Assembly (NCBI GenBank): GCA_000004985.1
Contig: GG738845.1
Origin: Naegleria gruberi
Lineage: Eukaryota
Strand: one strand, 5' to 3'
DNA: 64,000 bases
Shown: positions 1 to 64,000 of the stretch, one piece after another
How the letters are laid out: each line of letters starts with the position of its first letter
How positions within the stretch are numbered: position 1 is the stretch's first letter
The notes under the pieces: generated by a model
Database searches by the model: none
Seen by the model: the letters and a program-made list of their open reading frames with translations, nothing else
Told to the model about the DNA's origin: nothing
Position numbers and translations under genes: made by a program

Positions 1-1360
1 CATCCATGATGGAAGAATATTGTTCTGGGCTTACTTCAATTCTATTGTTAAGACGATTTGGTAAATCAAGGATATTCTTAATGTCATCCAATTGATATCT
101 GTGTTTCTTGTGAGTAGTTTCTCTTCCTTGCAATTCAAACATGGCACTGGCCAAACCAGATCCGTATGAGAACATATTAATACGCTTATCTTGGAGTTCT
201 TGACCCTTCAAACCAACCAATGAAGCAAAACCAGCGTATAAAGAAGCAGCATAAGTATTACCCAATTCTCTTGGAAGATAAGTACTTGGAGATACCTTTT
301 GTTCATAAATCTTCTTAGTTAAATTAATAAAGAATTTGCTTGATTCGTTATCATTGTAAGTCTCTTCTCTTGGAGCAGATTTGGTGAACTTTTTAATTTG
401 ACTCTTAGTTTCGGCATCCTTAACATTGTATTTAGCACAAATTCTATCAAATTCTTGCTCACTGGTAGTCAATGCAAAATCGGAATAAATCATACGAGCA
501 AATGACTTTTGAACCAACTTGTTGTATGGAGCATGGAAACACAAATAATCCAAATCAGCAACAGCAACTGGTTCTTCATGTCTAGCTCTTAATCTTTCAT
601 AACAAATATCCAAAGCTCTCAAATAACAAATATTTGAATATTGACCATCAACAGTTGGGAAATAGCTGGTCTTGACTGGTTTGTAAAAATCATAAGCATG
701 TTCCATGTGGAATGCCTTCAATCTAAAATCATTAAAAGCCAAAGGAGCATCTCTACCCAACAACATGGCAACAGCACCTGCACCACCAGTTGGTCTAGCT
801 GGTCCCTTTTCATATTGAGCAATATCTACAGCTACAACAACACTATAAACATCATTCTTTTTACAAGTAGTATGTTCGGAATTGAGCCAATACAAGGCAT
901 TGAACAAGGCATTAGTAGCACCATAACAAGCATTAATAGTATCAATACCTTCCATTTCTGAAGTATCAACTTGTGGGAATTGTTGCATAATAAAACTCTT
1001 AATAGACTTGGATTTATCAACTGGTGATTCTGTGCCAACTTCAAGTCTCTTAACTTGTCTTGGGTCAATTGAATACTTTTCAAATAAACGTTTTACTGCA
1101 GTCATTGCCAATGAAACAGTATCTTCTCTTTCAAGGTCAACAACAGCCATTCTACTTTGAGCCAATCCGATAGTGTACTTTCCTTCACTCACACCATCAT
1201 GTTGTTCCAAAGCTGATTGTGAAACAAATCTATTTGGGAAGTATGTTTCCATGCCAACAATACCAAAATGTGGATTTTGAGGTGAAATATTTGTAGAAAA
1301 GTGTTTGGCTGATTGATGATTCTTAATCAATCCTCTCAAAGATTGTCTGCTCTTGTTCAT
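1..1360 (-). CDS. Hydroxymethylglutaryl-CoA synthase. The N-terminus starts at the ATG at 1360..1358 and the C-terminus runs off the window start. It is not in the ORF track because it is partial.
   Basis: Manual translation of the minus strand from 1360 gives MNKSRQSLRGLIKNHQSAKHFS...GIDTINACYGATNALFNALYWLNS...AGAVAMLLGRDAPLAF... This carries HMGCS active-site-region motifs and stays open to position 1. Confidence 0.85.
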   Translation of the reverse strand, partial: MNKSRQSLRGLIKNHQSAKHFSTNISPQNPHFGIVGMETYFPNRFVSQSALEQHDGVSEGKYTIGLAQSRMAVVDLEREDTVSLAMTAVKRLFEKYSIDPRQVKRLEVGTESPVDKSKSIKSFIMQQFPQVDTSEMEGIDTINACYGATNALFNALYWLNSEHTTCKKNDVYSVVVAVDIAQYEKGPARPTGGAGAVAMLLGRDAPLAFNDFRLKAFHMEHAYDFYKPVKTSYFPTVDGQYSNICYLRALDICYERLRARHEEPVAVADLDYLCFHAPYNKLVQKSFARMIYSDFALTTSEQEFDRICAKYNVKDAETKSQIKKFTKSAPREETYNDNESSKFFINLTKKIYEQKVSPSTYLPRELGNTYAASLYAGFASLVGLKGQELQDKRINMFSYGSGLASAMFELQGRETTHKKHRYQLDDIKNILDLPNRLNNRIEVSPEQYSSIMD

Positions 1361-1897
1361 TTTGATCTTCTGTCTTTGTGTGTGAAAAAGATGACTGTGT
1401 GTTAACGCGTTTTTTTTGGGTGGAATTTTTCTGATTGTTGCTGGTAGTTCCCGAATTTATTGCTGTTCGGGCAAGTGAATAAGAATGCTACTGGAAGAGA
1501 GAAAGATTAAAAAACCGAACAGTTGCTGCAAGATCTTTTCTGAGTACGATCAAGGAGAATTTTATATTATCAAATGGTGATACAAAGATGACAAGTGTAA
1601 AAGTGTGAAGAAATTTTAGAGAAATCACAAGCTTACACGATGGTGGTGTGCGAAGAGAGAGACAACGAATAACAACCTTTGGCAAGTGTTCGGGAACCGA
1701 AGCTTGGTTGAAGAATTAATATTTGGATTCTCTGAGAAGCTTTTTAATTGTGGCGATTTTTCGTTTTTTGGAAAATTAGCTCAGTTTTTCATCATTACAC
1801 GGCTTAAAGAAGAAATAGAGAAGCTGTAGTTTATTGTTTTTTATTGTAAACAATGTTTGTTTTAATTAATTAAAAGGAAGATTGAAATTCCTTTCGC

Positions 1898-1913
1898 ACG
1901 GTTTTAAAACCGT
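1898..1913. promoter_or_regulatory. Perfect 16-nt palindrome ACGGTTTTAAAACCGT in the divergent intergenic region between the HMG-CoA synthase and SBP2 genes
   Basis: Its reverse complement is identical. It lies 134 nt upstream of the SBP2 ATG and 538 nt upstream of the HMGCS ATG. Confidence 0.3.
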
Positions 1914-2045
1914 AGTTGAGCTCACTTGTTACAATTCAATTAAAATGGTAATAAATAGCAGTTATTATTACAGAGATCTATGTGTTTATTAACATGTTTT
2001 ATTCAAGTTCTTGTCAAAGGTTTAATTAAAGTCAATTACAAAAAA

Positions 2046-3692
2046 ATGTCTCTTAATGCCAACAGCAAGCCATTTGTTCCTTCTTTTTTGAATGTTTTTC
2101 CGAATACTGCCTCCTCATCATCATTACCAGTATCAACAACAAGTAATTCTTCTTCAAATAATCATCAAACACACAAATCATCAAGGAGTAAAAAGTCTTC
2201 ATTATCCTCGGAACCTAAAAGAAAACAAGGGAATGCCAATATGGCCGGTTACAATTTGAATTTTCCCACTGTTGCTAGTGCTGACAATGAAGAATCACCT
2301 CAACAATCAGCAAAATTTTCATATAAAGACATTTTGACAAGTACACCAATTAGTTTGCTTCCCAATAATTTAGAACCTACATTCAATAATCCTGTAATTA
2401 ATCAAAAGACTCTATCACCACAGAAAACTTCCGAAACCTCCAAAGCATCTCTGAAGCAAGTTGTATCTGATATTCCTATAGTGGAAAAGAAGAAGAATAA
2501 GAAATTTACATTGGCAGATCATATTGGTGAAGAAATATCAAGGAAAATCAATTTTTCATCCTCTAATACTAATTCCCATGAAAAGTCTACAGTTTCAAAA
2601 CAAGCAACAAAAACAACCAAAAAGGAAATTCCAAAGGATGACAATACTAAAAAATCATTGTCAAAAATGAATCGAGTTGAAAAGGCGTTTCTTTCTAAAG
2701 GAGATATGAAGGGAATGAAACCAATTAGATTGGAAATTCGTTCTGAGGATGCATCCAAGATTACCAACGAAGATGTCTATAATGCATTCATTAAAGCTGT
2801 GACTCATTCAACTAATGAGGAATCAACAGAAGCTCTTGTTACAGTTCTTACAAAAAAGAAAAAACCAAACAAACTAAAGAAATTAATCTTAAAGGAAAAG
2901 GAAATTAGAAAGTTGCATAATATTGCTCCAGGCGAATTTTTGGATGTTAAGAAATTTTTAAAGAATTTGAAAGAGGATACAGAGACTGAATCAGTTGTAA
3001 TTGAAATAGTACCTGAAAAAACAGAAGAAACAACCATATTAGAAAATTCAAAAACAATATTAACAAAAGAGGATGACTCATCTGATGGAGAGGAAAAGCT
3101 TGTTGCAGATGATGAAATGGACATCCTCTCTATTGCCGAGTCAATGGAGGTTGTTCTCAAAAATTCAAATGAAAGAAAAATTAGAGAATATGTAAATTAC
3201 CCTCTGGATCCTGATTATGAGAATATCATTTTTCAAATGTTGACCAAACTTCAATTCTATCAGTTCAGATTGAAAAAAACAGATAAGAAAAAGTTCAAAC
3301 AAAGATTGAGATATGTGATTGGTATAAGAGAGGTACTCAAGGGATTAAAACTAAAACATATCAGAGCCGTAGTAATTGCTCCAAACATTGATAAGGTTAC
3401 TACTCCAGGTGGACTTGACACAAAGATTGAGGAAATTATTCAAAAGTGTAATGAACAAGAGCTACCAGTATTCTTTGCTTTGACAAAGAAGAAACTTGGA
3501 ACTGCCATGAAAACTTCAACCAAAATTAGTCTAGTTGGTTTGTATAGTATGGATGGTGCTTTTGATGAATTCAAGAAGGCAAAACAAATTGTGGAGGAAA
3601 AATTACTTGCCATTGAAAAACAAAAGAAAGAGCAAAACAGATCCGGTTCTGTTTGTACAGAACAACCTGGAAATGTTGATTTGAAGAATTAG
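2046..3692 (+). CDS. SECIS-binding protein 2 (SBP2)-like protein with a C-terminal L7Ae/L30e-type RNA-binding domain
   Basis: N-terminal ...SKPFVPSF... matches the SBP2 'KPFVP' N-terminal motif. C-terminal KQRLRYVIGIREVLKGLKLKHIRAVVIAPNIDKVTTPGGLDTKIEEIIQKCNEQELPVFFALTKKKLGTAMK...ISLVGLYSMDGAFDEF aligns by memory with the human SBP2 L7Ae module (RRLVLGLREVLKHLKLKKLKCVIISPN...IPFVFALNRKALGRSL...VSVVGIFSYDGAQDQF). Start taken at aaaaaATG at 2046 rather than the ORF-track 1980. Confidence 0.6.
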   Translation: MSLNANSKPFVPSFLNVFPNTASSSSLPVSTTSNSSSNNHQTHKSSRSKKSSLSSEPKRKQGNANMAGYNLNFPTVASADNEESPQQSAKFSYKDILTSTPISLLPNNLEPTFNNPVINQKTLSPQKTSETSKASLKQVVSDIPIVEKKKNKKFTLADHIGEEISRKINFSSSNTNSHEKSTVSKQATKTTKKEIPKDDNTKKSLSKMNRVEKAFLSKGDMKGMKPIRLEIRSEDASKITNEDVYNAFIKAVTHSTNEESTEALVTVLTKKKKPNKLKKLILKEKEIRKLHNIAPGEFLDVKKFLKNLKEDTETESVVIEIVPEKTEETTILENSKTILTKEDDSSDGEEKLVADDEMDILSIAESMEVVLKNSNERKIREYVNYPLDPDYENIIFQMLTKLQFYQFRLKKTDKKKFKQRLRYVIGIREVLKGLKLKHIRAVVIAPNIDKVTTPGGLDTKIEEIIQKCNEQELPVFFALTKKKLGTAMKTSTKISLVGLYSMDGAFDEFKKAKQIVEEKLLAIEKQKKEQNRSGSVCTEQPGNVDLKN

Positions 3693-3717
3693 AATATTTT
3701 ACATTTTATTTTACAAT

Positions 3718-4752
3718 TTATAATCTTAGCATGTTGTCATCTTCGGTTCCTTTGATTTTTCCTTCAAACCATGTCAGAATGGCTGTAAAATGTTTCAAAT
3801 CCACATTAATTTCACCAAGAGAATCAATAATATTGTTAGACTCAACTTTAGGTTTGTTATTGTCACTCAATAACGTCAATAATTCCTCTGTCCTTTCACA
3901 AAACTTTTCTTCCTGTTTGTTCAATTCCTTTCCTTTGAGTGTTTGATAGAGTAAGAATGCTGCCAATTTAATATAATGTCTTTTTTCCAATGGATTTTGT
4001 AATTTCCTAGGCTTTTCTTTTCCCAACGCAAGAATGTCAGCAAGATCCATCAATTTTAAGCTTGGTAATGCCTTTTGTTTTGGATCAAAACCTCTTTCAA
4101 TTTTCTTTGTTTTTCTCAGTAATATTTTGAGAATAAATTTTGCTCTCTTTTCACTAGATTGGAAGCTTGGGTAACTATTCATAAATTCATTAATGTGCAT
4201 CTTGTTGTCTTCTCCTCTTTCAACACATGAGTAAGACAATTGAGCCATCTTGTTGTTTTTAAATTCTGTGAAATTTGAATTGATTGAATCAAATAATATA
4301 AAACGATCGTCCTTATCATCGAGAAGGGCAGGATCAAATTGAGGCTGATCACTAGGTGACCCAGTGAAAGAGCCAGTAAATGAAGATTTGATAAATGAAG
4401 ACGACAGGCTAGGACTGTCGGAACTAGAATTGTCGTTATTTGAGGCAGAATTTGATGCTGCTGTTGATAGAACTTCACTATTGTGGTAGTCCTTCCTTAG
4501 TGATTCAAATCTCATCTCATAATAAACGTCATCGAAGGGTATTTCAGTCGAGTATTCCTCTTGGATCACCTTAGAAGGAAGTCGAGGGGATTTTGGCACC
4601 TGTGGAGACAATGTTTCTTGCAAGCTATAATTCGGAGGTAAACTATGAGAGACAATTCTCTTGGTAATTTGCTCTGGTTGTGGTAATTTGATTGCATCCC
4701 CAAAATCTAAGGCTATAAGTCTGTGCTCTTCTACTGAGCATGCTGTACCCAT
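3718..4752 (-). CDS. Uncharacterised protein with a predicted N-myristoylation signal (MGTACS...)
   Basis: The long ORF is 3718..4869. The internal ATG at 4752 is preceded by an A8 run and encodes MGxxxS. Ser-rich middle region. No family recognised. Confidence 0.4.
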   Translation of the reverse strand: MGTACSVEEHRLIALDFGDAIKLPQPEQITKRIVSHSLPPNYSLQETLSPQVPKSPRLPSKVIQEEYSTEIPFDDVYYEMRFESLRKDYHNSEVLSTAASNSASNNDNSSSDSPSLSSSFIKSSFTGSFTGSPSDQPQFDPALLDDKDDRFILFDSINSNFTEFKNNKMAQLSYSCVERGEDNKMHINEFMNSYPSFQSSEKRAKFILKILLRKTKKIERGFDPKQKALPSLKLMDLADILALGKEKPRKLQNPLEKRHYIKLAAFLLYQTLKGKELNKQEEKFCERTEELLTLLSDNNKPKVESNNIIDSLGEINVDLKHFTAILTWFEGKIKGTEDDNMLRL

Positions 4753-4924
4753 TTTTTTTGAATAATTACTGTATTTTAACAGGTAGTATTTATTAGCAAC
4801 AGTTTTTAACAACTTTAGAATGAAAGAAAAGAACTGGTCATTATCATGTTGAACAGAGTTTAGCCCCACATTTTCTTATCAAGGTTTGGCGCCAAAATGG
4901 TTACGAAAATAAAGCAAAAAAAAA

Positions 4925-6316
4925 ATGAACGAACCAACCTCATGCAAGGATAGCTTGGATACGCAAGCCATTCTTCAATCTTCATCTTCATATTCGGGTA
5001 CATCATCATTTAATCCCATCATATCATCAGTTCAGGATTACTTAAATCAAGCAAACACAAAGAAGGAAATAGGGTTTGCTGATCTCTGTTTGTCTGACAA
5101 ACAAAAACTTGCCCAAATGTTTAAAAAGCTGGATGACAGTCACAAGGAAGCCAGAAAATACAAAAAGTTATATGAGGAAGAGGCACAAAAGAATGAGGAA
5201 TTAATTCAAAAGTATACTGAACAACAGGAAATATTTGAACGAGAGTCAACCGAGTTGAAAGGAAAATACAATATTAGCCTTTCTAAACTTAAAAAATTGA
5301 AAGACAAGAGTGATGTAATCATAACAAGATTGGCAGAAGAAAGAGAGAAGGAGCAACAAGAAAGAGTTTCAGAAGTCTCTTTTTTAAGAGAAGAAAATAA
5401 GCGAATGTTGGAAAGATATGGAGCTCTCCAAAGAGATAACGTAAAAATTCAAAGACAAGTGGAAGAATTAGAAATCAATAGAATGTCACTAGTGTTACAA
5501 AAGAAGGAAACAAGGGAATTGTCAACACAAACTGAAACTGAACCAACTCTGCCAACAGAAGAAAAGGAACAACAAACAAGTACCATTGTTTCCACACCAG
5601 TCAAGTTGAGTGAAACAAAATCAATTGCTCTTGAAAAAAAGATACTCGATAAAAAGACTAGAGATTTAGAAGCTCTGTTAAAAAAGCTTTCTCCTGAAAG
5701 GGAACCAAAAGTCACACAAAAGGATACCATTCAAAAGGAAACAAAATATTCACCAACAAAAGAAGACAGAAGGAAAGATGTTTCAATAGAAAACTCTCCT
5801 TCAATATCAGACATTTCTAACAAATCACCTCTACTAGACTATTTAGCCACTCCAAGGAAGGGAAGCAAAGAGTCCACCCATCTCACAACATCAAAGAAAG
5901 TTATTGACAGAACGGTGGATGATTCTGATTTGCTCAATATTGTACAAAAGTCAGACAAGATTAGAAAAGAATCACCACACAAACTCATTACAAACCATGT
6001 TAATATTGTTTTTGAGAGAGAAGCATCTTCAAGTTTTGATAAGGACTTTATGTTGGAAGACCCAATCACCAAACAACCTCCCAAACCAGAAAAACATCCT
6101 GAGAAGAGGAATAATAGCTATTCGTTTTCAGAATCATTTATTACTGATAGTGATTATTCAGATTCAGAAGATGAGGGAGAATACTATGATGAAGATTCAT
6201 TGCTTAATGTGGTTAAAGTTTTGGAACAACAACAAAATATGAGAGCCTCTTCCTCCATTTCCTCATCTTACGCTGTTACTGATTCTTCAATTGAGGGTAA
6301 AAATTGGTTTGAATAA
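4925..6316 (+). CDS. Uncharacterised coiled-coil protein with an acidic Ser/Asp/Glu-rich C-terminus
   Basis: 1.4-kb ORF with ATG in an A-rich context. Heptad-like K/E-rich segments. C-terminal DSDYSDSEDEGEYYDED. Confidence 0.4.
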   Translation: MNEPTSCKDSLDTQAILQSSSSYSGTSSFNPIISSVQDYLNQANTKKEIGFADLCLSDKQKLAQMFKKLDDSHKEARKYKKLYEEEAQKNEELIQKYTEQQEIFERESTELKGKYNISLSKLKKLKDKSDVIITRLAEEREKEQQERVSEVSFLREENKRMLERYGALQRDNVKIQRQVEELEINRMSLVLQKKETRELSTQTETEPTLPTEEKEQQTSTIVSTPVKLSETKSIALEKKILDKKTRDLEALLKKLSPEREPKVTQKDTIQKETKYSPTKEDRRKDVSIENSPSISDISNKSPLLDYLATPRKGSKESTHLTTSKKVIDRTVDDSDLLNIVQKSDKIRKESPHKLITNHVNIVFEREASSSFDKDFMLEDPITKQPPKPEKHPEKRNNSYSFSESFITDSDYSDSEDEGEYYDEDSLLNVVKVLEQQQNMRASSSISSSYAVTDSSIEGKNWFE

Positions 6317-6399
6317 TTTGCACAGTCATAAGTGAAACTACAATTGAGAGAAACAATGTGGCTTGTTGCTTTATATTTTTCTTCACCAACTTCAAAAAA

Positions 6400-9300
6400 A
6401 TGAGCAGAAATAAAAATGCGCTCAAGAGAGCAGCGATGAGTGGAATTTCGTTCGAAGAGGATGAAGAGAATCAACAAGACAATACGTTTGAAACAACTTC
6501 CGAACAAAATCTTGAACAAGAAATTAATGATGACTATGAAGAACAATTAAAAGCACAAGAATTATTTTTAAAACAACAAGCTAAACCTTCTGTTCAACAA
6601 GTGAAAAAATCCAAATTTGCCATGGAGAAGGAACAACGAGCATCACAGAATGATGCACCAAAGAATATTCTCCGAATTTTTAATAACACAACTATTGTAG
6701 AGAGAGACATTTCTAAAAGTTCGATCACTTTACCAACAATTCCTAGTCAACCACAACCTTTTCCAACTTTAAAACAACCCACACTAACATTCTTGGGAAG
6801 AAGAAAAAAGCAAGAGGAAAAAACTAAACCATTGGAAAAATCAAAACAAACACTGGCACCAACAATTGAAAAGCCAGTATTGGAAAAAATTGAAAAACTA
6901 AAACATGTTCAAAATGAAAGAGTCTCAGAAGAAGACTCTATTGATAAAGAAAGTGACAAGATGCTTTCTGAAATGTCTAATGAAGAAATACAAGAGGCTC
7001 AAGAACAGATTTTAAAGAATTTTGATTCTTCCCTCATTAACTTGCTCAAAAATAGAGGATTGAAAAAGAAGCAGGCAAAGGAGAAATCTACTTTTAATCC
7101 TAAAGATATCACACCAAAAGAACCAGTTAAAATGTCACAAGAAGAAAAGAAGGAAATTATTGAAAAGGATATTACTGAAATTATTGAAAAAATTAAAGAT
7201 AGTTTGAATCCAAGTGAACTCAAAAATGTAAAAGATGAAGAGGAAAAGCTAAAGTGGATTGTTGGTGGTCAAGAGATTATTGCCGAGTCTGAGGAAGAAA
7301 AAAAGGACAATAGTAGATTCAAGCCTCTTAGATTTGATTTGGAAGGTAACGTAATCGATAAGAACAAAGAATACCACGTCCAATCAGGTCTTTACCATCA
7401 TGGAGGAGATCAATCGGAAGCTGGTTATACTATTCTTGAAATTTTCCAACTTATTAGAAGCAGTGTGATCAATCAGAGAATAATTAATATCAAGCTTCTC
7501 TCTTCAATCATCAAAAAAATTGGCTCAAACAATTCATTTGAACTCATTGAATATTTAGAATCCAAGTATGAATTATTCAAGACGATATTTTGGTTTGGAT
7601 ATGCAGATGCTACAAATGGGAGTCCAACCGTTCTCCACAAAAATCTAAACCTAATTACTGTAACATCAGAGCTCGTTAGAACACTGTTATCTACCCTCTA
7701 CTCGAAACAAGATGAGATAAATCAAATGATTACTCGAGATTCATTTGATTTTGGTTTACATACACTCAATAATTCCATTTCCGAAAAAGTAGACATTATC
7801 AAAAAGTATGAAAAGGATATTACCCAACATGTAATTTCTGACATGGTGTCAATTTTAGAATGTGAGGATGACAATACTTTGTTAGAATGTGTTTTGGATT
7901 GTTTAGCTCTATTTTCAAGGTACTCTTTGACCGTTGCCTCAAAGATAGTTCAGGAAATGCTTAAAAAGTTTGCTTTTAAGGGTTTTAATAGCTCACTTTT
8001 TTACAAATCGCCAAGATTGGCAACAAATTATGCCAAGATGTGTTCTGCACTTGCTTGTCATGGAAAGAATATTTGTGAAAGAATTATTAAGAATACTAAT
8101 ATTATTGATATTTCTAAACAATATTTGACACTTTGTCTTTCAGAACAAAATGAAGAATTGTTAGAATTTTGTAACGAGTTGGTATCATTTATAGTTGCCT
8201 GTACCAGTTACAAGATCGTCAGTGTTATGCATCTATTCTGTCAAGAAATGTTTCCAAATCTTGTTACCATCATCCAGTTAGCCTTTAAGAAGAATCACCA
8301 AGCCATAAGATTGTCAAAACATTGCTTATTTTTGATGCAAGTCTATATGGAATCAAAGTCAGCACTCTCCTTCCCATCCTTTGAAGATAAGGACGAAGTA
8401 GATGAAAATTCTATTGGTCATTTGGAAAATTTCATTTTGGAAGATTGTCCATTATTAGCTGTCAAGGCCCTTAAAAGTGGTATGGAATCTTTGTGTATTA
8501 GATTTCTGTACTTTATTTGCACGTTTTATGATAATTTTTATTGTAATCCAAACAGTGATTTCGCAAGATTTATTTCCAAGGATGATATTGACACAACATC
8601 ACAAATTCTTATGGTAATGAAAAGAGTAGAAAATAGAGTATTTTATCAAGAGATCTATCAGTGGGCTGAATTAATTTTGAATCAATTAGAAAGTTTAGAA
8701 AACTCTGCAGATAACTTTGAAACCATTACCAAATTACTTGCAAACATTACATCTGTTGTAACCATTTGCTATTTTAGTTCCAAGTCATTCAAGCACCTGT
8801 TTGGAGTTTTGTATAATGATATTCATTTCGAGTCGCTATTGTTGAGAATTTACAATTCAGTATTTACCAAGTATTTGTTTACTAAGGAGTTTTATAGCAA
8901 GTCCCTCTTTTCAGAGAATCCTCTCAGATACAAGTACTTTATTCTAAGAGAACGTTTTTTCAATCTGAGCTTTTACTTTTTAAAGTTGTATACATATGAG
9001 AAAACAAGACTCAAGGATTTAATTTCTAGTGATCAGATTTGCAATTTGGCTTTGTTTACCTCTTCCTTACTCGAACCAATCAAATTCAAGGGTGACAGGT
9101 ATCTTTTCTTTTACATTTTACAAACATTTGTATTGAATTATCACCCTACCCTTTTGAATTACTTGGATAAGGATTTGTTTGAAGTTTCACAAAGCGAATC
9201 TGAGAAGGATAATATTATTGAAAGTAACAATATTCAGGTTGGAGCTCCTTTCCATTCACAAGAGTTTGAGCCAACTAGTCCAAGTGATTGGATTTACAAA

Positions 9301-10173
9301 TCAATTGAATACTATTATATTAACAGATTGGATGAAACAAAGAATGTTGGTCTAATTGTTGACACATTGAAATTTATTTTAACGCTTACTTATGGATCGA
9401 ACTTTAGAAATGACCCACAATTTTCTACTTCATCTCAACAATCTTACATTAATGTATTTTATCCAAAAGTTATTCAATTTGCAAATATTATGAAAATATT
9501 CCTTATGGATACTGATATTTTCTTTATTGATTCAGTACAACAGTTATTGCAAACATGGGTTGATACATATTTTGAGGAACAATATTTACTTCAAAAAGCG
9601 AACTCTTACCCATACGCTACAAATCCATTCAGAGGATTTGCTAAAATGGAGACCATGGAAGATATTTTCTTCCAAATGTTTAAAGATTTTATTGAACAAC
9701 AGACATCAGCATCATTTAATCAGTCAACATTTGCCCAGTATGTTCTTAGCTTCTTTGTACACACCAATATTTGGAGTTCAAAATACAGAAATCATATTGT
9801 GAATGAGTTGACCTTTAAACAAATCAGAGTTTTAAATATTGGAAATGAATGGTTGAGCAAACTCTCTATATTCCCAAATGAAACTAATTTGGATCTGATT
9901 GTACTGTATTTGAAGAGATTTCTGGCTGTGATTTCAAAAGAGGACTTGGAGGGCTGTTTTATTTTCAAATATATGGCCTATCATGTTTGTGCAAGCCTTC
10001 CATCCCTATCAGCTGAGTGGTCAGTCGAACAAAAATCAATCATTTCCATATTGTTTGAATCTGTTTCAAATGAAGCTGTCAAGAATTATATCCTCCACAT
10101 ACTATCCGAAAAGAATAGCTTATCATCTATTGACCAACTTATTGAAAGGCTAAAGGAAAGAAAAATAAGATGA
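6400..10173 (+). CDS. Large uncharacterised protein of 1257 aa, tentatively RPAP1/Rba50-like (RNA polymerase II-associated protein 1 family)
   Basis: 3.8-kb uninterrupted ORF with ATG at 6400 after an A7 run. Segment ...RFDLEGNVIDKNKEYHVQSGLYHHGGDQSEAGYTILEIFQLIRSSV... resembles my recollection of the conserved RPAP1 C-terminal-domain core (HHG..P..AGYT..EL..L.RS). This is a weak, memory-based call. Confidence 0.3.
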   Translation: MSRNKNALKRAAMSGISFEEDEENQQDNTFETTSEQNLEQEINDDYEEQLKAQELFLKQQAKPSVQQVKKSKFAMEKEQRASQNDAPKNILRIFNNTTIVERDISKSSITLPTIPSQPQPFPTLKQPTLTFLGRRKKQEEKTKPLEKSKQTLAPTIEKPVLEKIEKLKHVQNERVSEEDSIDKESDKMLSEMSNEEIQEAQEQILKNFDSSLINLLKNRGLKKKQAKEKSTFNPKDITPKEPVKMSQEEKKEIIEKDITEIIEKIKDSLNPSELKNVKDEEEKLKWIVGGQEIIAESEEEKKDNSRFKPLRFDLEGNVIDKNKEYHVQSGLYHHGGDQSEAGYTILEIFQLIRSSVINQRIINIKLLSSIIKKIGSNNSFELIEYLESKYELFKTIFWFGYADATNGSPTVLHKNLNLITVTSELVRTLLSTLYSKQDEINQMITRDSFDFGLHTLNNSISEKVDIIKKYEKDITQHVISDMVSILECEDDNTLLECVLDCLALFSRYSLTVASKIVQEMLKKFAFKGFNSSLFYKSPRLATNYAKMCSALACHGKNICERIIKNTNIIDISKQYLTLCLSEQNEELLEFCNELVSFIVACTSYKIVSVMHLFCQEMFPNLVTIIQLAFKKNHQAIRLSKHCLFLMQVYMESKSALSFPSFEDKDEVDENSIGHLENFILEDCPLLAVKALKSGMESLCIRFLYFICTFYDNFYCNPNSDFARFISKDDIDTTSQILMVMKRVENRVFYQEIYQWAELILNQLESLENSADNFETITKLLANITSVVTICYFSSKSFKHLFGVLYNDIHFESLLLRIYNSVFTKYLFTKEFYSKSLFSENPLRYKYFILRERFFNLSFYFLKLYTYEKTRLKDLISSDQICNLALFTSSLLEPIKFKGDRYLFFYILQTFVLNYHPTLLNYLDKDLFEVSQSESEKDNIIESNNIQVGAPFHSQEFEPTSPSDWIYKSIEYYYINRLDETKNVGLIVDTLKFILTLTYGSNFRNDPQFSTSSQQSYINVFYPKVIQFANIMKIFLMDTDIFFIDSVQQLLQTWVDTYFEEQYLLQKANSYPYATNPFRGFAKMETMEDIFFQMFKDFIEQQTSASFNQSTFAQYVLSFFVHTNIWSSKYRNHIVNELTFKQIRVLNIGNEWLSKLSIFPNETNLDLIVLYLKRFLAVISKEDLEGCFIFKYMAYHVCASLPSLSAEWSVEQKSIISILFESVSNEAVKNYILHILSEKNSLSSIDQLIERLKERKIR

Positions 10174-10186
10174 TTCAATAAAGAGT

Positions 10187-11474
10187 TTATTTAGTAAATC
10201 TGGAAGGTTTGGAATACAATGCAGGTGGAAACATGACCTCCTTAATATTTTGGATTATTCCACGATTGTAAAAGCTCAAATCAAGAGATTTTCCATTTGT
10301 TGCCATATCAATCATTCTCTCTAACATTTTCATCTTCCATTCCTTTCGCACTTGCTTTTTCTTTTCAGTATTCTTCTTTTGAACTTCGTCTTGAGATTCC
10401 TCTTCTTCCTCTTCTTGATAGAGTTGATCATAAAGCTCTTGCAAATTGAACATTTTTCCTCCATTCTTTTTCTTTGTTTCAACATATCTGGTAACAACTT
10501 TCCACAACTCTTCCAAATCCTTCTTCTTGAAAGTTTCGCTAGTGGTGGTATTTGTGCAAACTAAATAGAAATGATAAAGCCAAAATCCAAAAATCATCAA
10601 TCCGCATGCTGCAATAAAGAACAATTGAGCAATTATCATAATGTGACGAGAGAGCATATATTGAATAATAATTGAAACAGATGCAGAAACTCTTTCTCCC
10701 TTATTATTCATAAATGTAGAACTCCACAAATTTTCCTCATCCACCAAACTCATCAATGTTTGAACATAAATATAAACTGCATAAACTACTAGAAGGAAAT
10801 TGCAAATCAAAAACGAGTGGAACCATCTATAATTCAACTCACCAACATCATTATTCAGCCATCCACAATAGTGATCAAATTTAGCAACACATTTTCCAGA
10901 AAGAGGACAGTGTTTAGAACGAGCTGGTCGAACAATATCACAAGTTGAACATTTTCTCTCGGAAATGTACATAACTTCATCGTATGGGAACGATTTTTCA
11001 AATTGTCTTTCCGTCTTTTTGGTAATAAATCCAGGATCAGAGAAGGAGGCAATCAAGAATGAACAATAGGTTATGATAAGTGCAACAAGGCCAGTGTAAC
11101 GATGATATTCTGGGATGTAAAGATTCGGAATTTCTCTGAATACTGTTACCAAGTAGAGAGCAACATTGATGCTGATAAGAGCCAAATAAACAATCTGTAC
11201 AGATAAATACGTAATAAATTAATGTATAATTTTGTGATCTAAATCTTACCTGCAAAATCGGATTTCTTGTATGGAGGAAATACTTTTCTGCACGTTTCAA
11301 ACATCCAATTCCGCAACACATTGAACAAATACGTTTAGGGCATTGTGTTAGGAATTTGTAGAATTTTCCAATATATCCATTCTTGTGGAAATCTGTTGGT
11401 CCCATCAAGAGTGTATACAGAATGAGGCCAGCCAATAGAGCATAACCATACAGAAAGATGAGGATTCCTAACAT
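10187..11474 (-). CDS. DHHC-type zinc-finger palmitoyltransferase. Two exons, 11474..11250 and 11194..10187.
   Basis: Exon 2 contains CVAKFDHYCGWLNNDVGELNYRWF (DHHC-CRD) and multiple transmembrane segments. The ORF-track pieces 11037..11474 and 10187..11185 join through a GTAAGA...TACAG intron. Confidence 0.75.
11195..11249 (-). other. Spliceosomal intron (DHHC gene), 55 nt
   Basis: Minus-strand ...TTGCAG|GTAAGATTTAGATC...TATCTGTACAG|ATTGTTTATTTGGCT. Splicing restores the frame (..NPILQ|IVYLALISINVALY..). Confidence 0.65.
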
Positions 11475-11649
11475 TTTTTTTGAAGTTTTTATTCTTTGTT
11501 ATCTTGGCTAATGAATCATGGTTGTTTCCTCATTATTATCAATCCTGTGTGTGATGGATCCATTATTGTTGTAATAATTGTGACCAGAGAGTGTTGAAAA
11601 CCTGGTTGGGTTTAGGTCGAATTATTCCTATTATCTACAACTTGTCAAT

Positions 11650-12075
11650 CTATTTGGTATCTGAAATTTTCTTCAAAATTTGACTCATTTGATGTTTGAG
11701 GACTGGCTGACCTCTGTTATTGGTTCTTCTCATGTATTTTCTCTTCTTTTCTCTTTCGTAATGTTTACGTTGGAGTTCCTCCTTGGCCTTGTTTTTTTCC
11801 TCTATTGCCTGTTGTTTTTCCATTTGTTTTCTTTCGAATTCCTCTCTTTCTTTTTTGAATGGATCTTTCTTGGTTTCCTTCTTTTCCTTCACTTTTTCCA
11901 TCTTTCTTTTATGTTGTTTGATAGAATCATCAAAATCATAGCCCATCTTGGAGATAGTCTTGAGATAAGAGTAGGCAACCTTCTTCTTTTCTTCCTTGTC
12001 CTTTGAAATTTTATTTAATTTTCTTTTATATTCAATATCGGACTTGCTTTCTGTGAGTCTTTCCAAGTTATTCAT
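11650..12075 (-). CDS. Small basic lysine-rich protein, FYV7-like rRNA-processing protein candidate
   Basis: C-terminal ...RRTNNRGQPVLKHQMSQILKKISDTK resembles the Fyv7 C-terminal pattern (R..GQP.M...I..LL.KI). The ORF-track start at 12144 is a TTG, and the first in-frame ATG is at 12075. Confidence 0.4.
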   Translation of the reverse strand: MNNLERLTESKSDIEYKRKLNKISKDKEEKKKVAYSYLKTISKMGYDFDDSIKQHKRKMEKVKEKKETKKDPFKKEREEFERKQMEKQQAIEEKNKAKEELQRKHYEREKKRKYMRRTNNRGQPVLKHQMSQILKKISDTK

Positions 12076-12342
12076 TTGGGGTTTGTTTGTACCCCTCTTT
12101 TTATGTGGTAGGCATTTTTTTGTTGTTTTTTTGATCTTCAACAAAGCTATTAATATTTCTCTTAAATCTCGTTGGTACCTCTTTCATCTCCAATTAAGGA
12201 TCATTTTATTTCATAACGGTTGCGAAATAGACTTTAAAAAAACTACAACAACAGGCGTTAAGGAAATTCGTTATTAATCACAACAATAAACTCCTCATCA
12301 AATCTTCATCTCTTGGTTATAGTAATAAAATAGCTTGTAAAT

Positions 12343-13059
12343 ATGCTCTCAGCAAGGAAAAAAGTTTCAGAAAATCCAGTGGATGTTCTTGGCAATAATC
12401 ATACATATGGCAAAAAGGTTGTTCCTGATGTTGAAGGGGCTCTCAAAGTAGTGCTTTCGTGGAAGGAAAATCAACCTCATAGAGATGAAACACCAGATAG
12501 AGATTTTAAGAAATTAAATGTGCTTAGTTTAAAGGAAAAACAAGTGTCTTCCTCTCAAATTTCGAACTTTAGAAAAAGTCACGATGCAAGAATAACCTCC
12601 CACAAGAAGGAAAAGAAAGCAGATCTTCTCCCTTCGGATGTAGATCCAAGCTTTGCTTATGGACATAGGAATGTTTTTGACCAAAAAGCTAAAGATTTGA
12701 TGGAACATCGATTCGCAGAGGAATGGGCAAAGAAAAAGGAAGAAACTGATCGTAGATTTAAGGAAGACAAAAAGCAAGAAATGTTATCATCTGTAAATAC
12801 AAGAGCAAAGTTGGATATTATGAAACGATCAGAGGATGCCAAAATCAAATTAACCCCCAGAGAGGACGATAGTTCCAATCAATTCAAAATGACAAAATTC
12901 AAAAATGTTCCTTCAAAAGTTGATTGTAAGAGAGATAGTCATCCTGGATATTCATTTAACAACAATGATACCTCCAATGGAGGTATTGATAATCAACACT
13001 ACAACAACCACAACAATCGCCATAGAACTGAATACACAATACACGTTGACCACGATTAA
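12343..13059 (+). CDS. Uncharacterised basic/acidic low-complexity protein
   Basis: 717-nt ORF with ATG start. Charged, Asn-rich tail. No family recognised. Confidence 0.4.
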   Translation: MLSARKKVSENPVDVLGNNHTYGKKVVPDVEGALKVVLSWKENQPHRDETPDRDFKKLNVLSLKEKQVSSSQISNFRKSHDARITSHKKEKKADLLPSDVDPSFAYGHRNVFDQKAKDLMEHRFAEEWAKKKEETDRRFKEDKKQEMLSSVNTRAKLDIMKRSEDAKIKLTPREDDSSNQFKMTKFKNVPSKVDCKRDSHPGYSFNNNDTSNGGIDNQHYNNHNNRHRTEYTIHVDHD

Positions 13060-13644
13060 TAAATATTTTCTAAATAGTAATATTTTAAATGTATATATTT
13101 TAAATATTGAGGAACATGAAGAGCTCAATTAAGAGTGCCATTTCGGCGGGGTAACTTTCGGTATAATACAGTAAGGATTAGAATCTAAAAAATCTTATGT
13201 TTCCATCCACTACAGCAGCTGATTCTGAGGTTATTCATGTGGTCTCTAATAGTGCATCTCAACAGAAGGAATCATCATCTGAATCACCCTTAGTAGCATT
13301 CTTTGTTTCATTGTGAAATAGAGTAATCAAATCGTACCACACATGTCAGATCACAAAGCTCGTCCCAAGAGAATCACATCAAATGATTGGGATTTTGGTA
13401 AGTCCAGAAGTTGATCACAACCATCTCAGCAGTGGCATACCCAAATTAAGCATCACTACGAAATGGATTGTTCAATCATTGAATTATTCAACAGAAATGA
13501 GACCCTCAAAGGATCAACAAGATGTTTAACTGAGTAGAAATGATATACATTATTTATGTCAAAAGGTTGTCTTATCAATATCCCGCCAATTTTAAAATTG
13601 AATTAAAAAATTACAGTTCAAACCAATCACAACATCTTTAAAAA

Positions 13645-15809
13645 ATGAATGAATCCCTAAATTTGAGCAGTATCATAAATGAGGAGTCGATTAATAACTC
13701 TAACAATGAATATCTAAGAAAGAGTTCAGATAGTGAAGAGGATATTTCCAAGACTGTAGAGGAACATTATAATCACATTCATGTTTGCGTACGAGTCTCT
13801 CCTGTACCAGGTATGTAGATTTCTCTAGTATCATTCATGTTTTATTGAATCAAATAGCTGAGGAAGCGAGTGCTAATGCTCAAAATATTGTTGAAATATC
13901 GGATGTAAACAAGTTGATTGCCTATCACCCTGAAAGTAGAGAGGGTTTGCTCTATTCATTTGACAATTGTTTTGATTCAGAAACAACAAACAACACAATC
14001 TTTGAGAGTGTTTGTGTACCAGTATTGAATGCCGTGATTGAGGGTTATAATGGAACTATTATTTCCTATGGATCTTCTCGAACAGGAAAAACTGAAATGA
14101 TGATTGGAAATGAAAGAGAGGAAGGAATTGTTGATTTGACATTCAGAGAAGGCTATTCCTATCTCTCTTCAGTTTCTGACAAGGTGGATTATAGTATTTC
14201 TTTTTCTTTCTGGGAAATGAGTAATGATTCGATTTTGGATTTACTTGATTTGAATGAGGGGAAAGAGCTCAAATTAAAAAGAAGTGGAAAGGAAGGGGTA
14301 TTTATCACAAATCTATCTGAACATCAAGTTGACAGTTGGGAGCATCTTCAATCACTAATTGATAATGGTATAAGAAGAAGCCAACAATTGACTGCTCAAA
14401 GAAAAATTAGGTTGCACTCCTTTATGAGATTAAGGCTCACAAGAAACAATTACGATCACCCAGAAGAGGATGTCTCATCTTCTTTTATGTTTGTAAACTT
14501 GAAGGGTACCGAAAGAATTGGTAAAATTGGAGCAAAGGGAGATCATATGAAGGAAGGAGCAAGTTTAAACATGAGTATGATTGCTTTCGGTAACGCAATT
14601 CACAATGTAGTCAACCACACACGAGTTAAAAAGGATACAGCTATCAATATTAACAGTTTATTTGGAGACTCTCAAGTAACTGCCATGATGAGCGATTCTC
14701 TTGGTGGAAAGAGTGCCACAGTAATTATTGGATCTATTTCTCAAACGGAATTCCACTATCTTGAAACAATGGAAGTTTTGGAAAATCTCAGAATTGCAAG
14801 ACACATCCTCTCAAAACCTGTAAAACAAGTCTTGAACTCTAAAATCAAAAAGCTCTATAATAAGATTAAAAAACTCGAAACAAGCATTCCAGAAGATAAA
14901 CTAGCCCCTGGCCATCCCCCAACTGAACAGCAAGAGGAATTGGAATACTACAAGAGATTATACAGGAAATACCTTGATGGATTGGTAGATGACGAAGATT
15001 TGGACAAACCAATGGAAACAAATCCTTCTCTTCAAGATATTCCTGAATTGGAATTATCAAAAACGGATCAATTATGGAAACAAAATGATGCCAAGAGTCA
15101 GAGACATGGTATTCGTGCCACAGTTTATAAACCCTCATCACTTCAAGGGAAACCAAAGGAAACTTACAAAGGACAATGGAAAGGTCATCAAAAACATGGC
15201 TACGGAGAGGTTGATAATGAAAAGGTAAATTATAAAGGTGGTTGGGCAAATGATAAAAAGCATGGTAAGGGATCCCTATATTCAAAGGAAAAAAACAGAA
15301 GAGTATTTCTGGGAGAATTCCAAAACGATAAGAAGCATGGAAAGGGTGTATTTTATTATGAAAATGGAGAAATTTATGACGGTGAATGGAAGGACGACAA
15401 AAGGTGTGGCTATGGAGTCATGTACTATCTTGATGGAACGAAATATGAAGGAGAATGGGAAAATGATATGAGAGGAGGTAATGGAGCCTGTGTGGAAAAG
15501 AATGGAGATAGATTCGAAGGTTCCTTCCTGAATGGATTGAAGCATGGTCCAGGAGTGTATTACTATATCACACAAGGTCAAAAGTATGTTGGGGAATGGT
15601 TTAAAGGTGTTGCAAAGTGTGGTCAACTATATTCAGATATTGATTATACAGAAGAAGGAATGGACAGTTTTGAGAGCTCAACAAAAATTCCAGAAAATCA
15701 ACTGCAAGATAGAATGAAAGTTATTGAAGATGCAGTCACATCTGTTCGTATTCAAATGCAACAAGAACATTTACTCCCTTCTGCAATAAGAGAAAATATT
15801 TACGAGTGA
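13645..15809 (+). CDS. Divergent kinesin-like motor domain fused to about seven C-terminal MORN repeats. Two exons, 13645..13810 and 13858..15809.
   Basis: Exon 1 ends ..IHVCVRVSPVP, a kinesin N-terminal motif. The P-loop GSSRTGKT is retained, but switch II is NLKGTE rather than DLAGSE. The C-terminus has repeated Y.G.W..D.KHG.G units (MORN). Confidence 0.6.
13811..13857 (+). other. Spliceosomal intron (kinesin-MORN gene), 47 nt
   Basis: cctgtaccag|GTATGTAGATTTCTCTAG...TTGAATCAAATAG|ctgaggaagcg. It is phase 1 and joins the short exon 1 to the ORF-track ORF 13785..15809. Confidence 0.6.
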
Positions 15810-15856
15810 ATCAGGATTGAATTTAAAATAGATACGTGGCACTATCAACCAAAAAA

Positions 15857-16219
15857 ATGTCTGCAACCACCGAAAACAAAGTCACTTTCAAGATTACTTT
15901 AACATCACACCCAAAGCAACCTTTTAGAACGTATGTAAATAAATGATTGACCATTTCCGATCATTGAATTAATCATCACACATATTGTAACAATTAATAA
16001 TAACAATCAAACGGGATTAGAATCAAGGTTCCTGAAAGTGCACCATTCACTGCTGTTTTGAAGTATGCTGCTGAAGAATTCCAAATTTCTGCTGAAACTA
16101 GTGCAATTCTCTCCAATGATGGTATCGGTATTAATCCTAGTCAAACTGCAGGAAACGTTTGGCTCAAGTATGGTACAGATTTACGTATTATTCCAAGAGA
16201 CAAAGTCGGTGGATTTTAA
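15857..16219 (+). CDS. UFM1: Ubiquitin-fold modifier 1 (UFM1). Two exons, 15857..15930 and 16021..16219.
   Basis: Spliced translation is [25 protein letters not shown]|[65 protein letters not shown]. This is nearly collinear with human UFM1 (..[80 protein letters not shown]..). Neither exon is in the ORF track. Confidence 0.85.
15931..16020 (+). other. Spliceosomal intron (UFM1), 90 nt
   Basis: ttttagaac|GTATGTAAATAAATG...AAACGGGATTAG|aatcaaggttcc. Phase 2. Exon reading frames confirmed by UFM1 homology on both sides. Confidence 0.8.
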
Positions 16220-16394
16220 TTAAATTATATTTTCTTGAACGGATTTTAATGATTTATTCAGGACTAATTAGTTGTGCCATCAATAACCCATTATCAACCT
16301 TCTCCATATTCCATCTAAAATTTTAAATATTGGATTTGAAAATATTCCGAATATCAAGAGTATGAAACCAATTTCCAACTCCTCTACTATATCG

Positions 16395-16607
16395 TTAAAT
16401 CTTTTCCGATGATTGTTTTAAATCAACCTTGATGGTCACATCTGGCTTCAAAATTCTGTGGGCAACTTCGGCACCCAAGAAGATACTGGCAATACTCAAA
16501 GATGTAATCAAGAGAAAACGACTAGACGATTTTTTAAGTGGGATTGCGCTCTTGGCAAGTTTTTGTTCCTCTGCAGGTGCTTGACCTGGTTTTTTGATTA
16601 TTTTCAT
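16395..16607 (-). CDS. Small (70 aa) single-pass membrane protein, unassigned
   Basis: ATG in an A-rich context (aaaaaaATG). One hydrophobic segment FLLITSLSIASIFLGAEVA. Possibly a small ER-translocon or tail-anchor-type subunit, but no confident family match. Confidence 0.3.
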   Translation of the reverse strand: MKIIKKPGQAPAEEQKLAKSAIPLKKSSSRFLLITSLSIASIFLGAEVAHRILKPDVTIKVDLKQSSEKI

Positions 16608-16871
16608 TTTTTTAATATTTAAATCAATTGTTGTTACAAACAGTTATTATTTTCTGATTAGAAACAGAATATGTTAAATATATTAATTTAACTTTTAAAT
16701 CTGTGTTTAAATCTCAAAAATATTAGTATCATCTGGACTATAAATTCTCATATTTTGATAAACAACTATTAAAATTTCGCGCCCAAATTTAAAATTTAAA
16801 AAAAAAATACAGTGTTTTCAGTTTAAACACATTTAAAAACCGAGTGATCTTATTGTTGTTGCTATTCTATT

Positions 16872-18251
16872 ATGACTACTCCTAACAACAATGGAGGAGT
16901 ATCCATGAATCTGTCCACAACATTAGATTCAAACACGCCTCCACTACCTCCTCCAATGCAAGTTGGAATGTCATCAAGTCCTAGTTTAGGTTTCAATCCA
17001 ACACCGGCTTCAATGATTCCACACCATCACCACCATCAATATCAACAACAGCAACATCCTAATACATACATGATGAATTCACCTTCTTCTTCTTCTCACA
17101 CAATTCTGCCATTTGGACCAACACCTACAATGGCAAGCCAATCTCAACAATCTTTCCCTTCACTAATTTCTCCCATCTCGAATCCATTTCCTTCCATCCA
17201 TACCTCTATTCCACCAACACATTTTCTATCCATGAATATGGCTTCACAGCCATCTCTTGCCACAACAGGTTTGGACAAAAGACGAAGAAATCCCTCCTCC
17301 AAAAGAAGTTTGGAAGAAGAAGATGAGGAAGACAATCAAAACAATATTGAAATTGATGATTCGGGTGACCAAGAAGAGCCTCCAACAACAAGAGCAAAAC
17401 CAATCGAATTAAAATTACAACATCAACAACAACCAAAATTCGTGGACAATAATGCAAAAGGATGTAATTGTAAAAAAACTGGTTGTTTAAAACGATATTG
17501 TGAATGCTTTCAGAACAATAAGAGATGTACCATAAAATGTCGTTGTCAGGGTTGCAAAAACTATCATGAATGTCCTGATTTACATAGAGTTTTGGAAAAA
17601 CAAACAAAATCTGGAGCAGGACCACAAACTTCAACTAGTGCAACACAAAGAAAGACTCAAAAAAGAAAAACCAATCTGGTTTCGCAAGCTCCACCTAGCT
17701 CTTCAAATAATACCACTCAATCAAGACCGCCAATTGGAAGTCCTTCAATATTAGGTGGAGGTATTGTTATGGCTCATGGAAGTGTGTCACAATTCAGTCC
17801 CTTAACGTTTACTAACCCACAAATTGCTTCATCTCTTCATCAAAATTCATTAAGCTGTATTTATGGGGAGGAAAAGATTGTGGAACTTTGTAAAAAACTA
17901 GTATTGGCTGCTATTCAACAAGAACAGGTCTTTAAGGATGAATGGAAACAAGATAATTCTGCACCAAAAACACCGAAATCAGCTAGAAAAGAGGGTAATC
18001 AACAAGTTAACAACTTTTTACTTTGTGACGAGGATGACATGCACCAAGCAGCTCAACCACAGACAAGTTCTAACAGAAAAGTTTATCCAAAAGGATTTGA
18101 GAATGCTCTTGGAATATCTTTGAATGGACGTATCACATCAGAGTTTAAACATTTCCTCTTATCAGGAGTGCAAACATTGAAATCCCAACAACAAGCAACC
18201 GAAACTCAAAACATTCTAAATAATAGCATGAATGGTATGCAGTATCAATAG
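16872..18251 (+). CDS. CXC (tesmin/TSO1/LIN54-type cysteine-rich) domain protein
   Basis: ...GCNCKKTGCLKRYCECFQNNKRCTIKCRCQGCKNYHECPD is a CXC/CRC module. The N-terminus is His/Gln-rich low complexity. Confidence 0.55.
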   Translation: MTTPNNNGGVSMNLSTTLDSNTPPLPPPMQVGMSSSPSLGFNPTPASMIPHHHHHQYQQQQHPNTYMMNSPSSSSHTILPFGPTPTMASQSQQSFPSLISPISNPFPSIHTSIPPTHFLSMNMASQPSLATTGLDKRRRNPSSKRSLEEEDEEDNQNNIEIDDSGDQEEPPTTRAKPIELKLQHQQQPKFVDNNAKGCNCKKTGCLKRYCECFQNNKRCTIKCRCQGCKNYHECPDLHRVLEKQTKSGAGPQTSTSATQRKTQKRKTNLVSQAPPSSSNNTTQSRPPIGSPSILGGGIVMAHGSVSQFSPLTFTNPQIASSLHQNSLSCIYGEEKIVELCKKLVLAAIQQEQVFKDEWKQDNSAPKTPKSARKEGNQQVNNFLLCDEDDMHQAAQPQTSSNRKVYPKGFENALGISLNGRITSEFKHFLLSGVQTLKSQQQATETQNILNNSMNGMQYQ

Positions 18252-18415
18252 AATAAACTCAGAGTAAATTGATACATTTGTCTAATTATATTTGGACTTC
18301 TAAACCTTATTAATATCATTAACATATTTTAAACGAAAATGCAAATTAAACTCATCATTTCCCGCCAATAAAAAATTTTAACGTTCAAAAATCAGAATAT
18401 ATTTATTTAAAAAAA

Positions 18416-19192
18416 ATGCAAAATCAACAACAGGATGATAAAATGGAGCTGTCATCATCGCAGCAAGTAGAATTTATTGATAAATTTATGGGCAGTCCTG
18501 TGCTCTCTATTATAGAGGATCTATACAATATCGCACAAGCTTTTATTTCGGATGGCTATGACCACTTTCAACAAACACTTTTAAATCATATAATATCATC
18601 AAATCCTAATATGACAAAAGATGAGGCAAAGGAAATTGATAGAATGTTAGATGATGCTGTGGAACGAATGTTCAATATGAGTATTCAATCCCTAAATTCA
18701 CAATTTGACATTTTTGAACAATTTGTAAAAACGTATTGCTTTAACGAACCACAAATTCCAACCGAATGCCAGGAATCTTTTTGTAAATTAGTAAACCAAG
18801 ATATTATGGAACTCAATAATGAGGCTTCCAACACAGTGGAAGATGAGGACATTTTGAAGTTAATTTCCGAAATTAATCAAATTCAAGAACAAACAAACAG
18901 TTCTTATTCTGAATTGTGTCAAGGTATCACACAAAGTAGACAGTTATTACTGCAACGACAAGAAATTGACAAACACCTTCTCTATTATCATGAAAACGTA
19001 CAAAAGATTGATTTCATTCATGAAAAGCTTAGACATTTTTCAATTGATTTGGAAGAGACAATCAAGTCATTAATTGAACAAGGTAAAAAACTGCACGAAC
19101 AATACGTGAATACCAAGCAAGTTTATGAACAATTCTTTGGACTTCCAGCTAGAGAAGCTGATGCAAAAGAAAGCTATTTCCTGAGGAAATAA
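18416..19192 (+). CDS. Uncharacterised 258-aa protein, weak Mis12-like kinetochore protein candidate
   Basis: N-terminal ..EFIDKFMGSPVLSIIEDLYNIAQAFISDG.. resembles the Mis12 N-terminal pattern (F.GF.P......I......). Coiled-coil C-terminus. Low confidence. Confidence 0.3.
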   Translation: MQNQQQDDKMELSSSQQVEFIDKFMGSPVLSIIEDLYNIAQAFISDGYDHFQQTLLNHIISSNPNMTKDEAKEIDRMLDDAVERMFNMSIQSLNSQFDIFEQFVKTYCFNEPQIPTECQESFCKLVNQDIMELNNEASNTVEDEDILKLISEINQIQEQTNSSYSELCQGITQSRQLLLQRQEIDKHLLYYHENVQKIDFIHEKLRHFSIDLEETIKSLIEQGKKLHEQYVNTKQVYEQFFGLPAREADAKESYFLRK

Positions 19193-19374
19193 TTGCCACT
19201 ATAATCATCCACCCTAAGCCTGACTTTAAGTCACCTAAGAACTAATTAAATTTATTATTTATTCTTCATCCATATTCCTATAAACTTTGAAAATATATTC
19301 ATTTCAGTTCGTCATAGTAACCACAGTACACTTGAAAATCAATTCCACAACATCATATTACTCTCCATTCAAAT

Positions 19375-19767
19375 CTAATTGTCAACCTTGACTTGACCAA
19401 CTTTTGGTCCTTGTGGATCCGATGCAGAAACAATTTTAGCACTTTTATCATAAAAATAAAGAACTTTGGATCTAACAAGATTTTCCTCTTCAATTTCCTT
19501 TTTCAATGAATTAAATTGTCTTCTACAATCCAAATATGATTCTTTAAATTCAGCACACATTATTTCTGGCTTGTTGTTTTGATATTCACGTTCACATTTA
19601 GCAAACAATTGCAACAAATCTTGACATGGTTTTTCTGGAACGTATTCCTTGTTGGAAAATAATACTGGTGCATTACTAAAATAGCTTTGTGTTGTTAAAA
19701 GGTTGGAGATGTAATTTTGTGTAATTTCTTCTTCCGATTTATGTTTTTCCTCTTTATTTCCGTCCAT
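19375..19767 (-). CDS. Twin Cx9C (CHCH-domain) protein, likely mitochondrial intermembrane space
   Basis: CQDLLQLFAKC and CAEFKESYLDC are two C-x9-C motifs at CHCH spacing. 130 aa. Confidence 0.6.
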   Translation of the reverse strand: MDGNKEEKHKSEEEITQNYISNLLTTQSYFSNAPVLFSNKEYVPEKPCQDLLQLFAKCEREYQNNKPEIMCAEFKESYLDCRRQFNSLKKEIEEENLVRSKVLYFYDKSAKIVSASDPQGPKVGQVKVDN

Positions 19768-19831
19768 TTTTTAATAAAATAATTAAAAATTAATCAATTA
19801 TTAAACTTTCAATTTTTAACTGTTTTATTGG

Positions 19832-21235
19832 TTAAATAATTTGATTATCAATATTTTTAATATCTAAAAGATGGTATGAAAGTACACTGTCAAATGAACC
19901 AATGCCATATTCATACTGTAGAGTTGATGATTGATTATTTAAATACTGGGAAGCATGCTTATTCATTGTCGTTTTCAAAATATCTAAAAATTCGCTGTTT
20001 GATATTTCTATCTGGTGAGACAATTCGCCCACTACAACACTACAATTCGTCTTTTGCTTTTTTGTAAAAATTCTCAATAACGTGTCAAAGTATGAGAAAC
20101 ACAACTCAATCATTTCACATGTAACCTCCACTCCACACACAAACATTGAATGACTCTCAGTCGAAATTACAAAATCTCTAATTAAAATGATGATTTGCTT
20201 TAGCAAATGGGGTATAAAATCCAAACGTTCATCCAGAAAATCAATGAGAGGTCTGAGCTTATTCACTATATGATCAGGTTTCGTCTTGGCAGTATTATAT
20301 TGTGGAGAAACTAGCACAGCCAATAAAAATGACTGTACGATGAAAGAGCAAGAGGGTCCTCTAGTGTGTTGAAGAATCCTTTCTTCAATTTTCTCTAATT
20401 CTTTCGTGGCAGCTTCTATTTTTTCTTTCCTTCTTTGCTTTTCCTTCTTGTCGAATGCCTCTTCAACTTGTGGTAATTCCTTCCTCTTATTGAATTGAAT
20501 AATGTATTGATTAGAGTATTGAATCCATTCCTTTTGAAAGTTGAGAATGTATTCCTCTTGGTTATCCCAATATTTAGTCTTCATCCATTTGAGAGCTTGT
20601 TTGGCACAATTTTCCAAAATTTCAATGGATGGAAACTTTCTATGTGAAATTTCATTTCTTACATCCACCAATAGTTTTGGACAATCAGCTTGTCTTGAAC
20701 CAAGAGCTAAACTAGATGACTGTGTCTTCTTACCATCCTTACTGAACAAATTGACAAATCTAACAATGGCATTGCTCAAAGCCTGTTCCTTAATCGATTT
20801 AATATTCAATCTATTATGTTTTGAATCAATCCTCTGATCGATCTTTAATGCTTCCAAGAATAAATAGCTCGATTCTACTATTGTGGAAGTTTGAATCCTA
20901 AATTTACTCTTCCAAACACCCAATATTTCAATTGATTTTTCTCTCAATGATTCCTTTTCCCTAGTAGGGCTATTATTCATCCAAACTCCATCATCCGAAA
21001 ATAAATTCCTCTTTACAAATAACCACTCATTCCAATCATACCACGATACGAGAGGACAATCCTGATTATTAAAATCCAAATTATATCGCACCGATTGTTC
21101 ACATTTGTACTGTTTATCTTGTTCTCTGTGTTGTTGTTGTGTGGAGTAGAGTTGTGAGCCCTCTCCTTGATTTTTCCTTTTCGTTGATGGTTGCAAAGTT
21201 TGTTGTTGACAATCAATAGGTGTCTTTCTCTTCAT
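19832..21235 (-). CDS. LAS1-like pre-rRNA processing endonuclease (HEPN-type)
   Basis: N-terminal ..CPLVSWYDWNEWLFVKRNLF.. and ..VRNEISHRKFPSIE.. (R-x4-H HEPN-like motif preceding PS(I/L)E), as in Las1 family proteins. Confidence 0.5.
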   Translation of the reverse strand: MKRKTPIDCQQQTLQPSTKRKNQGEGSQLYSTQQQHREQDKQYKCEQSVRYNLDFNNQDCPLVSWYDWNEWLFVKRNLFSDDGVWMNNSPTREKESLREKSIEILGVWKSKFRIQTSTIVESSYLFLEALKIDQRIDSKHNRLNIKSIKEQALSNAIVRFVNLFSKDGKKTQSSSLALGSRQADCPKLLVDVRNEISHRKFPSIEILENCAKQALKWMKTKYWDNQEEYILNFQKEWIQYSNQYIIQFNKRKELPQVEEAFDKKEKQRRKEKIEAATKELEKIEERILQHTRGPSCSFIVQSFLLAVLVSPQYNTAKTKPDHIVNKLRPLIDFLDERLDFIPHLLKQIIILIRDFVISTESHSMFVCGVEVTCEMIELCFSYFDTLLRIFTKKQKTNCSVVVGELSHQIEISNSEFLDILKTTMNKHASQYLNNQSSTLQYEYGIGSFDSVLSYHLLDIKNIDNQII

Positions 21236-21384
21236 TTTTTTAGTAGGAAAAGAGGTTGTTATATTCTCATCTATTCCATGAATTATAACAAACTCTTTTA
21301 ATAATCTAATATATTTTCAAGTAATAATTAATAAATCATGTTAATATAATTAAATTATTTTAGAGTTTGATATGTTTGAAAAAA

Positions 21385-23474
21385 ATGAAACGGTTATCCA
21401 TTAAAAGGTTACAGCAACCTTTTAGTTTTTTAAAACAACAACAATCACTTCTCCGAGTGTCATCATTATCATCAATTCATCACAATAAGAGTAGGCAAAA
21501 TATTCTAGTACAACATAATAGTAGTAGTACTATTAATGACATATTTGCAAGAAAAAAGTCTACTGCTCATACTTCTTCGGCGCCATCATCGTCTGTTACA
21601 AGTAAAAGTGCAAATTCTTCCTCTAATGCCAATAATCAGGAGTCTACAACAGATGTAAAGAAGATTTTAACACATTTGAGTTCCTTGTTGTGGCCAAGGG
21701 ATTCATCTCTGAAAACTCGTGTTGTGGCAGCTATGGGACTCCTAATTGGTGCCAAAATTTTCAATGTTTCAGTACCATTTTTCTTCAAGAGAGCAGTAGA
21801 TTCATTTGGACCAGCCACTGAAACAATAATACAGGATCCGGCTGTTTTTATGACAATGGGTCCAATTTCAATGATTATTGGTTATGGTATTGCCAAGACA
21901 TTGTCTTCTCTTTTTACTGAATTGAGAGGAGCTGTGTTTGCCAAAGTAACTCAAGCATCCATCAGATTAATTTCTCTGGGAGTTTTTAGTAAATTATTGA
22001 ATATGGATTTGAACTTTCACCTTCAAAGAAAAACAGGAGCACTCACATCAACTATGGATAGAGGAAAAAGAGGAATTAACTTTTTAATGACTAGTTTATT
22101 GTTTAATATTGTTCCAACAATGCTAGAATTATCAATTGTAACAGCTATATTTTACATTAATTACGGACCTAGTTTTGCTCTTACAGCTCTTGGATCTGTC
22201 ACTTTATATGCAGCATGGACTATAACTGTAACTCAATGGAGAACCAAGATTAGAAAACAAATGAACAAGGCAGAAAATGAAGCTAGTGGAAAGGTAGTTG
22301 ACTCACTTATTAACTATGAAACTGTCAAGTATTTCCAAAATGAAAAATATGAATCTGAGAAATATGACGAACACTTGAAAAAGTATGAACAGACCTCTTT
22401 GAGTATTGCCTCTAGTTTGAGTGCACTCAATTTTGGACAAACTTTTATCTTTTCCTGTGCTCTTACTTATATCATGTATATTACTGCCAATAAGATCACT
22501 ACAGGAGAGTTAACTGTTGGTGACTTGGTTATGGTCAATACATTACTCTTCCAATTGTCTATTCCACTCAACTTTTTAGGTACCATGTATAGAGAAACTT
22601 CTCAAGCCATAACAGATATTGAGAATTTATTTACCTTATTGGATTCAAAGAATGATACGCAAGATAGCTCAGACAAGGAATTGATTATTGGAGGTCCAAC
22701 TGATACTGAAATTGAATTTAGAAATGTTTCATTCTATTATGATCCTAATAGAAAAATTCTAGATAATGTATCATTCAAAGTTAAAGCAGGTACAACAATG
22801 GGTATTTGTGGACCTAGTGGAAGTGGAAAGTCTACCATTTTGAAGCTCATTTATAGATTTTATGATCCAACTGAGGGACAAATTTTCATCAATGGGCAAG
22901 ATATTAAAACAGTATCTTTGGAGAGTTTGAGAAAACATATCGGTGTCATTCCACAAGATTGTGTATTATTCAATGATACACTCAGACACAATATTGAATA
23001 TGGTAGACTTGGATGTTCAGAGGAAGATATAAAAATGGCTGCTAGTAAGGCAAAACTTAGTGAAATTATTGAACGTCTTCCAAAGGGATTAGAAACTCCA
23101 GTTGGTGAAAGAGGACTCAAATTATCAGGTGGAGAAAAACAAAGAACAGGTATGTAATTAAGTTTCAATTTAACTCAGCATTCTCTAAAGCTATTGCACG
23201 AGCAATTCTCAAGTCTCCAAAGATTTTGTGTTGTGACGAATCAACCTCTAGTCTTGATTCAAATACGGAGAAGGAAATTATGAAATCAATTGAGGAGTTG
23301 TTTGGTAAGACCACTTCCATAATGATTGCTCACAGATTGTCAACAATTCAAAGAGCTGATCAAATTATTGTTTTGAACAATACTGGTAGTATAGCCGAGT
23401 GTGGTTCTCATGAAGAGTTAATTTCCAAACATGAAGGAATATATGTAGAGATGTGGAAGAGACAAGTTCATTAA
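21385..23474 (+). CDS. Mitochondrial ABC transporter, ATM1/ABCB7-like half transporter. Two exons, 21385..23149 and 23191..23474.
   Basis: N-terminal presequence-like MKRLSIKRLQQPFSFLK... A six-helix transmembrane domain, then Walker A GPSGSGKST, signature LSGGEKQR, and after a short intron TAIARAILKSPKILCCDESTSSLD (Walker B/D-loop). The ORF-track start at 21367 is a TTG, and the first in-frame ATG is at 21385. Confidence 0.75.
23150..23190 (+). other. Spliceosomal intron (ATM1-like gene), 41 nt
   Basis: aaagaacag|GTATGTAATTAAGTTTCAATTTAACTCAGCATTCTCTAAAG|ctattgcacgagc. It splits the ABC signature LSGGEKQRT|AIARAIL. An alternative 29-nt version would insert 4 aa into the signature and was rejected. 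Confidence 0.6.
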
Positions 23475-23475
23475 T

Positions 23476-25335
23476 TTATAAATTATTTTCAGTATCTGTT
23501 TTAACCTTCTTTGCTTCATTTGTATTGTCATCATCGTCCTCTGCTGATGGTGATTTTCTCTTTTTCGAATTCTCTTCTGGTTCTTCAGAATTTTCATAAT
23601 TGTTACTACCTTCAGATGAGGAGGGTTCTGGAGGAGAAACTTCCAAACTTATTGTTTCCAAAAAGTGTTGTGATTTCTTTGTGTGGTCTTTCTTCAAGTC
23701 TTCCAGAGCTAGGGAAAGATATTTCAAATCAAATTCTGAAAGTAATCTACACGATTTCCACACAAATACTACGCTACTGTTAACCATTTTTTCAGAATAC
23801 GAGTGATGAATTTCTTCCTTTACACAAGGAACAATATAATCTTTGAAATTATACGATCTGAGAATATTATCCGAGCTCCTTAAAAACTTATCAATAGATG
23901 CTTGAGAAATGTCACATGTTAAAAATTTAGCCATTTCAGTATTCTTGAAGGATTGATCAACCTTAGTTGATGGAGGGAAAACGGATTCATGATCTTTGAA
24001 GTATGGTGTACATCCATTGGATTTCCAGTTGGACCAGTGTCGTTCTCTGTCGAGAATAGTTTCTAGTAAGGTGACTGATTCTGGATCGTATTTTCTTACG
24101 ACATTCAGAGTTTTGTCCTTCAAGGTTTTGAGTTCACTCAAATAGAAGGATGGCTCTGAATTTTTCTCCAACAACCTGTAGATTGTTACCAATAATTGAA
24201 TTAGTACTTGTCTCCTAAATCTAACATCATCTAATTGTAAATCGAATAGTGTTCTATTCTTTAAGAGTTTGATAGGAGAAAATAAATCTTGAACTAGTGC
24301 TGACTCGTGGTTGGTTGATTGATTATTCTTCTTCAATTGTTTCATGGTTTGAATGTTTGTTGTGAATCTAGTGTCCAAGCATTTCAATATTCTATCAACT
24401 TCACGCGAAAATAAACTCCAACTTGGACATTCATCATTTCCTCTTGGATAACTATTATAGAATGATGCAAGTGTAGATTGAAGTTCCAATATTTGAATTA
24501 TATGCACTTGAAGTCCCCAATAAATTTCAAAATCATCCTGTGTATTGCTTGAATCCTCATTGTTATCATTTAAAATTTGTTGTTCCAACAATGAGTGATG
24601 CTCCTTGTTAAAGTGACCACCCTTATTGATACAGGCATCATGATTATATGGAAGTACGGAAGCAACAAACAATAAAATTCTACCACAAGTGACAGAATCC
24701 TCAATTTTTGATACCTTTTTCGATGCAAATACGCCTCTCACTGTTTTGAGTAATTCTAGAGCTCGAATTTTATAATCGGAACAGCATAATCTCAAAACTT
24801 CAATAAAATCATTCCCCTTACTTCCATCCATACAATAATTGAAAATTTGTTCAATTTGTTTGGCATGATTGAAATGATTACAATATTCCGACAGAATTAA
24901 AATTGGTATGATGGACATGGCCTTCTTTTTCTCTTCATCATGTTGCTCACTTTTTAGTGAATGTAATGTAACTTTAGTAATTTCATCCAAGAAGGAAAAA
25001 TTAATTTCTGTCGTTAATCCTTTCGACAACCTAGCTTGTTCATACAATAAATAAATTTTCAAACTACTCCTAACTAGTGATTCCAAACTTTCAGCATTTT
25101 CATTAGATAATTGCTCCACAAATTCACGCGAATTTATTTCTCCCTCCGTAGTAGTTGTTGATGAAATGATATCCTTCAAATTCTTTTTGAAACTCTTCAT
25201 AAAATCGAGAGGAATTTTAAAAACATTCACCAATAAATTTTCCAACATGGTTTGTTGTTTCGGATCATGATCGAAAAAATCACACAACAAGAGATTGACC
25301 AAGTGATGTGATGATTTTGAAAGTATTATTTCCAT
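23476..25335 (-). CDS. Uncharacterised 619-aa nuclear protein, tentative THOC1/Hpr1-like
   Basis: ..TCGRILLFVASVLPYNHDACINKGGHFN.. resembles the THOC1 motif (CGRI.LFLA..FPL.E.SG.N..G.FN) as I recall it. Acidic C-terminus with a KKRK nuclear localisation signal. Start taken at the ATG at 25335 after an A8 run. Confidence 0.3.
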   Translation of the reverse strand: MEIILSKSSHHLVNLLLCDFFDHDPKQQTMLENLLVNVFKIPLDFMKSFKKNLKDIISSTTTTEGEINSREFVEQLSNENAESLESLVRSSLKIYLLYEQARLSKGLTTEINFSFLDEITKVTLHSLKSEQHDEEKKKAMSIIPILILSEYCNHFNHAKQIEQIFNYCMDGSKGNDFIEVLRLCCSDYKIRALELLKTVRGVFASKKVSKIEDSVTCGRILLFVASVLPYNHDACINKGGHFNKEHHSLLEQQILNDNNEDSSNTQDDFEIYWGLQVHIIQILELQSTLASFYNSYPRGNDECPSWSLFSREVDRILKCLDTRFTTNIQTMKQLKKNNQSTNHESALVQDLFSPIKLLKNRTLFDLQLDDVRFRRQVLIQLLVTIYRLLEKNSEPSFYLSELKTLKDKTLNVVRKYDPESVTLLETILDRERHWSNWKSNGCTPYFKDHESVFPPSTKVDQSFKNTEMAKFLTCDISQASIDKFLRSSDNILRSYNFKDYIVPCVKEEIHHSYSEKMVNSSVVFVWKSCRLLSEFDLKYLSLALEDLKKDHTKKSQHFLETISLEVSPPEPSSSEGSNNYENSEEPEENSKKRKSPSAEDDDDNTNEAKKVKTDTENNL

Positions 25336-25399
25336 TTTTTTTGTAAAAGAATAATTCAAACACATATTATATTTAATATTTAAAATTAGATATTAAAAA

Positions 25400-26929
25400 A
25401 TGCAACACTCGACCGAATACAAACAGAGACAAGAGGACTTTGTTTCCAATATAAGAGGAACTACACCCTTGGAAATATTTGGTTTATCATTCTCTGTTAT
25501 TTTGGTTCCATTATTGGAGCAATTTGTAAAAGTTTTTCTGATCCGAAGATTTAATTGGAAGAATAACAATACCATTCTGATAGGATTGGAAATTATTCTT
25601 AAAATTGTATTTTACTATGCCATTCAGACTGTATTTGTTTTGAATGAACCTGTTTTTTCAAAGACCTTTTCTATTAATTTGATTTGTGTGTGGCTGTTCA
25701 TGATTGTGACATGCTTGATATTCAAATACTTGGGAAAAGTGAATAATAAGAAGGAAGAGTATGATGTTGAGGAGAAACAAGTTCTACCTCAACAACAACA
25801 ACAGCAACAACACATAGAATTCTTATCAGAATATAGACATAGTATGCAATTGTCAACAATTATGGCCATTTTAATGGTGGATTTTACACTCTTTCCGAGA
25901 AGATTGTGTAAAGCAGAAACATTTGGATACACCTTAATGGATTTGGGAGTTGGAAGCTTTGTGTTTAGTGGAGCTATTGTTTCCAGTTCTGCTAGAAAAG
26001 TCTCTGGAACAAGTCAAAATTTATCAATTTCCAAAATAATGCACTCTCTCATTCCATTAGTTTGTTTGGCCTTCTTTAGATTTTTCACTGTCCAAACTGT
26101 AAACTATCAAACTCATGTGACAGAGTATGGAACTCATTGGAATTTTTTCACTACACTTGCTTGTTTATTGATTTTGTCAATTGTGGCAGATTTTGTAAAT
26201 ATAACATCAAATTGGAAGAGAAGTATAATATCTGGATTTTTATGTATATTCACTCAACAAATACTACTCTCATACTTTAACATGCAAGATGTAATTCTCT
26301 TTAAAGAGAGATCCAATTTTATATTGGCAAACAAGGAAGGTTTTGGTACAATACTGGGATATTTTTCAATACACTTGTTGGGTGTTGGCATAGGTCAATT
26401 TACCTTCTCAAATCATAAGCATTCAAAATTCTATCTGACAATAATGACCATATTTTCTGTATGTACCATACTATTAACCTTCCTTCCATTCTTCTATTTT
26501 GGAGGTAATCAATTTATTGAATCCCCAAATAATTCCCTTGACAGAACCTATCACTATCAAATTAGCTATTCATTCTTTCAAGAAACTAATTTACTCTTTT
26601 CAATTTTGATTCCATCTAGAAGGATGACAAACTTTGGATATGTTATTTATACCATATCTTTTAATATTACACTAGTGGCCCTATTTTATTTGGTGTCAGG
26701 TGTCACTAAGGAATTACCTACCAAAGGACAAAGTCACGTGAGAGATTCTATGAATTTCAATCCTCTTTTTTCATTTTTATTTGCGAATATTATGACAGGT
26801 TTACTCAATTTATCTATTCATACGATTGATGCATCCTATGTTACAGGTAGTTTAGTTATAATTAGTTATGGAATAATTGTTTGTCTAGCTGATATATACT
26901 TATTCTCAAAGAAAAGAAAGGTTTTCTAG
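25400..26929 (+). CDS. GPI-anchor inositol acyltransferase GWT1/PIG-W
   Basis: Polytopic membrane protein with ..TIMAILMVDFTLFPRRLCKAETFGYTLMDLGVGSFVFSGA.., matching the conserved Gwt1/PIG-W core (..VDF.IFPRR.AK.ET.G.SLMDLGVGSFVF). Confidence 0.7.
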   Translation: MQHSTEYKQRQEDFVSNIRGTTPLEIFGLSFSVILVPLLEQFVKVFLIRRFNWKNNNTILIGLEIILKIVFYYAIQTVFVLNEPVFSKTFSINLICVWLFMIVTCLIFKYLGKVNNKKEEYDVEEKQVLPQQQQQQQHIEFLSEYRHSMQLSTIMAILMVDFTLFPRRLCKAETFGYTLMDLGVGSFVFSGAIVSSSARKVSGTSQNLSISKIMHSLIPLVCLAFFRFFTVQTVNYQTHVTEYGTHWNFFTTLACLLILSIVADFVNITSNWKRSIISGFLCIFTQQILLSYFNMQDVILFKERSNFILANKEGFGTILGYFSIHLLGVGIGQFTFSNHKHSKFYLTIMTIFSVCTILLTFLPFFYFGGNQFIESPNNSLDRTYHYQISYSFFQETNLLFSILIPSRRMTNFGYVIYTISFNITLVALFYLVSGVTKELPTKGQSHVRDSMNFNPLFSFLFANIMTGLLNLSIHTIDASYVTGSLVIISYGIIVCLADIYLFSKKRKVF

Positions 26930-26937
26930 AGTGAATA

Positions 26938-27585
26938 TTACAGTACAGAAGAACCCTTTCTCTTTTTGTAATCATCATCCTTAACTACGTCAGACAATCT
27001 TGGAGAGGTTTGTAAAAGTGGGCAATCCGTCTCATAGGGCGTGAAATCATAAAATAAGGAGCATTCATAGTCACACTCTTCAGTGATTACATTTTCAAAA
27101 AGGTTCAACTTTTTCTTAGCATCTACAGATCTTGAAGAAAGTGGCAATTCAGGTTCGTCCTCTTGCTGTAAATTAATTTTTGGTCCAGAATTGTTTTTTC
27201 CTCCCACATAATGCCCTGATTGAGGGTTAAATCTAAATATCGATTTTAAAGTATTGTTCAAATCTCCTGGTTGATTTCCAACTTCATTTCCTGGAGCCAC
27301 ACTATCTTTCCAAAAAGAAACACCAGTTACACTTCCTCCATGTCTTTCCTTAATTTTTTGTTCAATAGTGTATAGATTTGTTGATTCCCGAACACGAATT
27401 TGAAATCCCATATTGTCCCAATTCATCAATCTTACTTTTACAAGAACCCACCTATCCTCAACTTCGGCAAAAACTTCTGGTGGGGGTGGTGTATAATTCT
27501 TTGACATTTCAATAAGTAATTGGTCAATCTTATTGTTTTGATTCCGTTTGGAGGCTCCTCCAGATGCTGCTCTCTTTTTAGGCAT
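26938..27585 (-). CDS. Uncharacterised 215-aa protein, transcribed divergently from HUS1
   Basis: ATG start. Basic N-terminus and proline-rich segment, then a conserved-looking block RWVLVKVRLMNWDNMGFQIRVRESTNLYTIEQKIKERHG. No family recognised. Confidence 0.35.
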   Translation of the reverse strand: MPKKRAASGGASKRNQNNKIDQLLIEMSKNYTPPPPEVFAEVEDRWVLVKVRLMNWDNMGFQIRVRESTNLYTIEQKIKERHGGSVTGVSFWKDSVAPGNEVGNQPGDLNNTLKSIFRFNPQSGHYVGGKNNSGPKINLQQEDEPELPLSSRSVDAKKKLNLFENVITEECDYECSLFYDFTPYETDCPLLQTSPRLSDVVKDDDYKKRKGSSVL

Positions 27586-27770
27586 TATTAATAATATTGC
27601 TGGAATGCTTTTATAAAGGATGTTGTACTCGTGGTTGAGGTTTGGTTATTTTTTTGTAGTATTTGGCGCCAAAATAAATGCCAATCAATGTGGATCACCT
27701 ACATTTTTTGTTCAAATTTCCAGTAATTAAAAGAATGAACACAAAAATAAATTCACAACAAGTAAAAAAA

Positions 27771-28640
27771 ATGCGTTTCAAAGCCAACCTCACCAATCAA
27801 AAATTATTATACTCTATTGTGCAATGTATGGAAAAAGTGGACAAGACAGGAATCATTCGTCTCAGCAAGGATAAAATAATACTGATCGCCAGACAAACTG
27901 ATGGTGAAAATACTCAAGTTCATGGTGTTGTGCCATCTGTAAATTTATTTTCAGAGATGAGGATACAATCCAAACTCCGAAATGAAATTGTGATTGAAGT
28001 ACAATTGAAAAATCTATCTGCAGCTTTAAAATCTGCCAATAATGCACTTGCGATTGTGGCAAAATTAACAAAAAAACAAGAAATTGGATATTTGAGCTTT
28101 GAAATTAAAACACAAGTAGCAAAAGGAAAGGAAACTTCAAATGTTGTGACAGTCGTTCAAGATGTTCCAATTAGAGTACTTTTACAGGAGGAAATTCAAG
28201 TCAAAGTTGTAGAACCAGACTTTTCATCACATTGTCAAAATCCGCTCATTATTAGTTTACCAAAACTAAAAGAGATGAAATCTGTTATTGATAAGATGAA
28301 ATCAACTCATAATGGTACAGTAGAAGTATCTGGATCACCTACAGGGCAACTAAGGTTATTAGTGACTAGTACATTAGTTTCAATCAGAACTATTTATAAG
28401 GGGCTTAATGTTAAAGCCTCTCCTCCTAACACAATCAATGAAGTTTACACTTCAGAGATTACAGTCAAGCTGAAATCACTCTCTAGACTTCTCCATGCCC
28501 ATAATGCCAATCCAACTGATGTGAATTGTATCTTTGCTGATGGTACAGCACTCATTGTTGATGTCTATCTTGAATCGAATGGTGAAGGGGATGAAGCCCC
28601 AAAAAGCTACCTGACTTACTATATTACTGCAGTTCAATAA
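27771..28640 (+). CDS. HUS1: Checkpoint clamp component HUS1
   Basis: MRFKANLTNQKLLYSIVQCMEKV... corresponds to human HUS1 [26 protein letters not shown]. C-terminal ..NCIFADGTALIVDVYLESNG....YLTYYITAVQ corresponds to ..[29 protein letters not shown]. Start at aaaaaaaATG at 27771, downstream of the ORF-track 27678. Confidence 0.7.
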   Translation: MRFKANLTNQKLLYSIVQCMEKVDKTGIIRLSKDKIILIARQTDGENTQVHGVVPSVNLFSEMRIQSKLRNEIVIEVQLKNLSAALKSANNALAIVAKLTKKQEIGYLSFEIKTQVAKGKETSNVVTVVQDVPIRVLLQEEIQVKVVEPDFSSHCQNPLIISLPKLKEMKSVIDKMKSTHNGTVEVSGSPTGQLRLLVTSTLVSIRTIYKGLNVKASPPNTINEVYTSEITVKLKSLSRLLHAHNANPTDVNCIFADGTALIVDVYLESNGEGDEAPKSYLTYYITAVQ

Positions 28641-28741
28641 GATTTAAAATCAACTAGGAAATTGTAAATAAATATAAATTATTATTTTTATTAAAAAAGG
28701 TAATAATTTTAAGTAATATTTAATTAATTTAATTTACAATA

Positions 28742-29308
28742 TTATTCCTTGTTTGTAAGGACCAATAATATTAAAACACCAACAACTACGTATTTAACAG
28801 ATGGATAATCATTCATAATAATTGTCACCATACCAACATATGGTAAAATAGACTTCACTCTTCCGACAATGTGTCCTCTATTCAACCACTGCAATCCTGG
28901 ATTATAAATTCCATATCTATCATCGTGTGGGTTGTGATCTCCCTTTGTCAAAATTTTTACATTTTCATCCTCCTTTCCTTCAAATAAATTAGTTTGATTG
29001 TGAGTATTGTGCAATCGGATCACTCTGTGTACTATTGGAATTTCCTTTCCCTCCAACTTGTAAACAACAATGTCTCCAATATGAACAGGATCCGAGCTCA
29101 ATGAAAGAAACAAAATATCCCCTCTATAAAAAGCAGGTTCCATACTACCAGTCAAAACAACAACAATCGGAGATTGACAATTTGTATAAATTGATAAGGA
29201 TTTCCAAATAATCAGTGCACTACACAGCACAAAAGCAAGAGAAACAATCTGACTCAAAAATTCTCTTGCATTAAATCCTTTAAATTGTTCGGAGAGTGAT
29301 GAAAACAT
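28742..29308 (-). CDS. SEC11: Signal peptidase complex catalytic subunit SEC11 (SPC18/21)
   Basis: ..SPIVVVLTGSMEPAFYRGDILFL.. matches the Sec11 active-site region (VVLSGSMEPAFQRGDILFL). Start at the ATG at 29308 after an A7 run. Confidence 0.75.
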   Translation of the reverse strand: MFSSLSEQFKGFNAREFLSQIVSLAFVLCSALIIWKSLSIYTNCQSPIVVVLTGSMEPAFYRGDILFLSLSSDPVHIGDIVVYKLEGKEIPIVHRVIRLHNTHNQTNLFEGKEDENVKILTKGDHNPHDDRYGIYNPGLQWLNRGHIVGRVKSILPYVGMVTIIMNDYPSVKYVVVGVLILLVLTNKE

Positions 29309-29466
29309 TTTTTTTATTTTTCTTTTAAAAAGTCTTACCAACTTTCATTATTCAATACACGTGTAATAGCAACAATTCTTTAATATTGTCATTCTATATT
29401 TTGATGTAGTCAGAATTTTGATTACTGGATGTTATAATGATAGACATGATATGGACTTTAAAAAAA

Positions 29467-31009
29467 ATGAAAAAACTAATTTCAACCACGAACAGTTGTC
29501 TCAAGTTTAGATCATCAACATTACTCATCGGAAGATCAAACTCTTGTTATAAAAGAGTTGATCAACAGGTGAATAACTTATCATTGAGAGGAGAAAAAAT
29601 AATGAGAACATTCTCTACTAGAGTTTCTTCTTTGATGGATAATAATCAACAAACGGATTTGGAAAAGGCAGTATTTGCAGAAAAACAAGAATTATTCAGA
29701 AAAGCTCTATTAGAATCAGTGATTAATAAGGGAAATAAGGATACCAAATTTTATTGGGCTTGCTTTTCTGCTTTGGCGTCATTTGGTACTTTAGGATTCG
29801 AAGTTCTTTTCAGAATGTTGGACATTCCATTCATTGGCTTTGGTTACGCTGCTCTATTAACTTGTTATCTTTTGTTTAATAGATCTGCATCAATGTTATC
29901 AAGTGGTTCCAATATTGCTGCATCAATGGTAAGTATTTTGTTGTGAGCTTTTATTCAAACTTATTGAAATAACTTTATAAGGGAGGAGTTGAAATTTTAC
30001 CAAACTCTACAATTCCAGAACACGCCAGAGTTTATAGAATGGTTGAAGAAATTACCAATTCAGTTAAATTAAAAACCATTCCAAAGGTTTATTGGATTGA
30101 CTGTGATGAAGCCAATGCATTTGCATCTGGATACTCTATCAAAAAGAGTTGTATCACGGTCACAAAAGGATTAGCCTCAATGCTAAATGATGATGAGTTG
30201 AAAAGTGTTATTGGTCATGAAATGGGACATGTACTAAATGGTGATATGAAAACTGGTACATTAATTGCAGGAATGATTTCATCCTTTGCAATAGCTGTGG
30301 ATTTAACCAGACATTTAAAGAGTAACCAAAGTAGCAATAGCTCCAAATCCAGTAGTAGTAACAATAAGGGAAAAGATAATTCCCAAGCCATTATTGGATT
30401 AATCATCTTACTATCATACGTCACACTCTTGGCTGGTAAATTGTTATCAGTGGCAGTAAGCAGACACAGAGAATATGCATCAGACGCTATTGCCGGTGCT
30501 TTAACTCATCCTTACTATATTAGAGATGCTCTTCGTAAGATATCTAATCAGCATAACAAACCAACGTTTAGCTCAATTTCAAAACTGCCAACATCAGACT
30601 CTACTAATCACTTGATGTTTTTCGAGAGAGAAAAACTGACCTCATTAACATCAACACATCCTTCCATGGAGGAGAGATTTGCTAATTTAGATAAATTAGC
30701 AAGCTTTGACGTTGAAGATTTTAGAAAATTAGCCAAGGTATGTTTAACCTTATTAAGATGTGCTATAATTTCATTTAGGTTTCAGTTATGAGAGATGAAC
30801 GTGCCAAGAATACTATTCTTGGTATAATGTTCTTGTACTGTTTATTTATTATTTTCTTAATCTACAATATTGGGGAGGATACAGTTTTAAAGTACTTGAA
30901 TGAAGGTTCTGAAGATATTTCAAAATTAATTTCACAAGGTCCAACATATTGTAAGGAGCTTTTGGAAAAAACCTGGAAAAGTATTTTAGTGTTACTTTCT
31001 AAACCTTAA
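29467..31009 (+). CDS. M48-family zinc metalloprotease (HtpX/Oma1-like), predicted mitochondrial, in three exons. Exon 1 is about 29467..29928, exon 2 about 30019..30737 and exon 3 30779..31009. The exon 1/2 junction is unresolved.
   Basis: Exon 1 has a presequence-like N-terminus (MKKLISTTNSCLKFRSSTLL..) and two transmembrane segments. Exon 2 has ..IPKVYWIDCDEANAFASGYSIKKSCITVTKGLASMLNDDELKSVIGHEMGHVLNGD.. (HExxH). Exon 3 adds a C-terminal transmembrane segment. Confidence 0.55.
29929..30018 (+). other. Probable spliceosomal intron 1 of the M48 protease gene, about 90 nt. Canonical GTAAGT...TTCCAG borders give a 1-nt frame conflict.
   Basis: gcatcaatg|GTAAGTATTTTG...CTACAATTCCAG|aacacgcc. 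Exon 1 ends in phase 0, but every candidate AG acceptor enters the HExxH frame in phase 1. The exact junction is unresolved (see findings). Confidence 0.4.
30738..30778 (+). other. Spliceosomal intron 2 of the M48 protease gene, 41 nt
   Basis: agccaag|GTATGTTTAACCTTATTAAGATGTGCTATAATTTCATTTAG|gtttcagttatgaga. Phase 0. It joins ORF 30039..30791 to ORF 30788..31009 in frame. Confidence 0.6.
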
Positions 31010-31048
31010 TATACTTCACTTGACAAAAAGTTCTTGTATTTTTAACGT

Positions 31049-32212
31049 TTATTCATCAATAAAATCGATAATACGTTGCATTGTTGCTCTGGCTTCAGGA
31101 ATATAATAGCTCAACAATGGATAAATGTGTGGCATCATTTCATCAACAATTACCTTGACAGATGGGTGCTCAATTTCATTCAAAACTTCCAAAAACTTGA
31201 CACTTTCAGCAGTAAACTCTTCGTCCTTACTGTAGACGGCCAATAATTTGGTTGAGTGAACTCTCTTGTTAGCATTTTTCCATGTATTCAATGGGGAAAG
31301 ATTAGTTTCAGTCTTATAAAGTTTTTCCATGACAGCCAACAATTCACGTGTACACAAGAGGTTATTCTTTTCATTCATTGTTGAAGCAGCCATTTGTCCG
31401 CTCAGGTCGTATACACCTGAAATAAGGATGGCAGATGAAGGCATATCCAATTGTTGATCTTCAGCTATACGAAGCAAAAGTGAAGAAGCAATACCAGCTC
31501 CAAATGAGTCACCCATAATAACTATATCCTTAGCATTGACATTCTTTTCATTTATGAGCCATTTGTAAGCTTCCAAAGCGTCATTAACTTGCTCGGAAAA
31601 ACTGGAAGCAAAATTCTTATTGTCTTTCTTTTCAACATCAGTGAGAGGCATCTTTCTATAATTTACAGAAAGAATGTTTAACAATGAACTATTCAAACGA
31701 TTTGACATGAATTCTACAATAGATCTGATTTGCAAACCATCATGAACTCCAGCAAATCCACCTCCACCATGAATCAACAACATTGTCTTGGCAGTCTTTG
31801 ATTTTCCAAAATCCAAATAAAAACTATCACGAAGTTTAACAAATTTTGAATTACGGAGTGATGACACTTCTTCCTTTTCCAATACATTATAAAGACTAAT
31901 AGGAGGAGCCATATTTAAATTCACATTTTGACGTAAAATAACAGGATCATTAACTTTTTTAGCATTGTTAAAACGGATCAAGTTGAAATAAGTTTGAGCT
32001 TCCACAGATAAATGTTTCCAATTTTGAGTGGTTACACCATACATTTGTGTTGTAGGATCACCTTCCTTCATACCAAAATATTTGTTGAAATAAACAAGTC
32101 CATTAAATACCGATCTAAAGGCAAAAACCTCTGTCGAATATTTGGAATTATAATTGATTGCCAAGCCTGCAACGAGCAATCCGAGGAGGATAACAAACAG
32201 AGAACGTTCCAT
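31049..32212 (-). CDS. Secreted or membrane alpha/beta-hydrolase fold-3 esterase/lipase (arylacetamide deacetylase / hormone-sensitive-lipase-like family)
   Basis: N-terminal signal peptide MERSLFVILLGLLVAGLA. Oxyanion-hole motif LLIHGGGGF. Nucleophile elbow GDSFGAG. Confidence 0.6.
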   Translation of the reverse strand: MERSLFVILLGLLVAGLAINYNSKYSTEVFAFRSVFNGLVYFNKYFGMKEGDPTTQMYGVTTQNWKHLSVEAQTYFNLIRFNNAKKVNDPVILRQNVNLNMAPPISLYNVLEKEEVSSLRNSKFVKLRDSFYLDFGKSKTAKTMLLIHGGGGFAGVHDGLQIRSIVEFMSNRLNSSLLNILSVNYRKMPLTDVEKKDNKNFASSFSEQVNDALEAYKWLINEKNVNAKDIVIMGDSFGAGIASSLLLRIAEDQQLDMPSSAILISGVYDLSGQMAASTMNEKNNLLCTRELLAVMEKLYKTETNLSPLNTWKNANKRVHSTKLLAVYSKDEEFTAESVKFLEVLNEIEHPSVKVIVDEMMPHIYPLLSYYIPEARATMQRIIDFIDE

Positions 32213-32467
32213 TTTTTTTAATTTTATTTTTTATTCAATATCGCACTAATATTCCTTATGGCGCCACAAACATTCCTCTCGGACAACTTGAGTTTAATGT
32301 GCTTCTTGATAAGACATCAAAACCGTTCTTAAAGAAGCTTCTTTCAATATAAACAACTTGTGCTTTTATTAACAAGTTTTTCATTCGATACTTGAAGAAC
32401 CTAAGCCAAAAGTTCTCATAAAGATTTTGATTGAAATGAAAATTATTAAATTATTTTTTTTAAAAAA

Positions 32468-32971
32468 ATGAAAAGATTGAGAGAGATTGTCTTTCCTGCA
32501 GTTTTTGTTTCGACGAGTGTTTATGCAGGTTCGACTTTTATTTTGGATAGATATTGGTTGGGATGTGTAAATGGAGCTTCAATGAAACCAACTTTAAATT
32601 CGGAATGGGGAGCCTACTCTAGGAATGCTAGTCCATTGAGCTCAATTCGTGATTGGATAGTTATTAAACGAGTGAGGAATCATAAACAAGAATTAAAAAT
32701 TGGAGATATTATTGTATTTGTTTCACCGGAGGATCCAAGAACAACAGCTGTTAAAAGAGTGAAGGCATTACCTGGAGAAATTTTTCAACCAAAAAGATTG
32801 AATTCCGAAGGATATTCACAAACAGCAAAACTAATTCCAAAGGGACATATTTGGGTGGAAGGAGACAATTCTTCTTCTAGTATTGATTCAAATAATTATG
32901 GACCTATTCCAATGGGTTTAGTTCAAGGAAAGGCCACGTGTGTACTCTTTCCAAATTTTAGGTGGCTCTAA
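32468..32971 (+). CDS. Mitochondrial inner membrane peptidase subunit (IMP1/IMP2, S26 signal peptidase I family)
   Basis: ..VNGASMKPTL.. (Ser nucleophile box), ..GDIIVFVSPEDP...KRVKALPGE.., ..GDNSSSSIDSNNYGPIP... Confidence 0.7.
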   Translation: MKRLREIVFPAVFVSTSVYAGSTFILDRYWLGCVNGASMKPTLNSEWGAYSRNASPLSSIRDWIVIKRVRNHKQELKIGDIIVFVSPEDPRTTAVKRVKALPGEIFQPKRLNSEGYSQTAKLIPKGHIWVEGDNSSSSIDSNNYGPIPMGLVQGKATCVLFPNFRWL

Positions 32972-33125
32972 ATGAATTATTTTCAATTTGTTGGATTAGA
33001 GTTTCAAGATATTGTGGAAATTAAAATATGTTGAGCGAAAACTTTAAATGAGAATGCAAATGATCGAATTGATTAAAAGAACATTGGCTCATATTTTAAT
33101 AAAGTGGAAATTAATTTACTACTAA

Positions 33126-34904
33126 TTAAAAATCCATATCGCTTCCAGAATCATCACTATCTGAGGAAGACGAACCATCAGAATCACTCCCCAAATCCAT
33201 TTCAACCTCTTTGGCCTTTAAGCCTCTCAGAAATGCTGACTCTTTCTGAATCAAAGTCATAAATTCAGAGCAGGCTGTTTGAAATTGTACAATCTCTGGT
33301 TTTGATTTAGAAAATGCTTCACTGTATGGGTATAATTTGTGATCACCCAAAAAATAGTCAAACTCATTTTGCCTTTTCAAATACTTTAAACATGCATGTA
33401 ACCACGATAAATCTACAACATGTACACCAGGCATATTTTCAGCTTTTTTAACCTTTTCTGTACCTTTTTGCCTTGCCACCAAGTGAGTCATATTGGGAGT
33501 GATATCTGTATAGCACTTGGCACCTAGATCTGTAGCAATTTTCCAATCAATATGGGTTTCTGGTTGTTGTTTCAAAGGAATGACTCCACTGAAAACAATA
33601 TGAGCCCCTTTGAGAATATCCTTCTTTTTTTCTTTAAGGATTGCCTTGACGTCTCTCTCAGATAAATCCTGTGGAGAGTTGAAGTAATCCAGGTGAACCT
33701 TTTCTAAAAGGTTATAGATGATATCCAATTGATCGTCATCATTGTAATCATCTATAGTATTCTCAATAACTTTAAATGTTCTTGGAGTTTGTTGAGAGTT
33801 ATTTTTCTTTCTATCAGCATCATTACCTGGTGCATTATTTACATCTAGTTGAACACCGAATATACGTCTAAAATAGTCGTACGGAGCTATTTGAATCACA
33901 TTGTCCACATTATCCTTCCAAACATCTGTCTTGTCATCAATAACTAGTACTGATTTATCACTGTAAGGAAAAACTTGGCTGAGTGTCTTGGTGTTAATAT
34001 CTGGACACTCATCTCTCGATAAAATTCTGTCAGCAAATAATGATTTTGAACTATCTAACATTTTTCCAATTTGATCGGCATAGGCTCTTTCACCATGTGT
34101 AAATACGTGTAATTCAAATATTTCTGAACATCTCTTCAAGAAACTCTCCAATCTAGGTCTAAACTTTACAAAATGGTACGATCCTCTCATGAAAAATTTG
34201 TGAATATGTTTTTGAAGTTCTGGTGAATTATTGTAAATATCGTTAAAATAGGTCACCTTGTGGTGCTCTCTCCTATATTCAAAATCGTTAATTGTATGTA
34301 ATAGAGTATGATCCAAATCCAAAACAAGTGAAAGCTTCTTCTTTTCAATTAATCTTTGTTGGTTGGCCTTTCCTCTTTCCAATCCTTTTTCATAGGCAAT
34401 AGTGTATCCTACATTGTGTAAAAGTGCAATGTGTGATTTGGCAGAAGTTTGCACTTCTTGTACACTTTCAAATTCAGGAATTGGTAAATTGAATACAGCT
34501 CCTCTTTCATATGAAAATTTAGTAAGTGCTCCAGATAACTTTTTTGTCATAGTTGCTGATGAGCAATCTCCAGAACACAAGAGACATAAACCTAGCATTG
34601 TTTCACTGTGATCACAACATTTAATTGTCAATAATAGTCTACTTTGCTCCAGATTGGAATTTAGTTTGAGAAGTTTTTGTACACAACCTGATCGATCGCT
34701 AACAATTGTCAAGGCTTCCTTCATTCCTTGAGTTGAAGTAAAAACCAATCTTCCCAAAGGTTCATATGCAAGAATGCATTGATTCTCCTTTACACTCCAA
34801 GTAATTGTTTCTACTTTAAAAACATTCTCAGGAAAGGTAATCGAGTATGATGATTCCGAATAATTCGACTTGGCTGTCGAAGATGAAGATGATGAAGGAA
34901 GCAT
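33126..34904 (-). CDS. FCP1: RNA polymerase II CTD phosphatase FCP1
   Basis: FCP1-homology catalytic motif LSLVLDLDHTLLH (DxDxT). C-terminal BRCT-like region ..GAHIVFSGVIP...ATDLGAKCYTDITPNMTHLVARQKGTEKVKKA... Acidic Ser/Asp tail. Confidence 0.75.
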   Translation of the reverse strand: MLPSSSSSSTAKSNYSESSYSITFPENVFKVETITWSVKENQCILAYEPLGRLVFTSTQGMKEALTIVSDRSGCVQKLLKLNSNLEQSRLLLTIKCCDHSETMLGLCLLCSGDCSSATMTKKLSGALTKFSYERGAVFNLPIPEFESVQEVQTSAKSHIALLHNVGYTIAYEKGLERGKANQQRLIEKKKLSLVLDLDHTLLHTINDFEYRREHHKVTYFNDIYNNSPELQKHIHKFFMRGSYHFVKFRPRLESFLKRCSEIFELHVFTHGERAYADQIGKMLDSSKSLFADRILSRDECPDINTKTLSQVFPYSDKSVLVIDDKTDVWKDNVDNVIQIAPYDYFRRIFGVQLDVNNAPGNDADRKKNNSQQTPRTFKVIENTIDDYNDDDQLDIIYNLLEKVHLDYFNSPQDLSERDVKAILKEKKKDILKGAHIVFSGVIPLKQQPETHIDWKIATDLGAKCYTDITPNMTHLVARQKGTEKVKKAENMPGVHVVDLSWLHACLKYLKRQNEFDYFLGDHKLYPYSEAFSKSKPEIVQFQTACSEFMTLIQKESAFLRGLKAKEVEMDLGSDSDGSSSSDSDDSGSDMDF

Positions 34905-35123
34905 TTTTTTTCGATTGTTTTAAAAATACATTTTGCTGAATGTTTTTCAAATATATAACACTATGGGTCTTACTGAAAATAAATATTGAAACAAGGAATA
35001 AGGTGGATGCTATGGCTTGAGTTGTGGTGGGATGAAAATCAAGTAGACAAGTGTTGGGGAAATAATTGGAGGCAACAAGCATAAAAAACAATTCAATTAA
35101 AAAATATTTAAAAAAAATTAAAA

Positions 35124-35591
35124 ATGTCCTCCACTTTGCCAAGACCAACTTTAAATCCTTTAGAAAAACATAGACTTGGAAAACAATTCGGCCAAGAAGT
35201 ACCAGAATTTGCCGACTACCATCAAAAGAAGAAGGACGTCTTTGAACTTTCTTTGAAGGTGGGCTCAGTTTTGGGTCTTGTCGCTGGTGTTCCTGCTTAT
35301 CAAAAATCATATCAACCTCTCACTGGTATTTTTGTTGCTGCTATGGGTTTCCTTGCCGGTCAATCATTTGTAAAACATGTTGCTGGACGAGCTTACGGAT
35401 TGAATCCATTGAACGATGCCGAATATGAAAGAGCCTTCAATTTATGGGTTTATTATGAACACAATCCACACCGTAAACAACAAGATTTACCAGTCCATAC
35501 TATGGAAGCTAGATATCAACAAAGTTTGGCTGAATTTAGAGAAAAACACAAGAATGAATATCAAAAGTTCTTGACTCAACAACAACAATAA
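35124..35591 (+). CDS. Small (155 aa) protein with two predicted transmembrane segments, possibly mitochondrial, family unassigned
   Basis: ATG after an A-rich leader. Central hydrophobic segments LKVGSVLGLVAGVPAY and LTGIFVAAMGFLAGQSF. Confidence 0.35.
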   Translation: MSSTLPRPTLNPLEKHRLGKQFGQEVPEFADYHQKKKDVFELSLKVGSVLGLVAGVPAYQKSYQPLTGIFVAAMGFLAGQSFVKHVAGRAYGLNPLNDAEYERAFNLWVYYEHNPHRKQQDLPVHTMEARYQQSLAEFREKHKNEYQKFLTQQQQ

Positions 35592-35785
35592 TTCATGTGG
35601 ACATTTCTTCATCATGTGATCATAATTTCTGTGTAGATTTAGTAGTAATATAACATCATCATATGATTTGTACTTTCTTCCAACCACACCCCTCCTTCCT
35701 TCCCACCTCTTTCAAACATTAAATTAACACGTCAAAATAAACCAAAGGGTATATTATTTATGGTAAATTGACAACTTGACACAAT

Positions 35786-36886
35786 TTATTCATCATCCTT
35801 TTCGTCTGCAGTTGATGATTGTGCAGAGTTGGGCAGTAATTGCTCCTTAATCTTCTTCAGGATCTTTCTGACCTTGGAGCTCTCTATGATCATACATAAA
35901 CCTTGTTGGAAAGTGTCATCTGTAAGTGTAAGGGTTGATGCATCTTCAGTGTATTCACTCTTGATTGGGTAGTCAAATGAAACAAGGGCTCTTTCATGAT
36001 AAAATTGTTCTTCTGGTTTGTAGAAAATAGCTTCGTCTTTGACTTTCTTAACTTGTCCTGATAGTGGACTTCTCATGTGGAAAACTTTGGTAATAATCAA
36101 ATAGTATTGGAATTTTGTAAAACCATTTTCTTTTTGTTCTCTTTCTAATTCTTCAAATAAATTAAGATGGAGCATTCCACCAACTTCATATGGTAAATTT
36201 ATAACTCTCTCGTTAACAATTATTCCCAATTTAGAATTATCAAAGACTTCACATAATTTTTCACGCTTATCTTGATCTGGACATTTTTGAAGAACGAATG
36301 CTTTGATTTGTTTCATACATTGTTTCTTCTTATGTTGCTTATAATCTAAGAGCGACAGTAATCCATACATATCCATGGTCCAATCCCATTGGCTTGGATC
36401 AACTTCATCATCATCCTTCATGGCATTTTGAGAGGATGTATTAGAAGGTGGGGCAATTAAAGGTTGTTGTTGTTGCTGTTGTGGATCTGAAGCTGTTTTA
36501 ATAACAGATGTGAGTGGATTTGGAATTTTGTTTGCTTCATCTCCTAACACAAGTTCGGCCATTTCAAAGTAATTATATTCAGTTCCTTGTAAGTAATTTC
36601 TGACGTATAATTCAGCTCCATAGTAATCACTTTGTAAATCTGGAGCATTAACATCAAAATCGACAACCATATCACCTGGTTCAGAGGCAGAATCCTCTTG
36701 ACCATCATCATACTCCACATATTCTTGTCCGACGCTAAATAACGGCTTTTCCTCATCACCATCTTGCATATTCATTCTATCCCTCTTCATATCTTCATAG
36801 GATACCATGGATTCATCTGCCATGTCGTGTTCTTGCTTTCTCTTGACACCACCTTGACCTCTTCTCTTATTGTTGTTTTGCAGCAT
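35786..36886 (-). CDS. BCCIP/Bcp1-family protein
   Basis: ..KLGIIVNERVINLPYEVGGMLHLNLFEELE.. resembles the conserved BCCIP/Bcp1 core (..G.L.NER.IN.P......L...L..EL). Acidic N-terminus. Start at the ATG at 36886 after an A-rich run (the ORF-track 36961 is an upstream ATG (MKYSPL..) in weak context; 36886 is the A-rich one). Confidence 0.45.
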   Translation of the reverse strand: MLQNNNKRRGQGGVKRKQEHDMADESMVSYEDMKRDRMNMQDGDEEKPLFSVGQEYVEYDDGQEDSASEPGDMVVDFDVNAPDLQSDYYGAELYVRNYLQGTEYNYFEMAELVLGDEANKIPNPLTSVIKTASDPQQQQQQPLIAPPSNTSSQNAMKDDDEVDPSQWDWTMDMYGLLSLLDYKQHKKKQCMKQIKAFVLQKCPDQDKREKLCEVFDNSKLGIIVNERVINLPYEVGGMLHLNLFEELEREQKENGFTKFQYYLIITKVFHMRSPLSGQVKKVKDEAIFYKPEEQFYHERALVSFDYPIKSEYTEDASTLTLTDDTFQQGLCMIIESSKVRKILKKIKEQLLPNSAQSSTADEKDDE

Positions 36887-36995
36887 TTTTTTGTTGGTTG
36901 AAAAAAAATTTGAAGCAAGTAAAGGAGATCCAAAATTCAAGCTGAGTGGTGAATATTTCAAAAAATTGTTAATAATTACAAGTTTGAGATTGAAT

Positions 36996-38261
36996 CTATT
37001 TTATCTGACAAGTTTTTTTACGTTCTCTAAAGACAAAATCATCGTCTTCCTCTTCAAAGATATTCCTACTTATTGTTTCTCCTTCTTCTTGAGTAAGACT
37101 TCTTCTTAGAATGGCATTAATTTTGATAGAGTGTGGATTTTTTGGTTTGACTGGTGTTGGAGTTTTGAAAAGATCCAGATTAAACGATTCTTCAAGGTCT
37201 GTTGTCTTTTTCAATTTCTTTGAGATTGGTGTGAAAATTTCATCACTATTAAATTTAGTAGAAATAACTTGAGGAGATTTCTTCTTGGAGTGGGGAGTAG
37301 TAGTGCATGTTGCTTTCTTAGTATGGGAAGATTTAGGAGTGGTAATAAGATTTTGTAAAGTCTTATTGGAGGGTGTTTTAGGTGTTGAGTTATTGGTAGC
37401 CATCTCATTAATTTTTCTCTTTTTTGTAGAAGAGGGTGACTTGGGTTTGCTCACACTTGTTGGAGGAGTTAATAACTTTAAGGATGATGGAGATTTTTTA
37501 CCTGTGGAAAGAGTTAGTGCTGACAACTTGCGAGATGGAGTTGATGGAACATTGTCACGAATTGAATCGTCTTGTGGATTGGATATGGTTTTGTGGTTTT
37601 TTGAGGGTGTTGAAAATGATTCTTTTCCGAGTAAGAAGATGTCATCATCTTGATTTTGCTGGGATACGTTAATTGATGAGGACTTTGATGGAGTTGTCTG
37701 TTTTTTTGGAGTTACTGACCTATTCTTATTTGGTGATGTCAATAAGTTATTTCCTTCAGAAATCAATTGAGTGGAGTGTTTGATTTGAGATTTTAAAAGT
37801 GATAATCTTCTCCTTAGTTTTTCAATTTTTGAAAGTGGATCATAGGATTCAGTTTCTTCCATATTTTCCACAAAATTATTGGAATCTCTGAACACTAATT
37901 TAGATTTTGGTGATTTGGAAGGAGAAAATAATTGGACTCCATTTGTATTTTGATCTGGAATGACATGCCTATATCTTGGCATGTGAGGTGATGTTGCATT
38001 TCGTTTTGCACTGTGACTCAATAGCAATGAAAGTCCAGGACTTGACATTGGTGATTTTGGTTGTTCCTGATCGAGTTGAGGAGGTGTTGGTGCCATCTCC
38101 CAATCCTTTCCTTCCAATTGATTTTGTGATTTTTCTACGGGGGTGACTATGTGGAAGGAACCTATTGAATCGACATTTTCTTGTCGGGTTGTGTGGTTGT
38201 TATTGATGGGAGTTTGGTGAGAGGAATTATAAGCTGGTGAAGTAGAAAATCTTCCAGGCAT
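36996..38261 (-). CDS. Ser/Thr/Pro/Lys-rich disordered protein with more than 20 S/T-P sites (candidate CDK substrate)
   Basis: The long ORF is 36996..38378. The internal ATG at 38261 follows aaaaaaATG, and using it removes the overlap with the divergent gene at 38373. The sequence is dense in SP/TP/TPKK motifs. Confidence 0.4.
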   Translation of the reverse strand: MPGRFSTSPAYNSSHQTPINNNHTTRQENVDSIGSFHIVTPVEKSQNQLEGKDWEMAPTPPQLDQEQPKSPMSSPGLSLLLSHSAKRNATSPHMPRYRHVIPDQNTNGVQLFSPSKSPKSKLVFRDSNNFVENMEETESYDPLSKIEKLRRRLSLLKSQIKHSTQLISEGNNLLTSPNKNRSVTPKKQTTPSKSSSINVSQQNQDDDIFLLGKESFSTPSKNHKTISNPQDDSIRDNVPSTPSRKLSALTLSTGKKSPSSLKLLTPPTSVSKPKSPSSTKKRKINEMATNNSTPKTPSNKTLQNLITTPKSSHTKKATCTTTPHSKKKSPQVISTKFNSDEIFTPISKKLKKTTDLEESFNLDLFKTPTPVKPKNPHSIKINAILRRSLTQEEGETISRNIFEEEDDDFVFRERKKTCQIK

Positions 38262-38372
38262 TTTTTTGGCGGGTTTTATTTCTGTGCAAAAGAACAGAAA
38301 GCATGAAGAATGTGATGATTGAAATTGGTAACCAATAAATTGATTATTGTTAAACAAATTTAGAAATAAAAA

Positions 38373-39620
38373 ATGCAAAAATCAGCAAATGATTCATCAT
38401 CATGGTATCCAGGCAAATACAGATATGTTGATTACTGGGCCGAGAGTATTCTCCATTTTACAATGAGAGATGAACAAACAGCAATTTATACAACTGGAGG
38501 TGGAGAAGGGCCTTTTCATAAATATTTAAGTGGAGTTGATGGTTTGAAAATTGTGATGAAATCGTCTTCTAATGGATCTTCGGGAGAAAAGATTCCGTCA
38601 ACAAGTTGTTTTCAACAAGAGGAATATATTCCATATCTACAATTGGAACAAGAAGGAGGATTTGATAATAGAAATTCCAATCAAAAAGTACCATCTGATC
38701 AATTACCTTCTCAACTCATCATTCCACTCAGATTCCATGATGAAGGGTTGAAAAATTTTACATTCATGTTACGTAGAATTTCTAGTGTGAAACAATTTCT
38801 TGTTTCTTCTTTTTTGGCTCCTAATGTTGAATCATTGTTTGGAAATTTGGAAAAAAAGAATGAGATTGTTAGAAAAATTATGAATGCTCCTTTGGATATT
38901 AGAGCTCATGTTTATCCGGATACAACTTTTTCAATGTGTTTGAAGATGGCTCTCGATTCATATATTATTCAACATGAATTGAGATTACCAACAGTTATTG
39001 ATAATTCACCATCAAGTCTATCAGCAGCAGTACCAAGAGGTTGGATTAATGAAACTCTTCTTTCTATCAAGTCAAATAGAGCACATACAGATATTTTCCA
39101 ATCGTTTTCTCCAATTCAATCTCAAACATTGTTATCAGGACTTTTTAGAGCTTACCAAACAAAGAACATTGCAGTGGATGTAGGTGGATGTATTCTTGCT
39201 TGTGATTACATGCCAGGAAATTTGGCCTATGCTGCTAGATTTGGAATTGTTTCACCACTCTCACAGAAAAAGACAACTGTTGTTTTCAATGGTGATCTTT
39301 TGGGGCATATGCACCTTTCCTACACAACCCAAATCTCAAGAATTTATGGTTTGGCTGCTAGTGCTCAACTTCGTTACAACAGTACACAAACTCAAACAGA
39401 AATGGCTGTTGGTATTGAATGTGTTTCTCCACCAGGAGCTGAAGATTATGCTACCAAATTCAGAGTTGATACTGAAAAGGGAATTGCAGCCCTCATTGAA
39501 AAGAGAAAATTCTGGAATAATGACAAGCTCAATGTTGGTGTTACTATTGCTAAGAATTTCTCTGGGGCTAGTTCTTTGTCTGGATTGAAATTGGGCTTGA
39601 ATCTTCAAATAGAATATTAA
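38373..39620 (+). CDS. Mitochondrial outer-membrane beta-barrel of the Tom40/VDAC/Mdm10 superfamily (Tom40- or Mdm10-like)
   Basis: C-terminal ..AKNFSGASSLSGLKLGLNLQIEY has a beta-signal-like KxGxxLxI ending, similar to Tom40 ..NHRKNKFQCGFGLTIG. Alternating-polarity strands run through the C-terminal 280 aa. N-terminal YRYVDYWAESILHF is reminiscent of the Mdm10 N-terminus. Confidence 0.4.
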   Translation: MQKSANDSSSWYPGKYRYVDYWAESILHFTMRDEQTAIYTTGGGEGPFHKYLSGVDGLKIVMKSSSNGSSGEKIPSTSCFQQEEYIPYLQLEQEGGFDNRNSNQKVPSDQLPSQLIIPLRFHDEGLKNFTFMLRRISSVKQFLVSSFLAPNVESLFGNLEKKNEIVRKIMNAPLDIRAHVYPDTTFSMCLKMALDSYIIQHELRLPTVIDNSPSSLSAAVPRGWINETLLSIKSNRAHTDIFQSFSPIQSQTLLSGLFRAYQTKNIAVDVGGCILACDYMPGNLAYAARFGIVSPLSQKKTTVVFNGDLLGHMHLSYTTQISRIYGLAASAQLRYNSTQTQTEMAVGIECVSPPGAEDYATKFRVDTEKGIAALIEKRKFWNNDKLNVGVTIAKNFSGASSLSGLKLGLNLQIEY

Positions 39621-39736
39621 AAGTTAGAAGCAATAGGATGTGGCTATCACATTTAGGATTATTTCAGTAAAAAATAAATTGTATTGTTTATCTTTTAACT
39701 GTCTATTATTAGCTACCATAAACTTCAAACAAAAAA

Positions 39737-40453
39737 ATGAGCGATCTTGCTACATCGGAATTTGCATCAACAAGCACAAACCCTTCTATTACATCAACCA
39801 ACTCCAAAGCCAAAAGAAAGAGAAAAGAAACTGTTGATACTAGTGCAGCAACAAATATTTCGGAAATTATTCATGAACCAACAAAGGAAAAACCAAAAAA
39901 GAAAGTGAAAAAAGCAACTACTCCCAAAGTTTACAGCAATATATTACCACACGATTTCTATGACAAGTTAAATATTTATGGACAACATGTATTTATTTTA
40001 ACAGAATTGGAAAGAGAAAGTAATTATTTAAATAGCCTACACAAAAAATTATCAGAACATATTCACAAATTACAAATTGAGGAATCTGTGATGAAGAAAC
40101 ACTTTGATGCCTTATATCGTCATCAACAGGAAGCAGAAGAGCAAAAACAACAACGAGAAGAATATGAAAGCGAAAATGAGGCAGAAGAAGAGGAAGAAAT
40201 AGGATATAATTATTATGATTTTCCATATTCTATTCAAGATTTTACAAAATCATGTTATGGTCAACCTGAAAATACAATGTCCACCGAACAAATTAGATAT
40301 GCACCAGATTTAAATCAACAACAACGAGAGGATGTTGTAAGAAATATGAAATCTTCGACATCAACAAGCAACTCAGAATACGAAGAAGCAAACGTTCCAG
40401 AAGTCTTTTCAAAGGAGTTTTTAGCATTAAGGAACTATGTACAAAATCATTAA
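39737..40453 (+). CDS. Uncharacterised protein with a basic nuclear localisation signal and an acidic patch
   Basis: ATG after an A7 run. KAKRKRKE and KPKKKVKK. An E-rich run. Its stop codon overlaps the stop of the convergent CFAP299 gene. Confidence 0.4.
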   Translation: MSDLATSEFASTSTNPSITSTNSKAKRKRKETVDTSAATNISEIIHEPTKEKPKKKVKKATTPKVYSNILPHDFYDKLNIYGQHVFILTELERESNYLNSLHKKLSEHIHKLQIEESVMKKHFDALYRHQQEAEEQKQQREEYESENEAEEEEEIGYNYYDFPYSIQDFTKSCYGQPENTMSTEQIRYAPDLNQQQREDVVRNMKSSTSTSNSEYEEANVPEVFSKEFLALRNYVQNH

Positions 40454-41307
40454 TTCTTTCTTCTTGGTCTATGCTCGTAAAGTACCACTTGCAAATATTC
40501 ATCTGTTTTGATTACTCTTCTTTCACTGTTATCACCAACTGTGGCATCTGTTTGCATGGTTGTGTCAGCATTTGCCAATGTATCACTATTACTTTTTGGA
40601 TCGACACTAATGACCTTTCTGTCTCTTCTATGTCTGAAAAACAATCCATTTTCACTGTTGGCGATTACTTGAAATGTTGAACTATTATTGTAGGAAACCG
40701 TTTGAGTCTTCCAATTGTAATAGCTCAAGTCAGAGGTTTTTGGCATGAGCCTCTTTTTTAGACTGAAATATTCTTCAAAATCTTCATTCTTGAGACGGTG
40801 TCCATAATCGATATATCCACTCACTTCATTTCCTTTTTTATCGTAATCTCTGATGAAAATAATAGTATTCAATCTACCACTTCTAACCTTAGCCTCTCTT
40901 TTCGCAAGTTCATTCAAGAGAGGATAGTTTCTAAGGTCTTTTCCGAAAGAGCACAACTTATCTGTTTTTCCTGGGTCAGAATTTGAAATTAGGTTTGTGG
41001 TCATATTTGGCGTTTTGTTGGTTAGGCTCAACATGTACTTTTTCTTTTGTTCTTCAAAATTATCCCTAGATAAGATATTGTATCTCTTATATTCATTTTC
41101 AATAATTGCTCTGGCAAGATCTTGATTTTCCAAATAAAACAAGTCCTTAGTATTTATCTTTTCATCCAAATAGTCCTCATACGTTGGGTATTTGAACAGA
41201 GCTTTCGGATCATGAATTGGGTTGATAATTGTTGGTGATGGTGAAGGAGCTTGAGATATTTGACTCGAACTGGTAGCATCATTGTTAGGCACGGATGGGG
41301 AAGACAT
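40450..41307 (-). CDS. CFAP299: Cilia- and flagella-associated protein 299 (CFAP299 / C4orf22 family)
   Basis: ..FKYPTYEDYLDEKINTKDLFYLENQDLARAIIENEY.. matches the CFAP299 N-terminal signature (..F.TYEDYLDSQIT..DLYYLEDEELAR..) as I recall it. Confidence 0.55.
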   Translation of the reverse strand: MSSPSVPNNDATSSSQISQAPSPSPTIINPIHDPKALFKYPTYEDYLDEKINTKDLFYLENQDLARAIIENEYKRYNILSRDNFEEQKKKYMLSLTNKTPNMTTNLISNSDPGKTDKLCSFGKDLRNYPLLNELAKREAKVRSGRLNTIIFIRDYDKKGNEVSGYIDYGHRLKNEDFEEYFSLKKRLMPKTSDLSYYNWKTQTVSYNNSSTFQVIANSENGLFFRHRRDRKVISVDPKSNSDTLANADTTMQTDATVGDNSERRVIKTDEYLQVVLYEHRPRRKN

Positions 41308-41507
41308 TTTTTTTTAAAATCGTAAACTAAATTTTGGCGCCATCTTATTAAAACTGATTTTCAAAAAGTGTAGTGAATCGAATAAGATGCTTTTCATTTA
41401 TTAGGAGCCTTAGAGTAATATTAGTTTGTTCCACCTATGGATGACACGACTTGCCACGTGTTTTTAAAAACTCTGCAACGACCATAAGTTTTAAAATCAT
41501 CAAAAAA

Positions 41508-43829
41508 AATGCTCTCATCAAAGTCTTCTGTTGCATCCATCAATTTGATGGATTGTCAAAAAGGTACGTCTGATAATCTAAATGATCGGAAATTGTTAAT
41601 CATATAAAAGAGAGTATTTTAAACATGTTAAATATTGAAGGCTACGATGCCATTACTAATACATCAAGTAAAAAGAAAAAGAAGAAAGCCAGTGGATCCA
41701 ATGATCATGTTCTTACGGGTCATGAATTAGGACATCAATTAACAGAACGAAAAGTACAACAGTGGAAAGTTTTAATTATGGATAAACATTGTTCAGAAAT
41801 TATTACTCCATTGTTCAAAGTTGGAGATTTGAGAGCAATGGGAGTGACTTTAATGTTGTAAGTTATTTTGTTGTGATTTGTGGATAATTGATTTAGACCT
41901 TTAGAAGAGAAGAGACAACCAATTGCAGATGCACCGGCCATTTATTTTGTTCAACCAACTCAACATAATATCGATCGCATTTGTAGTGATTGTGAAAGGG
42001 AGCTCTATGCCTCCTGTCATATTAATTTTTGCCATAGTAATTATAAAAGAGATATTTTGGAAAAGATGGCCACCAAATTGGTTCAAACTGAATCAACACA
42101 TTTACTTTCAAAAGTTTTGGATCAATTTGTTAATTATATTTGCCTAGAGAAGGATTTTTTCTCCTTACTAGGTTTGGATAATTGTTTATTACAACTTCAT
42201 GATCCAACCAAGAAGGAAGAGGAAATTAAATTAATTGTGGATCAAATAGCAAACGGAATTGCATCAGTTATTTTGTCTTCATCAAATGGAAAGAATAATA
42301 CCTCTGGAGGATTTGTAATGCCAATTATTGTCTGCCCCTCAGCTCAAGGAAAACCAGCCAGATTTATTGCCGAAGCTGTTGAAAAAACTCTGAGGAATTT
42401 GGCCCAATCACCTCTTCAAGAAAATCAAAAGAATGAAACAAGTGTTGATAAAAAGAAGAATAGGCCACTATTGATAATTATGGACAGAACAGTTGATTTT
42501 ACAGTTTGCTTACAACACCAATGGACATACCGTTCTATGATTCATGACATTTTCCAAATGAAATCCAATCAAGTTAAGGTTCCAATCAGAAAGAAGGTTT
42601 CTGAAAATTCATCCCCAGAACAGACCTATGAGATTGCTTTGGATGATGAATTTTGGATTGAAAATGCTACCAAACCATTCCAAGAAGTAGCTCAAAATGT
42701 AACAAACTATTTGGAAAAGCACAAAGCAAAATTGAACGAGTTTAACAAAAAATATGGATTAAATATGAGTGAGGAAGATGTTATGAAGTCATCATCAAGC
42801 ACTGAAGATTCTGGACTCAATAAGAATACTGTTGATGAAGTATTTGTCATGTCACAAGAAAGAACCAGAGTTGACATGCACACCAATATTGCCTATGCTA
42901 TCCTTCATGAGGTAAACAAGAGAAAATTAGATGAATTTGTTGCAATCGAAGAGGCTCTTATCACCAAACAATCAAAGATTGAATCCGCAGTCTTACACTC
43001 CCTGTTGAATGTTTCAGAGGAGGGTGAGCAAGAAAAAGGTACTTTGGAAGACAAGTTGAGACTCATTCTTGTATGCTATCTCTACATTATTCAACAAGAA
43101 AGATTAAACCAGGATCCTCAATTCATAACTCGCCAGGAATTAGAAAAATACGCACTTACCCTTCAACAACGAAGATTGAGCCAGGAAGGTCAAGAATTCA
43201 AGGGTGCAACAAATTTATCCCTTGAAAATATTTTACCTGAAATTGCATTCTTGAAACAAATGACACGACACATCAGTATGACAAGAGGTACTAATGAATC
43301 ATCACTCAGACACAATTCTTCTCTTGCCAATTTGACTAAAAAGTTTTCAATTTTGGGGGATCAAATTAAGAGTATTGCGTCAGGTCTCAATGAATATTAT
43401 GGTGAGGGATCAGAGTATAGAACTACCCTTCCTCTCACTAGAATTGTTGATGCCATAGTGAATAATACACCAAGAAAACTCTCAGAACATGAGGAGTTTG
43501 TATTTATTGATCCAAAACTCCCACCTTCCCAATCACTAATCAAAACTTATTCTAAATCTTCTCCTGAAACAAATACCAATACTACTCCTGGTATGAGAAT
43601 GGATGAAATTGGCCAATCTTCCCACAATGTATCAAATAATTCACAAGATGGATTCAGTGATGTGATTACCTTTGTTGTTGGTGGTGGTAATTATATGGAA
43701 TATTCAAATCTCCTCCAACACTTTATTGCCAAGAGTGGTACTTCCATTAATGTTACCTATGGATCTACAAATGTTTTGACTGGTGGACAATTTTTAAATG
43801 AAATTAGAGCCTTAGGGAGTAATAAATAA
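41508..43829 (+). CDS. SLY1: Sec1/Munc18-family protein SLY1 (SCFD1). Three exons, 41508..41562, 41611..41857 and 41897..43829.
   Basis: The spliced N-terminus is MLSSKSSVASINLMDCQK|ESILNMLNIEGYDA...ERKVQQWKVLIMDKHCSEIITPLFKVGDLRAMGVTLML|PLEEKRQPIADAPAIYFVQPTQHNIDRICSDCERELYASCHINFC... It is collinear with yeast Sly1 (..LRDMQISAILKMLFLN...IIWKVLILDIKSTATISSVLRVNDLLKAGITVHSLIKQDRSPLPDVPAIYFVSPTKENID..). Confidence 0.8.
41563..41610 (+). other. Spliceosomal intron 1 (SLY1), 48 nt
   Basis: tgtcaaaaag|GTACGTCTGATAATC...ATCATATAAAAG|agagtatttta. Phase 1. Confidence 0.7.
41858..41896 (+). other. Spliceosomal intron 2 (SLY1), 39 nt
   Basis: ctttaatgtt|GTAAGTTATTTTGTTGTGATTTGTGGATAATTGATTTAG|acctttagaag. 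Phase 2. Reconstitutes ..TLML|PLEEKRQPIADAPAIYFV. Confidence 0.7.
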
Positions 43830-43882
43830 ATAGTGTTTCTGTAACAATTTAAGGTAAACAATTCTTTAATCAATACAGTTAT

Positions 43883-46800
43883 TTACAATCTTGGTTGACG
43901 AAGAGGAATTTCAGTATTTGGAAGTATGGACTTGTCTGTCTTTGGAGTTGTCTTTCTATATTGTTGCAATTCACCAACAAACTCGAACAACTTATCAATT
44001 TCATTATATGGTGGTAAGAGGGAAACAACAGACTCAGATTTTGGTGCATCCTTTGCTCCCTTCTTTGAAGTTGATTTTTCGACCTTGACAGTTGTTTGGA
44101 GAATACCCATCTTGTCAAAAATAGCAACAGTGTTGGAAAGAGTCTCAGATGAACATGCTTCATAGAAATGAACTTTTTGATCAAAGTAGAGTTTTTCAAT
44201 AAACCATTGCATTCTTTCAACAAGAGCCTTCTTTCTAAGTGTTGGAATTTCTTGTTCATTACCTGAGAATGGCAATGAAATAAGTGCCATGGAAGCTCCC
44301 CAATAGGCTTCAATGAAAGGCCACAATAATGAGCAAATAAATTTGAGATTTTCCAAATACAAGACTGGAATGAATACCTTTTCATCTTTGAGTTGGAAAA
44401 TACCTCTCTTTGACATGGCATTAATGACGCTCATGAAGTCATCATGTTCCTCAGGTCTTTCCTTATAAATGAATTCAAGAGAGAGAAGCTCATTCAAAAA
44501 TTCACATCTCTTTAACAATTCAGAAAGAGGAACGCCTTGGTCAATCATTAATTTTTCTCTGAATGAGTAGAATGAGCATGAGACAATACTTTCAACAAAG
44601 AATAGGTGAATAATTTGATTTCTATAATAGCTGAGTTCCAAAATCTTCTTATAGTCTGACTTGACTTCAATAGCTGGTTCTAACATGTTCTTATTCTTCT
44701 TGATAATATTATTGATCAATCCAAGAGCTCTGTTCACTACTGATGCTGTAGTTTGTGTCTTGGACCAGTAAACATTTCCTCCTCTTGAAATAATTTGATT
44801 CTTTAACCAATCGGTCTTGCTTTGTAATTCTTCCATACTAATACCTTCTCTATAGGTTAATAAAATTGTAGAAACGAGAGCAATAGGCATAATGACGACA
44901 GATTGATTCAAATCATAGGTAATCTTGGTACCAAGATTTTTAACAAGGGTATTCTTGTCATCATCTTGACCGAATGGATCGAATGAAGGAGATTCTGATT
45001 TCATATTTTCAACATAGTCCTTCAATGAAATTGGTTCAGCAATTTTGACATGAATGTCGCCATACTTTCTCAACAAGACAGAACTTGCAGAGATGAGAGC
45101 AGAGAGAGATTCTCCCTTCTTATTTCCTCCTAACAATTCTCTAGTATGTGATTCACTTTCAATAACCTTTTCATAACCAATATGAATAGGTACAAGTGTG
45201 AGGTTATCGACACGCTTGTCTAAATAAGTATCAGCAATGGTTTTCAAAAGTCCAAGTTTCGGTCTGAGAGTTTTGCCACCTCTTGAACGAGTACCTTCAA
45301 CAAAGAATTCAACAGGATTACCATCAACGAGTAAACGTTGAACATATTCAGAAAAGATGGCCTTATATACCTTGTCAGAACCGAAAGATCTTCTCATAAA
45401 GAAAGCACCCGAGTATCTGAATAAATCACGAACTAAAAACATGTTTAAAAAGTCTTCTCCAGCAGCAATGTGTGGAACTGGAACACCATATACAAAGAAA
45501 ACATAGGAAACAATTAAGAAATCAATATAACTTCTGTGAGTTGGAATGAATACAAGAGTTCCTGATTCTGCCTTTTTAGAAATTTCTTTCAATTTTTCAA
45601 TTTCATTTGTGTCGACCATAATAGATTGATACATTCTACGCCAAATCTTTCTTAAAATCCAACCAAATGCTCTAATTGCATTATTATTTGGGTCAGCAAA
45701 CATTTGGTCCATAATTTGGAGAGCTCTCTTTTCAACATTCATAACAGAAATGTTGAGAGTTTCAGCTTCAGATAATATGGCATCTTGTACAATTTTTGAT
45801 TGTAAAACTGTTTGTTTGACTTGTTCTCGGGTTTGACCATCAGTGAAACGGCCTGCAGCTGTAAATGCCAATTCTACATCATTATAGAGATTGTTAATGA
45901 AATTATACTCATTGGACTTGATCAAGTCAGTGGTGGTTGGTGGTTCAGGATTTTCCTTTAAAACAAACTTGTGGAGACCATAACAGAAATATTGGAAATA
46001 GGTGGACCAATTAATAAGACTCCAATCAAGAGTAAACAAGTCCTTTTCATTTTCTGGTAATCTGTGGAAAGCAGAATCCAAATTGGCAACATCAAAGAAC
46101 CATTCATTGAGGGTAAAGTGATGGAAATTTGAGGAGAGATTGGATTGACGGGAGGCCATCTTTTTAAATCCTTCTACAGCTTTAACTGCAGCCTTGCTTC
46201 CAAAAATAGTGGCAATCAACCCATATAATTGAATCATCCAAGTGTATCTCATCAAGTATTGTGTCTTGTAGAAGAATCTATTTGTAATCATATTAAATTC
46301 AGCTCTTGAAACACTCTTATCAGGTTGGTGAGTGTGCCAATATCCTAAAAAAAGTTAATAGAATAAGAATATATAAACTTACTGAGTGTTCCTGTGACAG
46401 TATCTTGCCATCTGCCTGGATTAGATGTGGAAGTACCACAATGGTAAACTCTCAAACTTGATTTTCTTGTTGCAATATCAGCTGGACAAATAATCATGGC
46501 ATTGGAAACAAAATCAACTGGAACTTGATCTGATACAACCTTAGTGTTACCAGGAAGCAAGTGAATAATACCAAGACCACTAAACAAGTAAACAGAACCA
46601 CCTGCAGATACAGCATCAATCCAACCAGGAACAGGATCTCTCAATGCAGCACCCACAATGGTTGGTCTCAAAATTGCAACATTGACATCTCCCTTATATT
46701 TGGCAACAAGTGCTTCACCAATTCTCTTAGTGATGGTATAGGTATTTGGATAACCTGTAAAGGCCAATGCCTTTACAGTTGCCTTTTCAATTTCTTTTGG

Positions 46801-47547
46801 TGATAATTTTCTAATTCTTTCACAAAATGCTTCAATATCTTCACCACCTGGTAATTTAAGAGGATAGAATTTTTCATCAACTCTACTTCCTGATTTCATA
46901 TTTGAGTTTGTATAGGCAGTTGAGATGTGAGTAAATGCTTCAATATTGTGACATTGTTTAGCAAAGTTCAAACATCTCAAAGGACCATAAGCATTCAAAT
47001 TAATGGCATAGTCCAATCTTTCCGTAAATCCGATAGTTGCAGCACTGTGAATAATAACTTGAATTTCTTTTTTCAATTGTTCAATCTTATCTAAGGTAGA
47101 TCCTACAAAGATATTTTCTTCTGTAACATCTCCAAATACTCCTTCAACTTTCTCTCTTGCAAATACTTCAAAATCTTCACGTTTTCCATTAAATCTTTCC
47201 CTTATTATTCTATCCATAATGGGTGATCTCAAAATTTCTGTAATCAATCTTTCTTCTGGTGGAATTACTTTTCCAGTCTTTCTATCCTTTTTTTCACGTA
47301 CTAACAAGTATAATTTCCTAATATTTGGAAGACATCTCAAAAACTTTTCAACAACAACCTTTCCTAAAAATCCTGTACAGCCAGTACAGAAAACAGTCTT
47401 GTTATTATAATATTCAGTTAAAGATAATGGAGCTGAAGAAGTGTAATCATCATGATGGGTTGAATTCAACAAATCGGAATAGGTATAAAAAGTATAATCA
47501 TCAGTATGACCTTGTTTTTTAGAAAAGGAAGCAAAGTATGAATTCAT
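43883..47547 (-). CDS. Bifunctional fusion of an N-terminal fatty acyl-CoA reductase (FAR) and a C-terminal glycerone-phosphate/glycerol-3-phosphate O-acyltransferase (GNPAT/DHAPAT-like), FARAT-type. Two exons, 47547..46383 and 46344..43883.
   Basis: Exon 1 carries the FAR NAD-binding motif ..KTVFCTGCTGFLGKVVVEKFLR..ISTAYTN... Exon 2 carries acyltransferase motifs ..LVFIPTHRSYIDFLIVSY.. (HxxxxD), ..GAFFMRRSFG.. and ..FFVEGTRSRGGK... A 38-nt GTAAGT..TTTTTAG intron joins the ORF-track ORFs 46345..47592 and 43883..46291 in frame (..TVTGTL|R|YWHTHQPDKSVSRAEFNMITNRFFYK..). Confidence 0.7.
46345..46382 (-). other. Spliceosomal intron joining the FAR and GNPAT halves, 38 nt
   Basis: Minus-strand GGAACACTCA|GTAAGTTTATATATTCTTATTCTATTAACTTTTTTTAG|GATATTGGCACACTC. 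Phase 1. The FAR ORF stop codon (TAG) lies inside the intron. Confidence 0.65.
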
Positions 47548-48139
47548 TGTTATCTTGATATTCTCTGAATCGGAGTTTAAATTTGAACACAATGTTGATG
47601 CAGTGTGTGAAAATATTTAACAACTTGATTATGTCCACAAGCAACAATAACGGGTTGTGAAGATAATATTTATGAACGACGATATGATTTTATGGACGGA
47701 AAATAATATTTGGTCCGAAACACACACTCAGTAAATTGTTGAGGTAATTTTTTTATGTTAATAATATGATGAAGATTCTAAAATGATTTTCTCAACTGCG
47801 AGAATAAAAGAAAGGAAAAAGAAAACCACCTCATCAGTTATTCTCTTTTACAAAATTCAAAATAGATGGCATACTTTAATTGGAAAGTAATATTTTGTAA
47901 ATTGCCTTCAATTTTTTTACTTGTTTACAAAAATAAAGAATGGTCCATGTTGATGAAATAACCAAAGCCCTTTCTTCCCATTGCAGAAACACCATTATCA
48001 AAACAGGTACCGTACTACTAGTCAGTAAAATACAGCTGAACATTCATTCACAACCAAACTATTGCGAAGATTGTTACTGTTACACAATACCGCCATAACA
48101 ACAACATTAAAAAAAACAAATCTCTCCAAAGAGCTTAAA

Positions 48140-51100
48140 ATGCTTGATGAGGTTTCTTCATCAGAAACCTACCAACCACTTCATGTCATGACGAGATTAA
48201 GGCCATCAACAATACCCTCCAACTCCCATACATCATCTAATAATCCATCATCACCATTAACTCCTTCTACTAGTAATCCTCTTGAAACGGGTGCACGACG
48301 TCCAACGTTTTTTGGCGATATTGCTAAAAGTGCCCTTTCAACTCCAACAACCACACAAGCTGGAAAATTAAACATTATTGGAGCTCTCCTTTCTCATGAT
48401 ACATTGGATAGTGATAACAATTCAGATTCTTCGTCCCGATCTTCATCACCCATTCCTGTCAGATTAAGGAAGGATAATGCAGCTAATTTAACTAGGAGAA
48501 GAAGGAAAACTGATGCTCCACTTCCAGTTCCCATTTCATCTTCTCCACCAACAGCGTCCTCTCCCACAACAATTAATACATCAACAAATAATGAGGCATT
48601 TGGCTCCAACCTCCTTAATTTTGCAGAGTCACAAGAGGAAACCAAACGTCTAGTTGCATCCTTACAAAGAACTGAGGATATATCAATAACTTTGGATGAT
48701 TCGGCAAGTACTGTAAATGTGAATAATATGATTTATGTAAAAATGGATTATGCAAAAACTCAAGTAGAGGAAATTATGAACAAGTTCTCAAATGCCAAGC
48801 AAGAATTCAAAGAAAAGACTAAGAAACTTCAAAAACATTTCGAAAAACAAGACAATGAAAAGATGGCCAAGATTCAGAGTTTCATGGAGGAATTCAATGA
48901 CAAATATATATCCATGCAAAAAAGATACCAAGAAACACTCTTAAAAAAGTATAAGGAAAAAATTGAAGAATTGGGTGGAAAAGTTAAAGCATATGCATCT
49001 GAAAAGGATGATCTAAGAGACCGACTTGTGTCAGAAACAACAAAGTATTACGAGGACATGAGAGTACACGTTTCTAGTTTTGAGAAAATTATTTCTGGAA
49101 TAGAGGCAAAGGAGAAGAAGCGATCAGATGAATACATTTTAGAACAACGTGCAGTTTGCAACAAACAAATTGAAGGAGCTCAAGCACAATTGACAAAATC
49201 CATAAGTGTACAAAAAAAGTTATTCTTTGGATTAGTCAATTATATAAGGAAAAAAGAGAAGGAATGTTTGAAACTAGGAAATGATTTGGATGAAAGCAAA
49301 TTAAATGCTGCAAATCTAAAACAACAATGTGAAAAACTACAATCATGTATCAAAGAAGGAGAAAATAGAGAAAAAGACTATCAAGTTATTGTAAATAAGC
49401 AAAAAGACAAAATAATTGAATTGGGAAAACGATTGGATTTTTATATATCCAAAACATTTTCCGATTCAAATGTAAATACTGACTTAACAATACGAGATTT
49501 GGAAAATCAAGAAATGAAATCATCAAACAAAACGAAAGAAAATGAAAAAATCAGGAAACATGCTAAAAATCAAGCAGATACTATTAAGGGACTAGAGAAT
49601 CAGAAAACCTCTTTGGAAGATAACATCCAAAAATTATCGAGTGCTATTTCTAATTTCCAACAAGAAATTGAATCTTTAAAGATGAAAATAGAAAAGGAAA
49701 TGGAAGCCAATAATTCTTTGCAGGAAACTAGAAAGCAATTAGAGGTAAAGATAACGGAGCTAACGAGAAAGGACGCTTTAACGAAGGATATTTTGAAAAA
49801 TCAAAAACAAAAAATATCAACCTTGGAGACTCAGTTAACTTCTTCTGTACCAGCTCAAGATGCAAATAATATTTTGGACAGTTTAAGGAAAGATGTGCAA
49901 ACTGAAAGAGAGGAAAAACAACACCTTCAAACTTTGATTATTGAGAAGGAATCACTTATTAGTTCGATAGAAACAAAATATGGCGATGCGGTAAGCAAGT
50001 ACAGAGATTTGGATCTAAAATTCCATAAGATGGAGGAGGAATTCATGAGTCAAGTAAAGAACCTCAAGGAAGAAGCCAAAAACAAGCTTGGAAGTTTGAT
50101 TCCTACCATTATAGAAAAAGTTGTTCCTCCTGAACAAAAAATTACATTGGCTCATAGTTCACAAACAGAGGAAGTTTTTATTGAGCAGAAAGAGTTAGAT
50201 GATTTTAAAAGCAAAGTACAGCTTTTGGAAAAGGATTTACAAGACTCAAACCTTCAAATTACTGACCTCAATAATAATATTGCTCAAATAACGAGAGAGT
50301 TTGCAATGAAAGAATCAACATTAATTTTCGAGGCAAAGGAGAGGGAAAACCAACTAACTTTGGAATACAAAGAAAGAGAATCAAAATTAATTTCGAATTT
50401 TAAGGAAAATGAACACAGAATTAAAACTCAATTCAGCGAAAAGGAAATGGTTCTAATTTCCCAGTTTACTGAAAGGGAGCAAAAACTAAATTCAGAATTT
50501 AAGGAAACTCAACAAAGAATGCAGAGTGAATTTGAGGAATCCCAACAAAGAATACAGGCCTCGTTTAATGACACTCAACAAAGAATGCAGGACTCATTTA
50601 ATGAAAGAGAAACTAAACTAGAAACAGAATTTACACAAGCAAAAACGCTTTTGGAAGGTGATAATGAATTGTTAAAAAATGAAGTGGCAAGTTTAAACAA
50701 CTCTATTTGCGAAAAAACAGCTCTAATATCACAATTAGAGAGACAACTTTCACTTTCACAAACAGAGCTGGATGGATATCAAAAGTTTGGCAGTGAAACC
50801 ATAGATTTTGAAAAAAAGGAGATGGTTATTAGGCATTTCAATTCACTAAAGAGAGAGTTAGAAATACTGAAAGCAGAAATAGAATTGAGGAAATCTGTCG
50901 AAGAGGAATTAAGAGAGGAGATTGAACGGTTGAAAAAGGATGTAGGTTTAACAAACGGAAAATACAGAAATCTGCTCAATCAATCCCATTTTAGGCGCTT
51001 GGAGAATAATACAGGTACAGTCAGTTTTGAGGAAGAGATGGACCGTCTAACTGTTGAAAACAAGCAAATAACTGAGACAAACAAACTTCTTGAACTTCAA

Positions 51101-51484
51101 ATAGCAAGTTTCTCCAAGGACGTTTATTTTGAAGAGAGCCAAAAGTTTCAACAATTATATTTGGCTGAGAGAGAAAAAACGAACAAACTGTCAGCTCAAT
51201 GTAAACAGTTTGTACTAAAAATTACAGAGCAAGAGCAATACATAGAAAGTTTGAGTTCAAAATGTGAAAGAGCTTTTGATGACATTGCAAGAGAGAGACA
51301 ACGAACTGAAGTAGCCCTCAGATTAGTAAAAAAAGGACATAAGGAAAAGGAGGAATTTTTGATTGAAATAGAAAACCTGAAACATCAGTTCGAAGTTGCT
51401 CTTGATGTTTTAAGGAGAAATCAATTTGAACAAGAGTTTTATAGAATGCTAAAGAAGAGCACTTTAATTAAAGGAATCTTGTAA
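48140..51484 (+). CDS. Large coiled-coil protein (about 1114 aa) with internal tandem repeats of about 20 aa
   Basis: ATG at 48140 (gagcttaaaATG). The N-terminal 170 aa are Ser/Pro/Thr-rich. The rest is heptad-rich with E/K/Q. Tandem units (FxE.EQ(K/R)(L/M)(N/Q)SEF.E(T/S)QQR) lie at about 50380-50640. The last 21 nt overlap the convergent AAA-ATPase CDS. Confidence 0.5.
50380..50640 (+). repeat. In-frame tandem coding repeats (units of about 20 aa) inside the coiled-coil gene
   Basis: Protein-level repeats ..[81 protein letters not shown].., with matching nucleotide repeats (caacaaagaatgcag appears three times). Confidence 0.55.
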
Positions 51485-54400
51485 TGATTCGTAGCGTTCT
51501 AGGTCAACAGCTGAAACAGAAGGAGTAATATTATTGAATGCCTTTTCAAAATCATCTTGACATACAACAATTTGGTGTGATTGCTTATTGGAAATGTCAC
51601 CCTCACTAGTTTCCCTGCTTACAGCATTCATAAAAGCGTCTGTGCAAATAGCATAAAAATCGGCTCCTGTTAGATTAAATTCTCTGTTTTGTAGAAGTAT
51701 TTTCAAGTTTACATCATTTGCAAGGTTGAATTTTCTTGTGAGAGCATGTAAAACTTTGAGTTGACCTTCATGTGTCTTTGAAACTCCCAAATAAACTAAT
51801 CTCTCAAATCTTCCCGGTCTTAAAAGAGCGGGATCAATCAAATCTGGTCTATTGGTTGCACCAATCACGAAAACTCCCTTATTAGATGTAGAATCCTTCT
51901 CATCATCTGAGGCATTAGAAATATCATCCAATTCAGCCAACAATTGGGAAACGACTCTATCACTAACACCTCCAGAATCGCCACTAGCACCTCTATTTGG
52001 TGCAAGAGCATCTAATTCATCGAAGAATATAACACATGGTTTTGCTTGGCGTGCTCTTTCGAATACAAGTCTAACATTTCTTTCACTTTCACCAACATAC
52101 GCATTAATTAACTCGGGTCCTTTAACACTCATGAAATTCAATTGACATTCAGTTGCTACTGCTTTTGCAAGAAGAGTCTTACCACAGCCTGGTGGACCAT
52201 ACCTTTGTACCATATTGATATAAAATTGTGAAATAAAAATTATTACTTACAATAAGACACCACTTCTTGTTTTGAGATTTGAGTGGGATTGGAGAGGTGA
52301 TTGAATGATATCAAGAATTTCCTGTTTTGCATGTTCTAAACCACCAATATCTTGCCATTTTACAGTTGGGATAGATAAGTTGGTTGTACTACCTGCATCC
52401 TTGCCTGCTACGGCATATTTTTTTAACCATTTCATTCCTCCATTCACAAAATGTTTGTGAGATAGGGTGGATGTGTAAACTAAAGATGAAACTTTTGATT
52501 GTTGTTGGTACTTGTTGACATGTTGAAGCGATTCTATTATGGCTTGTGTCTTGGAGATTTGAACGATATTGTTCAGGTCATGCACAGAGCATCCACTGGT
52601 TTGTTTAACAATCTGTGAGGTTGACAAATCAATATTACAAATTGATTTGATATCAGTAGTATTCTTTCTAAAGAATAAATCTCTCTCCTCTTCACTCAAG
52701 TTTCTTCTAAATTCAATCTTGGTTAGGAATATATTTCTGAATACTGGACTTAGCAAATCTAAGGATGAAACACTTGGAATGAATATCATAGGGTAAGGAT
52801 TATTCTTTGATTTGAGAGATTGTTTGAGACATTTAACAATTCTAATCTTGGAATGTTGCTTGATGTTGGTACCTCCATTATTATTGTTGCTCAATTGATC
52901 AAAGGCTTGGAAGTGCTTAATGTAGAGTACACAAGGAGTACATTGTTTGGCAAGTGTAAAACATTGAGCAAGATTTTGGGCTGTAATGGCATCTGATTCA
53001 TTGATAATTTCAAAAGCATTAATTTCTATAAGATGGAATCCATACTTGGTACAAATAGAATGAACAGCATGAGTTTTTCCTGAGCCCTCCTCGCCATAAA
53101 TTAAAAAGTGTTGTTGAACTAGATTCTTTTGGCTTGATCTATTTGGCTGTTTGTGAATGGAAATGATTGGCTCGATGGCTTTGCAAAGTTTTTTGAAACC
53201 ACTCACTTGATTTTCATAGTCCTCATTGATATCTGATGGTATGTATCCCCTTACAGGTTGGGCATTGGTAATGACAGCAGTTTCTGTATTATCAATGATG
53301 AGTGTTTCATCTGAATCAACACCCAATTCGAGTGTATCAACTCTATAACCAGTATAGTCTCCATGAATTGGATCCAATCTTTTGCTTGCTTCCAATTGTG
53401 CCAAAACTTGAATCTGAACTGACTCCTCAGATTTAATAAAATCAATATTTGGATTCTCCACTAACACAATATCATTCTTACGTAATGCTCTCTTATGATT
53501 TGTAAAAAAGATTTCTAATTGTTTCTCGAAAAGTTGTTGTTCCAGTTTTTGTTCTTCCTCTGTTCCTTCTGTAAGTGTATTTCCGAAATGATTTGGACTT
53601 TGTATTGGTGTGAGAACAATTTTAGAAGCTACCTTTGGAGCATTTTGGTTGGACATTATTTGAATACGTGTTGGCTTGCCGAGATTAAAGTACAATGATT
53701 TAGTCAATATTATATCATCCTCAACACCATGAATGACACAAATTAAAGAACTGTGTGTATTATTCAACTTCACCCAACTATTATCAAAGCAATTGAGAGA
53801 GGCAAATAGTTTGGAACTCAGTAATACCATGGAGAGTGGATCTGCAGACAAGATTTGCTCTATGTTTTCATTGACACATTTTTCAAGATAACCACGGAAG
53901 GTTTCTGTAGTAACCGATTTGATATTTGTGGTTGAAATTGTGATTTGATTTTTCATTGCTATAAAATCAGAAGATAACATTTCTTCTAGGGAATCATTTC
54001 CCAATAATTCCATTTCAATATTTGATAAATTATAGATACGATCTGGCACACTTGCACCAGGTGTATTGAATAGAATGACCTTGGTCTTTTCATCAATTAA
54101 TCCTTGTCGAGTTGGAGTTGTATCAACAATTTGAAACAACAATTTTCCTTCATCAATAATACTAAAAGTATGAAACCTGGTCAATAATGTTGATATTTGT
54201 TTTTTGGTAAAATGTAAAAATTCATATTCATTCTCTGAAATCCAATCTTGTACATTGTTATCATTTTCTGAAATAATTGCTTGCACAATAATTTGCTCCA
54301 AAATAGGAATATTAGATTTTTCAATAATTTGAATATCAATAGATATAACAAATCCCTCCTCAACTACATGATCCAATAGATTTTCCAAATAATCATTTCC

Positions 54401-54619
54401 AACCAAAAATTCTATTATTTTGTTGTTATCACTATTTGTTGGCTTGTTATTCATTATTGTTAGTAATGTTTGCTCGGAAACAAGAGCTTCTGTCATGAAA
54501 GTCTCATTCACTAACAAGTACACTGATTTATCACTGCTACTACTAACAGTATTATTCATTGACTTTTCCACCAATTTATGACAATTCAGGTGGGAGACTT
54601 TCTCTAGGGTTGCTTTCAT
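51464..54619 (-). CDS. Type-II AAA+ ATPase, Pex6-like (Pex1/Pex6 family). Two exons, 54619..52251 and 52202..51464.
   Basis: D1 has Walker A GEEGSGKT but a degenerate Walker B. D2 is canonical: ..RSGVLL|[18 protein letters not shown].. (Walker A split by an intron), [10 protein letters not shown] (Walker B), ..[20 protein letters not shown].. (SRH/arginine fingers). There is a long N-terminal non-ATPase region. Adjacent to the ether-lipid FAR-GNPAT gene. Confidence 0.5.
52203..52250 (-). other. Spliceosomal intron (AAA ATPase gene), 48 nt
   Basis: Minus-strand GGTGTCTTATT|GTAAGTAATAATTTTTATTTCACAATTTTATATCAATATGGTACAAAG|GTATGGTCCACCAGGCTGTGGTAAGACT. Phase 2. It joins ORFs 52247..54619 and 51464..52213. 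Confidence 0.65.
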
Positions 54620-54813
54620 TTTTTTAACTTGATGATTCTCTAGTCAGCCACAACATTGAACATCAATCGAAGGAAATAAAATTGATTGAAACCTAAAGAT
54701 TTATAAAACCAAACTTATTCTATTTATTTGATTGTTATTAATTTATTGTTTTGACATCATTAGGATTGAATTTATTATTTTAATTATTCAAAATTTGTAA
54801 AAAGAATAAAAAA

Positions 54814-55180
54814 ATGGTTCTTTATAAAGCTTTGTGGATAGGTGGAGTTTTGGCCTTGTTGCATTCATTATTATCGGCTGCTCAAGGTACGTATCTAGCA
54901 AACATTAACTTAATTGTAGAATATTTGGATAAATTTTACAGTGCAAACAGCACAAGAAGGATCTTTACCTTTGGATATTGTTGTTGAATGTTTAATTGGA
55001 GCACTTTCAAGCTCTTTTGCTTTTGTAAAATTGAATACTAGTGTGATATATGATGATGATGGAATTTCTGTGGCAAAATCAAGTCCAAATCCTGGTAGAA
55101 TTACCGACGGATGGAAGAATATTGATGCTACAAAAGCAATTGCTTCATCTAAAATGTATGTTTTAATTATTGCATCATAG
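54814..55180 (+). CDS. EMC5: ER membrane protein complex subunit 5 / membrane magnesium transporter (EMC5/MMGT1). Two exons, 54814..54886 and 54942..55180.
   Basis: The spliced protein MVLYKALWIGGVLALLHSLLSAAQ|VQTAQEGSLPLDIVVECLIGALSSSFAFV... parallels human MMGT1 (..[25 protein letters not shown]...[23 protein letters not shown]..). Confidence 0.6.
54887..54941 (+). other. Spliceosomal intron (EMC5), 55 nt
   Basis: gctgctcaag|GTACGTATCTAGCAAAC...GGATAAATTTTACAG|tgcaaacagcac. Phase 1. Confidence 0.55.
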
Positions 55181-55443
55181 TGGCTGATATATTATAATAG
55201 AACTGTCGAGAGCATCAATAATAGAGTGAACTTTTCTCACTTTAATCATAGAGCAAAATACTTATACAGAGAAGATGGAAATGTTGATAATTAATTTCGA
55301 AAATGTAAATTGATGATTCTATTAATCTTTCTAATAATTTTTATCAAAATTAGAAAATAACAATCTTATTTAATTTTTATACAATTTTTGTAAAGGTTTA
55401 ATTTGGTATTTTTGCAAAAATTTTAAACATGAGAGATTAAATA

Positions 55444-57058
55444 TTAATGGTGTTGCTGTATTGAGGCTTGAACCTTTTTTTGTAAATTTTGATAATAGTC
55501 ATCTATTCGTTCTAGTTTGGTATTTAATGAAGTAATAACTTCCATATCCTCCATCAGAATAATTGCTTTCTCGATATTAACAGAATTCCTCAAATAAATA
55601 GGTGCCAACCTAGCATGTTCAGAAATTGCGAGATCCACAAAAGGGACAGTAAATAAGGGGACATAAGGGAAAAAGGGAGTTTTAGCAGCCTTGGTGATAA
55701 TTGTAGATAAATTCCAAATCTCATCTATTTGAGTGTTGTCTATGGTTACCATAAGAGCAAGTTTCAACCCATTATGAAGAATGTCAATAAAAGTTGAAAT
55801 GAGTTGAACTACTGGATGTTGTGGATTATCGTGCTCAGGACATAGCTTTTTTTGAGTAAATGGCCTTAGAATTGCATCCAATACATTAAATACATCATTA
55901 ATTTTTGTCTTATCCATTGACATTTCCAAAAATCCCATATTCCTTATATCAAACCCCATACATGTCTTGATAACATTGGGAAAATTTTGTACAATACTTA
56001 TTGGTCCGTTCTTTTCAGCAGCCAGAAGAAACTCAAGACTTGCTCTGAGATTAATGTCCCACTTGACTAAATTTTTCATCTCAGGGGTGGATGGGTTATT
56101 TCTAGACTCGTACTCAATAACCTCACTTACAAAATATCTTACAATATCTAAATACATAGATTGTTCCTTATACTTCCTCCTTCCTTGGCAAACAAACGAC
56201 AAATTCAACAATGCCATACCAGCATATGTATTGGTAAAACAGTCCATGTAGGGTGCCAATAAAAGTTTTGCGTGCTGAAAACAAATTTCTGCATACTCTT
56301 TTGAACCTAGGCGCAGCTCTCTCCATGCTTGTAACGAAAATACAACAGCCTTAAAATCATTCCCAGCCTCATCCAAGTTCTCAATCAAATGCCCAAACAA
56401 ACCTTTTGGGATTATCTCATACATTCTTTAGAGAATTAGTTTTGAATATTTCAAAGATTACTTACTGGAGTGAATAAAACCCAAGAATGTTTTTCTTATT
56501 TGCGTGAATTGCATTAGATGTATCATTAATAGTTGGATTTTGAATAGAGACAACTGGGGGATCAGATATTGTTTTACCTCCATTCTTTCTTTCATATTCA
56601 CATTTAATTCCTCTCTTTGAGCAATTAGAGCAGGAAGGAAGATTTCTAGTGCATTTACGATGATTTCTTCTACAGTATTTGCATGAAATTGAACTGAATG
56701 TTTGCTCCTCAAATCTAATTTCCTTAACATATGGTTTGAAATGTAAATCCTTATTTTGACTATTTACACCCGAACCCGAACCATTACTATTACTTTCCTG
56801 TTGCTGATGAAGATTATTTTGATGACTTGTTGAGCAGTTTGGATTTGTATCTAAATGGCCAGTTGTGATGATGGGATGATGGTGCGCAAAAGACAAATCG
56901 CCACTACTAGTATTCGTCACGAATGTATTATGATGATGGATGTTATTGTTGCCATTATTCCCAACCACACTATGATTACCACTACTACTGGTCAATAACG
57001 ACAGAAAATCCAACAACCCAATGTTGTGCTGGCCGTTTTGATGTTGATGAGGAAACAT
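55444..57058 (-). CDS. Zn(II)2Cys6 binuclear-cluster (GAL4-type) transcription factor. Two exons, 57058 (or 57115)..56466 and 56425..55444.
   Basis: N-terminal exon: ..CKYCRRNHRKCTRNLPSCSNCSKRGIKCEY has C-x2-C-x6-C-x6-C-x2-C-x6-C spacing. A 40-nt GTAAGT..CTAAAG intron joins it in frame to ORF 55444..56424 (..GFYSL|Q|MYEIIPKG..). The N-terminus is His/Asn/Gln-rich. Three in-frame ATGs are possible (57115, 57094-ish, 57058), and the one at 57058 is in the best A-rich context. Confidence 0.55.
56426..56465 (-). other. Spliceosomal intron (Zn2Cys6 gene), 40 nt
   Basis: Minus-strand TTCACTCCA|GTAAGTAATCTTTGAAATATTCAAAACTAATTCTCTAAAG|AATGTATGAG. Phase 2. The upstream ORF stop TAA is inside the intron. 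Confidence 0.55.
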
Positions 57059-57956
57059 TTTTTTGTTGCTGAATAACAGTTCTTGAAAAAGCATCTGGCC
57101 ATACTTAAAATACATTCAAAAACCCCTAAACGAGATAAGGAACAACTCAAATTTTATCTCCTCCAATAAACTCGTAACAGGATTGGCCGTTTCAAATCTC
57201 ATCATTGAGGAGAAACTCGAATCCTAATTGATATTTAAGGTTTCAGCTTCATTACCTCATATCTGTGGTAAGGTTCTAGACGCATTTTTGCAATGCTCCC
57301 AAAAAACATGGAATGCTCCCAAAGCTGATTTACCTGTAGGGGTAATTGGATGTGCCAATAACACCGATTTCATTCCTTAAGCAAATTCACTCAACTTCAA
57401 CAAAGCATATCTCAATAACAACACCATATGTTAGAGAAACATGCCGAATTGTCATTATTCATTATGTTAACAATCATAATATCAAGTTTGTTACAGATTT
57501 GGCTCTTTACTTATCGAGAAAAGTGATTTCAAAATTTTCATATGTGGTAGTAAGACGAGCATGTTTTCTCGGTTAATACAAATAGTTTATATTCAAGAAA
57601 ACAGTATCTTGTAGAATACATCAATTAGAACATGAATAATAAAAAATATTTCTATTTCACTAAGTATTAAATTAAATATTTCCTTTTTTGTAAGGAGCAT
57701 GGGAAACTTTTCCACAGATATCAAAAGGGTTATCCAATTTGAAGGGTAGATATATTTTAACTCCAGGAACAAATAGTAATAATCATGAAGATTTATCAAA
57801 CAGTCCATCGCAAATCCTTAAATATTGAATCCATATTTTAAAGAAAAGAATTAATGATTGAATGTTTTTGTTTAACCTAAAATAATAATATCAGGTAAGA
57901 ATTATCATTTATAGAATTATATGGTGATATTGAACTTTTTTAGTGGTATGTGTTAT

Positions 57957-58375
57957 TTATAGTAATAAATTGCAGTAAGCGTTAAGCTTATGTTGGATCA
58001 TTTGTTGGTTCCTTAATCAAATATGTGAAAATTCTAACAATTTTTATATGATTTGTGTGTTTATTTAATTTTTTAAATTTAAAGCACTGCTATGCAGAGA
58101 ATTAGTTGTCAAGTTTTCAGATATTTCAGTATTTCAGATTTGTTTTTATGGTTTTTTAAGGTTTTTTGAATTGATTAGATGGTTTTTTGGGCTAGTAGTT
58201 GCAACTATTAGAAGTATTAGAGTTTATATATTATACAAAAATTGATTAATGATATCCTCAATCATTATTTATTATTATTATTATTCTTACGAATTAATCT
58301 ACACGCGTGTAATAGAATAAACTCAGTATTTCAGAAACGACACTTTATTTTGTTATTGATAAACCTTTTAACTAA
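57957..58375 (+). repeat. Repeat block set A, order X (about 57957-57995), Y (about 58108-58165), Z (about 58311-58375)
   Basis: X is TAAATTGCAGTAAGCGTTAAGCTTATGTTGG. Y is AGAGAATTAGTTGTCAAGTTTTCAGATATTTCAG(TATTTCAG)ATTTGTTTTTATGGTTTTTTAAG. Z is CGTGTAATAGAATAAACTCAGTATTTCAGAAACGACACTTTATTTTGTT. Each recurs about 0.55-1.2 kb downstream at 85-95% identity. Confidence 0.6.
58262..58287. repeat. (TTA)n microsatellite (tttattattattattattattc)
   Basis: Directly visible trinucleotide run at about 58264-58285 inside the long intergenic region. Confidence 0.6.
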
Positions 58376-58865
58376 TTTCCATGAATAATTGAACAAAATT
58401 ATTAATTGAAACCTGGTAAACCATAGGAATTGATTAGCTTTTTGGAAATGTGTTTAAGTTAAAATTACCAACAAAAAATACATTCAAATCACTTTACGAA
58501 TATTTATTGACCCTACTGTAATGAACAGTTTTTCGATTTAATTTTAGGTTAATTTTTTAATGGGACTTGGATTTGGATTAAAAGGTTGTGTTTTTAAGAA
58601 AAAAGTAAAATCCTAACTATAGTTTGGTTATTTATTGGATGAAAAAGTTGGAAGCATTAACTAAACAATCCCAGAACCAAAAAAGAAATGCTGAAATTGA
58701 AAAGGATAAACAAACTTCTCAAATCAACCAACTCGTAAAACAATGAAAGAAAGAAGAAGTCAATATAGAAAATCAAGATTTGAATTAAAAATCTAACACA
58801 ATTTAATTGAAACAACTTTAAGAATAAAAGAGAACCTATTAAAAATCGAGAGTATCATAAAATTC

Positions 58866-59225
58866 GTGTAGTAAAACTCAGTATTTCAGAAACGACTTTT
58901 TATTTTGTTGATTTGATAAACTAAGCAATGCTATTAAAGTAATTGCTTTAGATAAAAATTATTGATCTATTATAAAGTAATGTTTCTTAAAAAACACTTA
59001 CCACAACATTGGAACAAATTAAAAAGGGAATAAGAGAATTAGTTGTAAAGTTTTTCAGATATTTCAGATTTGGTTTTATGGTTTTTTAGGGTACTTGATT
59101 TCAACAATCCACATACATTCAAAGCTACATATTTACTCTATTTTGTTTTTTCTTTAATTCACAAAGAATCATCTACCGTTTTTGTATTAAATTGCAGTAA
59201 GAGTTAAGCTTATGTAGGTTTATTA
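58866..59225 (+). repeat. Repeat block set B, order Z (about 58866-58925), Y (about 59034-59095), X (about 59188-59225). Same orientation as set A but mirrored order.
   Basis: Z' is CGTGTAGTAAAACTCAGTATTTCAGAAACGACTTTTTATTTTGTT. Y' is AGAGAATTAGTTGTAAAGTTTTTCAGATATTTCAGATTTGGTTTTATGGTTTTTTAGG. X' is TAAATTGCAGTAAGAGTTAAGCTTATGTAGG. Confidence 0.6.
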
Positions 59226-59527
59226 GATTTACTTAACTAAATGCTTTTCCAAAAAATCCACCAATTCCTTAAGAGATCCTAGGTTTTTGAATGTTGGAAC
59301 ATTATGAGTTAATAAATTTGCATAAATAAAACAAAGATTATTAAAGGAATTGTAAACGATTTGTTTGTTTTATGAAATGAAGATTAAAACGTATGCAAAA
59401 ATTCCAAGCCAAAAATAATGCTTGGCGGTTTGAAACTTCTTTCATCACAAAAAAAATAGATCAATATTCGTTTGATGTCTAATACACCATCATCAAGACT
59501 TTATTTTCTAACCGATAGATTTGAAAA

Positions 59528-60397
59528 ATGTTCAAACGTTTTGTAAATAATCAGGCCCTACTCAATGGTCTGAAGCACATTAAACGATCCGACAATAATG
59601 AACAACAACAAATTGTTGTTGCCGGAAACCAAACAACTGGTCTTATTGTGCCAATAGGTGCAACATCAAACAAAATTGGTATTGAATTGCAAGAGTTTTG
59701 CAACACACTAGTGCCAACAGATTCGGCAATATTCAAAATTGCTAAACAGATTTGTGCAGAACAGGGAAATAGAATCAAGGAAATTGCTCACGAAGTGTTG
59801 AAAGATTCCGGTTTAGGTACTAATATCAACAACAGTAATATCAATAGTAGTAACACTAAGAATAGTAGTAATGTCAAAATATCGTCTACTCCTTCTTTAA
59901 CTCACAATAGTCAGCCTACTGTCATCATCTCCGAACAACAAGTTGAAACCAAAACTCCCACACAACCAATTGTAAAAAAGCATGGCAAATTCTATGGAAC
60001 CAACAAAATATTCCTATTAGATGAAGAAGAAATTGTAAATATTAGCAGTATTCCAACCTCAAACACCACTCCTATCATTGGTAACTTTGAAACAAATGAT
60101 GGTGACATACATTCTACCCAATCTTCGCAATCTTTGAATCTGGACATTGTAAAACGACTTCTCTCGGATATATTTGGTAAATTGAAATACTTGGCAATGG
60201 TACTTTTGAATAGTTTGTTTGGAAATAGACAAAATGTTCAACCTGATGCAGCAACAACGCAAGTAGCTGCACAATCATTGGTGTTGGTGATATCATTCAT
60301 GATTTACAATATTGTAGCAGAAAGTTCTTCTGCCGATTTGCATCAAGATATCTTACTTGTTTTCCAAGAGTACCTGTCCAATCACTTGAACAATTAA
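59528..60397 (+). CDS. Uncharacterised 289-aa protein
   Basis: ATG start. Asn/Ser-rich middle and a hydrophobic C-terminal segment. No family recognised. Confidence 0.35.
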   Translation: MFKRFVNNQALLNGLKHIKRSDNNEQQQIVVAGNQTTGLIVPIGATSNKIGIELQEFCNTLVPTDSAIFKIAKQICAEQGNRIKEIAHEVLKDSGLGTNINNSNINSSNTKNSSNVKISSTPSLTHNSQPTVIISEQQVETKTPTQPIVKKHGKFYGTNKIFLLDEEEIVNISSIPTSNTTPIIGNFETNDGDIHSTQSSQSLNLDIVKRLLSDIFGKLKYLAMVLLNSLFGNRQNVQPDAATTQVAAQSLVLVISFMIYNIVAESSSADLHQDILLVFQEYLSNHLNN

Positions 60398-60523
60398 CTG
60401 TAGAACTTGTAAAAGTTTAGTTTGGACACAACTTTGAAAGTATTGTACCTCATAAGAGTGAACTAAATCGGGTTTTTGGAATTAGTCACTTTGGCGTGTT
60501 GCAACAATAAATTAGTTTATAGT

Positions 60524-61647
60524 CTAAGTCAAATCAGTTGGATCAAAAGCATCATCGGCATTATCTTCTTCAACAGGTTGCTGCTCATCGCCTGAATCTG
60601 AGTCTTCTTCTGAATTTTCATCATGACTCAAAAGACTCTTCTTTTTAGCATCTACTGGTTTTGGTTGTCTTGGTTTTCTGGTTTGGGAAGATAATTCAAT
60701 TCCTCCAGAGAGTGTTAATTTTGACACCATCTTGTAAACTGTTGCTTCCAAGTATTTGAGGTGATGATTTTGCTTAGCAGTTTCCAAAGCAGTACTATCC
60801 ATCCTCTCGAATGCATCCAAAAAGTCTTCACTGATATCGCTCTCCTTTGATGTTCCATAAGAATTGTGTTCTGATTGGAACTTTTTATGATACTCATCAG
60901 CTCTTACGTAATCGTCCATTTTAAGGCAAATGAGGATAATTGATGTACAGGTTTTGTTGACATTATCATGTTGTGTGAGGGCCTTGTATCCAACAATCAT
61001 TTCCAAACAATTTGAAATTGCCTCTTCCCATTGAGAATTTCTGATCAAAAAGTCATTGTAGCCTCTATACGTCGACATGGCATTATGATATGTTCCTCCC
61101 ATAGATAAGCTTTCAACAGCACTCTTGTAAAGCTCGATAGCTTGTGGGATATTTCCGTTATCTGCTAACATTTTAGCTGCCTTGGTGAGGGCCTCTCCAG
61201 CTCTATTACCCTTACCATCATCCAAATAAGAATTTGATGCTTTAGTGTACAATTCAACTGCCATACCGAAATCTTTAGTGTCTTTACAAATATTTGCTGC
61301 ATTCTCAAAACCTTGTCCTGATTTGTAGTATCTGTTTTAGATTTTGGTCGATTAATAGCAGTCAAATTACAACATCAATAAGAATGAATAACTTACATTC
61401 CACACTTGTAGAAACAATCACCACAATTTGTATAACAAGAAATGGCTTTTGCTGGCTGTTTCAAAGCCTTGAAAATTGCTGCTGCTTTTTCATAGGCAGC
61501 ACCTGCGGAATCATAATCAGGTTTCCATCTAGTCAAACTTCTAGAGGCACTGCAATTGCAATAATTATCCAACTGTTAATATAGGAAAATAACTTACTAT
61601 TTTTTAGCTTCCTTTTCCAACTCTAAGGCTTCCTTCTCCTTACTCAT
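60524..61647 (-). CDS. Gamma-soluble NSF attachment protein (gamma-SNAP). Three exons, 61647..61598, 61549..61397 and 61331..60524.
   Basis: The spliced N-terminus MSKEKEALELEKEAKK|YASRSLTRWKPDYDSAGAAYEKAAAIFKALKQPAKAISCY..CG|IYYKSGQGFENAANICKDTKDFGMAVELYTKASNSYLDDGKGNRAGEALTKAAK.. parallels human gamma-SNAP MAAQKINEGLEHLAKAEKYLKTGFLKWKPDYDSAASEYGKAAVAFKNAKQFEQAKDACL.. Only the last exon is in the ORF track. Confidence 0.65.
61332..61396 (-). other. Spliceosomal intron 2 (gamma-SNAP), 65 nt
   Basis: Minus-strand AAGTGTGGAAT|GTAAGTTATTCATTCTTATTGATG...CCAAAATCTAAAACAG|ATACTACAAATCAGG. Phase 2. It joins in frame to ORF 60524..61264. Confidence 0.6.
61550..61597 (-). other. Spliceosomal intron 1 (gamma-SNAP), 48 nt
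   Basis: Minus-strand GCTAAAAAATA|GTAAGTTATTTTCCTATATTAACAGTTGGATAATTATTGCAATTGCAG|TGCCTCTAGAAG. Phase 2. The alternative 25-nt TTAACAG acceptor gives the wrong frame. Confidence 0.55.
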
Positions 61648-62511
61648 TTCTAATTGGGATTTTAAAGAATTTCTCGCAACACGTTTTCTAAGGTGAGGTA
61701 ATTTTTTAAACTCCTTTCTAGAGAGGTTATTGTTATCTACCCCTACGGAATGTTGTATTTTTTTACTCTCATCCTCACTGCTATTGTAGGGTGAGGAACT
61801 TGGACTGTTTCTTTCGTCTGCATGTTTCCTTGTTGGAGAGGAGCCGTTTAGCTTATGCTCGTCATCACTAGAAATATTAAGGTTCTGTTTTTCTTCATCT
61901 GAAGATTGGTCAGAAGAACTAGAGGATTCAAAATGGAGAAGACTAATTGTGTCTGAAATTGGTTTGGATTTGTTGGTAGCACCACTAAAAGGACAAAAAG
62001 AGAGCGACGATGATGGTGTAGAATCAATAGATGAATCAACCTCACTGGATAATAATTGTCTCCTCTTTTCTTCGTCATGCTGCTTCTCCTTCATTGCATT
62101 ATAGACATTGAGTGTTTTTGCCAACTCTGTCGCATCCATGGAATTTGAACGTTTCCTAGTGTATTGATGAATGTTTGAAATGTACTTGTTGGTTGGAGAG
62201 AATGAAGAGGAGAGCTTTGGTACTGGTGTTGATGTTTTCAAACTACTGGTTCTCGAACTTCTCCTAGGGGTTTGTAAATAGGGATGAAGTGGTGTTGGTT
62301 CAATATTAACAATATCCTCATCCTCATGTTCTTCCGTCTTTTTAGATGATGGTAACTGTTTACTAGATTTTGGTGACGTTGAAGGAGGAGTGAATATTTT
62401 GCTTGTTTTGAGGGATGAAGGCTTTTCCTTACTTTTGTTGGAGAGCTCATCCTCACAAGATGTATTAAGCGAGGAGGAGGACTTTGTACTTCTCAACGAA
62501 AAGAAGGGCAT
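61648..62511 (-). CDS. Ser/Pro/Lys-rich 288-codon ORF that reads without a stop into gamma-SNAP exon 1. Either an N-terminal extension of gamma-SNAP or a separate gene whose 3' end is unresolved.
   Basis: ORF-track 61597..62517 (its stop TAG is the gamma-SNAP intron-1 donor region). The first in-frame ATG is at 62511. Such a long open frame in about 67% AT DNA is unlikely by chance. Confidence 0.3.
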
Positions 62512-62994
62512 TACCAAATACTAGAACTAGAGGTTTTTCTTTTGTGCTGAGGCGAAAATAACAACAACACAAAACATGCAAACAATGGCTGCGAGGATTG
62601 GGAATAAGGAGTTTCGCTTCCTTATCCACAATCCAAAGATGCTTTTGTTGGTGGAGGGTTCATTTAACTTTTTTGCTGTAATGTTTTCCATTCATGGTTT
62701 GTTGTAGCTAAAATAAGTGAGGTTTGGAAGGATCTAAAAGCTATTTTTTACTCCTTTTTGGCTTAACAAAATAGAGAAATACATTATGTGAAATATTAGA
62801 AATGTATTAATAATTATGAAATATCATGAAGTAGTACGGGTAGAAAATGAAATTTATTGAGGCTTATTTTGATCATGACTTTGATTCACACAAAGTTAAC
62901 GTTAAAAAAAAGAACCAAAGTTGTTTTCCGAACATCAGAATCCTTTCCACAACAAATACAACTCCCATCTTCATCACGCTTGTTGTTGTTCGGA

Positions 62995-64000
62995 ATGAGA
63001 TTTACAAAGAGAGACCTCTCGAGACTCCTCTTCAAGAATGTTTCTCCTCTCAAATTACTGCTGCATGGTATTTGTATTGGAATTTGTTTATTGCCTGCTC
63101 TTGCAACGTTGATTGTAGGCTTGATTGTTTTTGTTACTTCTCCGAGTGATAATATTACAACTCCAACACAATGTACAATTTTATCGAAACTACAATGTGT
63201 CACCACCTCGGCTACATCCACAACAACACCACAACAAACAAGTGCAACATTCACCAGTTCTTCGTCTAATTCTGTTCGTCATCATCAATCAACAATAGTA
63301 AATTCTCAGAAACTCATCAATGAGAAGAGTTCTCCTATTGAATGTACTTATACAGTCTCTTTCACCATTATTCCTTCACAAAGTGGACAACAAATCATTC
63401 ATGCAAGTACGATTCCCTTCCCTAAAGTATCAACGCACTCCAATTACACACTCAATCAACAGGTTTCTTGCTTTTATGATGAGAGTAATCCAAAGAATGT
63501 TTCATTTGACAAGACCAATCTTGTACATTTTTACACCATTGTTGGTTTGGGTGTGATTGGTGTGGGTGGTTGTTTGCTTTTTCTTGTCCTTGTTTCCATG
63601 ACCATCTTCTTTACCAATTTGTGTAGATTCTGTGTTGGACATTCACAAATGAGGAGTCAAAGAAAGAGGAGACTGAGAAGGAATTTATTGAGTATTCTAA
63701 TTCCGAGATCATCTAACAAGAGTTCTGCCATCAATACTGAGGATGACTATGAAGACGATTATCAAACAGATTCGAGTGTAGAGAGGGCATTGGATTCCTC
63801 TTCCACCACGAGAGGAATTTTACAATATGGAGCTATGGGAAATAGGGATGAAGGAAATGGATATTATTATTCAAATGCCAATAAGAAACATGCTAGATTC
63901 AATGTTGCAAGTTCTGGTTCTTCAAATGGAAGTGGTATTAGTGGCAATAATTCATTCCTTGTTCATGTGACAAGTAGTACAAGAGTGAAGAAGAACAAGA
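62995..64000 (+). CDS. Partial (3'-truncated) membrane protein with an N-terminal signal-anchor, a Cys/Ser/Thr-rich ectodomain, a second transmembrane segment and a basic cytoplasmic tail
   Basis: Hand translation in frame +1 is open from 62851 to the window end. It is not in the ORF track because it is partial. Candidate ATGs are at 62875 and 62995 (MRFTKRDLSRLLFKNVSPLKLLLHGICIGICLLPALATLIVGLIVFVTSP...). A second transmembrane segment FYTIVGLGVIGVGGCLLFLVLVSMTIFF is followed by RSQRKRRLRRN. Confidence 0.4.
   Translation, partial: MRFTKRDLSRLLFKNVSPLKLLLHGICIGICLLPALATLIVGLIVFVTSPSDNITTPTQCTILSKLQCVTTSATSTTTPQQTSATFTSSSSNSVRHHQSTIVNSQKLINEKSSPIECTYTVSFTIIPSQSGQQIIHASTIPFPKVSTHSNYTLNQQVSCFYDESNPKNVSFDKTNLVHFYTIVGLGVIGVGGCLLFLVLVSMTIFFTNLCRFCVGHSQMRSQRKRRLRRNLLSILIPRSSNKSSAINTEDDYEDDYQTDSSVERALDSSSTTRGILQYGAMGNRDEGNGYYYSNANKKHARFNVASSGSSNGSGISGNNSFLVHVTSSTRVKKNK

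Follow-up and report, generated by a model that had tools for sequence, protein, structure and literature searches.

Organization of the locus

The window analysed, a 64,000 nt stretch of Naegleria gruberi contig GG738845.1, contains on its minus strand two long ORFs, 46345..47592 encoding a fatty acyl-CoA reductase (FAR) and 43883..46291 encoding an acyltransferase. An earlier note on this DNA had proposed that the two are halves of one FARAT-type gene, a FAR fused to an acyltransferase, divided by a 38 nt intron (GTAAGT..TTTTTAG); the ORFs and the intron lie exactly where it placed them. The features of the locus are as follows.

46383..47547, minus strand: FARAT exon 1, from the ATG at 47547 (the first in the ORF) through aa 388 and the first base of codon R389
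46345..46382, minus strand: predicted FARAT spliceosomal intron, phase 1, 38 nt, GTAAGT...TTTTTAG
43883..46344, minus strand: FARAT exon 2, aa 389-1208 and the stop codon (43883..43885), with a C-terminal tail colinear with that of Willaertia
46495..47385, minus strand: FAR catalytic (Rossmann) domain, NAD_binding_4 (PF07993), aa 55-351; E 2.8e-53
45953..46243, minus strand: FAR C-terminal 'Sterile' domain (PF03015), aa 423-519, downstream of the intron; E 1.5e-16, 60.8 bits (cut-off 35.4)
45179..45574, minus strand: acyltransferase catalytic domain (PF01553), aa 646-777, with motifs I-IV; E 9.9e-22
44093..45142, minus strand: GPAT/GNPAT C-terminal region, GPAT_C (PF19277), aa 790-1139; E 2.2e-76
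43886..43894, minus strand: C-terminal tripeptide -PRL, a putative non-canonical PTS1
51464..54619, minus strand: gene for a Pex6-like ATPase with two AAA domains, 1035 aa once its 48 nt intron is spliced out; outside FARAT, given for context

Gene structure and splicing

Between the two ORFs the sequence reads ...GGAACACTCA / GTAAGTTTATATATTCTTATTCTATTAACTTTTTTTAG / GATATTGG..., the 38 nt GT..AG segment occupying 46345..46382. Its removal joins ...GGAACACTCA to GATATTGGCAC... (46383/46344), the split codon a/ga encoding R389, and yields a CDS of 3627 nt (47547..43883, minus strand) with zero internal stops and a 1208 aa product. The proposal that splicing eliminates the FAR stop codon and continues in frame is thereby borne out, as is the predicted protein length of about 1200 aa; if the intron is retained, it carries the in-frame stop that closes the apparent FAR-only ORF. 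Fourteen GT..AG excisions near the junction would keep the frame and introduce no stop, and among them the 38 nt intron gives the best alignment to the Willaertia orthologue (score 211, against 164 for the runner-up), and the other splice pairs were rejected because each aligns worse. The match to a FARAT is far beyond chance, given the Pfam E-values and this best alignment among the 14 possible excisions.

The same junction is present in the public N. gruberi protein XP_002683520.1 / EFC50776.1 ('predicted protein, partial', 1145 aa), which is identical at 1145/1145 positions to FARAT residues 43-1187, GTL/RYWH at the junction included, and the intron is therefore already part of the public gene model. 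That model describes the same gene with the same 38 nt intron, but is without the first 42 residues (with the start ATG at 47547) and the last 21, which include the putative PTS1. The N-terminal extension restored here is similar in length to that of the closest full-length orthologue, Willaertia magna KAL9644790.1 (1198 aa, 66% identity, 99% coverage, same four domains). In the Willaertia gene an intron interrupts the same codon in the same phase; it is 47 nt long (GTAAGT..AATAG), as against 38 nt in Naegleria. In a metagenomic relative with 51% identity the fusion is a single intronless ORF of 3612 nt. Comparative evidence and the existing gene model thus both favour splicing of the Naegleria intron. 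At the level of the gene model, the in-frame splice, the identity to the NCBI protein, the Willaertia intron and the intronless relative all point to FAR and acyltransferase modules on one polypeptide.

Domains and conserved motifs

The four Pfam domains follow in the order NAD_binding_4, Sterile, Acyltransferase and GPAT_C, and their assignment from the predicted protein is unambiguous; the two that the earlier note had proposed as a check, PF07993 and PF01553, both match the fused product. Every motif that it quoted is likewise present (TGCTGFLGK; HRSYID, which fits HxxxxD; FFMRRSF; FVEGTRSRGGK; and the C-terminal ...LRQPRL). The FAR module combines NAD_binding_4, a TGxTGFxGK nucleotide-binding motif (TGCTGFLGK), YxxxK (Y270-x3-K274) and the Sterile domain, and the solved FAR structure 7eoz_A matches it with E 9.8e-45. 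In an alignment of nine sequences T55, G56, T58, G59, F60, K63, Y270 and K274 are invariant. As the C-terminal half of FAR, the Sterile domain, is encoded in the downstream ORF, the reductase is incomplete unless the intron is spliced.

The GNPAT/GPAT-family module has HxxxxD, GxxFxRR, FxEGxRSRxGK and VPI motifs followed by GPAT_C. Motif I is H658-RSYI-D663, motif II GAFFMRR, motif III FFVEGTRSRGGK and motif IV VPIHIGYE, and the residues H658, D663, G701, F704, F735, E738, G739, R741, S742, R743, G745, K746, P774 and E780 are invariant in the same alignment. The alignment has no gap at the junction, where the adjacent Y390 is invariant as well.

Colinear full-length homologues that share all four domains, 1100-1250 aa long, are found in Willaertia, Percolomonas, Planoprotostelium, Phytophthora, Paramecium and Thecamonas; the matches listed in two protein searches include no FARAT from N. 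fowleri or N. lovaniensis. At one metagenomic locus (L002) an SDR gene adjoins FARAT; it was considered as a possible acyl/alkyl-DHAP reductase, and its product ends in -FAL, with no clear PTS1.

The neighbouring Pex6-like gene

The earlier note had also pointed to a Pex6-like AAA ATPase gene about 4 kb away, and such a gene is indeed present at 51464..54619. Its 48 nt GTAAGT intron (52203..52250) is positioned so that splicing restores a 13-letter stretch of protein. Pfam AAA matches the product twice, weakly at D1 (E 2.9e-13) and strongly at D2 (E 2e-45), and aa 350-1034 form a single colinear match to residues 317-1027 of yeast PEX6 (8c0v_B; E 3.6e-100). Chains of p97/Cdc48 reach a higher total score, but in two stretches, the best of which stays within D2 of the query, and the 60 best matches include no chain named PEX1. 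A degenerate D1, a canonical D2 and an overall match to PEX6 are the features expected of this type II AAA+ protein, and the gene probably encodes PEX6. Its proximity to FARAT looks coincidental, since a plus-strand ORF (48062..51484) with no Pfam match intervenes and since the Willaertia FARAT locus has different neighbours, with no Pex6/AAA or Sec1 gene within 6 kb; on these grounds a functional cluster of the two genes was rejected.

Proposed function and targeting

By homology, the N-terminal module, an NAD(P)H-binding Rossmann domain with Sterile, would reduce acyl-CoA to fatty alcohol, and the C-terminal GNPAT-type module, a four-motif HxxxxD domain with GPAT_C, would acylate dihydroxyacetone phosphate (DHAP) to acyl-DHAP. 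Alkyl-DHAP synthase (AGPS) would then combine fatty alcohol and acyl-DHAP in forming the first ether bond. Because its two products are the AGPS substrates, FARAT would supply both precursors for that bond. Neither AGPS nor PEDS1 was found in the window (Pfam scans, 30 ORFs); N. gruberi is reported to encode FARAT, AGPS and PEDS1 (PMC13012113), and it is from that report that we take the presence of AGPS in the genome.

The C-terminal tripeptide is most likely a PTS1, through which a soluble FARAT would be delivered by PEX5 into the peroxisome lumen. Aligned homologues end in -ANL or in the PTS1-like -PKL, -SKL, -AKL or -SRM. Among documented PTS1s -PRL is a minor one, that of Arabidopsis GO1 and HBCDH (PMC3355810); with Histoplasma CatP it gives partial targeting only (PMC13343957). 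No PTS2 resembling RLx5HL was seen by eye in the N-terminal 45 residues. The Naegleria tail ...LRQPRL differs from ...LQPKL in Willaertia, and the two share Pro at position -3, which is unusual in a PTS1.

N. lovaniensis and Willaertia also have a stand-alone member of this acyltransferase family, with the canonical -SKL at its C-terminus. This second heterolobosean protein could share or take over the role of peroxisomal DHAP acyltransferase and should be weighed when that function is assigned. Together with Pro at -3 in the Naegleria and Willaertia FARATs, it raises a tentative and rather unlikely suggestion, that of a division of labour undescribed in other FARAT organisms, with FARAT either partly imported (dual cytosolic/peroxisomal) or mainly a supplier of fatty alcohol, and the -SKL paralogue the principal peroxisomal DHAP acyltransferase.

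DISCUSSION

We consider it very probable that 43883..47547 (minus strand) is the N. gruberi FARAT gene, with two exons, one 38 nt phase 1 intron and a 1208 aa bifunctional product. What we observe directly on this gene is its structure, its domains, the conservation of its motifs and intron, and its identity to the public model; its two activities, DHAP as acceptor and the peroxisomal location are projected from the characterised Tetrahymena and Dictyostelium orthologues.

Were the locus instead to hold two separate genes, the stop inside 46345..46382 would terminate the FAR, and an unspliced acyltransferase would begin at its own ATG (MITNRFF at 46291, or MASRQSN). Each piece is indeed a long ORF by itself, and a prokaryote-style gene caller produced a 789 aa stand-alone product (P0002, on an ENA contig). 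Such an arrangement would, however, detach the Sterile domain from the FAR catalytic domain and leave it fused to the acyltransferase; moreover, every homologue has the segment from the junction to MITNRFF (RYWHTHQPDKSVSRAEFN) in conserved, colinear form, the position and phase of the intron are kept in Willaertia, and the intronless relative reads through. For these reasons we reject the two-gene arrangement, to which we give next to no chance and which the splice used by the public N. gruberi model also contradicts. We think it highly improbable, too, that regulated retention of the intron provides a second functional product, a truncated 403 aa FAR catalytic domain ending ...GTLSKFIYSYSINFF. 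Protists often retain very short introns, and here retention would lead to an in-frame stop after 14 extra codons, but the product would have no Sterile domain, which is present in all FARs, and in Willaertia retention would terminate the protein after only 2 extra codons, so that there is no conserved alternative tail.

A different objection accepts the fusion and questions its role: the acyltransferase might mainly use glycerol-3-phosphate, as a GPAT, or the protein might not be peroxisomal, with no feed into ether lipids like that of Dictyostelium and Tetrahymena. Sequence alone cannot decide between DHAP and glycerol-3-phosphate as acceptor. The Pfam and NCBIfam models matched are of GPAT/PlsB type (in NCBIfam the acyltransferase half is nearest to bacterial PlsB, well under its cut-off), the solved structures matched are GPATs, import through -PRL is only partial in Histoplasma, and the -SKL paralogue offers another enzyme for the peroxisome. 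Among named metazoan proteins, however, those nearest to the acyltransferase half are 'dihydroxyacetone phosphate acyltransferase' / GNPAT proteins (275-282 bits, 30-33% identity, 80-99% coverage), with no GPAM among the 120 best matches listed; the score of human GPAT1, from the PDB, is 183 bits. One of these metazoan DHAP acyltransferases ends in the PTS1 -AKL. The PTS1-like C-terminal tripeptides of the aligned orthologues also speak against the objection, as does the fusion itself, since attachment to a FAR that forms fatty alcohol makes metabolic sense only upstream of AGPS. The characterised orthologues act in peroxisomal ether-lipid synthesis (PMC13012113, PMC7375469), and AGPS and PEDS1 are reported from N. 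gruberi. We therefore judge a GPAT or non-peroxisomal role to be very unlikely, and retain FARAT as a probable peroxisomal source of both ether-bond precursors.

The N. gruberi FARAT is already annotated and belongs to a known class of two-in-one enzymes; the finding is real but ordinary. What is new is small, namely the complete ends of the gene, including the -PRL tail absent from the NCBI model. The complete 1208 aa model restores the N-terminus and a likely peroxisomal signal missing from XP_002683520.1, and the positional conservation of the single intron between Naegleria and Willaertia emerges as a by-product. With a partial model public and N. gruberi listed in a survey, dated 2026, of how the plasmalogen pathway evolved, there is little significance beyond annotation hygiene.

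The same survey corrects the remark in the earlier note that such an enzyme has been described from Dictyostelium and not widely beyond it. The fusion is neither rare nor confined to Dictyostelium: it was characterised first in Tetrahymena and is now widespread, spanning Amoebozoa, Discoba (with N. gruberi named), Filasterea, ciliates and a few fungi (PMC13012113). Nor does its presence have the taxonomic bearing suggested; it carries little information, and the organism belongs to the Heterolobosea rather than to the dictyostelids.

The FARAT of Dictyostelium discoideum (fatA, DDB0305750) resembles the Naegleria protein in that a FAR at the N-terminus is joined to an acyltransferase at the C-terminus in one polypeptide; it is soluble and peroxisomal with a C-terminal PTS1, and its knockout loses ether lipids (PMC7375469). 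It differs in its canonical -SKL end and its poly-Asn blocks, the Naegleria protein ending in -PRL and having no such blocks. It does not appear among the matches listed, in which the nearest amoebozoan is Planoprotostelium, at 37% identity. The ciliate Tetrahymena thermophila has the same FAR-GNPAT fusion in TtFARAT (~1140 aa), described as experimentally shown to be bifunctional in the survey, through which we make this comparison at second hand (PMC13012113, citing Dittrich-Domergue et al. 2014, J Biol Chem 289:21984). Animals have the same two chemistries and Pfam domains in GNPAT (DHAPAT) and FAR1/FAR2, encoded by separate genes where Naegleria has one; animal FAR1 is attached to the peroxisomal membrane on the side of the cytosol, whereas FARAT, as one protein, is in the lumen (PMC13012113).

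Structure of the FARAT gene

The gene at 43883..47547 on the minus strand is a known and already annotated member of an established enzyme class, the FARATs, in which a fatty acyl-CoA reductase (FAR) is joined to a dihydroxyacetone phosphate (DHAP) acyltransferase. It and its neighbours are arranged as follows.

42057..43829, plus strand: Sec1/Munc18-family ORF (Pfam), downstream of FARAT and convergent with it
43883..46291, minus strand: downstream ORF of FARAT, 802 aa (ORF list)
46345..46382, minus strand: GT..AG intron of FARAT, 38 nt
46345..47592, minus strand: upstream ORF of FARAT, 415 aa (ORF list)
48062..51484, plus strand: long ORF upstream of FARAT, no Pfam match
51464..54619, minus strand: Pex6-like double-AAA ATPase beyond that ORF, 1035 aa when spliced
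52203..52250, minus strand: intron of the Pex6-like gene, 48 nt, GTAAGT...AAAG

The DNA between the two FARAT reading frames, read directly from the window, is GGAACACTCA / GTAAGTTTATATATTCTTATTCTATTAACTTTTTTTAG / GATATTGG. Joining 47547..46383 to 46344..43883 yields a 3627 nt coding sequence with no internal stops and a product of 1208 aa, bearing out the proposal in the earlier note that two ORFs and a 38 nt intron make a fusion of about 1200 aa. The intron is in phase 1 and splits the R389 codon as a/ga. Short GTAAGT introns are normal in this window (33.5% G+C), as the similar intron of the Pex6-like gene illustrates. The Willaertia FARAT gene (3644 nt for 1198 codons) has a single 47 nt intron (GTAAGT...AATAG), also in phase 1 and after the first base of the corresponding Arg codon in L/RYWH, and the metagenomic relative P0003 (51% identity), whose contig also encodes a profilin, is a single unbroken ORF of 3612 nt. 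Among 14 in-frame, stop-free GT..AG excisions near the junction, removal of the 38 nt gives the best match to Willaertia (211 vs 164). The junction is free of gaps in an alignment of nine sequences that includes Naegleria, Willaertia, the metagenomic relative, Percolomonas, Planoprotostelium, Phytophthora and Thecamonas, and the adjacent Y390 is invariant. From these sequences we infer very strongly that the intron is spliced.

The window is from N. gruberi and the public model already contains this intron, since the 1145 aa XP_002683520.1/EFC50776.1 ('predicted protein, partial [Naegleria gruberi]', from a 1.56 Mb scaffold; 100%-identity cluster P0002) matches residues 43-1187 of our product at 1145/1145 positions by BLASTP, including the junction ...VTGTL/RYWHTHQ.... 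That entry is flagged partial and lacks the 42 N-terminal and last 21 residues, -PRL among them, such that database-wide screens for C-terminal peroxisomal targeting signals (PTS1) that rely on it would overlook this end of the protein.

Domains, catalytic residues and probable specificity

The spliced product contains four Pfam domains in order.

Residues 55-351: NAD_binding_4, E 2.8e-53
Residues 423-519: Sterile, E 1.5e-16
Residues 646-777: Acyltransferase, E 9.9e-22
Residues 790-1139: GPAT_C, E 2.2e-76

The protein and profile search that the earlier note had suggested thus recovers both expected domains, and many full-length proteins of 1100-1250 aa in a large collection carry the identical set, the best being Willaertia magna KAL9644790.1 (66% identity, 99% coverage). 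No FARAT orthologue from N. fowleri or N. lovaniensis was present among the matches listed in two protein searches, which could reflect loss in these species or a database or prefilter gap; N. lovaniensis is represented there by a stand-alone paralogue.

All motifs picked out previously by eye are present (TGCTGFLGK, HRSYID, FFMRRSF, FVEGTRSRGGK and the C-terminal LRQPRL). Across the nine sequences the FAR nucleotide-binding residues (T55, G56, T58, G59, F60, K63) and YxxxK residues (Y270, K274) are invariant, as are those of acyltransferase motifs I (H658, D663), II (G701, F704), III (F735, E738, G739, R741, S742, R743, G745, K746) and IV (P774, E780). Against solved structures, the FAR half matches the FAR 7eoz_A (9.8e-45) and the acyltransferase half the GPATs 9vuq_E (3.3e-54) and human GPAT1 8e4y_A (5.9e-53; 183 bits in the PDB search).

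The decisive detail for the fusion is that the Sterile domain, which normally forms the C-terminal half of a fatty acyl-CoA reductase, lies 3' of the intron. Reading the locus as two separate genes would cut the reductase in two and leave its tail on the acyltransferase, and we give that reading almost no credence; a functional product of intron retention is only marginally easier to accept, and very improbable. A GPAT-type or non-peroxisomal role for the fused protein is also unlikely, if somewhat less remote than either: the -PRL signal is weak, and stand-alone GNPAT/GPAT-family acyltransferases without a FAR module and ending in the canonical -SKL occur in N. lovaniensis (P0213, 771 aa) and Willaertia magna (P0197, 717 aa). 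These paralogues are 33-35% identical to the acyltransferase half and may represent a second peroxisomal acyltransferase. With that half as query, the nearest named animal proteins among the matches listed are DHAP acyltransferases (GNPAT; 275-282 bits, 30-33% identity, 80-99% coverage), and no mitochondrial GPAT is among the best 120 listed.

Neighbouring genes

A Pex6-like gene does lie 4 kb away, as noted earlier; excision of its 48 nt intron restores the Walker A context, and residues 350-1034 are colinear with yeast PEX6 (E 3.6e-100). Neither an AAA nor a Sec1 neighbour is found within 6 kb of the Willaertia FARAT, and the adjacency is not conserved and probably without functional meaning. 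The Sec1 ORF aligns with its 575-position Pfam profile only from position 91 onwards; the missing N-terminal stretch of about 90 residues probably lies in one or more exons further upstream. Elsewhere in the window, the ORFs that were scanned encode ordinary eukaryotic housekeeping proteins, with neither alkyl-DHAP synthase nor PEDS1 among them. ORF 56462..57115 (minus strand) encodes a DNA-binding domain of the 'fungal' Zn(2)-Cys(6) binuclear cluster type (PF00172, E 2.4e-08), here in a heterolobosean genome, and ORF 13785..15809 (plus strand) combines a kinesin motor with C-terminal MORN repeats, an unusual pairing. On L002, the heterolobosean-like metagenomic contig with the intronless FARAT, the second gene downstream of FARAT (7982..8989, plus strand) encodes an SDR (adh_short). 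Acyl/alkyl-DHAP reductases are SDRs; this protein ends in -FAL, and no further link to the ether-lipid pathway was found for it.

Discussion

In the best-supported mechanism, N. gruberi FARAT would be a soluble peroxisomal enzyme imported through its PTS1, the FAR half producing fatty alcohol and the acyltransferase half acyl-DHAP, both substrates of alkyl-DHAP synthase. These predicted activities, acceptor specificity and localisation draw on conserved residues, C-termini and studies of two other FARATs. Orthologues in the alignment end in -PKL, -SKL, -AKL, -SRM or -ANL; -PRL is a PTS1 in Arabidopsis glycolate oxidase 1 and HBCDH (PMC3355810), and mNeonGreen bearing it reaches Histoplasma peroxisomes, albeit with partial targeting only (PMC13343957). 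The Dictyostelium FARAT is located in the peroxisome lumen and its knockout loses ether lipids (PMC7375469), and the Tetrahymena enzyme is described in PMC13012113 as having been shown by experiment to be bifunctional.

What this analysis contributes is a corrected full-length FARAT model with a putative PTS1. The idea of this fusion as peculiar to Dictyostelium is outdated, and finding it does not point to a dictyostelid: FARAT is reported from Amoebozoa, Discoba, explicitly including N. gruberi, Filasterea, ciliates and a few fungi, and the fused form is argued to be the ancestral eukaryotic state, with separate genes the holozoan exception (PMC13012113).
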